Below are positions 1 through 64,000 of a stretch of DNA of 64,000 bases, piece by piece. Each line of letters starts with the position of its first letter. Within the stretch, counting starts at the first letter, position 1. Source of the stretch: Eledone cirrhosa (Eukaryota); assembly GCA_964016885.1 (NCBI GenBank), contig OZ024740.1, positions 348,998,001 through 349,062,000 of the forward strand, written 5' to 3'. Under the pieces are notes generated by a model that was not told where the DNA came from, ran no database searches, and saw only the letters and a list, made by a program, of their open reading frames with translations. The translations under genes and the position numbers were made by a program.

Positions 1-133
1 AATAGAAATACTAGTGAAGAGAATTTATTATTCTTTCAGCTACATGTGTATCAATGGAAACTACCTACCACTCACTGGACTTTAGCTACATGTAAACAAA
101 TAATGATTAATTCAAATAAGTTGTATTCCCTAG

Positions 134-1200
134 AATCTCGGGTCTATCTTCTAACATACAAGTATTTAAGGAACACGCCGAGTACTACGATAACGCCCTT
201 AGTAAAGCAGGCTACCTCAACAAAATAGAGTATATAGATGAGAACAATCAAAACACCCAAAATAAATCCCACATAGGTAGATATAATAACACAACACCAA
301 ACCACACTTACTACCATAGTATACACACCAGTAAACCAACAAACAAAACTAGTAGAAAGCGATGCAAAGAGTACTTATGGTATAACCCTGAATACAATAG
401 TTCCATTAGTACAAATTTACCAGTACTCTTTAAAATAATTAAGAGACATTTTCCTACATCACACAAATACCACAAAATCCTAAACCCTACCACTATAAGA
501 CTGTCATACTCTACAGCGTTAAACCTTGAACAACACATAAAAAAGATCAATACTAGAAGGTTAAACGAAAACACTAAAAACTTAAGTACAAAGAACACAA
601 AAAAAAACAGTAGATAATACACTACAGAACATAAATAAACCATACCTAAGTTCGTCCGCAATACTACTCCAGAGAAAACCCAACGTACACAACTGTAACT
701 GCACCTATCCTGACAACTGCCCCCTCGGCAATAACTGCCTGGAAAAAAATATTATTTATAAGTGTACCATTAAATCCGGAGGCAACGAGTGGTATTACGT
801 GGGATCAACGGCAACATCGTTTAAATCTCGATTATATAGGCATTCTTACTCAATAAAACACCAGAGCCAAAGAAATGTAACAACTTTAGCAGAAAAAGCT
901 TGGACGCTCAGGGATAGCGGTCAAAAGCTTACCCTAAAATGGGAGAAATTAGCTAAAACCCAAAGCTTTTCCAGGAGCCAAAATTTCTGCAAATTGTGTA
1001 ATCTTGAGATTTGTTACATAATCACACACAAGAAGAAATTGCTGAATAACAGAATTGAACGAACATTATTCTGCCGTCACCGAACTAAAACACTTTTTTC
1101 CCACTACAAGCTGAATATTACATAAAAGAGGGACATCCCCCCAACTATATAAACCTCAATCTAGTTAGAAAAATATAAAAACAATCTCTTATCAACATAT
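134..1200 (+). mobile_element. Penelope-like retroelement fragment (RT C-terminal linker plus GIY-YIG endonuclease)
   Basis: Broken frames give SSN..VF.E..Y..AL, WYNPEYN and C.C...NCPLGNNCL..NI+YKC. ORF 799-1125 gives YVGST.TSFK.R...H..S, W.L+, CKLCNLE and LLN.R.E..FCRH, typical of a PLE endonuclease. Confidence 0.8.
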
Positions 1201-1402
1201 ATATGTATATTAATAACCTTAAATTACCACACTAATAATGGAAAGATATGCTGATGAGAATAGGTGCAAATGTGCTATAATGAATGTGTCTAAAAGCGAC
1301 CATATGTATGTATATATATGTGAAAATGTATATAAATAAGTAAATATATATATATATGTTTGATGTGTATAGTTGGATGCAAGTGTATTCATGTATTAAA
1401 GT

Positions 1403-1465
<63 letters not shown>

Positions 1466-1992
1466 GACTGGAGTATGTATGTAAATATGTGTGTGTCTAT
1501 ACGTGTGTATATAAAGATAAGTTGAGTATGAAAATGTATACACATGGATGCGTATGTATGTACATGTATATATGTGTATATATATGTATATATATATGTG
1601 TGCATGTGTATATGTATGTAAGTATGAGCATGTAAGTATGTGTATGTGAGTATATGTATTTTGTAGAGGTGTGCATATATGTTTGTGTGTGAATGCGTGG
1701 GCGAAAGGATACGTACACTTGAAAGAAAAATTTAAGTCTGAATGTTAATTAAGTGCAAACACAAAACCAACCATGCATATCTATACTATCTCTAATCCTT
1801 CTATAGATTTAGAAAAATAACCAATAATATATTCTATAAAAATGTCAAAACAACAGATGGGAATCTAATTACTCACTGCCACCAAAAATTCTCACTGCTA
1901 TCAAAAAACCACTCCCTCAACTATTCTTCTAACAACTTCACCCCTCCCTCCTAATATTCTCTATAAAAACCAAACAGGTCCTTAGTAAAAAT

Positions 1993-2110
1993 TATTCTGA
2001 TGAAATGACACTGATAATAACATTGAAATATTGAATGTCTGCATAACTAATACTTTGTAGATAGCAGCTGTTTTCAGGTTATGTAACTGTTATTGAAACA
2101 CGTGTCAATA
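1993..2110 (+). ncRNA. Type I hammerhead ribozyme (PLE/retrozyme type)
   Basis: TATT-CTGATGA(1997-2003), stem II AATGACA/TGTTATT, GAAA-C-ACGT-G-TC, then AATA. Predicted cleavage after C2106. Confidence 0.7.
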
Positions 2111-2258
2111 TATTCCTTTTAACTAAACTGTATCCATTTAAATCCTTCTATTTTTCTCCGGATTACTTTTGGAACTAGAACTGGAACCGTCGAGCAAACT
2201 CTACGTGAGCAGTCCATCTACTGTGTGTAATATTTATATTACAACACTACGGAAAATA

Positions 2259-2332
<74 letters not shown>

Positions 2333-2954
2333 AGGAAATTGTATATATATATACATATACACATATATGGATCGCTACTCATGCTTTAATAGAATTGTGA
2401 AATGGAGGGAAAGTATCCTGCATGTTTTATACATGTCTATTCAAATAAATTAGACAATAAAACATTTTAGCTTACTTTACATCAGGAAACCTAGAATGAT
2501 AGACAGAAATATGACATTAATTTCAAAACTCCAATATTAATACAGTTATAATATCTCTGAATGTCGCTAAATTTTAGTCACTACACACGATACGTCAACA
2601 AGTAGAACTGAATTGTTTACTGCGAACCTCCGCTTCTATATGTCGCCTCTAACACCTCCAATTGTATTATACTTCCCTTCCTTTCTCTTACTTTCTTTCT
2701 ATCTCGCCTGAAATAAATACACCGGCTAGTGTATTCTTTTACATCTTATCAGCAAAAAAGTATATTGTAAATTATATGACTGCTTTTAACCGCTCATTTA
2801 ATATATACAATAAACCCTTCACATAGTTTCTATTAGCTTCATATATATTTCTAGATAACTTTATTAATCTTACATTGTTTTTATCACGATGAATTACAGT
2901 CATGTTAAATGTAAGCTACCCCATTTGTCTAAAATATACTCTTCTTTCTTGTAG

Positions 2955-3482
2955 GTTCTTCTTCAGATTGTAATTGTGATGTTCAATTACATCTTCATCA
3001 TGTCTTCGTTACCAATCCACACCCAATGTGAAATACCCACTGATTTGAAAGTCCGCTACGAGAGTTTATCCAGTGCAGCCATTGGCAACAATTTCTTTCT
3101 ACCGGCTGAAATGGCTCCAGCAGAAAGTAATCATCCTATACTCACAGACGGAGATAAAACTTGTCCAACATCTGCTGTTTCCTCTGATATCATCAGTGAA
3201 CGTTCAACTTGCCCCTGGTACCTGAAGATTACCCATAATTCAACAGTCTTCCCTCCATCACGTACAGAAGTAGTGTGTCGTTGTACAGACTGTCTAGATT
3301 CTGACAACAATCACCAATGTGTGGCAGTGTATACTAAAATGACAGTCCTCAAACGTACAGATAAATGTGTTGATGGTCTGTATGTGTATAGTTCAAGTGT
3401 AATAGACGTGGCAACAGCCTGTGTTTGTGCACGGAAAGTTGATGTGATAACTGGGGGAAATGGAAACGATTATGTGTCGTAA
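2955..3482 (+). CDS. IL17: IL-17-like cytokine, coding exon 2 (copy A)
   Basis: Acceptor ttcttgtag ends at 2954. Hydrophobic signal segment VLLQIVIVMFNYIF, then ERSTCPW, CRC..C and VATACVC, matching the IL-17 cystine-knot motifs. Confidence 0.9.
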   Translation, partial: VLLQIVIVMFNYIFIMSSLPIHTQCEIPTDLKVRYESLSSAAIGNNFFLPAEMAPAESNHPILTDGDKTCPTSAVSSDIISERSTCPWYLKITHNSTVFPPSRTEVVCRCTDCLDSDNNHQCVAVYTKMTVLKRTDKCVDGLYVYSSSVIDVATACVCARKVDVITGGNGNDYVS

Positions 3483-3552
3483 AACAATCAACTACCAACT
3501 TTTAAACTGCGTTGTAACGCTAAATGTATTCATATTATTATGAAAGTTTGTT

Positions 3553-3567
3553 GACCACCATGTGGTT
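3553..3567 (+). promoter_or_regulatory. CDE-like triloop hairpin in IL-17 3'UTR
   Basis: GACCAC-CAT-GTGGTT, conserved in five copies. Confidence 0.5.
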
Positions 3568-3749
3568 ATTATAATAGTTGCATATAATTTGACATTCTTT
3601 AACATGACATACATATATAGTTCATAAATATATTTGTATGTGATATTGAAGCGATGATATCATATTAACAGAAATTTAGAGTCTCAAATTTAATACTTGA
3701 TTTTGATATGTTGTACATTAATTTCCAGAATTTATGTCCCACATATATG

Positions 3750-4070
3750 ACTTTACGGGAAACCTGCTGCAGTCTGCAACTAACCAGCGCTCTTGTGCAA
3801 TTGGGGCTGAGGAGGATAAACTCTCCGAGTATCGGTCACTCTCCGACAGGTTTGCAGTCGAGCCCCTAGAAGTGTAGACCTCTGGTGTCCTTGACCCTAG
3901 AGCCACCCTCCTACTCACCACCATAGGCGCTGATCTGGCTACGTGTGTGTGAGCCCCCCCCCCTATATATAGGAGATAGATGCGGTGCATCTCCCTCACC
4001 ATCCTCCGGGGAAACGCTTTCTCCATTCTGTGGACCGAGGGGCGACCAAAGCGTGTGACCCCATTTGCTT
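3750..4070 (-). mobile_element. RLE-type non-LTR retrotransposon 3' fragment
   Basis: Homologous to 19530-19860; further copies at 25440-25720, 34080-34460 and 59940-60150. Confidence 0.7.
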
Positions 4071-4217
4071 ATAATAGTGAGAGATGGGGAGTGCAAGATC
4101 GGCGGAGATGATGACAGTGGGAATTCGACTTCTCTGTGATCGAACCTGGTGTACGTGTGTGTGTATGTTTACTTTTATTCATTCAACATGCAATACAACT
4201 AGTTTTGTATAAACTTG

Positions 4218-4311
<94 letters not shown>

Positions 4312-5039
4312 CAATTTAGACCAATATGAACTACCTATATGTAATAGCAATTTAATGAGGAATATTCAATCAATATTTACCCATCATTTACACAACTTAG
4401 TTATTGTGACTTCGTAAACATATTCGTTATTTAACAGATTTCAAATCTACCTGCTGAAGAATTAGTGAAACAATAAATAAAATGTTTTATCGTATTGAGT
4501 TACGTGCTGTTATATTCCGGGTTCAAATCTCTTTGACATTATTTGTCATTCGCTCTAGATTGAAAAATTAAGTATTAATTCCGATCTGAGAGTCTGTGGC
4601 ATAGACAGGTGCATAGGCAGGCAAAATATCTCATATGTATATAATATATGGAAAAATATTTTTTGTATGTACATTTATACTTTTTCACTTAAAACAAATC
4701 ATTATAATATTCTTTTGTTTCTATTTTAATAAAAAACATATACGACAGGAACATTGCTTTTGTATTCAATTCTTCAACTTTTATTTTGTTAAATCTCTGA
4801 ACTTGATACTTCGTGTTTTATTTTATCCTAGATTAACGTTTTATGTTGTGTCTTAGTATTTATATAAAGATAGCATATATAATAGCAACCGTATATATTT
4901 TTATAGTGATGGTTTTATAATGTCAGTAACTACGTTTCACATCTAATGATTTCATTTCATAATAATATTTCTCCAAGCAATATTATGCAACTCAGTATAT
5001 TCTGTGATATTCTGTTTCTCGCTATGTTATAGACACGAA

Positions 5040-5460
5040 TATATCGAACGACTGGAAGTGTACAGGAGACCTCTGAGGATCAGCGAAACAACCAGAAATC
5101 ATCCGAAATGGTGGTTTGATGCTGGATATCGTATTCCATTTCAATTCATTATAACAGCTGATTTTGACTGAACTAATCATTCCATATGAAAGTAGATTAA
5201 ACGTACGTGAATTCAAGACCGGAAATTATGCCAGTGTGGACAACAGCCTGAGGGAAGCCGAGTTCCGAGTCAAACTTCTCGCCACGGAGATTGGAACCGG
5301 CGACTTTGTGGGAAAATCTGCCTACAATCTCATGAAATAATTTACAGTCTATTGGAAGGGGAGGTCCAAAGACCTTAAGGCAATATCAGAGGCAGCCGAT
5401 AGGAATTCCTGCTGCATTTGGTCGAGGTGAAACAAAAAACGTCCTCCATATCGTTTGTGA
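5040..5460 (+). mobile_element. Degenerate RLE (Hero-like) non-LTR retrotransposon 3' fragment
   Basis: Broken frame DIV....QLILTELIIP.E...KTGNYA...EIG..GKS. Duplicated with the IL-17 unit at about 23860-24290 and 58660-59090. Confidence 0.5.
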
Positions 5461-5919
5461 GGCATCGTGTTTCTATTTTAATGGACGCTAAATGAAGTAA
5501 CTCTGAGTATTTCGTAGTGTGTAGTCGGCGATACTGCTGACATCTCGCCGCTAACCAGACTAAATGCGTTATTTTCCCAAACTCAAGAAAGCATTTATAT
5601 ATAAGTTAGAAAGCAGAATCACCGGAGATGATTTTCAGCTAGATCATGTCAACAAAATATCCTTGCCGTTTAAAAACACAAGTCTCCAATATCCGAATGG
5701 AATGGCTAAATGTCAGCAGCGGAAAGTCCAACAGTCATGATAAAGATGTGCGCCGGCGCCCTTACAAATTACGTGCCGAAACACTCGCTTCAGTGTGGTT
5801 TCTTCTCTGAAGTCCTTCGTCTGTCCAACTCTCCAGAGAGTTTCTTACCACCGATAGCTTTATTTAATTGACAATCCGCGCAAATTTAGCAATTACATTT
5901 ATTGTTTCATGTATGCAAT

Positions 5920-6080
5920 AATTAGGCGGCACATTGACAAAGTCGTTAGAACGTCGGATAGTATGGTTCGCAGTATTCGTTTTTGCTTCTCTGCTCTCTG
6001 AGGTCAAATCCCACCCAGGTTAACTTTGCCTTTCATCCTTTCGAGATCGATAAAAAGAGTCCGAGCTTAATACTGGGGTC
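5920..6080 (+). mobile_element. tRNA-derived octopus-type SINE, diverged
   Basis: B-box-like GGTCAAATCC followed by AACTTTGCCTTTCATCCTTTCGAGATCGATAA. Confidence 0.7.
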
Positions 6081-6829
6081 GGATCATCCTCTATATCTCT
6101 TTCTTACACCCTCTCTTCCAATAACTATCCTTTTCTGGAATAAATGTGCTATATATCAGACCTGGAGAAGGATGGGCTCCGCCAGGTTTAAAAATGCAGA
6201 TGTCAATATGGTGCCTCTCCGACACCTTTAGGAGTTACGGGACCATGTTAGGATACGATAATTGCAATTAAGGTAATTAAAGATATATGGTACTGAAAAT
6301 AGCAATACTACGACAGATAATTCAATAATTTTAAAGCCACATGTTGAATTATTAAATCTAAAATCATATTTAGCACATCCTGGATTTGTGCAGGATAATG
6401 TGTCCTGACAATTTAACCCCTCCTATACAGAAATGGGAAGTAGTTGCAATGGTCATATTAAATTTGCATAATTCCGTTAAGTGATTCATTAAAACTGCAT
6501 TCATTACCACAACAGATAATTGTTACTTCAGTTCCTGTCTCGTTCATTCTTATATTCAACATGCACTATGACTAAATCCATATCAAATTTATTTTCTTAC
6601 ATAATTGTTTCTACTTTTGGCACAAGGCCAGCAATTATACCCGTACATTACTGGTACTTTATTTTATCGACCACGTAAGGATGAAAGACAAAGTTAACCT
6701 TAGAGGGATTTGAACTCAGATCATAAAGCAACGTATAATGTAAGTTTCTAAGTGTTGTAAAATAATATCTTAAGCAATTTTCACTGTATTCATATTCACC
6801 GCCGACACTACTTGTAGAACACCAGACAA

Positions 6830-7870
6830 TTACACTAGAAATAAAACAAGTGAAAGCTGCTTCTTGACTACTCCCATTCGGTTAGTTTAATAACAAGGTG
6901 GTTGTTTAGTTGTTGATTGTAAAAGCTCTTCGTCACACATTTTGTGACCTACTCAGTGACTTCTTTTGTACTTTCTTTCCAACAGCATCTTGTTTTTGTG
7001 AACTATGAACTTGGGCTGCGCATGCGTTATATTCGAGTTTGTGTGTTTATGTGTGTTTGTGTTTTTTTTTAAATTTATTTATCTATTTAATATATTTATT
7101 TGTTTAATTATGTATACGTTTATTTACTTGCCACTAGTTGGTTATTTGTTCTATCTGCGTGTGTCTCGTTTATTTATTAGTATAATTCTTTAGTCACTCT
7201 GTATGCCTTTATCTTATCGATAGTTACTAGTTGTGAGGTTGTTGCTATTCTACCCATGTTTTCTATTTAGTTTTGGTTGGGGTTTGATTATGTTTGTCGT
7301 TTTTATAATCTGTCAGAGAATTGCGTCTGTTCTCTATGTGGATACCATTTTTCTCTCGATGTTCTAAGATGTTCCCCCATGCTCCTTTCTGGCATATTGG
7401 TGGATTACTGATGAGTTTTTCTCAGAGTTTATGCCAGAGTTCTTTTATCCGTTTCACCGCTGCAAGACATGTTCCTATTCCCACACTGTCCCTCCGTACA
7501 TCTTACGCTATATACTACGATCTTTGTTTTACAGTTGATTTGTGGGCTTAATTTGCAGACTATACATTTTTTTATCAGTGCAGGGCGATATTATCAAACG
7601 GGTATGTTCTGTATGCGGTTGATACTATCTGAAATTGATGAGTTTCGATGGATCAGGTACCATGGGTTTGGCATAATACGAAAGTGTTTTATTACTAATG
7701 CTTTCTAACTAGAGATCTGTATCTAGTACAGGTAGACTATGTTTGGGGTGTTTGGTTGGGTAGTCTACGGTAACCTTAGCACTCTGGTGGATGGAGGTAG
7801 CTATTTGCTGGATGCTTTCTGTGGTGTAAGTTTCTGATTCCAGATTATTCTGCTGCGGGATGTATTCTAA
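6830..7870 (-). mobile_element. Degenerate Penelope-like fragment (GIY-YIG region)
   Basis: Minus strand reads IVVYSVRC...SGETDKRTL. A decayed hammerhead-like stem GTCACA/TGTGAC lies near 6930-6950. Confidence 0.5.
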
Positions 7871-7874
7871 ATAC

Positions 7875-7951
<77 letters not shown>

Positions 7952-8149
7952 CGTTTCTGAATTTGTTTAGCAAGATTCTTTATCTGAAAACGTGTGTTGA
8001 AACCGATATTGTTATACTTTGGGAGGGTCATGTTGCCAATAAGAAACACACGCACCAGTTGCTATCTGGTTGTGGAACCAACCAACCAACCAGAAATTTA
8101 TAAATTCCTAAATTTATAAATTTATTATAATAAATTGAAGTGATAACAA

Positions 8150-8790
8150 TATATATATATATATATAGTGGTAGAACACTCGAAGGTAATATCCGTAGTG
8201 GTAGAGCACTGAGTCCATGGGATGAGTTAGGTAGAAGTGGTTACACAACAGTTAGTTCACCATACCGAGAACAATTGTTTCACCTTAGCGGGTCCTCAAC
8301 TCGTAATGGACATGGTTATACGGAACAGGAAGGACAACCGTGCGAACGCGCATGCGCAGAAACGGTCACTTCACTCAGGCAATACTAAATTGCGTGCGAG
8401 AGTTGTAAGGGAGATAACTGCGAAAGTCCGAAAGTTTCTAGTTGATAAGAAAATTAGGATCTTGTTGTAATTCAATCCGGAGCTTTGTAGTTATGTAAGA
8501 GGTGTTTCCAGACGTGTGGACAACGTGTGAAGAATTCATTCCTTTGGTTTAGGCAATCGCTATTGCGTAATCTCTTTAGAATATGTATTCGTTCATCAAT
8601 ACATAGTCCACACGACGGATTTCCCCTTGCGTATGGGTTGGACTTAGTGATGGCTTTCCATTGAATGTAGTAGTCTATACTTGAGTCCTTGAAGGACCAT
8701 ATGTGTCTCTCGAGTTTCGTGGATGAACGTCTGTCCGGGTTTCTAAAGGTCGACTGGAGGTTCAGGGAGCGTTCCTTAAATCCCCCCGCC
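8150..8790 (-). mobile_element. Penelope-like 3' fragment (endonuclease C-terminus plus terminal repeat)
   Basis: ORF 8472-8822 reads [10 protein letters not shown]...[23 protein letters not shown]. Flanked by (TA)n; terminal region also present at 28310-28446. Confidence 0.8.
8266..8303 (-). ncRNA. Minimal type I hammerhead ribozyme, U3 variant
   Basis: Minus strand CGAG-TTGAGGA-CCCGCTAAGGT-GAAA-C-AATT-G-TT-CTCG. Confidence 0.55.
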
Positions 8791-8816
8791 ATACCCACAC
8801 ACACACACACACACAT

Positions 8817-8990
<174 letters not shown>

Positions 8991-9079
8991 ATATATATAC
9001 TTAAGGTAAATTGATGCAATTCAATTCAAGCACTCAACGTACTTTTTCCACATAGGAGCGACGGCGTATATATCAAATA

Positions 9080-9600
9080 AGAAAAGCGAAGTAGTTTCAG
9101 ATGTTAAAGTCCTTTAATGATAATGATGTGATGCATATTTCAATGACGACACTGGCCACACGCTTCGGTGTACCCAGTGCCGTGACATCATCAGACAGCT
9201 TCTTACATAATAAGGTTATGTTTCCGAGGCAATCCTAATTGAATCGACAAGGGAACGGACAAAACGTGTGCTCTTGAATCCTTCGCCCGTTCCCTTGCGA
9301 GTCCCAATTCACCCCACCGGTCTTTGCAGGAAGTTGACCATCAACTACCCCAAAGTTCTACGAAACCCACCTAGGCTGGTCCCCCTCTCAACCAAACAAT
9401 CACCCCATCCAAGTCTGTAATAGGACACGGTTATAGTTTACTGCTAGTCGCCCTGCCAGTGGCAGTTGGCCGAAACCTAGTGGGGGTGGGAGAGTATAAG
9501 TTTCAATAGGTCCCACTACAACCCCTAAATTACGCTTGGACAACAGAATTCACCATCACCCGCTAAGAGAATATACCTATTTCTAGGTATTATGGTTTCA
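9080..9600 (-). mobile_element. Non-coding hammerhead-bearing element (retrozyme/pLTR-like)
   Basis: About 520 bp homologous to 27545-28070; contains a hammerhead; lies near (TA)n. Confidence 0.7.
9125..9199 (-). ncRNA. Type I hammerhead ribozyme
   Basis: Minus strand GCTGT-CTGATGA, long stem II (ACGGCACTGG/CCAGTGTCGT), GAAA-T-ATGC-A-TC, then ACATC. Confidence 0.65.
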
Positions 9601-10207
9601 CAATGGAAATTATGATTGAAAATTAGAAAAATTACAAGTTAAAATCTTGATTGAAGTAAGTAAAAAAATATGTACATATAACAACTAATAAATAGTAAGA
9701 AGTTTTGAAAGGAGGATCAATATTACAGATATATTATCCATATATTGAACGATAGTACCGTACAGTAGAACGGAGTGTAAATTACAGTATGAAACGTAGT
9801 AATTAGGCAAATACATAGTTAGTATTTCTATCACATGAATCAAAACAAAAAATACAAAATATAAGATACAAAAAATACAATAAATACATAGAGGCAAAAT
9901 GAGATAGGAGATATATATGAGAAACATGTACGAGGAAGGTAAATTGTGCGGAAATGAGGGTATAAGTGGTTAAAATTATTGTCAATATTGTCCATGTAAA
10001 GTCCATATAAAAATTCGTTATCGGATGAAGTGAGTGGGTTTCCGTTCAAGGCCTCTGTGCAAATGCAATTTGCTGCAGGAAAATAAGGGGTTTATCGTTG
10101 TTTTTAGTTCCGCAAATTTGACTTGAAAGTGGACCCAACGTAGTGACTCTAAGATCGATTTGTTCATTACATGCAATGGAAATCAGAATTGGAATATGTT
10201 CATCTCA

Positions 10208-10283
<76 letters not shown>

Positions 10284-10958
10284 TATGTATGTGTGTGAGT
10301 ATGTATGTGATGTGTGCATGTGTGTGTGATGTGTGCACGTGTGTGTCTGATTTGCTGTCTATATGTGTGTAAAATAACACACTTTGTATAATCATCTCAT
10401 GTATTGTTGAATATACTATTTTCTTTAACCCTGAATCAAGGCATGGATTTTCTTAACATATGTAAAGAAAACATATACAATATATATTATGAACAAAGAC
10501 TATTTCGGTAAATAGTAAATTTTCACTCATCTTTGTCAAAATGAATCAAATAAGATTAGTCGTTGAGGTAACGTTATGTTTTTCTCATCATATAAATGTC
10601 TCTAATTATATATTTGGTGCACACTACATTAAGTGTATTGACATTAACTTATTTAAGATGCAAAATGCCCCTGTGATTGATTACTTTTTATGTGCTAATT
10701 TTTTACGTCTGGCATGTACAAAATTATATATCTAAATAAATATCCTTTTATCAATAATTCGGCAGGAATGGTTAAGCAGAGCTTCTCCGAGGAAATGTAA
10801 TAAGTTACGAAATCTATCCGATTTTTCTCATATATGTAAACCGTAATTGAGATTTTCATGCTCACTGTTTTATGTTATATAGAGCATACATACTAAATAA
10901 CCTCTACGCCATTTCACCAAACATAAGCAAAGGAGAAATATAATGATATTGAATATTA

Positions 10959-10990
<32 letters not shown>

Positions 10991-11099
10991 CTATCTGAGT
11001 TTGTGTGTGTGTATGAATACTTCACAATATTTTACTGCAAAGTTTAAATAGATAGTTCGTTGCCTTTTTAATTTGATACTATTTTATGAAAATATTTTC

Positions 11100-11220
11100 C
11101 ATCTGACCCAGATTGTAATCCTTTTGTTTAACTACATTGTGACTTCGACGTCAATGCCGACTCCGCGGGAAATACCAACTGGCTTGAAACCTACTTTAGA
11201 GAATCTCACAGATGCAACTA
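11100..11220 (+). pseudogene. Truncated IL-17-like exon 2 relic (N-terminal part only)
   Basis: LTQIVILLFNYIVTS..PTPREIPTGLKPTLENLTDA aligns with LLQIVIVMFNYIFIMSS.P..QCEIPTDLKVRYESLSSA. Cut off by TE sequence at about 11221. Confidence 0.7.
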
Positions 11221-11224
11221 CTAG

Positions 11225-11540
11225 AAATGCCTCAATAGTATTAAGTGCTTTATTCAACAGTGCCATTCTAGTAACATACTTTTGTTGGGAGACTTTAATC
11301 TACCTTGTGTTGATTGGTCTACAAATAGTTTGAAACCAGGCATTCCCACCTCAACCACTGACAAAGAAGCAGTTGAGTCACTTCTCGACTTTATGAATGA
11401 GTTTTTCTTGTCCCAACTTCTCCTTGCACCAACAAGGTATCAGAAGAACATTTTGGACCTAGTGTTTAGTAACCACACTAACACTATACATAGTATTATA
11501 GTGGAAAAACCCTTCTTTCAGACCATGACATGATTCTTTG
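11225..11540 (+). mobile_element. CR1/L2-like LINE APE endonuclease fragment
   Basis: LGDFNLPCVDW and PTR..NILDLVFSN motifs. Confidence 0.8.
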
Positions 11541-11759
11541 TAACCTGAGATTCCACCAAACTGGGATACAATCATGAACGAGCTGAAGAGGTCACAGCCA
11601 ATGAAGGCTGTCACCGAAATATATATAGCAGTAAATTTATAATTTATAATAATCGAAGCCAAATTTTACATATTTGGCTAACTTATTTTTTATATATATA
11701 CAGTGGTACGAAACGCCTAGGAGAGCTGGACAGTTGAGGATTTTCAGAGAAGTAACTAA

Positions 11760-14000
11760 TTCCCCTTTTTACGTTCTAAAGGTGCCAAGCCAAATCCAGG
11801 TCATGAAAACTTCCGTTGACATTTAGCCATTCGGATATCGGAGATTTGTGTATTTAAATCATAATGAAATTTTGTTGACATGGTGCATTCATCCCAAATA
11901 ATCAGGTGGCATTTGTGCAACACTTCTGTTGAGCCTAAACCTTTGTTTATGTTACCAATTGGGCTGTCATTTGTGACCAGGTATAGCGGTAATTTAAAAG
12001 CAGAATGAGCTGTTAGTCCTCGTGGGAAAATGATAGCAGCAATGCTAGACGATGCTACAGCAACTGCAATTCCTTTTTCCTGCCTTACCTTGGAGAGAAG
12101 CAATGTTGTTACAAATGTTTTACCTGTACCACCAGGAGCATGAAAAAGAAAATTCCTCCGCTTTTTTCTCTGACTCACGAAATAATTTTATCATACATAC
12201 AACGTTGTTCTGGAAGAAGTTTAGGTTCATTCACAAATGCAGCCAACTCTGTGATGTCATAATTTGTATCTCTTGCTATGTCTCTTGAAGTTAATGCACT
12301 AACTTGACGGTTTGTTTTTGGAAGTCCAGAACCAGGCTCTTGCAATGGCCTCCCATGGCCAAAACTTCATCCTCAATTTCAGTGTTTGGTTAAAAATGTT
12401 TTCAGAGAACTGAATATTCGTATCTGGGTTTGCCTGTTGAACTGCATACTTTAAGTCCTCAGCCATGTCCTATCGATGTTTCAACCAAAGCTGTAGGGGA
12501 CTGACAAGTTGACACATGTTCAGCATAATTGCAAAAAGGTTACGGAGTTTCTTTGGAGAATCTGACACTGATACTTCAGTCAATGCAAGATCCCAATGCT
12601 CATCATTTTCTAAACAACCTTGTAAATAGCATCTTCATCTTCTTGACACAACTTAAAAAAAGCCATAAGGGAAATTTTGTTTTGGAGAAAGTGCTTGTTG
12701 CAAGGCTGATTGTTTTGTAAAGATAGCTCTTTGGCCATTCTCTAGATGGACACTCAGTTGAATGATGACTGGGTGCTCTCATGAATGGGAAAATTGAAGA
12801 TACGCCAAAAAGCCTCATTGCTACTGATGTATCTTCCTCACTCATACTGTGCAACTTCGTCATTTTTATTTATCTGCTGACTGCCATTCTGCAAAAGAGT
12901 GTATGTTGCAGCATCTAAACAGTTGTTTATATATTTGCAAACTTACATAATAGACTTAACAGAGTTGCAGAATTCAACATTGATATGGGCTTTGAAAGTT
13001 TTTGTAAGAAGACAGTAGGGTACAACCCACCGATTGTCAATTATGAATTCGTGCCCATTTCTCATTTTTACTTTCGAAGTAAATCCACCATGCCCTGGTT
13101 TTCTTCTCCTGTAAAGAGGGTAGTCACCTTCTCCAGTTTGGGTTTATTGTAGAGAGGGACGTGAGCAGTTCTTGGTACACTTATTATCCTTAATGCATGG
13201 GGAGGATGGATTAATTGAACCAAAGGGCCCATAAATCATCTGGGACTTGACAATTTCATGCAGCAAATGATCTTGCAGTGGATCAGATCTTTCTGATGTG
13301 TTCTAATGTAAAGAAGCCTTTCTCCTTCAATTTTTGCATACATATCAACTGCAAATTGCTGGAAGAACCCACGTGAACGTTGAAGAATATTGAAGTCTTG
13401 CTCTCTTAATATGAAACGTTAAGCACAACAATGCGTTCACAGTATCTAGGGGTGTACTAAACGTCTGTAAAACAACCGTTACTCCACCACAACACATAGT
13501 GGTGGTATCTCTTTCCCATTTCTTTCCTTTACAAAAACTGCACTCTTTTGACATTGCTCCAATATTAATCATTTTCTCTGTAGAATAATCATGTTTTGGA
13601 TCATAGTTGAAAGCTGATCTTTTCCAAGTCCCCTTGAAAGATGCAATCTTTTTTCGAACGTATTCAGCCTATTTTGATCAAGACGATTAGATCTTTCCTC
13701 TGAGGGTTGGTGAAGTCTTGCAGCAACTGTTAGCTCCTGGTTTTTTCTTTGTCTAATCTCTCGATGACCTATTGTCTCATTGGCAACTCTGGCAGCTTGT
13801 CTTTGTCTTGCATCCTTTAAACGGTTTTTTCTCTCCTTTCTTGATTCTTTGATTTCATTTTGTTGACGTAATTATTCTAACCCTTTTCCCCTTGCCTCTT
13901 GTGACTCATTGGCCCTACGTGCAGCAGCTCTGCTCCGGTCGTTTTCATGTATTTCCCGGTGCTGAAGGCGCTCCGTCCTCGACAACGCACCCAGATTTTG
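11760..14000 (-). mobile_element. Degenerate Helitron Rep/PIF1 helicase
   Basis: APGGTGKTF and IIWDECTM (helicase); DNRWVVPY..AHINVE.CNSVKS (Rep); N-terminal IGAM..C.FC..KW..MCC. Many stops and frameshifts. Confidence 0.85.
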
Positions 14001-14649
14001 ACTACGAAAGCTTTGAAAAAAAAAAATAAAAACCCTCGGCTTCCAGGACACATGGTAGATTTTTTAGACTTATTTTAGGAAAAAAAGTAGAGTCTTTGAC
14101 GCCGGGAAATACGGTATACTGCAATTAATCATGATATCTGGTGGCAATGTCGCCATCAGCCACCTGCGTCACATTATCTAGCAAAGCAGCCATGTCGAGA
14201 ATTATAAAAAGCTGCAGTTTATAATTTATTTAATATATTACATTCACAAATGTTTTTGTTGATTTCTATTATTACATCCTGTAATCTAGTCAAGGCATGT
14301 ATTGATTAGGTTTATCTTAGAGTGAGCTTTTAGACTGTTAGTTGCTACACTGAGTTGCCATACCTTTGTTTTGTTCAGACTCTTGGTTAGCTACTTAATT
14401 GTTATTAATCTACCCAGCTGGTAATATTAGTCAAAACAATTCTGATAATACTATCTTTGCTATATTAGAATCATGTTCACATGAATTAAATTATCATCCA
14501 GCTTTTGGTGCATATATGTATATATATATAGCGACAATGTACTTATAAACCATGTAGTCACGGACAAATGTTTCTTTGAATAATGGCTAATGAGAGAGAA
14601 TCCACCAGTGTTATATGTTTGAAATACAATTGTTTTAGGTAGCATATGC

Positions 14650-16030
<1,381 letters not shown>

Positions 16031-17176
16031 TTGTATATGAATCAACTAAGTTGTTTGGGTGATATGCAGGAAGAAAAACAATTGTGGAAAGCAAGACGTG
16101 AAATCCAGGAGAGGAAACAGATGTGGTATTCAAGATAGGAGAGTCATTTTGGTATGTTTATGTTTGTGTGTATGTATGCAGGTTCGCCTGTTTGTATGTC
16201 GGAGTGTGTTTCTGCGCCTATCTGTGCATGTATGTGTGTTTCTGTAAGAGAAAGAGATTTGATTTTGTACATTTGAAGTAAAAATCAAACATCAACGAAA
16301 ATGAAAATAAATTAATGAAAAGGCGAGTGAAATTCTTGACACATAAAATGCTTCATTGTTTGTCGTAAGAATGCTATATGATATCATAGTAAATTATCCA
16401 TCAATAAATTACACTGACATACAGAAGTGATTTTTATATAAGTTGTGATGTTATAATAATCTGTATTCTGAAGGTTCTTTAAAAAAATCGTCATGTTGAA
16501 AACTTTAGCAATCTGTAGAAGTTTATGAAACAAATAAAATATTCAATTATGTAAGTAATTAGCGCTAGTATTATTAATTTATTATTACATTTGTTTTACT
16601 CCAGGATATTTTACATGAAAATCCGCTCTAGTTTGTAAATCTCCTGGTGCATTTTATGATATTTAACTCGCATAACTACTTGCCTATAATATTTCAAATG
16701 CATACACGCATAAATATATATACGCACACAAACACAAAGGCATAAATATATAGAAAGACATGCTTTATCGTGGCGAACACATACATATGTATTATGATAT
16801 ATCGTTACTAGCACACATACACACATGTATATATGCCATGATATTATGATACAACGTTTCCAACAATTGTGCATATACTGCTACAAATATACATAACATA
16901 TAAATTATGATATAATTTTATCAACACACACACATAGTGATAACATGTTTCCAACACACACATACACAAGTATTTAATACACACGCATACACGATGACCT
17001 ATCGTTACTAGCACACACAAGCTACGGACACAATTACATGAATTTACAGATACGTACCTTCCCCTGTATAGGATAGTATAAAGTTAGTTACATACACACA
17101 CACAGAGGATGATATAACGTAACCAGCGCATACACAGATTCATACACGATGACAATCCGTTCCCACATAAACAACG

Positions 17177-17641
17177 TTTCAAATCCCGCCGAGGTTAAAT
17201 TTGCCTTTCATCCTTATGAGGTCGATAAAATAAAGTACCAGTAATACACTGGATAATTGCTGGTCTTGTGCCAAAAGTAGAAACAATTATTAACACAGTC
17301 ACAAGGGCGGTGTATTGGCAGAATCGGTACAACGTCGGACGCTAAAATTTGCGATATAGAGTTATGGCCCTATATATTCTAAGTTCAAATCCCGCCAAAG
17401 TTAACTTTGTCTTTCATCCTGACGGGGTAGATAAAACATAGCACCGTTATTGCACAAAACCATGATCTTGTGTCAGCAGCAAACACACAAACACATACAT
17501 CACGATATAACGCAGTAACGTTACAGACATTCACATATATTCTACGATATCTTATTATCAACACACACACATACACACGCAGACACATACACACACACGC
17601 ACACACACACACTCTCACACACACACACACACACACACACG

Positions 17642-17727
<86 letters not shown>

Positions 17728-18776
17728 CACGCGCGCAAACACACACAGTGTCTCAATCAATTGATTGGAGTTCAGCTAAGGAAATTCCAGTATTACCTAG
17801 ATAAAATATATTTCTAAAGATCCTATATAATAATATGAACAATATTATGTCCTACTTTGATGAATTACCAGTTGCCCTTGTTTGAATCAAATTGAACTAT
17901 CGTAAAGCTAGAACGAAGATCGTTATCTTAGATATCTGAATTAATTAATCAAATGCTGAAGTAAATTTGTTGCATATTGTAGAAAATTAATTATGCAATA
18001 AAGGAAAATATATTTGGATTAATTAATTATTTATAATCCTTAGTAATAGTGGAATCATGTCAGTGATATGGGGAAAGCTGAAAGTCGGTTTTATCGACCA
18101 CAGTACAACAAATTCTATATAATAATTGTCTCTACTTTAGGCACAAGGCCAGCAATTACTAAGTGCATTACTGGTACTTTATTTTATCGACCCCGTAAAG
18201 ATGAAAGGCAAAGTCAACCTCGGCGGGATTTGAACTCAAATCGTAAAGGGACGTAACTATGCTGGAAAGCATGGCTTCCGACCCTCTACCGATACTGCCA
18301 ATCCACCGCCCTATATCCCTATATTTGCTCGTAAGTATACGAAAGATTACTCTCAAAGAACACAATATGTACAATTGAGGAATTAAATATTTAATTATAT
18401 CATGTTACACGATTTGAAATGAAGAAATCATATGAAATAATATCATTAATCTTTTGTAGTTTGAGTGATCGAAAAGTAAACAGTTTTGCTACGTTATAGA
18501 TGTGAAATATCGCAATCGTACAACTGGTTAGTTTCAGATACAATAAATAGATAATACAAAAATGTAAACACTATGACAAAATAATTGTTTCTACTTTTTG
18601 GCACCAGGCCAGCAATTACCTAGTGCATTACTGATACTTTATTTTATCGACCCAGTAAGGATGAAAGGCAAAGTTAACCTCGACGGGATTTGTATTCAGA
18701 ATGGAAGGGGTCGTAGCTCTATGCGTCAAAGCGCATGGCGTCCGACCCTCCACCGATACTGCCAATCCACCGCCCT
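17177..18776. mobile_element. Cluster of four octopus-type tRNA SINEs (17177-17290 +, 17305-17440 +, 18120-18312 -, 18583-18776 -)
   Basis: Shared GTTCAAATCCCGCCGAGG..TTTGCCTTTCATCC..GATAAAATAAAGTACCAG core. Confidence 0.85.
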
Positions 18777-18899
18777 ATGACAAAATAATGAAAATTTATG
18801 AAGAAGACTCGAGAAAGTTTCGGTATCAACGTATGAATGACGTAAAATATTACAACTCACGGTTCTTGTCGATAAAAAAATATAAAATGTTTAAATAGA

Positions 18900-19870
18900 A
18901 ATGTAAATTTAGCTCCTGGGCCTGTCTGAGGCCAGGCGGCACTGGATGGCGTCCCAAGTGCGTTGGGGGAACTTGACGTCAACAGGGGGAGAAGGAGGAG
19001 GGACGTCTACTGGGCTAAGTCCCAGCCGGTCCCACGTCTCACAGGCGGCCTCACGTTCTCTGAACACAGAGGGTTCTGTTGTGTTTTGAAGAACCCTGCC
19101 ATCCAGTGCAGCCTCGCCTCAGACAGGCTCACGCGCCAGCTCGACCAGCACCGCCTTGCTTGTTTTCGTGCGGCCTCCAAACGCCACAGTGGTGCCTAGC
19201 TCCATGCCCTGCCCTCCTTCTCCACTAGCCGCAGCTAGACAACCATAGCCTGTGAATCAGCGTTTCCCTGAGGCTCGGCCTCCGGATCTGCCAGCCATAC
19301 CAATGTCGCTGCGGTTCCACCGTAGACTCTTTCGGCCTCCACCCGCTTTCCTGTCTCCACAGTGCCGGCCGCATTCCACGCTATGCTGCCCTCAATGAGG
19401 TTATTAAGCATGGCTTGGACGCTGCAGGCTTCCATTCCCAGCTCGAGCCGGTGGGGCTGGATCGAGGGGACGGCAAAAGGCCAGATGTCATGACCATCTT
19501 CCCGTTCCACGGTGGCAAACCCCTCGTCTGGGATGCCACTTTCACCGACACTTTCTGCAGCCGCAACCTGGTGCAGTCTGCGACTGACCCAGGTTCTGCT
19601 GCACGTCGGGCTGAGGGGGCCAAACTCCTCAAATACCGGTCGCTCTCCGACAGGTTTACGGTCGTACCCCTGGCAGTGGAGACTTCTGGTGTCCTCGGCC
19701 TCAGGGCTACCTCCTTACTCACCACCATAGGCGCTGAGCTGGCCAGCCGCAGGTGTGAGCTCCGCGAGTTGGAGTGGCTTTTCCAGCGCGTCTCCCTTGC
19801 CGTCCTCCGGGGAAAGCCTTCTCCATTCTGTCCACCGGGGCTGTGGATGGGCCCCATCGCGTACCGTTGT
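18900..19870 (+). mobile_element. RLE-type (CRE-like) non-LTR retrotransposon 3' portion
   Basis: GC-rich. CRC..H..C knuckle, then H..LNEVIK, EP.GL..GDGKRPD..T, WDAT..D, K..KY and PLAVETSG, a restriction-like endonuclease domain. Confidence 0.8.
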
Positions 19871-20148
19871 AGTTGTTGTATACAGATATTAACTCATCAA
19901 TCCCATTGTCCTAATATTGTTATTTATTTATTTATGAATTGTTTCACAAATTTAGGTCCTAACATAATATATAGGATAGCAGTTACATCGGATACTAGTA
20001 TTCAGTGTATTTCCAATGTATGATATACTAAGTACTTATACTTTACCTCAGCGTATACAAAATGTCCCGCGTTGTTGATAGTTCCACCTGAATATATTCA
20101 TATATATATTCACTTTTTTTACACTAAATTATGACTAATGTTTCATGT

Positions 20149-20312
20149 AAATTCCGCTACCGGTCCCTCATATATATAAGTAAATAGTTCGCCATTGATT
20201 TCATTACAAAAGTATATCACTTTGGGAAACGAACAAACTCACGCCTAACTCTTTTCGTTATATTTTTCATTTGCAAGTGAACAAGAATATAATGAAAATA
20301 AACAGTATAAGT
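20149..20312 (+). pseudogene. Promoter and exon 1 (MKINS, 20292-20306) of pseudogene B, splice donor mutated
   Basis: AAATTCC..CCGG..TATATAAG, then GTGAACAAGAATATA-ATG as in the other exon 1s. Donor reads ATAAGT instead of GTAAGT. Confidence 0.6.
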
Positions 20313-20492
20313 ATCCTTTAATTAATGATATCTCATGTTTCTGTGTGTAGTTATTTGGAATACTTTCATAAGTGTATTTGCAACGCGAACTTTAACATAT
20401 ATTACATTCGTTAATTAAAACTAGCTAATATCTGTGAAGAATTGTAGCAAGCATCGAAGATACAAATTCAATTGTAGTAGATTTAGTGTATA

Positions 20493-20991
20493 CTAGAAAA
20501 CCCGTGACCCGGTGGGTCACGTTCAATTAACAAATAATTTTAAAATAATTAACATACACAGACACGTATATAATGTAAAATGAAATGGGAAGACTTAGAA
20601 ACCCTTTCTATTTAGAAATCCTATTTATTTATACAGTAATGCTGTATTCATTTCTCTGAAGTCACCGGTTGTAATCTCATTCAACAATACCAACAGCTCT
20701 CTCGCGCTATCTTCCATTTTCCTTCTCTCTCTCTTTCTCTCTCCCTCTCTATGTTTCTCTCTCAATCTACTCTCTCACAACCTCTATCTCTTTCTCTCTA
20801 TCCTTCTCTCTCTCTACTTATGGAGGTACCAAGAAAACCCCATATCTCTTGTTTTTATTCCATTTGTATTCCCATTTCGGGGGCAACTTCCTTTCAAAGT
20901 ATTTTCCCATTATGCGCCCTTTTGGCCTGTATTACAGTACAGACAAGCAAACAAGCAAGCAAATAATCACAGAGTTTTAGGAGTATATAGA
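20493..20991 (-). mobile_element. Non-autonomous Helitron-like element
   Basis: A|CTAG end with hairpin CGTGACCC..GGGTCACG; TCTAT start on the minus strand. Confidence 0.55.
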
Positions 20992-21782
20992 TTGGTGAAT
21001 GTTTATGTTATGATATCTAATATATTATTCACTTTAAATTCCTATTTTGCTCACGCCACACGTTTCAAAATGTTGTCCCGCCTCTGTCACACTCTCTGTT
21101 ATTTCATTAAACTGTAGGCATTATTAAATAAAGAAATCATTATTGCGTACTTGCAAATTCGTAGAAATATGACAACTCAGATCCCCTCTCTTTTATAATT
21201 AGTTTCGCCTACATTCCTCCTATGTCAACAGATGCACACACCGACGGCTATTTTCAATTTAAACAATAATAAATATATATACAATATATCATATATATAT
21301 TGTAAGAAAAAAGACGTTTTATTTTTACCACACATGGCCTCTATTATGATCCGTCGCAAACGACTCCGCCCACCTCAACGACGCCATACTTAAATTAATA
21401 TGCATAATACCAATGAGGGAGTGAGAGGGGAGAGTAAGAAACAGAGAGGCAAAGTGAACGCTGTAATTATTACCGTGTATGCGTGTGTATGTACGTGCAC
21501 GTATGTTTATGTGTGTGTGCGCGCGTGCAGCGTTCCACAGAAAGTAAAAGCAATTCGACTTTATCAAACAGTGAACTACAGCAGCGACGGCATGCAGCCA
21601 GGAATGAAGAAAAACGGGCCGAACAGCGCCATCGGAACGCCGAACTTCAGAGACGAAGTCGTGCCGCCATGAATGAAGAGGAGCTGGCTGAACAACGCTA
21701 ACGAAACACTGGAGCCAAGCAGCGACGGCGTGCTGCGATGGTTGAAGACAAACTGGCTGAGCATCATCTTTTGTATTAATTA

Positions 21783-22117
21783 TCTATATCTATATCTACA
21801 TATAATATAAAAGATTGGAACTTCCATCATCCTTTTGAGAAACGTGGAACAACCACGTCTATGTTTTACAGTCAGGCAGAAGATGAACCATTTCAATTCT
21901 AGGTGCTCTCACCTAGAATTGTTCATATACTTTGCACAAACGGTACAACGAAGAATCTGGTATATCTGGAAGATTTTTTTACTGTTTTTTGTATCACACA
22001 GACACCACGGACTCGCCTCATACTGTAACCAGACAAACATCCAATACAGTCACTTTCTCTTTAACCTGTCTTCTCTTATCATCTGTTTACCCGGGCGAAG
22101 CTGGGTACGTCAGCTAG
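21783..22117 (+). mobile_element. Non-autonomous Helitron-like element next to the IL-17 acceptor
   Basis: TCTATATC start; 3' hairpin ACCCGG..CTGGGT, then CTAG|T. Confidence 0.6.
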
Positions 22118-22134
22118 TATTTTATATATTGCAG

Positions 22135-22661
22135 CTTCTCGTACAGATCGTCGTTCTTTTCATCAATTATATCTTAATTGTGACTTCGGCTCCCGACCAG
22201 ATCCAATGTGAAATACTAACTGACCTAAAATACCAAAACGAGAGTTTGTACAGTGCAGCAACTTGCAATAACTTTTTTCTATCGGTTGAAATAGCTCCAG
22301 CAGTAAATAACCAAACACTCACAAACGGAAATAAAACTCGTCCAACATCCTCTGTTTCCTCTGATATCATCAGTGAACGTTCGCTTTGCCCTTGGTACCT
22401 GAAGATTACCCATAATTCAACAGTCTTCCCTCCATCACGTCCAGACTCTCTAGATGTCGCTGTCCAGACTCTCTATATTCTGACAGCAATCACCAATGTG
22501 TGACAGTATATTCTAAAATGACAGTCCTCAAACGTACAGATAAATGTGTTGATGGACTGTATGTGTATAGTCCAAGTGTAATATATGTGGCAACAGCCTG
22601 TCTTTGTGCACGGAAAGTTGATGTGATAACTAAAGGAAATCCACACGATTATGAGCAGTAA
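22135..22661 (+). pseudogene. IL-17-like pseudogene (copy B), frameshifted
   Basis: Acceptor gcag at 22134. +2 frameshift near 22441-22454 and two cysteines lost. C-terminus VATACLCARK is in another frame, ending TAA at 22661. Confidence 0.85.
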
Positions 22662-25048
22662 AAAAGCCAAATATAAAATTTAAATCATAGTGTAACGCAA
22701 AAGGTATTCATAATATTATGAAAGTCTCAGTTCACCACTGTGTGGTTTTATACTTTATCTTTAATACTTTATCTTTTATACTGTATCTCCTTAAACTACG
22801 AAACTTTCCTCAAACTGAAATATATATATATTTCAATAAACATAAATGCAAACTGTTTTCAAGCAAGGTGTTTATGAGTCGAAAAAAACAACCAGCTACC
22901 AAACTTCAACACTGAGTGTAACGCAAAGTTTATTCATAATTTTGCACAAATTATCCTGCAAATTATCATGCACAAATCCAGGATGCGACAAGTATCATTG
23001 TAGATTTAAGAAGTAAACACGTAGCTTTAAGAATATTGAATTATCTGTCGTAGTATTGCTATTTTCAGTACCATATATCTTTAATTACCTTAATTGCAAT
23101 TATTGTATGCTAGCATCGTCCCGTAACTCCTAAAGGTGGCGGAGAGGCAAAATAATGACATACGGCTTTTTTAAAGCATGTTTTAACTTGGCGGAGCCCA
23201 TCCTTTTCCTGGTCTGAATATGGCAGATTTATTCCAGAGAAGGATAATTATTGAAGGAGAGGGTGTAAGAAAGAGATATAGAGACTCTTTTTACTGACCT
23301 CGAAAGGATGAAAGTCAAAGTTGACATCGATGGGATTTGAACTCAGAGAGCAGAGAGACAAAAACGAATACTACAAAATATTTTATCACACGTTCTAACG
23401 ACACAGCCAATGTACCGCCCAATTATGGTATACCTGAAACAATAAATCTCATTGCTAACTTTGCGCGGATTGTCATTTAAATAAAGGTCTCGGTGGTAAG
23501 AAATTCTTCGGAGAGCTGGACAACAGAAGCCTCTCAAGCGAGTGTTTCGGCGCGTAATTAATAAGGGCGACGGCTCACATCCATGTCATGACTCTTCGGT
23601 GCCCTTCTGCTCTCCTTTAGCCATTCGGATATTGGAGATTTGTGTTTCTAAACGGCAAGGATATTTTGTTGACATGATCTAGCTGAAAATCATCTCCGGT
23701 GATTCTGCTTTCAAACATATATATATATAAATGCTTTCTTGAGTTTGGGAAAATAACGCATTTAGTCTGGTTAGCGGCGAGATGTCAGGAGTATCGCCGA
23801 CTACACACTACGAAATACTCAGAGTTACTTCATTTAGCGTCCATTAAAATAGAAACACGATGCCTCACAAACGATATGGAGGACGTTTTTGTTTCTCCTC
23901 GACCAAATCCAGCAGGAACTCCTATCGGCTGCCTCTGATATTGCCTTTAGGTCTTTGGACCTCCACTTCCCAGAGACGGAAAATTATTTCATGAGATTGT
24001 AGGCAGATTTGCCCACAAAGTCGCTGGTTCCAATCTCCGTGGCGAGAAGTTTGACTCGGAACTCGGCTTCCCTCAGGCTGTTGTCCACACTGGCATAATT
24101 TCCGGTCTTTAATTCGCGTATGTTTAATCTACTTTCATATGACATGATTAGTTCAGTCAAAATCAGCTGTTATAATGAATTGGAATGGAATACGATATCC
24201 AGCATCAAACCACCATTTCGGATGATTTCTGGTTGTTTCGCTGATCCTCAGAGGTCTCCTGTACACTGCCAGTCGTTCGATATATTCGTGTCTATAACAT
24301 AGCGAGAAACAGAATATCACAGAATATACTGAGTTGCATAATATTGCTTGGAGAAATATTATTATGAAATGAAATCATTAGATGTGAAACGTAGTTACTG
24401 ACATTATAAAACCAACACTATAAAAATATATACGGTTGCTATTATATATGCTACCTTTATATAAATACTAAGACTTAACATAAAACGTTAATCTAGGATA
24501 AAATAAAACACGAAGTATCAAGTTCAGAGATTTAACAAAATAAAAGTTGAAGAATTGAATACAAAAGCAATGTTCCTGTCATATATGTTTTTTTATTAAA
24601 ATAGAAGCAACAAAACAATATTATAATGATTTGTTTTAAGTGAAAAAGTATAAATGTAAATACAAAAAATATTTTTCCATATATTATACACATATGAGAG
24701 ATTTTGCCTGCCTATGCACCTGTCTATGCCACAGACTCTCACATCGGAATTAATACTTAATTTATCAATCTAGAGATTTGAACCCGGAATATAACAGCAC
24801 GTAACTCAATACGATAAAATATTTTATTTATTGTTACACTAATTCTGAAATTTCCAACACCTATTTGTAGTATATAACAATAATAGAGGTAGGTGTGTTA
24901 AACTTCAGCAGGTAGATTTGAAATCTGTTAAATCCCGAATATGTTTACGAAGTCACAATAACTAAGTTGTGTAAATGATGGGTAAATATTGATTGAATAT
25001 CCCTCATTAAATTGCTATTACATATAGGTAGTTCATATTGGTCTAAAT

Positions 25049-25118
<70 letters not shown>

Positions 25119-25152
25119 AATATATATATATATATAAAAATATATACATATA

Positions 25153-25183
<31 letters not shown>

Positions 25184-25268
25184 TATATATATAACAAAGG
25201 AAATGTGGTAAGGAACCAGGTGGACCTTAACGCACCAAAGTACTCAATACTTAGGGTAGTAGAGTGGG

Positions 25269-25366
25269 TAATAGGAACCAGTAAGACCCCGACGGCTGAG
25301 CTCTGTCCAGAATTAGCCGTCGAAACGGCTTGAGCTCAGCCGTCGGGGTCTTACAGGTTCCTATTA
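25269..25366. repeat. 35-bp inverted repeat with 28-nt spacer
   Basis: 25269-25303 versus 25332-25366, one mismatch. Confidence 0.85.
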
Positions 25367-25975
25367 TATTATATATATACATAAGGCGGTGAATTGGCAG
25401 ATAGGGCGGTGAATTGGCAGTATCGGTAGAGGGTTGGACAGAATGGAGAAGGCGTTTCCCCGGAGGATGGTGAAGGAGATGCACCGCAACTCTCTCGGGG
25501 GGCTCACACTTGCGGCTAGCCAGATTAGCGCCTATGGTGGTGAGTAGGAGGGTGGCTCTAGGGTCAAGGATACCAGAGGTCTACACTTCTAGGGGCTCGA
25601 CTGCAAACCTGTCGGAGAGCGACCGATACTCGGAGAGTTTACCCTCCTCAGCCCCAATTGCACAAGAGCCCTGGTTAGTTGCAGACTGCAGCAGGTTGCC
25701 TGTAAAGTCATATATGTGGGACGTAAATTCTGGAAATTAATGTACAACATATCAAAATCAAGTATTAAATTTGAGACTCCAAATTTCTGTTAATATGATA
25801 TCACCGCTTGAATATCACATACAAATATGTTTATGAACTATATATGTATGTCATGTTAAAGAATGTCAAAATATATAAAAATATTATAATAACCACATGG
25901 TGGTCAACAAACTTTCATAATATTATGAATACATTTAGCGTTACAACGCAGTTTAAAATTTGGTAGTTGATTGTT

Positions 25976-26503
25976 TTACGACACATAATCGTTTCCATTT
26001 CCCTCAGTTGTCACATCAACTTTCCGTGCACAAACACAGGCTGTTGCCACATCTATTACACTTGGACTATACACATACAGACCATCAACACATTTATCTG
26101 TACGTTTGAGGACTGTCATTTTAGTATACACTGCCACACATTGGTGATTGTTGTCAGAGCCTAGACAGTCTGTACAACGACACACTACTTCTGTACGTGA
26201 TGGAGGGAAGACTGTTGAATTATGGGTAATCTTCAGATACCAAGGGCAAGTTGAACGTTCACTGATGATATCAGAGGAAACAGCAGATGTTGGACAAGTT
26301 TTATCTCCCTCTCTGAGTATAGGATGATTACTTTCTGCTGGAGCCATTTCAGCCGGTAGAAAGAAATTGTTGCCAATGGCTGCACTGGATAAACTCTCGT
26401 AGCGGACTTTCAAATCAGTGGGTATTTCACATTGGGTGTGGATTGGTAACGAAGACATGATGAAGATGTAATTGAACATCACAATTACAATCTGAAGAAG
26501 AAC
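25976..26503 (-). CDS. IL17: IL-17-like cytokine, exon 2 (copy C)
   Basis: Intact ORF with the same motifs as copy A; acceptor AG at 26504-26505. Confidence 0.92.
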   Translation of the reverse strand, partial: VLLQIVIVMFNYIFIMSSLPIHTQCEIPTDLKVRYESLSSAAIGNNFFLPAEMAPAESNHPILREGDKTCPTSAVSSDIISERSTCPWYLKITHNSTVFPPSRTEVVCRCTDCLGSDNNHQCVAVYTKMTVLKRTDKCVDGLYVYSPSVIDVATACVCARKVDVTTEGNGNDYVS

Positions 26504-27045
26504 CTACAAGAAAGAAGAATATATTTTAGACAAATGGGGTAGCTTACATTTAACATGACTGTAATTCATCGTGATAAAAACAATGTAAGATTAATAAAGT
26601 TATCTAGAAATAGATATGAAGCTAATAGAAACTATGTGAAGGGTTTATTGTATATATTAAATGAGCGGTTAAAAGCAGTCATATTATTTACAATATACTT
26701 TTTTGCTGATAAGATGTAAAAGAATACACCAACCGGTGTATTTATTTCAGGCGAGATAGAAAGAAAGTAAGAGAAAGGAAGGGAAGTATAATACAATTGG
26801 AGGTGTTAGAGGCGACATATAGAAGCGGAAGTTCGCAAGTAAACAATTCAGTTCTACTTGTTGACGTATCGTGTGTAGTGACTAAAATTTAGCGACATTC
26901 AGAGATATTATAACTGTATTAATATTGGAGTTTTGAAATTAATGTCATATTTCTGTCTATCATTCTAGGTTTCCTGATGTAAAGTAAGCTGAAATGTTTT
27001 ATTGTCTAATTTATTTGAATAGACATGTAATTTATTTGAATAGAC

Positions 27046-27080
<35 letters not shown>

Positions 27081-27369
27081 TATATATATGGAGGAAATTG
27101 TAGTTTACTTGAAGCATTGCGTAGTTAGGTATAAACGTTTGAAGTTAGAAGGCCAGAACAATGGAGGCACGGATATAGAATATAAATACAAATGTAAAAG
27201 ATATTACTGACAATTAGTCTTTTACCTTAAATTTATTTGAATATCCTTAATTTTTGAGATCATATCTCTTCTTTGGAGGAAAGTAAAGGGGTTAATCCAC
27301 TGTTCTAATTAGCTTGCCAAGACTTGGCAATTTGTAATTTCTAATAAATATTTGCTGTACGGGTTGGGT

Positions 27370-27538
<169 letters not shown>

Positions 27539-27544
27539 AGATAG

Positions 27545-28070
27545 AATAAGGAAAAGCGAAGTAGTTTCAGATGTTCAAGTCCTTTAATAATAATGCTGTG
27601 ATATATATTTCAATGACGACACTGGCCACACTGTTCTGTGTGCGAGTGTCGTGACATCATCAGACAGCTTGTTACATTAGGTTATGTTTCCGAGGCAATC
27701 CAAATTGAATCGACATGGGAACGGATGAAGTGCGTGCTTTTGGGTTTTTCATCCGTTCCCCTGTGAGTACCAATTCACCCCCACCGATCTGCGCAGGCGC
27801 ATGTCCGAAGGAAGTTGACCATTAGCTACCGCAGATTTCAACGAAATTCGCTTAGTCAGTTCAGCCTCTCCGCCAAACGATGGCCCACCTATGCCGGTAC
27901 CATAGTTTACTGCTACCCATCCCGACTGTGGCAGTCAGCCGAAAGCCAGAGGGGATGGGAGAGTGTTAGTTTTTACAGGTCATAATACTACCTCTCACCA
28001 AGCGTTGACAGTACGACTGATCATCAACTCATAAGGGAAAATAAACTTAATTCTAGGTATCATGGTTTTA
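27545..28070 (-). mobile_element. Hammerhead-bearing non-coding element inside the copy C intron
   Basis: Homologous to 9080-9600; flanked by (TA)n on both sides. Confidence 0.7.
27595..27668 (-). ncRNA. Type I hammerhead ribozyme, intronic and sense to IL-17 copy C
   Basis: Minus strand GCTGT-CTGATGA, stem II (ACGACACT/AGTGTCGT; CACAC/GTGTG), GAAA-T-ATAT-A-TC, then ACAGC. Confidence 0.75.
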
Positions 28071-28136
28071 CATGGTTTTATATATATATATATATTATAT
28101 ATATATATATATGTGTATATAGATATATATTATATA

Positions 28137-28207
<71 letters not shown>

Positions 28208-28467
28208 AAAATATATATATAGTAAAAATATATGTGTAGACGAAAATCCGAAGTGGTCTCGATGAGGATTATGTATACATATATATATATAGAAGTGGTT
28301 CCTTAGCGGATCCTTAGCTCCGGATCCGCTAATGTGAAACAATTATTCTCGGTATGGTGAACTGTTGTGTAACCACTTCTACCTAACTCGTCCCATGGAC
28401 TGAGTGCTTACCACTACGGATATTACCTTCCAGTGTTCCACCACTATATATATATATATATATATAA

Positions 28468-28864
28468 ATGAGAACGTACATCACCTGAGAAGTTGAAGCA
28501 TTCAGATATTATTTGTAAAATTTCAGCGATCCTATTTATCCAATTCGAATTTACCAAGTCGTATAATGATGATAACTAAAGAAAGTACATTTAATTTTAC
28601 ATTTATCATGCTTTGCAGCATAGTGTTACGACCCTTTACGGTCTGGGTTCAAATCCCACTAAATTTGTTTGTCATCCTTACGGGGTTGATAAAATAAAAC
28701 ACCAGTAATGCACTGGAATAGTTGCTGGCCTGGTGCTAAAAGTAGAAGCAATTATATATTATTGTATGTACTAATGTTTAAAAAAATATTTCAGAATATC
28801 ACGTTAAGGGTGCTCAAACTTTAATCTGTATTTATAATAAATATTTGTTGTACGGGTTGGGTTT

Positions 28865-28870
<6 letters not shown>
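28468..28870 (+). repeat. Inverted duplicate of IL-17 exon 1 plus intron start (including a SINE)
   Basis: 28468-28596 is the reverse complement of about 29385-29512 with 2 mismatches. The remainder matches 62850-63120. Confidence 0.9.
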
Positions 28871-28904
<34 letters not shown>

Positions 28905-28990
28905 GTAGGTCCCGGGTTGAGTCGGGGATAACCACAGTAAGTAAGGTACTCAATACATGGCAGAGTAAAATTTTTTTATTTTATAGAAGG

Positions 28991-29041
28991 AGCTTCTACA
29001 GGACTAGTACTGTTTCATTCAGATGAAATCTTCAGGAAGCT
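28991..29041 (-). ncRNA. Type I hammerhead ribozyme, intronic and sense to IL-17 copy C
   Basis: Minus strand AGCTTC-CTGAAGA-TTTCATCTGAAT-GAA-ACAG-TACTAGTC-CTGT-A-GAAGCT; all three stems close. Confidence 0.85.
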
Positions 29042-29249
29042 GGGTGTCATATTAAGTTCTGGTATTTATACATTTAGGTAGTGGCAAGGGAGGGTGGTGG
29101 ATGGGGGGGTATTTAGATACACAGGACCACTACATGGCACAGGCCGTTTTTTCTATGGGGAGTGGTCAATTAGCCAGAGTGCTTTTTTGAAATAAATAAA
29201 TAAGTAAATAAATAAATAAATGAATAAATAAATAGATAAATGAATAAAT

Positions 29250-29280
<31 letters not shown>

Positions 29281-29399
29281 TAAATAAATAAAAACCCCAA
29301 GAATAGTAATTCAACAGATATATAGTAGGGAAATTTTTATATATATATATATATGAATTTTTATATATATATATATATATATAAATTAAATGTACTTAC

Positions 29400-29414
29400 T
29401 TTAGTTATCATCAT
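29400..29414 (-). CDS. IL17: IL-17 copy C exon 1 coding part (MMITK)
   Basis: ATGATGATAACTAAA|GTAAGT, phase 0, in frame with exon 2. Confidence 0.8.
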
Positions 29415-29534
29415 TATACGACTTGGTAAATTCGAATTGGATAAATAGGATCGCTGAAATTTTACAAATAATATCTGAATGATTCAACTTCTCAGGTGAT
29501 GTACGTTCTCATCAATGATATCTGCTGTCAAGTG

Positions 29535-29600
29535 TTCTTTTCTCATATGTTGTTTTAATTCCGGAAGGGAAATTTTGATATGACGTTACACATAGTGTAA
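29535..29600 (-). promoter_or_regulatory. IL-17 proximal promoter (copy C)
   Basis: TTCCGGAAGGGAAATTTT and TGACGTTA. The TATA position reads CATATGA here versus CATATAA in copy F. Confidence 0.6.
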
Positions 29601-30935
29601 TTTGGATGTTTTAAAAATTGAAATGCGGATATAACTTATAAATATATGCTGTGAGACTAAAACCCGTATTTTTTACCCACCTACCGGAATTATACGAAGT
29701 TTATATGAACTACATAGGAGGAGGTAAATTTCCTAGGGAATACAACTTATTTGAATTACGTCATCTGGTATCAAATAACCGCATGATTGACCCGATCAGG
29801 GAGTATCATGCATTTAGGCTCGCCCACGCAACATAATAAATATTTCTGTTGGTGGGACACCTGATTCTGTCAGCCCAGTCACACTGTCAGCTCAAACAGA
29901 AGTGCTATATCCGCCATAATTTCAACACATTAACACTCATATTTGCATGTCACACAAGTCAAAACATAAAACCAAATATCTATTGGCTTAAATTATATAC
30001 AAAAGAATGAACACACTTTGTTTCCTCTGGAAGAAAATGTATTAACATTTCCACCATGGAGTGACAAAGCCTTCAATGGTGCGAAAAGGTAATACATTTT
30101 AATAAAGGTAATACAAGCTGAGAAAGTGTGGCGCTATGAAACAAAATGACGATAGATACAAACATACATATATGTAAAAAGTAAACAGAAATAACAAAGC
30201 AAACGGCACAGTACAGTGAAGAAATATCTCAGTTTAACTCTTGAAATAACAGGAAAATGATCTTGATATTCCGGCCAATAGTCCTTCATTAGAAGATAGA
30301 ATGAGAAATAAAAGAGGAAATAGAAAGATATAAAGTGAGAAGAAGGAAATGCAGAATATTCGCAGATAAACAGCTAAGGTAAACAATGCTTAATCTAGTA
30401 CAAGAGAGATTAATTAGTATATATTAATATTTCATACACATAACATGCATGCGCGACATTAGATTTCGGTGTCCAATTATAACCATGACTGTATAGTGGA
30501 GGAGCCTTTCCAAATCTGACCTTATTCGCCAGGCATTAGGACAAAATTGAAAGACAAACCGTTACTTTACGAAATGTGGTCATATTTCCTGAAGAGTTCC
30601 CTCAAGAATAAAGTTGGGTAATTCTCAAAATAAATCTTAAATTATAATGGCTACATGCTTTGAAACGATGTCTATGTATATATAATATGTGCGTGACTTA
30701 AGCTGCAAGTTATTTTTAAAAGACACTAAAGGAGCTCGTTATAATACGGAAAATGTATATCATAAAGTATTTGTCCTTAAGAAAAACAAGAGAGATAATC
30801 CTCTCTGGGAAATATACATATGGAACATCTAAATATGTTGACAAACCTAAACATATATAAAACTATTATAGGAAATATTTTTATCCCCAAAGTTCAATAA
30901 TATGAATACATTTTGTGTTACACACAGTTAAAGAT

Positions 30936-31366
30936 TTATTGGTTCTTTTTGTGAGTCACATTCATTTTCATGTCTTTCAGTTATCACAATATTTCGTGCA
31001 CAAAAACAAACTATGGTTACATCTATCACAGACTATACACATACCATCCATCAACATATTTGTATGTTTGAGTACCGTCATGTTAGTAAATACACTTACA
31101 CATTGGTGGTGTAGACAGTCTTTAAAACGGCAATGTTACTGTACACAATGGAGGAAAGCCCGTTGATTCATGGTTAATATTAAGGTACCAAGGGCATGTT
31201 CAACGTTCACTGATGATATAAGAAGAAACAACAAATGCTGGGCAAGATTTATGCCAGTCTCTGGACAGTTCTCTTATTGTACTTTCAAATCAGTTGGTAT
31301 ATCACTTTGTCCCTGACTTGGTGCCAATGTCACAATCAAAATCAAGATCAAAATCTGTATGAAAAC
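30936..31366 (-). pseudogene. Degenerate IL-17-like pseudogene (copy D)
   Basis: VFIQILILILIVTLAP..DIPTDLKVQ* then KSCP..IISER*TCPWYL. Contains stops, a deletion and frameshifts. Confidence 0.85.
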
Positions 31367-31899
31367 CTTTAACGTAGAAAATATTTCAGTCATATTTTTT
31401 TATTTGAAAAAGATTAATCGTGATAAACGAATGTAAGAATAACAATATACTCTTGAGTTATATATCAAGTTAACAGAAACTATGTCAGGAGTTCATTCTA
31501 AGTAATAAAAGAGTGGCATGTATCAGTTATATGAAGTGCAATATATTGTGATGGTATCATAAGACAGCAGGCGCTATATATGTTTTAGGCGAAAAGGAAA
31601 GAATGTTGGAGAAACGAAAGAGAAGTATAATAGAGGAAGGAGGAGTGGTGGTGGACATACTTGTTTGTATGTACGAGTGTGTATATGAGAGTAAAAAAGT
31701 AACTTTATTTAACTTCAATTATATAATGTACGAAAATAAAGCAAGAAAAAAAAGAGAAAGATAAGTAAAAGATAGCGGGGGTAACAGACTTTAAACCCAG
31801 TGAGGGTGGTATATCTCTACAGCGTCAATTAGACAAAATGACGAAGGCATTGGAGTGGAGTAAAGAAAGCGACACTCTTTGTATCAATAATTTCTCCCT

Positions 31900-32125
31900 A
31901 AATGGCATAAATTTTTCCTAAACAGTGCGGGCAATGAGAACACCAGCCGTCTCGACGGTAACAGGTACTTCTTTCCTCAGCGCTACAGGTAGCAGTCACA
32001 GGATTTATGGCCGAAACGACCCGGTTGGAAGCAGAGATTAGAGATTTACGTCAGTCAACGGGAACTGGTTTATCCCGTCTGGGCCTTTACCATCACTATG
32101 GTCCTGGCCGAACAGGCTCCAATTT
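31900..32125 (-). mobile_element. Second SINE-like family (related copy about 47905-48135)
   Basis: Shared end CATCAC.ATGGTC...CCGA.CAGGCTC; GC-rich island. Confidence 0.4.
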
Positions 32126-32554
32126 TGACTATTCTCAAGTAAGCAATTTTATTTTCAAATATAACACAGACTGTGTAGCATATGGAGTGTACCGTATCCG
32201 AACACAGATTATACTGAATTATGGAGGGAAATCCATACTGTAAATTAAATTCTTTTTATATGAAATTGGAAAATTACATTTTCAAATTATATAAAATAAT
32301 AAATCATTATAGATACAGGTAGAAAAGCCCCCGTTCGGGTGGTTTTCTGCTAGCATGTATTGATATTATACGCAAATATACATGCATGTAGATATGATAC
32401 ATCAAATAAAATTGTAGTTGACAATATACACAGAAATTGAAGTGAGATTGTGTTACGTTGTCTTCTGTAATCAGTAAAGTAATACATGGTTCATTTTAAA
32501 AATACGATATTATATATACACTGCGGTATATTATATATACACTGCAGTATCGCT

Positions 32555-33516
32555 AGATGGTCGGACGCCATGCTTTCTAGCATAGTTACGTCCCTTTACG
32601 ATCTGAGTTCAAATCCCGTCGAGGTTAACTTTGCCTTTCATCCTTAAGGGGTCGAAAAAATAATGTACCAGTAATGTACTGGGTATTTGCAAAAGTTGAA
32701 ACAATTATATATACACTGCATTACGGTGGAATGTAATGAAAACAATAAAGGAGAAAATTTGCGACGGAAATCTAAACGTTACGATGTAATATATGAAGGT
32801 TTATATAAGCGATATAATATAGCGTACGGACGCTAACCGGAAGTGTAGACATTTGAAAAGTTTAAAAGAAGTTAATCTTAAAATAAGCAATCATTATATA
32901 TCAGAATATTTATGTTTAATCAACAACTACGAAATTTAGTACATAAATTATGTAATATTCATTCATTATTTATTGATATTTATTTATTTATAGGGCGATG
33001 GATTGGCAGTATCGGTAGAGGGTTGGACGCCATGCTTTCCAGCATAGTTACGTCCCTTTACGATCTGAGTTCAAATCCCGCCGAGGTTGACTTTGCCTTT
33101 CATCCTTACGGGGTCGATAAAATAAAGTACCAGTAATGCACTGGTTTATTGCTGGCCTTGTGCCTAAAGTAGAAACAATTATTTATTGAAAGTAATCCAA
33201 TTTATTTTACTAACGAGATAAAAAAATATATTCAAGACACAATCCAATTTATTTTACTAACGAGATAAAAAAATATATTCAAGACACAATCCCGCACTCC
33301 TCCCTTTATTATATTATGACAGAATATGATATCGGCAGAATATGATATCGGCAGTATCGGTAGAGAGTCAGACGCCATACTTGCAGCATAGAGTCACGCC
33401 CCTTTATGATCTGAGTTCAAATCCCGCCGAGGTTAACTTTGCATTTCATCCTTACATGGTCGATAAAATAAAGTACCAGTTAATTGCTGGTCTTGTGCCA
33501 AAAGTAGAAACGATTA
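32555..33516 (+). mobile_element. Three octopus-type tRNA SINEs (32555-32706, 32991-33182 full length, 33335-33516)
   Basis: A-box TGGCAGTATCGG and B-box GTTCAAATCC. Confidence 0.85.
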
Positions 33517-33672
33517 TATTATGATAGAATGAGCCTATTTCATCTGCTTTGACTTGCACATGCACACATAAACAGGTACACACCTACCTGTCCACCAACA
33601 TATATATAAGGATGTAGATATTAATACATACAGAAATATATGAGATATCATCACTAATTTAAGTTTACTTAC

Positions 33673-33687
33673 GTTAGCTAACATCAT
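33673..33687 (-). pseudogene. Exon 1 (MMLAN) of pseudogene D
   Basis: ATGATGTTAGCTAAC|GTAAGT. Its promoter lies at about 34495-34560, separated by insertions. Confidence 0.7.
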
Positions 33688-34494
33688 TATACTTCTTCTT
33701 CACGTGGAAATGGAAGAAGGAAAGAAAGTGTAAGATATATTTGTACAAATATAACCAGAGTGACTTTTGTCTAAGTGAATAAAGGAGCTAAATTAGTAAA
33801 GGACGAAGGGAGCTGTCTGGTCAATGGAATTACTGATACTTTGTACATCGACCGTAATGGAAGTTGAACTCATTGAATCACACAGAAGAGAAACTAGGAC
33901 TAAAAACAACAGATAAAGTATATAATATATCGTTGACAAGTGACAGTGTATAAATGTATGTATATGTGGTGTGGTAAATAAATACATCAGGTCCGAACAC
34001 AATCGAACCAAACTCCCCCTGTCACTACCTCCGTCTCTTTCGCTCTACTTATTTCTCACTATTATAAGAAAATATGGTCCACAGCTGGCCGCCCCGCGGC
34101 CCGGCGGACAGAACAGGGAATGTTTTCCCCCAGTGGATAGTGAGGGAGACACACTGGAAGAGGCCTTCCATCACGCGACACTCACACCTGCGGATACCGA
34201 TAGAGGTGCGTAGGGAGCCAAGGAGACCAGAAGTCTCCTGCTCGAAGTCAAACCTGTCGGAGAGCAACCGATATTTGGAGAGTTTGACCTCATCGGCCCG
34301 AAGTGCAGCAGGCTGCACAAAGGTTGCGGCCTCGATCTAGGAGGGGAAGCCTGCAGCGTCCAAGCCATGCTTTATGACCTCGTTGAGGGCTGCATGGCAT
34401 GGAAGGCGGCCGATACTGGAGCAGCAGAACAGCGAATGGGAGCCCAAGTAGTCTACGATGGATCAGTGTATTAAAGATATATACTGTAATATCT

Positions 34495-34560
34495 TTTTTT
34501 TTTATTTATATACAATTTTTGAAACCGGAATGGAAAGTCCGATATAAAATTACATACAGC
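34495..34560 (-). promoter_or_regulatory. IL-17-type promoter (copy D) with kB-like site
   Basis: Minus strand GGACTTTCCA..TTCCGG..TATATAAATAAA. Confidence 0.6.
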
Positions 34561-35635
34561 ATTTGTTTGAACGTATGAATGAACCACGGACGGAACTAAG
34601 AATTATCTCGTGCGATAATGAGTCTATAATATATACTTAATGCCTCCTCTCGTATGGGAGGAGTAAAAGTAGCCAGTATAAAGCACTTGTTCACTTTAAT
34701 CATTGTTTATTTACACCTAATTGCAAAAATTCGGGTGTAGTAAATAATTTTCATTGATAAGCAAAATTAAGAAATAAATAAATAAACAATTAAACAAATA
34801 CTACATAAATTATCATCTCTCTTCCGTAGCATATATATTTCCGTAGCATCCTAATAATAAATATCTGGTAAGCTTGCGAAGTCTTTCAGTTAAAGCTCCC
34901 ATAGTCATAAGGTAGGTAAGAAAGTCATCTTGTAGAATAGTATTCTACAATGAAAGACACAAGCGTCTTCATTTCCGAATAGTGGTTGGCAAAAAACCTG
35001 AAATTATGATCTTTGAAACGTAAAATATATTAAATATTATGTAAGAAAAATATGTTCATTGCTTTAAAACTATTCTATACAATTTTATGGGAAGAAATAC
35101 AAAATAATGCATTATTATAAAAAGTATAGTAAACAAGATACTTTAATATAGTAAATACCAAATATAAATAAATAAACCATTAATTAGATAATAAATTAAC
35201 AAATATAATCAATCTCTGATTTGAAACATAGTTCTGATTTACAGTGGGAGATAATGGTTTCTTATATAGGCACATTGCCAGAAATTTGGGGGAGGCAAAA
35301 GTTGATTAAATCGACCTCAGTGCGTGACTGGTACTTTATTTTATCGACCCCGTAAGGATGAAAGGCAAAGTTAACCTCGGCTGGATTTGAACTCAGATCA
35401 TAAAGGGCCGTAACTCTATGCTGCAAAGCATGGCGTCCGACCCTCTACTGATAGTGCCAAACCTGACATCTGTATAGTAGTCCTGCTTGTAATTTCAAAT
35501 ATACTTTGAAGTAGTTTTTTTAATTAGAATATCCTTATAATAGTATTCGGTTAATATACTCAGGAATTTGACATGAAACTAACATGGTGTGAATAATTCA
35601 CAATACGTTTCCGAGAGTTTTTACAATATAGTATA

Positions 35636-36957
35636 CTAGCAGTAAAGCCCGGCGTTGCTCGGGGTCGCTCAGTAGCTGTGTTAAAGTTACAATGTTAAGT
35701 TTCTTTTTTGGCTTAAAGTCTGTCTGCACGACTGTCTGTCTGCACGCCTAACGAAATTTACAGATACATATATTTTAAATAAACTTATATAATTTTTTCT
35801 TTTTTTTTACGAAATATTTGCTTGTTTTACGTAGTCTTTAAATAAACTTGTTTTCAAGTAAAAATATTGTTTTAAAAGGCTTTTAAATGGAAATGAAGCA
35901 AAACGGAAGCTTAGTGTTCGAACTGATGAATTTTGCAGGTCAAAATTTTGCTGGCTCGACAACTGTTCGTGTATTGTGTTAATGTCATTTTAAACGCTGA
36001 GAAAGCCAGCATAATTTTTTTAATTTTTGCACGCAGAAAATGTAAACAGAACAAAGGGAAATAACTCGTCACTTGCGCTCAAAAATCGATACATTAGATT
36101 CGATTTCGTCAAATAGGGTGGGTCAATTTGAAATATTTTTTTCCGATGTCTTCGCTAGGGCTCAATGTACAAGTATAACAATTTCGGTGCAATTCCGTCA
36201 GAGATTCTAAGAGGAGATGTGTGCCAAAAATCGATAGACAGACAGACAACCACAGCTTTATATATATAGATAGATGACATAATCAAAAACAAGAACTTAT
36301 TTGAAAATTTATTTCACCGATGGTTCCGCCGGACCTTCATCTATAAGTGTAGCAATTTCACCGAAATTTGAACGTACGGTTTAAGAGGAGATGTGTGCCG
36401 AATGTTTTAGTAGACAGACAGACAACCTCAGTTTTATATATATAGATGACATAATCAAAAACAAGAACTTATTTGAAAATTTATTTGACCGATGGTTCCG
36501 CCGGACCTTCATCTATAAGTGTAGCAATTTCACCGAAATTTGAACGTATGGTTTAAGAGGAGATGTGTGCCGAAGGTTTTAGTAGACAGACAACCTCAGT
36601 TTTATATATATAGATGACATAATCAAAAACAAGAACTTATTTGAAAATTTATTTGACCGATGGTTCCGCCGGCCTTCATCTATAAGTGTAGCAATTTCAC
36701 CGAAATTTGAACGTACGGTTTAAGAGGAGATGTGTGCCGAAGGTTTTAGTAGACAGACAGACAACCTCAGTTTTATATATATAGATGACATAATCAAAAA
36801 CAAGAACTTATTTGAAAATTTATTTGACCGATGGTTCCGCCGGACCTTCATCTATAAGTGTAGCAATTTCACCGAAATTTGAACGTAAGGTTTAAGAGGA
36901 GATGTGTGCCGAAGGTTTTAGTAGACAGAAAGACAACCTCAGTTTTATATATATAGA
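35636..36957 (-). mobile_element. Non-autonomous Helitron-like element with tandemly amplified 5' end
   Basis: A|CTAG end with hairpin CCCGGCG..CTCGGG; TCTATATATATAAAA start; (CTGT)n. Related elements at about 40504-41465, 48275-49184 and 52117-52810. Confidence 0.7.
36270..36957. repeat. Tandem repeat, about 171-bp unit x4
   Basis: GACATAATCAAAAACAAG recurs at about 36276, 36448, 36616 and 36787. Confidence 0.95.
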
Positions 36958-38187
36958 TTAAAAACAGAGTTTATTTAATAATACATATATTTGTATGTGT
37001 ATTGTATTTCTATGCTACACGTATCTCTTATTGGTTATATACATATATGTGTGTGGTAGTTCACTGTCATATATTAGGTGTTATACTCCGACATCGACAG
37101 TAAACATATGCATGTATTCATTTAGTTGTGGGCAGCAGTGAACAACAAAATAATCGAATATAATAATTGAAAATAAAATACAAACAAAAAAAGAAGCAAA
37201 ATGTTACAAACAAGGTAAAATATAAAATGTAATCCCAAAATATTTCTAAATAAAAAGCGGAGCGCTGAACCATTCCATGATAATTCCCAGAGAAGTAGGA
37301 AGATAGCCATTATGCTAGCGTAACCTAGAAGTATAGGTAGATAGCTATTAAGCCAACGTAAAAAAGTATCAATATTTCAAATATTCTAAGGAAAAGGTAG
37401 AAACAAATCTTAATGCAGAACCATCACATAGACACAATTAATTATAAAGGTAAAAAATATTTTAAAAAAAAGGTTAATAAGAAGGTAATCTGTAGAATGA
37501 GATAACTGACTGCATCCTTTCTGACTAATATATTGACGTGTTATAAACATACCTACAACAGTACTTTAAATTGCTGTCAGCAAGATAATTTCTAACATGC
37601 CTAGCCAGAATTAGTAGCAAATACACGGATGCACTCCAATTATGGTTTTAATATGACTGGAACGAAAATCTTAGTTCTGTAATTTGACATGAGATATGTT
37701 GAAATATATTGTGCTGTTGCTCTTTATTGTCTTGTATAACATTTGGAGGGCTGTTGTGTTAACCTGTGCTCAAATGGCGTTTTAGTAGACCTACGAATAA
37801 CAACATTCCAGCAATGTACGTGATGCTGTTTTTTTAAATATAGTGAGACTCATACTATATAATATCTACTTAAAATACAGGATAACCATCTCTTTAAAAT
37901 ACAGCATAGCAAGGAATATTGATACAGCATCCTCATGGCATTTACTCGTAAAATAATATGGATCGACAAAAGATTCGTCAAGCAACCAGATGGAATAAGT
38001 AAATTGACCTTCTGATTGGAAAATGTTAAAAACTATATGATTATATGACAAGATATGAATGAAAGTTAATACAAGAAGTATACAAATCTGCTATTTATGA
38101 ATGCTAAGAATGCAACAGAATGTGAGTCTGTGTGTGTCGATTTTGTGTGAATGGGATTGAGAAATTAACATTTTGATAGTTTAAAGA

Positions 38188-38380
38188 TAATTGTTTCTAC
38201 TTTTGGCACAAGGCCAGCAATTATCCAGTGCATTACTGGTACTTTATTTTATCGACCCCGTAAGGATGAAAGGCAAAGTTAACCTCGGCGGGATTTGAAC
38301 TCAAACCATAAAGGGGCGTAACTCTTTGCTGCAAAGCATAGCGTCAGACCCTCTACCGATACTGCCAATCCACCACCCTT
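38188..38380 (-). mobile_element. Octopus-type tRNA SINE, full length
   Basis: Same family core. Others at 6600, 23290, 35250, 47648, 53000, 58198 and 62970. Confidence 0.85.
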
Positions 38381-38619
38381 AGTTTAAAGATAATAACAGT
38401 TTCGGTGTTGATTTGAGATATTAGACCAGAATGTAAGAAATCTCATTACTATAGAATGCAATGCTAAATATGTATTAATAGAAGTACTAAATGTCAATTC
38501 TAATAGCCAATAATAATATATCACAAGAAGAATTGTTTAAGAGATTATTTAGTGTCAGTTGCGCTACCCATGAGATTTATAATACAAAAGAGTGCCTTAC
38601 ATATACCTTGTTGAGTAAA

Positions 38620-40330
38620 ATGATTCATAGATTACCTGAGAATTTTGCCTTTATCATATATAACAGGTTTACTAAAATCATAAATCTCCCTGTAATAAGG
38701 CCCTCGTATGCTTATTGTATGGCTGCTACAAGAGAAGTGCAGCGAACAAAACATGGGATTATACGTTGTTTTGTGGGTGTTAGCAAATATTTTGACACTG
38801 TTAACAGGAATGCAGTGTGGCTCGTGCTGAAGAAATAGAGCTGCCCTGAAAATGTTTGAAGATATAGCCAAGGCTCCCCATAAGGATATGAAGGTCCCAG
38901 TTAACTTTGGTGGAACGCTATAGGAAATATTTCCTTCTGAATATGGCGTTAAGCAAGGTGATCCCGAAATACCGACAGTCTTCTCTATATATATTGCAGC
39001 TATGCTATCAGATGGATTTGTAATTTCAAGAGATGTATACACGATGCCACTTCTCAGGCAATGTGTTCAAACTGACAAGAATGAACTTCCTATCCAAAGT
39101 CTTTACACCTCTGGTACGTAATCCTTCAATCGCTAACGTCTGTGACATTGTGGCACTGAGCAAAGTTCACAGAATCTAATTAGTGCGTTTGATTCTACAT
39201 ATGACGATTTTAGTATCACAATTAATTTAAAAAGTCAAAGAAAAAGTGGTAATGCATCAACTTGCCCACAGAGAAAAATCAATGAACTCCAGATACTGTT
39301 TAAATGTGCAGTGCTTACAATTGTGACTTCTTTTGAATATCTGAGTAGCCTTACACATGCTGATGGAAACTTAGACACTTCTTGCACTCAAAGGGCAGAA
39401 GAAGCCTTTGGCAGCTTATTATCTAAAGTCTGGTAAGAGCGCCATATTATTTTTGGCGCTAAGATCATGTTATATGTCTCATTCGAGCTTCCTGCACTGC
39501 AGCATTATTCTACATGGACAACATAAAAGCGTTGTATAAAAATGTTGGAAATATTTCCTCAGAAATGCAAACGCCCCATACTCAGAATAAACTAATTTTC
39601 ACTCTGTTTTAAAACTGAGGTTCTCGTTGAAGCTAAGATCACATCAATCCAAACTATACTTATTAGAAATTAACTACAGTGGACACGCCATCACATCGCA
39701 TTCTCAAGCAAATGTTTTATGATTAGCTTAATCTGGGAAAGAGAAACAAATAGTAAGCCAAAAAAATATAAAAAGACTCTTTAAATTCCTATTTGAAATG
39801 TCTTAGATTATGTTACAAAAGTCATGAATCTTATGCAGCAGATAGGGAAACATGGAACATCGCGAGCTATATTTTGAATCTGAGTTCAAGATTTCGAGCT
39901 TGACTTAGTTAAGCATGCTGAAACGAAAAGGTTCGTGAACATGAGATTAATAGCAATAGCATTGGGATTAATTCTCATTCTTTCATTAAATCTTCCTTCT
40001 GCACAAAATTATGCATAGCTCGTGGTTGTGTGACATCACACAGGCTCACACGTGCGGGCAAGGCCCACATGAAATATTGGAACTTCATTCCAGTCGATCA
40101 GTTTCATTGCCATGTTTGTCAAAAAACCTGCAATTCGCGTACATTATTGAAGCGGCTCGTAAACACTCGTAGTATTCAAGCGGAAAATGGAGCCAATGTT
40201 AAATGAAACATTGTTGCAGTGTTTGCAGTCAGCTCTTTAAATACATTTCAGAGCTCGAAAGTCAGTTAATATCCTACGCTAGGAAAGAGCAATTAAGGTG
40301 CAAGAAAAGACCAATCTGTTCAAGGAGCAG
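38620..40330 (+). mobile_element. Degenerate RTE-like LINE (RT plus C-terminal zinc-finger-like region)
   Basis: FV..SK.FDTVNR..VW.VL, GVKQGD, FEYLSS and LQWTRH motifs with many stops. Confidence 0.75.
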
Positions 40331-41096
40331 ACAACCTGAATTAATTCCACATCACTTAAATATATGTAGATGTTAGCAAATATTGTGATAAGATAATTGA
40401 TGTAAATTCAAATATAAAATATTACGTTAGATGCAGGTTTCGAATAACAAAGTGAATGAAACGATTTGGTTTCCAGTACAATCCATATACTTTTTATACT
40501 ATACTAGCATTAAAGCCCAGCGTTTCTCGGGGTCAGTAAGTTACCAAAGTTAGGTTGCACCACCCATTTTATGGCAGCACTTTTTTGTCTGCCAGGCACT
40601 GGGTGAATGAATTTCAGACCTGGACTGCCGAAGCAGGAGCTGCACCAGCAGTGACAATTGTGGTTTCGCCTATGGATATTATCTCTGTGCAAAGAAGTGT
40701 TGAAATTTATTGTTTCGCAGTACTTGCGTCACACGCGCATAGACGATGACAGCAGAAACAACAGAACTGCGATGGAGTTGTTCTGCATGGTTGTCTAATG
40801 TGTGTTTTCTAAATTTAAGACAGTAGGGAGTGGTGTGATATGGGGGGAGAGTTAGCTGCTGTTCCTAGTAGGTTTAGTGACCTCATAGAGGATATTATTG
40901 TGTATAGTAAATGAAATGATACTTCTTTCTTCCACGTTCGTTGATAGATGTTTTAAAAAAGATTTATCGCTATTTTTTGTTGTTGTTGAATAAATTCATC
41001 TGTTGCTTTTGAATAATTGATGTTTCGTAAAATGTAATAAGTTCTCTTTGTCATTGAAGTAAATAAATGTTTGACCCTTCCACACTCAAAAACAAA

Positions 41097-41179
<83 letters not shown>

Positions 41180-42830
41180 TTCTCTCTCTCTCTCTTCGGC
41201 GTTCCTAAAGGAAGTTTGTAAGCCTGTATGTAGTTTTATCGAATTCATAGGGGAGTAGAGAGAGTAAATCTGATTGTATTAGAGGGATAAAGCGTCATGT
41301 ATTTAGTTTTATCGATTATTTCCGTAATTGTTGGTGAGTTTAAATGAAATATATAGTCGTTGGTCTAAGTCTTACAGACTTTGAGTCGAATCGGTTTGAA
41401 ATTGTGCAAATATATAAACATAGAACATGCACACACACAACAACAACAATCTGCCTTTTATAGATAATGATTACATAATACTAATAATATAGAAGCATTG
41501 CATGTTTCATACAATTTATGTAATGATATATATGTGGTTAGAATGTCTCAGGAAAGAATGCCTGGACCAGATTTTACGGGCAAAACCAACCGGAAGAAGA
41601 CCCAAGGATAGACCCCGAGCAAGATGGCTGGATAACATCCATGAACTTGGCTGGTCTCGCTTGGGTATTAAGCCGGATTAGCTGCAGACGGTTACTTCTG
41701 ACAGGACTCGCTGGAAGGAGTAATGATATGAATATATGTTTAATATGTCTAGTATTTCGACGTCAAATTACACGTGTATTCAATTGAATAAGATAGAATT
41801 GGTTAATATTGTTTGGATACCACTGTAAAAATATTACTGACGTCATTAGACTAGCGACGTCTAATGTCAAGAATAAATATTCTTAGATAAGTTTCAGCGT
41901 AAAGTATATACTTTAAAATAGAATAAAATAAGACAAGCAATACTTCCAAGTGAACTCAGAAATATAGACACTAAAGTGTCATGTTTAAAGAGGTTCATCT
42001 AAATACAAATAAAAGAATTGAAAACAAGAATCTACGGAATTTTCATGTTATTTTTATTAAATACAAATAATGATCTTTGAATATTAATATGTACAACAAA
42101 GGAAAATATATGTATATTCAATATAATTTATGTATAACCAGGTTTACACAGCATTTAATAAAAGGTAAAAGTAATTTACACTTATATGTTGTTACTTGAG
42201 AGTATAAATTTTTATTATAAAAAATAATCATATATAGTGATTTGGTTCTAAGAGGAAATATATATGAATAAATCTAAAAAAGATAATTACTGTTATAATA
42301 TATCCATACATTTTACCCCGCTTACCACTGCATATATTAAATTCAGACAAATGCGAATACAAATAAATTATCCGTATCTCCAGCCCTTTCCTATGTAGGA
42401 CTATTGATATGGGAATTTTTTTGTTTGCTTGTGTGTATCTATGTGTGTATATACGAAAGAGCGAGTATGTATATATGAGATGAAACTGTACTTGCGCAAT
42501 TGTGTTCCAACCCATGTCGAATTGGGGGAAATAATTGTAAAAATGGAAGTCAGAGGGTATAGAGATGATGATTATAATTATCAAGATTTTGAAACAAAAT
42601 AATATATTGATACTAAGGGAACAATATTGGTAGATGCACTGTAATATTAAATCGTTGAAATTCTTTAAATATACAGATATCTTTGAAATAATATTTGAAA
42701 AATATTACATATTTTAAAAGAAGTAAAAAGATATAAAAATAATATAACCACATGGTGGCCAACAAATATTCATAACATTATGAGACACCTTCGCGTTACA
42801 TCGCAGTTTAAAATTTGGTAGTTCATTGCT

Positions 42831-43358
42831 TTACGACACATAATCGTTTCCATTTCCCTCAGTTGTCACATCAACTTTCCGTGCACAAACACAGGCTGTT
42901 GCGACCTCTATTACACTTGGACTATACACATACAGTCCATCAACACATTTATCTGTACGATTGAGGACTGTCATTTTAGTATACACTGCCACACATTGGT
43001 GATTGTTGTCAGAGCCTAGACAGTCTGTACAACGACACACTACCTCTGTACGTGATGGAGGGAAGACTGTTGAATTATGGGTAATCTTCAGGTACCAAGG
43101 GCAAGTTGAACGTTCACTGATGATATCAGAGGAAAGAGCAGATGTTGGACAAGTTTTATCTCCGTCTGTGAGTATAGGATGATTACTTTCTGCTGGAGCC
43201 ATTTCAGCTGGTAGAAAGAAATTGTTGCCAATGGCTGCACTGGATAAACTCTCGTAGCGGACTTTCAAATTAGTTGGTATTTCACATTGACCCTGGATTG
43301 GTGCCGAAGACGTGATGAAAATGTAGTTGAACATCAGGATTAAAATCTGGATAAGGCC
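42831..43358 (-). CDS. IL17: IL-17-like cytokine, exon 2 (copy E)
   Basis: Acceptor ttcttacag|GGC; GLIQILILMFNYIFITSSAP signal segment; intact knot motifs. Confidence 0.92.
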   Translation of the reverse strand, partial: GLIQILILMFNYIFITSSAPIQGQCEIPTNLKVRYESLSSAAIGNNFFLPAEMAPAESNHPILTDGDKTCPTSALSSDIISERSTCPWYLKITHNSTVFPPSRTEVVCRCTDCLGSDNNHQCVAVYTKMTVLNRTDKCVDGLYVYSPSVIEVATACVCARKVDVTTEGNGNDYVS

Positions 43359-44043
43359 CTGTAAGAATGAAAATGTTTTATTTTAAAGTGCAAAACGTAT
43401 CTAGATGAGTCATATACAACAGCCCTTTTAGAATATGTTGAAAACAAGATTAACTTAAATGTGAACCAACATCTTGCATCTGAATCCACCCTCAAAGCTG
43501 AGTATAGCTACACTATGAAAAGGGTCGAAGACTTTAAGTACTGCGGGTCCTGGATCATAAATTCTGGGAAGGTATTTTCCACCAGAAAAGCCCAAACAAA
43601 GTCAGCTTGCAGATGTTAGACCACATTTGGCGTTGCAGTCTTCCTAACTCTTTGAAAGTCTAGCTTTTCCAAGTCCAAATCCAGCCAATTCTACTCTTAT
43701 ATCCAGATGTCATAATCAAGGATTTTAATGTTCACATTCAGGATTGGAGGCTAACTTGAGCGACAGACCCACGTCTGTCGTTGAGTTTATTTCGGCCGAG
43801 GTCGCAGGGTGATGAACTAGTACGATTCTGTAATTAATATAATTTGCATTCGCAATGACCAAAGATAATAAAGGTAAATTTAGTGTGAATAGTTACTGAC
43901 TATCTCAATTGCTTTGGCATATACATACACACCCATGCACAATCTCCCAAACGCACAAGCACAAATACATACAAACATACATACTCATACACACACATAT
44001 ATATATATATACATATATATATATACATATATATATGTATATA

Positions 44044-44188
<145 letters not shown>

Positions 44189-44248
44189 GGATGTAAACAT
44201 GACAACATACAGAAATATATAAGATATCGTTAATTTAAGTTTACTTAC

Positions 44249-44260
44249 TGTAGTTATCAT
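44249..44260 (-). CDS. IL17: IL-17 copy E exon 1 coding part (MITT)
   Basis: ATGATAACTACA|GTAAGT, phase 0. TATATAAAA at about 44381-44390, CCGGAA and TGACGTTA at about 44403-44420. Confidence 0.8.
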
Positions 44261-45849
44261 TATACTGCTTGTGTTCACTTGGAATTGGATAAAGAATACA
44301 ACTGTATGAAATTATAACACTTGTGTCTTAGTTTCTCATGCGATGTACCTTCTTAATGATACCTTCAGACATAAGTTGTTTTTTTATATACAGTATTTGA
44401 GACCGGAAAATATGACGTTACACATAGGTAAGTAAAAGTATTTGAATAAATTAAATACGGACGGAAATACGGACGGAACTAGCAAGTATCTGAAGTGGTA
44501 ATAAATACATGTGTGTGTCATGTTACACTTACTTTTGGCTTTTCCAGCTTTTGTCATAATACGTTTCCCGGATTATTTAATATGACCTATATAACTACTG
44601 CCCACTCATTCGATAACATAATAGAGAAAAGAATAATCACTTACTTGTTGTAGTATTTCTATTTTTAGTATTTTATATATTTAAAAAATAAATAATCGAT
44701 AAAGTCGCTATATTTTTCAGTTAATTAAAGCAAAGTAAAAACTGCATTTCTCAGAATAGGCTTTCATCTTGAAAGACTCAAATATCTTCATCTCGGAGTA
44801 GCTGTTGACAAATAACGTGAAATGATAATTTTCTAAGCTTATAATATTTTACATATGTAAGAAAATAATGTTTCTTTTGTAAAAGTAAACTCTAAAAAAC
44901 GATATAATGTTAACGTACAAAATAATACTTTATTATGTAAAATTGTCAATTATACATAAACAGTTCGCTCATTAATGCAATATAATACAAAAGAATGTCT
45001 GAAAAGAAGCCTATTTCTGATTTTACAGTAGGTGAGTGGTACCCAAGTATGAGCACAATGGTACAAATTATAGCAACAATGGTACAAATTATTTAATAGT
45101 AACCATAAAATATGGTATATTTGAAGATATTTAATAATTAGAGTAACATTATTAGTGTTCCAATCATATAACATAAAAATTTCAAACGAAACTAGCATGA
45201 TTATTTTTGCTGTAGTGTGAATTTGTTGCGAATAACTCGAAACAGTTGTGTTTGTGGGCGTTTGTTAATATTGCACGTGTGAGTTTATTTTAATTGTTCT
45301 GTTTCATATATTTAAGTGTCTGCTTTTATTTCTAGACTTTCATTCACTATTTTTCTGTTTCTGGCGTATGTGTGTATATGTGTGCTTGTATATGCGTGTG
45401 AGCGTGTGCGTGTGTGTGTTTGTTTGTGTGCTTGTGTTGTATATGAGAGTGCATTATCATCTCATATTCGTTAACATATTTCTGAATCTAATGATATAAT
45501 ATGTGCGCGTGCCATTTGCTGTGCTCTGAATCATTAAGTGATAAAATATATACATGTATTCTTTTATAGTTGAATTAATTTACTAGTCTAAGATTTTGCT
45601 CAGTAGCCACGCTGGGGTAGGTCGTTCACGAAGATTTATCAATCCCAGTATTTATTAAAACAGTCATTACAACATTTCAACAAGAGATAGTAATTAGGAG
45701 AAAGAGTCAAACAAGGAATGAGAAATGAAAGCATGACAACAAAATATATGAACACCCGAAATAGCTACGTATGAACTAGCAGATGCATAAAGGATTAAAT
45801 AATTATACCACAACATTGGAAGAACTCATTATAAGATCAGAAGTCTACT

Positions 45850-46920
45850 AAAGACATTGGTGTCTCATTTAAATCTGGTTGCCGTTCCTACCAATCAGCC
45901 ATTTCCATGTTAGGCAATCAGTCCCAATATGTGCATTTAAATCTCCCTGTAGTATATAAGACTATATTACTGCTAACACTGCAGTGACTTCATCAAAGAA
46001 GGATCTGATCGTGTTCTATATTTGGTGCATCAACTTGCATATCATCTATCCCGATAGAATTCATTCTATAACATATTCTGACAGCAGGGGAATTTTGAGG
46101 AATCCCCGTTTCTGTCACCACACATGAATACTGGAGTTTTCCTCCTCCATGCAAAATCTACCGACTTTAGGGTTTAGATGAAATCCAGCTTTATATTGGC
46201 AAAAAACATTTTCTGGCTTCGTAATAATACGTCCCAGTCTTTATCTGCTATCGCTAACTCATCAGGAGTCTCTTCTCACTGCGGCGTGCATCCTCAAAAG
46301 GTGTAAAAAATCCAGTCACAACAATATATTCTGATGTACATAAGGTGCATGTAGGGTCGAAGAAATACATCTTGGTGGCTGCAATCAAGAGCAATTAAAG
46401 CGCTCAAAAGAGGCTCTGCTTCTTAGGAAGATGAATTTCGGCCCGCGATGTTAAATTCCTTAAATTGAGAAAGTATATTATGCTCGTGCCAATACGTGTG
46501 TTGCAGCAGGCCTGGATTTCTTGAAAGGCACCAAGCGTTGTCAATAGGGGGAGAGAATCCCAATTTTTTAAAAGGCAAAACAAGAAGGCTTACTCTTTTA
46601 CAAAAGAATGTTCTTGTTAAGCCTCGCCGGTAAAGTCTAAATTAAGTGTCTGGCAAAGCAATTTATGGGTATTTTTTAGCCTAATCTAGCTGAGAAACAG
46701 TGATCTTTGCCCCATATGTAACTAAGACGACCAAATATTCCCACTGTGGCAGGTATTCATGGTCTTATGTATGTTTGTTTCGTGAACATAAAAAAAGAAT
46801 ACGACCAAGCTCTAATATTTTGCAGGAATGTGAGATCGACGGACGGTTTCTTGTTGCTTTGAAGATCCTATTCGAATCACAAGTATTTGTGTCCGAATAA
46901 AATTCGAAACCATTTAATGA
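45850..46920. mobile_element. Decayed LINE RT fragments (CR1-like on minus 45850-46380; RTE-like on plus 46480-46920)
   Basis: GIPQNS and DDMQ on the minus strand; PIFKK.K....L.SLAGKV on the plus strand. Confidence 0.45.
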
Positions 46921-47594
46921 AGCTGGATGTTGGAATTGTTTCAGAAAATGTTTACATATCTCATAAATTACAGAGAAAGGCTAAAGGATTTATAAACCCA
47001 TTAAATATTTAGCCTAAGTAATTTGCTAGCTTGGAAAAAGGTTATAACAAGAATTTGGACTGTTCATAATTTTGCACTGGTTTATTCTGAGGGGTATAAA
47101 AAATAAGTGCTAAGAATAAAATAAGCAGGAATGGATACAAATAACTTAAGAACTGAATTTTCCAGAAATAGTGTTAAAGAAATATTAATGCCTTATATAA
47201 TAAGTTATCTTATTATACCTTTAATAATAAGTTATCTACATTGCTTGATAATATCCGATACAAACGTAGGGAAATACCTTTGTATCATTCAGATTAAATT
47301 TAAATTGTTTTAAACTTAGCCTCATTGTTAGATTAAGTGTTTAAGCATTCTAACAATGTACAATTTCTATCATCATATATTTGAGTTATGAGAAACACTT
47401 ACCTTAAGTAGAAACTCGTTATATCCACATTCATAAGAGACAAGTACTATCAACATAAACAACATCGTATGAAAGTATGGGTTCAGTCAGTTAGCTATGC
47501 AGAAGTAATGACTGACATTAAATATGAGACGCAAACATACACACACACATAATACACACACACACTCACAAACACACACATACATAGACACCCA

Positions 47595-47626
<32 letters not shown>

Positions 47627-49329
47627 ATCTGAATTTTTCGAATATTAATAATTGTTTCTACTTTAGGCACAAGGCCAGCAATTATCCACTGCATTACTGG
47701 TACTTTATTTTATCGACCCCGTAAGGATGAAAGGCAAAGTCAACCTCGGCGGGATTTGAACTCAGTCCGTAAAGGGACGTAACTGTGCTACAAAGCATGG
47801 CGTCCGACCCTCTACCGATACTGCCAATCCACCTAAATTGGATTATATAATGGTTGCGTATAAATCAATGAAATGAAGAAATAAGAGAAATTACGAATGA
47901 GCGATTCACTCTGCAGCCTCCCACAGACAAAAGGGCGAAAATATTGCTGGGAATTACATCCTGCGAGAGTTACAGCGGAATTGCCTGGATTTGTGGTCGA
48001 AATGATATAGCTAGTAGGGAAGAACCAGTCGCAATACATATTGTGATAGGTTAGTGATTTACTCCTCTCCAACAGTAGGAGGATTAACATGTCTGGTCTC
48101 TCAACATCACCATGGTCAAGACCGACAGGCTCTATTTATGGCTATTCTAACTTAAACAAGTCTTCTTACAAAGGTAACGCACACTATCTAGCCTATAGTT
48201 AAGGAATGAAATCCATGCTGTAAATTAATTTTTTTATAAGGAAATGGAGATAAATACACTCTCATTATAATAAACTAGCAATGGTACCCGGCGTTGCACG
48301 GGATAAGGTATTTTGGAACGTGGGCCGCCAACAGACCTAATCCTAGAAAAACTGCATGCGTGGACAATATGTAAAGAAAATAAATCGAATACTCTGATGG
48401 CTGAATAATCTTTAAAATTTTCCTCGATGAAGCAGGACAAATGCAGGTTTTCACCTAATGCGGGCCCTAGGGGATAATTTTTTTTATGTGCATAATATGC
48501 CTTGAAATTTCGGGAAAATCGGCTAGAGTTAACGCCTCAAAAAAGCCCTAAAATGCTGAAAAAATGAAGTTTTTCACCTAATGCGGGCCCCTAGGTCAGG
48601 AAAAAGTTGGATTTTCTTTGCTCACGGTATGAAGAAGAGACTGACTAATACATAGTTACAATTTCAAGGAAATCAGTCTGACGTAACGACTCAAAAAAAA
48701 ACTAGAAACATGAAAAAATGCAGTTTTTCAATTAATGCGGGCCCTAGGGAATCAAAAAGTTGAATTTTGTATGTGCATAACACTCCCTGAAACATAAGTA
48801 ATACACAGCTAAAGTTTGAAAAAAGTCGGTTGGGCACTACTCGAGTTTTAGGGATTCACACACACACACACACACACAGACATCCTCAGGGAAGTTACGT
48901 AGTGCAGACACCAGACATACAGACAGATATTATAAGGGCGCGACGTTATATGTATGTATCTATCTAAAAAGAGAAAGACTAAGAATTATAGAGTCAGATC
49001 GCTAAATCGCCTAATGGGGTCCCTAGGGCATTGAACATTTTTAATTTGTTTTGCTCAGAACACTCTCTGAAACATAAGTATTACATGTGTAAAGTTTGAA
49101 ACCAGTCGGTTGGGTGGTTCTCGAGTTTTAGGGATTCAATCTCACACCCACACAGACAGACATCCTCAGTTTTATATATATAGATAATTGATAATCACAC
49201 ACATACACACACAAACACACACATACACACACACATATATATATGTGTGTGTGTGTGTGTGCATAAGGATGCAAACACAACTAAATATGGAAATATATAA
49301 GATATCATTATTAATTTAAGTTTACTTAC

Positions 49330-49344
49330 ATTAGCCATCATCAT
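49330..49344 (-). other. Orphan IL-17-type exon 1 (MMMAN) with intact donor and promoter (about 49475-49520)
   Basis: ATGATGATGGCTAAT|GTAAGT, TATATAAG and CCGGAAAAGAAATTT. No private exon 2 is visible downstream. Confidence 0.7.
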
Positions 49345-50429
49345 TTTTACTTCTTGTTTTCTTGGAAATGGAAAAAGGAGGAGAACTGTAGGATATTGTA
49401 CAACTAAGACTCGCGGAACTTTATCTCGCAAATGATGTACCTTTCTGTGAATGATATTTGCTATCATAAGCATTTTTCTTATATACAATTCTTGAAACCG
49501 GAAAAGAAATTTAGATATACACATGGCGTAGACTTAACATATGAACACGGGCGGAACTAAGAATTATCTCGTGCGATAATGAATCCAGCGTTAATATTTC
49601 ACTTATGGGAATGATGCAAAATTCATGTAATCTATATTCCTCCTGCACCCATCAAGTATGGGAGGAGTAAAGGTTGTCAGGGCAAATCACTTGTTCACTT
49701 TAATCATTGTTTATTTACACCTTACAAAAATTCAGGGTGTGGCAAATAGTTTCCACTGATAAACAGAGAGCAAAGTAAATAATCAATTCTCAAACATTTC
49801 ATTAATTAACTAATATAAAAAAAAACTGCACCGGAACCTAATATCCAACTAGCTGTCATAAATATATCTATTATACAAATCGGAACGTCATCTATCGTGG
49901 AAATTATATAATAGTATTCTTCCAATATATTTGGAAGTTGTTTTGATAACTACACTATGATTAATAGTGTTCATAGAAGTGTAGATAGGGGTATAATTTA
50001 ACTACAAATCAAATAATCTTAGGCAAAGGCAGAAACTGAAGATTACATTTAAGATGTACAGGAACAATGCCTAACCAGAAATAATCATAAAGGCAAATAT
50101 TTTATATGAGAAATAAATAACAACTGCTCTCAGGTGAGCTTCAACGTTTCTAATTACGAAGACTCAACATAACAGGATGAAATCAAACATGGAGTATTTC
50201 CAAAGACACTCCCAAATGTAGATACTAAAGTTCCTTGTTCAAGGAGGTTCAACCAAATACAAGGGGTAGGATTGTACATAACATTATGAGCTTTGTTCAA
50301 TTTTAACAAAATACAATTAATGATATTTAAATATTAATATGTAAAACATTATATTCAAAGGACTAATCAAGTTTATGCAACGATAATAAAAAGAAATTAA
50401 TTTATAACGTGTTACTTGAGAGTATAAAC

Positions 50430-51240
50430 AATTGCTGGTAGGGGATAAGTTGCAGTTTTGCACACTCCAGACTCTATGCAAGTTGCACCCAACCTGTTCG
50501 TGCCAAATACCTAAGCCAAAACCAACATGGGCAAACAAAACAACACACAGGCTTACTGTCCAGGAAGTATGCTGAGGTTGCACGTACAGCCCCAACGAAA
50601 ATCAGTCACATCAAAACTCGCGACCACCACAAATAAGACCCACAGAGTCGCCAGCACTGATACCCACACAAATGCCATATCAGCAGCCACCACTGACACC
50701 ACAAATGTCACACCAGTGCTACATGTCAGATACCTGGTAAAACTGACCAACATGTGTAAGATCACCTACCAAATAGACCTAGCCACAAGCAATAAAACAA
50801 TACGCATGACACTAACTTAAGCTCACCTGACAGCTATCATAGCAGATATGGAAATACACATACCAAAATATGTTGTATTTCGTACTGAAAGGAAGAAGAG
50901 AACTCGTGGTAGAGTTACTTTGTACATCCATGAAGATGTCAAATCATTAGTACCGTTGTCACATTCCAACTCGGTCTGTGACACGCTAAAGATACACGTC
51001 AATCAAAATAGTAATATGTGTCAGATATTGACCACCAGATGCCCCCAGATTTGAGGACAATTTTGAAGGTTGTCTCAGAGGGATTAAAGAAGTGCTGATC
51101 AAATTGGGCCAGAACCACAACACACTACTGAGGTTCAATGGCCCGAAGGTCAGCCACTCTCAGGAATGACGGTACTTGAACAAAGGCAGACAGAATCCTT
51201 GCTGTTCCTTACAAACAGATTCTTCATGGAACATATAGCA
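50430..51240 (+). mobile_element. CR1-like LINE fragment (ORF1 end and endonuclease start)
   Basis: EIHIPKYVVFR.ER..R.RGRVTLYI motif. Confidence 0.6.
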
Positions 51241-53579
51241 GAACTTGGAATGTATATTCCGGTGAAAACAGTAGATGTACAGCTAACAGGAGGAACTCTG
51301 TCTCTTCCCAACTTACGGATAGGCTACTTTGCCGGTCCCGGTAAAGTAGACACACATGCTTTTAAAGCTTATTTTACAGGTCCCCCGTAAATATAAATAG
51401 TGCTAGTGTTGGGTTATGGTTCAAATTGTCTTATTAATTGGTGAAAATAAATAAACTTCTGTGTTAAATCTATGTGTTGTTATTTTTAGCATTACCTGCC
51501 TTAATTAAAATGGTTTCTGGCCAACAATTTTGCCAGGACACACCATCCTATTTCTTTTATTCAAGTTTTATGTTTACGTAGTTACAAAAATTCAAGCTGT
51601 GTTATAGTATTTGTTTATTGAACGACAGGCAACAAAATAATAGGGTTTTTTTTCCGTAGAATTTCTATTTTTATTATCTTATCTATTTGGTTCTGGTAAT
51701 CTATATTTTCATATATCTTAACAAAATCATTGTTAAAGTTGTGAAGTGTTTCACCTAAATATAACTCATTTTTAGCAAAATAAAACCTGCGTAACCTAGA
51801 ACAGATTTTCGTCTTGAAAGACACAAACATTCATCTCGGCATAATTGTTGAGAAATAATTTGAAATTGTCGTTTTTAAACTTACAATATATTACATCATA
51901 TGTAAAGAAAAAAATGTGTTCCTTCGTTAAAAACAATCTCTAGAATTGTATGGAAAATATGCAAGGGCTTAGGTTATGTAGAACAAAGTAAATCAGTTAC
52001 ACTAATATAGTACTTGTCAAATATAAAGACCTCCTTAATTAACTAATATAAAAATACTCATCACTTTACAGTTGCTGAATGTTACCTAACTATTACGTCA
52101 TATATTTAGTTGATACTAGCAGAATGGCCCGGCGTTGCTCAGGATTCTAAACATAGATTGGCATGTCTATCCCTCCTTTCTGAAACAGTACAGAGAAGTA
52201 CGGACTACCTTGGCCTCGGTATGATGTCTACATTTTGTGCTTATGAAAGAATTCGTCGTAGATTACCAAGGATTTAACTTAATTGGGTGCCTGAGAGTAA
52301 AATGTTCAACCCACGAAAGCCAAGACGATAGGGTTAAGTAAAAAGGCATTCGACAAACCGAACAAAGCAAAGAATCGCTGTTTTCACCCTTAACGGGATC
52401 TTCTGAAACTAAAAAAATCAATCTGTGAGCGCAGAAGTAAATATTTCGAAAAACGTTACACACTATATATATACATATACTCACACTATATATACGTATA
52501 TACACACACACACACAGATAGCGAATGTCATAATGCAGACAGCCAGATATACAGATAGATATTATAAGGGGGCGTCGTTATAGCTATGTATCTATCTAAA
52601 AGGACAGACTAAGAAAGAGAGAGATCTTAACCGGCGCCTAATGCGGTCCCTAGGGCATTTAAAATTTGGAATATTTTTGCTCAAAACACTCACACGACCA
52701 TTAGTATTATATGTGTATAGTTTGAAAAATAACGATTGGGTGGTTCTCGAGTTTTAGGGAGACAGACAGACAGACAGACAGACAGACATTCTCTGTTTTA
52801 GATATATAGATAATCGTAGAAATTATTTAGTAGTTAGTTCAATTCATAATATTTTGAAGAGTTGTTAATAATTAGAATATCATTAATGGTGTTTCGACTG
52901 TATTACTTAGGAATTTCTAGTGAAACTAACAGCTGAACATTCGACCTGTAGTTTGAAGATGCCGCAAATAATTTGAAATACATAACGTATGAGTGTGTTT
53001 GGGGTCGATAAAATAAAGTACCAGTAATGCACTGGGTAATTGCTGGCCTTGTGCCTAAAGTAGAAACAATTATTCTATTTTACATATGTTTGAGTGTGTG
53101 TGTGTGTGTGTGAGGGTTTCAATCTATACACCCACGCTGCATATATCTGCCATTGTACGTTTGTCTGTGTGAGCGTGTGCATTACCATAACATATTAGGT
53201 ACCATGCTCCAGCATCTAACTTTAAAACGACCATGTGTTCTTTTTGTTATGTACAGTGTGCCACAAAACGATCAAATATTTATATGCATTCTATTATATT
53301 TGAATTATATTACTGATCTCAATCATTGATCGGCAGCTATGTTAAGGTAAATTCTGCAAGAAAAATGTTCGATTACAGTATTTATGAAAACAGCGCATCA
53401 CAACAATTAAACAACAAACAGTAATTCGAAGTAACAGACTAATCAACGAATGGTAAATGAAAGGACAATAAGTATGATGAACATAGATTAACGTAATCAG
53501 CTGCCATAGCTACAGATGAACTAGTAGCTCATTAAAAGAATGCATAAATACATTAGTGCTGCAAAGTTTGAGACCTCCA

Positions 53580-53990
53580 TATTCGCGAGAAAGCCTTCTT
53601 AGTGCGCTCTGCGTGTGAGAAGAGGTACACAAAAAGTGTGTTGGAGAAGTTCAAGTACCTCGTGGCCGTTTACACGAGTGATGGACGGCAAGAGGCTGTA
53701 TTAAATGCAATATTTGCTGGAGTTGCTGCGCTAGCTTCAGCACTAGGTCATGAGAAAAAGGGAGATAGAAATAAAAGCCAAACTCGCCATCTTCGTCTTC
53801 TCCTTTCCTATTGTCAGGAATCTTTGATGATAATCGGAAACATACGATCAAGAATACAAGCCCCCGAAAAGTGCTTCCTCAGAAGGGTTCTGGGGTAAAG
53901 TGACTCGATAGATTGCGTAGAGCGAAGATTAGGGAGTCGTGCCAGGGAGAGTCGTGCCAGAGAGAGCCGCTACTTCTCTTCATTGAGACA
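53580..53990 (+). mobile_element. RTE-like LINE 3' fragment
   Basis: EKFKYL..V.TSDG and RSRIQA.E..FLRRV.G motifs. Confidence 0.65.
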
Positions 53991-55728
53991 CGGTTAAGAT
54001 GTCTAAGAAACAACCATCCATAACATATTAAGAGGAGTTGAAGTGATTCCTTTACATATGACACTGTCGAACACTACCAAATCAGATCATTGTCGACGAG
54101 AGCAAAAATATGCAAACATAACTTGATATATACTGGACTGATTACCGAAAATCATTTGGCAATACACAAGTGTTACCCCTAGAAAATTAAGCATATAAAT
54201 GCTCACAAAGTACATGAGCTTGCCACGTCTCAAGGAAACCAAAACTAGGACTAAATTATAAAGATATTATACTTGATACACATATATGAAGAACAATATT
54301 CCAGGGAGAACACTTACTATCTATACATTTTATTCCTTCTACACTTAATCTTCTCCGATACGTTAAAGAAATCTATTAAATGAAACCATTATTGCTTTCA
54401 AAAGTAACGCATAAACTATAAATATATACTCTAAACAATACACCTTTGCCAGTGCTACAAAATATATTTCGTGTATTCAGCCAATACAAGAAAGAAATGA
54501 ATACGCTTGGCGTGCCGGTTATAATCGACGGATTCAATGTTATAAAATGGCAATTCAGTTTATTATATTGAAGTCGTAATAATTAGAACATCAGAAACCT
54601 AGCGCTCCATATGCGCCATATCAAACTGATAAACTGATAATACATCTAACTGCTAGATAAACTTAGGGCCTTATAATATGCAACTAAAGAATAGCAACAA
54701 AATATAAACAGTGTGACTTTAAATACTCTTAGAAGCAAGCAAACTGGAGATGTTATGGGTAAGAAGAATACTCGGAGAAAAATTAAATGTATAGGCAAAT
54801 TAATTGCTTGAAATGTGCGAGAGAGACACATTTAAATAAGAAGAAAGCAAAAGCAAGCTTAAAAACAAACCTAAATATAAAATGACATACCAAAATATAC
54901 AGAATATAAAATGGAAAGTAAAACCACTTCATGATCTGTATCCTAGAAATATAGAAAGATATATATTACGACAGTATGAGCGATATGGGAGAAGATTTGA
55001 TAGATTGGTATTAAGCTAAACGCCATCACCCGAAATAATCTAAGGTAATGACAGAAAGAGATGTTCTCATTTATGTTGTTCAGGAACATGGTGTAGACAC
55101 ACAATTACAAAATTAAAATACAATAAAGAAGACACCGAGAATGTAATCATTACAATATGACAATTAACTAAATTGTTCCTGTTAATCGATTGCTTGATAA
55201 TTCTGAAAGGATTCACAGATACAATTGCATTGACAATTATATTCACTGGGTAATAGGACAATACTATATCAACGCTTTATCATGATAACAAAAACAATAC
55301 TTGAAATTGCTTTCAAGTTCATAAACTAGCATATCTAACATGAACTTATAAAATGGTTCCATTATCACATATAATATATCAGTTGGAGAGACTGGATCGA
55401 AACATAAAGGGCTTTGGTTATAGAATATAGAAGTATATTACTAGACTTTGTAAAAGATGAGATTGATAATAAATTATTATGCATCTCATATTCAGTTTAT
55501 GTAAAGATACTGAGCTATACATATATATTACACAAACACACACACACATATGTATATATATATATATATATATATAATAATTATAATATTTAACTCCGTA
55601 ATAGCACCACCAACTACAAAAACAAAGACGGTTGAACTGCTTTACGTTGAGTACTCTCTATATTATTGCATTACGATTGACCATACGGAATAGACCAGCT
55701 CTATACAGTGGTGAACCTCAAACCTGAA

Positions 55729-55760
<32 letters not shown>

Positions 55761-56138
55761 TAAAGATGAAAATGCGAAGTTGAAGATGTTAGAGTCCTTT
55801 ATTAATTGAGCCGTTATAAATATTTCAATATTTCTTGTGGACTATTTGGGAAAGCATTTTAACAATGTAAAGTTTCTATTATTATGTATTTGAGTTATGT
55901 GACACCCATTTCAAGTTTATTCTAGTGCATTCCTCATTGATAAGAAACAAGTACTATCACGATTAAGAGCTTCTTATAAATTTACAGTTCACTATCGATA
56001 CTTGCGTAATAACTAATGTAAATATGCTATATACATACATAAGATGCTATATACATACATACAACTTCCAGTCGTCCGATGTATTCGTGTCTATAACAGC
56101 TAGAAACAGAATCTCACAGAATATACTGAGTTGCATAT

Positions 56139-56230
<92 letters not shown>

Positions 56231-56372
56231 ACATATATATATATATATATATATATTAAAATTACAATTATTTTATTTCTCGCCCTAGCACAGCTGATAC
56301 ATAAATGTAAGTATGCACACGTACACACACACACACAAATACACACACACACACACATACACACACATACAC

Positions 56373-56422
<50 letters not shown>

Positions 56423-56452
56423 AAATCAAAAGATGGTTAAAAGAGTTCCATG

Positions 56453-56523
56453 TATTTTATTATGCGCATTTCAAAAACAAATATCATCATGGGATGATAT
56501 TTGCGTTCTCATCAGATAAAATA
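56453..56523 (-). ncRNA. Type I hammerhead ribozyme (left arm)
   Basis: Minus strand TATTTTAT-CTGATGA, stem II, GAAA-T-GCGC-A-TA, then ATAAAATA. Confidence 0.85.
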
Positions 56524-56586
56524 AGGAGACATGATATGAAGCTTCACTGCTCACAACTGTTTTTTAAGCTTCATATCATGTCTCCC

Positions 56587-56657
56587 TATTTTATCTGATG
56601 AGGACGCAAATATCATCCCATGATGATATTTGTTTTTGAAATGCGCATAATAAAATA
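56587..56657 (+). ncRNA. Type I hammerhead ribozyme (right arm)
   Basis: TATTTTAT-CTGATGA-GGACGCAAATATCATC-CCAT-GATGATATTTGTTTTT-GAAA-T-GCGC-A-TA-ATAAAATA. Confidence 0.85.
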
Positions 56658-56793
56658 CAGGGAACTCTTTTAACCATCTTTTGATTTTATATTATTTATA
56701 CTCCAGTTCTATAAACTGTTGAGTGCTACTTATCCGATATTTGCATTGCTTTATTGTGCTACAATAAAACTCTCCTCCTACATTATATATATA

Positions 56794-56911
<118 letters not shown>

Positions 56912-56939
56912 TATATATATACATATACATATGGGTTAT

Positions 56940-58170
<1,231 letters not shown>

Positions 58171-60420
58171 AGCGGCTTATTAGGCTGCATTATACTAAGA
58201 GGGTCGGACGCCATGCTTTGACGCATAGAGTTACGGCCCTTGCCATTCTGAGTTCAAATCCCGCCGAGGTTAACTCTACCTTTAATCCTTACGGCGTCGA
58301 TAAAATAAAGTACCAGTAATGAACTGGGTAGTTGCTGGCCTTGTGCCAAAAGGAGAAACAATTATACTAATGCAGCATCATCATGTGGGCGTTAAGGGCC
58401 CTTCTGCTGACATTTAGCCATTCGGATATTGGAGACTTGAGTTTCTTAACCGCAAGGATATTTTGTTGACATGATCTAGCTGAAAATCCTCTCTGGTGAT
58501 TCTGCTTTCAAACATATATATATATAAATGCTTTCTTGAGTTTGGGAAAAATTACGCATTTAGTCATGTTAGCGGCGCGATGTCAGCAGTATCGCCGACT
58601 ACACACTACGAAATACTCAGAGTTACTTCATTTAGCGTCCATTAAAATAGAAACACGATGCCTCACAAACGATATGGAGGACGCTTTTGTTTCTCCTCGA
58701 CCAAATCCAACAGGAACTCCTATCGGCTGCCTCTGATATTGCCTTTAGGTCTTTGGACCTCCTCTTCCCAGAGACTGAACATTATTTCATGAGATTGTAG
58801 GCAGATTTGCCCACAAAGTCGCCGGTTCCAATCTCTGTGGCGAGAAGTTTGACTCGGAACTCGGCTTCCCTCAGGCTGTTGGACACACTGGCATAATTTC
58901 CGGTCTTTAATTCGCGTACGTTTAATCTACTTTCATATGGCATGATTAGTTCAGTCAAAATCAGATGTTATAATGAATTGGAATGGAATACGATATCCAG
59001 CATCAAACTAACATTTCGGATGATTTCTGGTTGTTTCGCTGATCCTCAGAGGTCTCCTGTACACTTCCAGTCTTTCGATATATTCGTGTCTATAACATAG
59101 CGAGAAACATAATATCACAGAATATACTGAGTTGCATAATATTGCTTGGAGAAATATTATTATGAAATGAAATCATTAGATGTGAAACGTAGTTACTGAC
59201 ATTATAAAACCAACACTATAAAAATATATACGGTTGCTATTATATATGCTACCTTTACATAAATACTAAGACAACATAAAATGTTAATCATAGGATAAAA
59301 TAAAACACGAAGTATCAAGTTCAGAGATTTAACAAAATAAAAGTTGAAGAATTGAATACAAAAGCAATGTTCCTGTCGTATATGTTTTTTATTAAAATAG
59401 AAACAAAAGAATATTATAATGATTTGTTTTAAGTGAAAAAGTATAAATGTAAATACAAAAAATATTTTTCCATATATTATATACATATGAGAGATTTTGC
59501 CTGCCTATGCACCTGTCTATGCCACAGACTCTCAGATCGGAATTAATACTTAATTGATCAATCTAGAGATTTGAACCCGGAATATAACAGTACGTAACTC
59601 AATACGATAAAATATTTTATTTATTGTTACACTAATTCTGAAATTTCCAACACCTATTTGTAGTATATAACAATAATAGAGGTAGAAGTGTTAAACTTCA
59701 GCAGGTAGATTTGAAATCTGTTAAATCACGAATATATTTACGAAGTCACAAGAACTAAGATGAGTAAATATTAATTGAATATCCCTCATTTAATCGCTAT
59801 TATATATAGGTCGTTCATATTGGTCTAAATTGATGTATATATATATATATGTATAAATGCATCTATATACATGAAACTAACCAGTTTATTAAAAACTAAA
59901 AGTATTCTATGTCGAATGAATAGAAGTAAAGATCCACACACACGTAGCCAGATCAGCGCCTATGGTGGTGAGTAGGAAGGTAGGCCTAGGGCCAAGGACA
60001 CCAGAGGTCTACACTTCTAGGGGCTCGACTGCAAACCTGTCGGAAAATGACCGATACGTAGAGAGTTTACGCTACTAAGCCCCTATTGCATAATACCCTG
60101 GGTTAGTTGCAGACTGCAGCAGGTTGCCTGTAAAGTCGTATATGTGGGACCTAAATTTTGGCAATAAATTTTGGGAATAAATGTTGGTACAACATATCAA
60201 AATCAAGTATTAAATTTGAGACTCTAAATTTCTGTTAATATGATATCATCGCTTCAATATCACATACAAATATATTTATGAACTATATATGTATGTCATG
60301 TTAAAGAATGTCAAAATATATACAACTATTATAATAACCACATGGTGGTCAACAAACTTTCATAATATTATGAATACATTTAGCGTTACAACGCAGTTTA
60401 AAATTTGGTAGTTGATTGTT

Positions 60421-60948
60421 TTACGACACATAATCGTTTCCATTTCCCTCAGTTGTCACATCAACTTTCCGTGCACAAACACAGGCTGTTGCCACATCTA
60501 TTACACTTGGACTATAGACATACAGACCATCAACACATTTATCTGTACGTTTGAGGACTGTCATTTTAGTATACACTGCCACACATTGGTGATTGTTGTC
60601 AGAATCTAGACAGTCTGTACAACGACACACTACTTCTGTACGTGATGGAGGGAAGACTGTTGAATTATGGGTAATCTTCAGGTACCAAGGGCAAGTTGAA
60701 CGTTCACTGATGATATCAGAGGAAACAGCAGATGTTGGACAAGTTTTATCTCCCTCTGTGAGTATAGGATGATTACTTTCTGCTGGAGCCATTTCAGCCG
60801 GTAGAAAGAAATTGTTGCCAATGGCTGCACTGGACAGGCTCTCGTAGCGGACTTTCAAATCAGTGGGTATTTCACATTGGGTGTGGATTGGTAACGAAGA
60901 CATGGTGAAGATGTAATTGAACATCACAATTACAATCTGGAGAAGAAC
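60421..60948 (-). CDS. IL17: IL-17-like cytokine, exon 2 (copy F)
   Basis: Intact ORF; acceptor at 60949-60950; same motifs as the other copies. Confidence 0.92.
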   Translation of the reverse strand, partial: VLLQIVIVMFNYIFTMSSLPIHTQCEIPTDLKVRYESLSSAAIGNNFFLPAEMAPAESNHPILTEGDKTCPTSAVSSDIISERSTCPWYLKITHNSTVFPPSRTEVVCRCTDCLDSDNNHQCVAVYTKMTVLKRTDKCVDGLYVYSPSVIDVATACVCARKVDVTTEGNGNDYVS

Positions 60949-62186
60949 CTACAAGAAAGAAGAATATATTTTAGACAAATGGGGTAGCTTACATTTAACA
61001 TGACTGTAATTCATCGTGATAAAAACAATGTAAGATTAATAAAGTTATCTAGAAATAGATATGAAGCTAATAGAAACTATGTGAAGGGTTTATTGTATAT
61101 ATTAAATGAGCGGTTAAAAGCAGTCATATTATTTACAATATACTTTTTTGCTAAGATGTAAAAGAATACACTAGCCGGTGTATTTATTTCAGGCGAGATA
61201 GAAAGAAAGTAAGAGAAAAGGAAGGGAAGTATAATACAATTGGAGGTGTTAGAGGCGACATATAGAAGCGGAAGTTCGCAAGTAAACAATTCAGTTCTAC
61301 TTGTTGACGTATCGTGTGTAGTGACTAAAATTTAGCGACATTCAGAGATATTATAACTGTATTAATATTGGAGTTTTGAAATTAATGTCATATTTCTGTC
61401 TATCATTCTAGGTTTCCTGATGTAAAGTAAGCTAAAATGTTTTATTGTGTAAATTATTTGAATAGACATGTATAAAACATGCAGGATACTTTCCCTCCAT
61501 TTCACAATTCTATTAAATTATGAGTAGCGATCATTCTGTCTACAATTTGACTGGATATGATTATGTTATGTTATTTGTGAAACTATCGCACCATACGTAT
61601 AAAATAAAAGTAAATATAAAAATATATATTGCATATGTTTCTTCCTACCATAATTTGAAAAGAATACAACATAAAATACACACATAAAATTTAATATAAT
61701 ATCTACAAACATAAATGCAACAACACAGTGTGTTGAAATAAATTTGTGTTGATTTTTCTATATATATCGAAAAACAAAAACAGTTAAATCATGTACTAAG
61801 TATATAAGTAGAGAAGAAGCATATTAATTTTATAGAAAGATCACTTCAATGGGGCTAGAACTGCTTCATTCATATGAAATCATCAGGAATGTCCTGATCT
61901 TTTCATACGAATGCAACAGTTCGAAACCTATAGGAGTATTTTTTATAAACATATTATATATATACATATTCTAAGGACATGATTTATGATATATTGCTCT
62001 GATTATTTAATTTATTAATTCTTCATAGAGCTACAACGTGACCGGTTGCAACATATATATCTATGACTTTATGTTTATGTATATGTAAACCTTTATATTT
62101 AATAATCTCCCGTCACGATTCTTATCCATTTTTTAATCTATTTTTGGCGCGATCACTTTGGAAAACTAAATGTCTAATTTTGAGTT

Positions 62187-62267
62187 TGTCTCCTGATGAA
62201 TCAGATACTCCAGACATATTCTATTAATTGGATGTCTAAAAATACGGATGAAACCATGGTAGAGATA
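62187..62267 (+). ncRNA. Type I hammerhead ribozyme, intronic and antisense to copy F
   Basis: TGTCTC-CTGATGA-ATC..AGACAT/ATGTCT..GAT-GAAA-C-CATG-G-TA-GAGATA. Confidence 0.75.
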
Positions 62268-62557
62268 TAATTACGGTATGTACACATTTCTTCTAAGTTT
62301 GAATTTGCACCTAATTGTGTATGGTTGGTGGTATATTTAGTCAGTTTCTACACGCTGTCGAAATGTTGGATAAATACTCTTTCGGTTATTTGTCGGAAAT
62401 TTCTTCATAAGAGCCTTTATTCTTATAGCTTGGTCTAATTGATTTTTTATATGGTTAATTATGCTAATTGGGAGAGGAAATGGTATATATTTTATCTAAT
62501 AATTCTAAGGACATGATTTATGTTATATATATATGTATGTATATATATGTATTTATG

Positions 62558-62613
<56 letters not shown>

Positions 62614-62659
62614 TATATATATATATATATATGTATGTATGTGTATATATATATATATA

Positions 62660-62710
<51 letters not shown>

Positions 62711-63144
62711 CAGTGTGTGCATGTTTGTGATTTTTTGCATCTATATAAATATATATATATGTGTGTGCATATATATATATATATATATATAATAAAAATA
62801 TATGTGAAGACTAAAATCTGAGGATTATATATATAAATATATATGTATATAAACCCGTAGAGTAAATATTTATTATAAGCACAGATTAAAGTTTAAGCAA
62901 AGAATAACTGCTTTCACCCTAAACGTCATCTTCTGACATATATATAAACATTAGTACATACAATAATATATAATTGCTTCTACTTTTAGCACCAGGCCAG
63001 CAACTATTCCAGTGCATTACTGGTGTTTTATTTTATCAACCCCGTAAGGATGACAAAGAAACTTAGTGGGATTTGAACCCAGATCATAAAGGGCCGTAAC
63101 ACTATGCTGCAAAGCATGACGTAATATAAATTAAATGTACTTAC

Positions 63145-63159
63145 TTTAGTTATCATCAT
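63145..63159 (-). CDS. IL17: IL-17 copy F exon 1 coding part (MMITK)
   Basis: ATGATGATAACTAAA|GTAAGT; intron 60949-63144, phase 0. Confidence 0.82.
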
Positions 63160-63279
63160 TATACGAGTTGGTAAATTCGAATTGGATAAATAGGATCGCT
63201 GAAATTTTACAAATAATATCTGAATGCTTCAACTTCTCAGGTGATGTACGTTCTCATCAATGATATCTGCTGTCAAGTG

Positions 63280-63345
63280 TTCTTTTCTTATATGTTGTTT
63301 TAATTCCGGAAGGGAAATTTTGATATGACGTTACACATAGTGTAA
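63280..63345 (-). promoter_or_regulatory. IL-17 proximal promoter (copy F)
   Basis: CATATAAG TATA-like box, TTCCGGAAGGGAAATTTT and TGACGTTA. Confidence 0.65.
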
Positions 63346-64000
63346 TTTGGATGTTTTAAAAATTGAAATGCGGATATAACTTATAAATATATGCTGTGAG
63401 ACTAAAACCCATATTTTTGACTCACCTACCGGAATTATACGAAGTTTATATGAACTACATAGGAGGAGGTAAATTTCCTAGGGAATACAACTTATTTGAA
63501 TTAATCATTATTTGTTTACATGTAGCTAAAGTCCAGGGAGTGGTAGGTAGTTTCCATTGATACACATGTAGCTGAAAGAATAATAAATTCTCTTCGCTAG
63601 TATTTCTATTTTTAGTACCTTTTTTCTTTAATACGACAATATATATGTTTAGATATCTTAAAAATAAGTCATTGTTAAAGCGAGAATATTTTCATTTAAG
63701 TAATGCTTTAATAGTAAGTGAGAGTATTATTAGCCATGTTCCAACTACTTGAATTAGGATTTTGAAGTAGTGCCGCATAGAATGTTACTGTTGTAATGTG
63801 TATTAACCGCAAATAATTCAAATTTCATTTGCTATTGCACCTTTTGTAAATACTTAATAAGTCTGTTTATAATTGATCATAGCATAGAGAATCGTGTAAA
63901 CAACCACATTTTATGAAAGTAAAAGCAGTAAAAAAAAGAAGATTGAGAGGAGAGAGAGAAGGACAAGACAGGAATTAAAGGGATAAAACGTATAGCAGAT

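Follow-up and report, generated by a model that had tools for sequence, protein, structure and literature searches.

The window analysed here, i.e. a stretch of 64 000 nt of the Eledone cirrhosa genome (3.0 Gb), lies in a tandem cluster of IL-17 genes. Positions are given relative to the window unless stated otherwise. Paralogous IL-17 exons were found in number across 264 kb using tblastn, and at least 34 exon-1-like places were located in the cluster (G000 C1:348.79-349.39 Mb), i.e. well past the window. The cluster is built of repeated units of about 30-40 kb showing 98-99% identity. Tandem IL-17 expansions have been reported in marine invertebrates, including Octopus bimaculoides (PMC8353272). 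Five genes, named B to F, are of type 1 and have an exon 1 with 99% identity. Paralogs C to F are situated at 63, 102, 140 and 170 kb, and gene B hosts an inverted copy of this exon. Exon 2 of gene B encodes an IL17 domain (PF06083, E 2.7e-13, 50.6 bits vs a cut-off of 24 in Pfam) and exon 1 is in phase with it. A TATA-like box at -31/-33 and a TCATT initiator are common to three paralog subfamilies. The features of gene B are as follows.

25976..26503, - strand: exon 2, an uninterrupted frame of 175 codons and a stop, with the AG acceptor intact.
29400..29516, - strand: predicted exon 1, with its start at about 29516, the ATG at 29414 and the GT donor at 29399.
29540..29547, - strand: TATA-like box, with TATA changed to TATG at 29544 in gene B alone (1/5 type-1 copies).
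29753..29758, - strand: junction of an upstream deletion of about 600 bp, as compared with paralogs C, D and E, which keep the sequence.

Gene A, in the same window, has an intact exon 2 (2955-3482, + strand) and no type-1 exon 1 in positions 1-2954. Its homology with paralog C ends at 133 and restarts at 2370, with repeat sequence in between. This repeat contains an ORF (586-1125) that by eye resembles a GIY-YIG nuclease and gave no Pfam match. Exon 1 of gene A was lost at a repeat insertion similar to that of gene B. Broken copies of IL-17 exon 2 were also seen at 22135-22652 (+ strand), 30961-31321 (- strand) and 11103-11228 (+ strand), as frameshifted, stop-containing or fragmentary sequence, and a tandem array of a 172-bp unit (about 4.4 units) occupies 36126-36958.

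The inverted repeat lies in the first part of the predicted gene B transcription unit and is made up of the following elements.

29383..29512, - strand: sense arm, delimited by blastn and arm alignment.
28468..28597, + strand: antisense arm, in which exon 1 is copied starting at +5 and including the donor.
28598..28863, + strand: rest of the inverted block, corresponding to the beginning of the intron in the paralogs (89% with C-F, 438 columns).
28607-28760, within the + strand block: SINE-like repeat, of which repeat copies were found.
About 28783-28860, within the + strand block: 5' half of an older Penelope-like end, also with repeat copies.
28228..28272, - strand: 3' half of this older Penelope-like end, in its ancestral orientation.
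28446..28466: (TA)n run at the distal border of the copy.
28864..28903: (TA)n run at the other border of the copy.
29338..29383: (TA)n run beside the real donor, joined via ATAT; the paralogs go into the SINE here.
28292..28445, + strand: second TA-flanked repeat end, with an inverted 5' part and a degenerate hammerhead (807 candidates).

Aligned with each other, the arms are identical at 128 of 130 positions without any gap, the mismatches being at 28498/29482 and 28582/29398. The match detected by blastn is longer (140 columns, 96.4%, E 1e-60). The reverse complementarity of about 98% between 28468-28596 and about 29385-29512, noted in the first-pass annotation, thus holds. So does the coverage of the predicted 5'UTR, the ATG (29414) and the GT donor (G at 29399) by the sense arm. 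The antisense arm has a private change of the donor from GT to GA, and the mutated donor (GAAAGT) described earlier was confirmed in the assembly sequence. Since it is antisense there, this mutated donor was ruled out as relevant to gene B.

The duplicate is not limited to the 128 bp or so first described: it runs to 28887 and measures 420 nt. These 420 nt are the inverted homologue of exon 1 and of the intron start of paralogs C-F (438 columns, 89%). Sequence 28168-28291 matches 62739-62847 on the same strand, and members of the older Penelope-like family run on into sequence of the 28228..28272 type after an internal (TA)n. The forward intron start is missing behind the real exon 1 of gene B, where ATAT joins the (TA)n and a young repeat. 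Along the transcript strand, the order in paralogs C-F is exon 1, intron start, (TA)n and rest of the intron. In gene B, exon 1 is followed by a (TA)n run, the young repeat and another (TA)n run, then by the intron start and exon 1 in inverted form, a third (TA)n run, a repeat and the rest of the intron. As assembled, the structure is a small inversion in situ in which one breakpoint has been duplicated, with (TA)n runs and two Penelope-like inserts at its borders; an inverted segment and its duplicated breakpoint are both present, and paralogs C-F supply the ancestral state. One arm mismatch (28498) agrees with paralogs C and F, not with B. In the middle of the same intron, 27030-28168 is unmatched to about 1.2 kb of paralog C and carries other repeats between (TA)n runs; it is a further replacement event in gene B.

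No read contig spanning any (TA)n border was found, and orientation and adjacency are those of the assembly alone. An assembly artefact at these borders is considered very improbable. A 142-nt read contig fits the diverged part of the block (28702-28843) with 0 differences, in a run that may come from the assembled sample. This part has no second copy in the assembly (the runner-up reaches 78% across it). The arms can be told apart at 2 sites, and the loop does not form a palindrome. The antisense exon arm is nearly devoid of read-contig cover, the contigs having been laid on the sense arm.

A loop of about 790 nt containing a hammerhead had been described between the arms. The hammerhead motif is present, and the loop itself is mostly repeat sequence, with the following features.

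28905..29336, - strand: young, 5'-truncated, non-coding, hammerhead-bearing repeat of Penelope-like or retrozyme-like type.
28991..29041, - strand (transcript strand): type I hammerhead motif, with a predicted cut between 28997 and 28996.
28975..28980, - strand: AATAAA, a putative signal located between the predicted cut (17 nt away) and the antisense arm.

The loop repeat has 1516 candidates genome-wide, with 40 scored matches at 95-100%. Its copies are TA-flanked and have inverted ends in 7 cases out of 30; private changes numbered 0 in 285 columns. Judged by these copies, it is very young and high-copy, which points to the ribozyme as a passenger of a recent insertion. The motif scan returned 2 hits in the 64-kb window (mean of 0.1 in 20 shuffles), and the core is preserved in 30/30 genomic copies of the element. 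A type I core was found with a stem I of 6 bp (open), a stem III of 4 bp and a GUA triplet. Stem II is weak (3 bp, closed by U-U, not G-C) and the catalytic fold is predicted to lie 3.1 kcal/mol above the minimum free energy (MFE). No Rfam hammerhead match was obtained at the gathering score or at E<=10, just chance (TA)n matches being returned. Cleavage by a Penelope hammerhead is reported to have required protein (PMC11167929).

Hammerhead ends, 5' truncation, inverted 5' parts and microsatellite targets are described for Penelope-like elements (PMC8557442). The loop repeat has a hammerhead end, a 5' truncation, an inverted 5' copy and a microsatellite target; no RT or GIY-YIG ORF was seen for the family among the ORFs listed in 1.5-kb flanks. 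Relatives of the 28292..28445 repeat retain an intact hammerhead core. A template jump from the copy into this repeat was considered and rejected, as the repeat has two ends arranged like those of an independent insertion. In (TA)n runs, at least five different families with hammerheads were observed (loci L031-L094, window 1997 and 61824-61889). Such families were missed by Rfam in this window, and one of them apparently has CAGAAGA in place of the CUGANGA core.

The inverted exon 1 is present in one of the five near-identical type-1 paralogs, and an antisense twin within 1.5 kb was found at 1 of 34 exon-1-like places. Private changes amount to 1/128 in the exon part of the arm and to 5/166 in the SINE part (paralog F has 6; C, D and E have 0). 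These low counts fit a recent neutral age. The distal 76 columns of the block contain 11 private changes. The distal end of the duplicate (28823-28865) shares variants with a copy of the same family located 1.5 kb away (27329-27372), and local conversion may explain the 11 clustered changes. Arm-to-arm conversion or selection is unnecessary to account for the high identity, as the excess divergence is clustered (13-column junction and distal 76 columns) and the SINE part does not exceed paralog F. No compensatory change between the arms was found, and comparison with the paralogs gave no sign of selection or of excess conservation of the arm. The inverted repeat is likely a recent by-product in a damaged or decaying paralog. 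Against decay, exon 2 of gene B is open, its two private changes (codons 64 and 89) comprise one synonymous and one replacement, and the splice sites are intact; decay is not proven.

Inverted repeats (>=120 bp, >=93% identity, spacer <=1.5 kb) were found in 6 out of 60 stretches of 10 kb taken at even intervals in the genome. As they are common, duplex potential by itself is not special; coverage of a host exon is the unusual aspect of the gene B repeat. Runs of (TA)6 or more numbered 869 in 600 kb. The filter retained 11 inverted pairs from the 58 repeat-centred loci; most of their arms were repeats, and the two apparently unique arms (loci L058 and L068) were checked against the genome. L058 was discarded as a second case of host DNA, its arm being a high-copy repeat (1952 candidates). 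L068 has a 113-nt segment with exactly two genome matches, inverted and 1.7 kb apart, one of them TA-flanked on both sides.

1118-1230 of locus L068 (G000 C6:3853047): first copy of the host segment.
2918-3031 of locus L068 (G000 C6:3854847): second copy of the host segment, inverted relative to the first.

The TA-flanked inverted pattern was thus seen in 0/60 systematic 10-kb stretches and 1/58 repeat-centred loci. The presence of the same architecture on another contig indicates that the process recurs.

Taken together, it is rather probable that the locus carries a real, recent rearrangement confined to one of five near-identical IL-17 genes, likely via a (TA)n break from which copy-back was primed across the intron start and through exon 1, and likely harmful or neutral to a damaged copy rather than a selected switch. 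The DNA fold-back origin, considered separately, is held at a little under an even chance. A break would first occur in the self-complementary intronic (TA)n. Fold-back or template-switch synthesis would then proceed over about 400 nt and return to (TA)n. The forward intron start would be lost by ATAT microhomology, which would relieve the long palindrome and leave the 130-bp arms. The hammerhead-bearing Penelope-like ends would have been inserted independently into the TA runs. TA repeats are reported to be break sites repaired by microhomology joining (PMC13645644), and fold-back inverted templated insertions arise at breaks (PMC11724301). On the distal side, the break falls within the internal (TA)n of the older element, whose other half stayed in place; this points to an origin in cis. 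Reverse transcription from the own 3' end of this element was rejected, the break being at its internal (TA)n. Against fold-back, the copied length of about 400 nt far exceeds that of the yeast cases (mostly 5-34 bp; PMC11724301) and the first base of the copy is 4 nt downstream of the predicted start, which a DNA template would not require. The arm mismatch at 28498 matches paralogs C and F, so that a later gene conversion is needed. The 11 private changes of the distal 76 columns are unaccounted for by the model, and the TA-flanked pattern is not common.

The position of the end of the copy could also reflect an RNA template. The broken (TA)n end would have been extended on the unspliced transcript of gene B up to its capped end, by a Penelope-like RT or a repair polymerase. 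This possibility is doubtful; it bears on the origin alone and leaves room for a neutral outcome. In its favour, the copy has its first base at +5 relative to the start predicted from the TATA/initiator pair conserved in three subfamilies, it keeps intron sequence and it is TA-flanked like the Penelope-like inserts nearby. The Penelope RT is reported to nick AT-rich DNA and to start inside its template (PMC11167929), and intron-containing host genes moved by Penelope elements have been described (PMC3846280). In these published cases, unlike in gene B, pLTRs frame the moved gene and target duplications are present (PMC3846280). In addition, the copy has its 3' end at a (TA)n inside the older element rather than at that element's terminus, the start site is predicted rather than mapped, and L068 is a similar event without a known link to a start site. 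Gene B is a single case in which the start-site coincidence was noticed post hoc. The hallmarks of a retrocopy are not apparent: the intron is kept, poly(A) is absent and the flanking (TA)n hides any target duplication. A literature search at the level of listings and abstracts retrieved no description of a transcript that had been written into an intron of its own gene.

Staggered breaks would give the observed layout in one event, with no separate deletion needed. In such a one-step inversion, nicks at +5 and about +135 would be combined with one break in (TA)n, and the far end would gain the staggered duplicate. Duplications of this type are reported to flank 17/29 Drosophila inversions (PMC1885836). 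This origin is unlikely, since it requires (TA)n on both sides and the ATAT join on the donor side, both of which microhomology models give directly, and since L068 retains the forward copy, i.e. corresponds to an insertion and not to an inversion.

The consequences of the arms for the RNA were evaluated by folding. For a 1057-nt RNA, the MFE was -350.8 kcal/mol, and the arm-arm duplex was estimated at -204 kcal/mol. The pre-mRNA duplex over exon 1 proposed in the first-pass annotation is predicted in this fold, and the ribozyme is indeed located on the pre-mRNA strand between the arms. The donor is predicted to be paired even without the antisense arm, and the accessibility calculation is not discriminating for masking. 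Should gene B be transcribed, synthesis would be about 800 nt past the donor, with the acceptor still about 2 kb away, when the duplex forms over the donor. Splicing would then be lowered in cis, except where commitment by U1 comes earlier or where cleavage or termination of the RNA takes place within the loop. The unspliced frame of gene B stops after 17 codons. Cryptic GT donors are present just below the arm (28428 and 28412), making a hairpin-bearing spliced RNA possible. Ribozyme cutting in the loop had been proposed as part of the device; the predicted cut and the AATAAA both precede the antisense arm and would oppose an intact hairpin instead. Introns cut by a slow hammerhead are reported still to splice and a fast ribozyme to block splicing (PMC2995048, citing two studies). 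Long repeat-derived duplexes are described as general ADAR targets in animals (PMC9989829). Xenopus introns are reported to be depleted in retrozymes, which the authors read as selection against insertions (bioRxiv 10.64898/2026.07.22.740005).

Structurally, the locus has a long inverted repeat in one predicted transcription unit, with homology to other genes, as a hairpin locus does. A functional hairpin would imply that gene B is transcribed and that the duplex, besides masking the donor, undergoes editing or dicing, the siRNAs damping the type-1 IL-17 paralogs. We regard this as quite unlikely. Of the 114 21-mers of the arm, 51-93 are perfect to exon 1 of C-F and 0 to the 13 other exon-1 matches; siRNAs, if made, could therefore hit type-1 paralogs only. 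The cryptic donors would allow the hairpin to be kept in a spliced RNA, and young Drosophila hairpin RNAs are reported to originate beside their target genes (PMC10317233). On the other side, this is a single recent copy with no compensatory change and a damaged promoter, the RNA would tend to be severed or terminated ahead of the antisense arm by the hammerhead and the AATAAA in the loop, and equally good inverted repeats occur in 6/60 ordinary 10-kb stretches. The working regulatory device suggested earlier is thus not supported so far, being present in 1/5 paralogs, with promoter damage and with a ribozyme that belongs to a young repeat. Gene B may hold a dormant or weak hairpin silencer. 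A combined scenario is highly improbable: the gene's own unspliced transcript would have been reverse-transcribed into the intron at a TA repeat, as a one-step source of a hairpin silencing the four closest siblings, and the loop hammerhead would tune the amount of surviving hairpin.

If the rearrangement by (TA)n break and copy-back is neutral, it shows TA microsatellites and Penelope-like inserts damaging members of an expanding IL-17 cluster. It would also point to a recurring type of mutation in a genome very rich in TA, namely the flipping of host DNA between two TA runs. If the copy is RNA-derived, a pre-mRNA has been written back into its own gene. If siRNAs are made, the locus is a newborn hairpin allele able to damp one immune-cytokine subfamily and a test case for endogenous RNAi in molluscs.

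Compared with known systems, the gene B cluster resembles the IL-17 expansions of marine invertebrates in its clustered, tandem genes; hairpin alleles and intronic ribozymes are not mentioned for these expansions in the consulted passages of that report (PMC8353272). Like Penelope-like elements and non-LTR retrozymes, the loop repeat has a hammerhead near its end, 5' truncation, inverted 5' parts and insertion in (TA)n (PMC8557442, PMC11167929, bioRxiv 10.64898/2026.07.22.740005). It differs from these systems in having no linked RT or GIY-YIG ORF among the ORFs listed and no Rfam match, and in not forming a tandem array. The arm is comparable to Drosophila hairpin RNAs of the hp58 type, i.e. 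a young inverted exon fragment near homologous genes from which antisense siRNAs would be possible in principle. Unlike hp58, it has a ribozyme-holding loop of about 790 nt and arms over its own first exon and donor, and the hairpin is a predicted one (PMC10317233). With fold-back insertions (PMC11724301) and microhomology repair at TA repeats (PMC13645644), the copy shares a local inverted copy, microhomology junctions and a TA-rich break. Unlike fold-back insertions, it measures about 400 nt instead of 5-34 bp, belongs to a germ-line animal genome and ends at a predicted transcription start. As in staggered-break inversions, a segment is inverted and a non-repetitive flank is duplicated in inverted orientation at one breakpoint; gene B differs from these in its size of only about 270 bp, its location inside one intron and its (TA)n and repeat-insert borders (PMC1885836). 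The gene B structure is most likely a variant of known breakpoint duplications, the start-site coincidence being its one unexplained feature.
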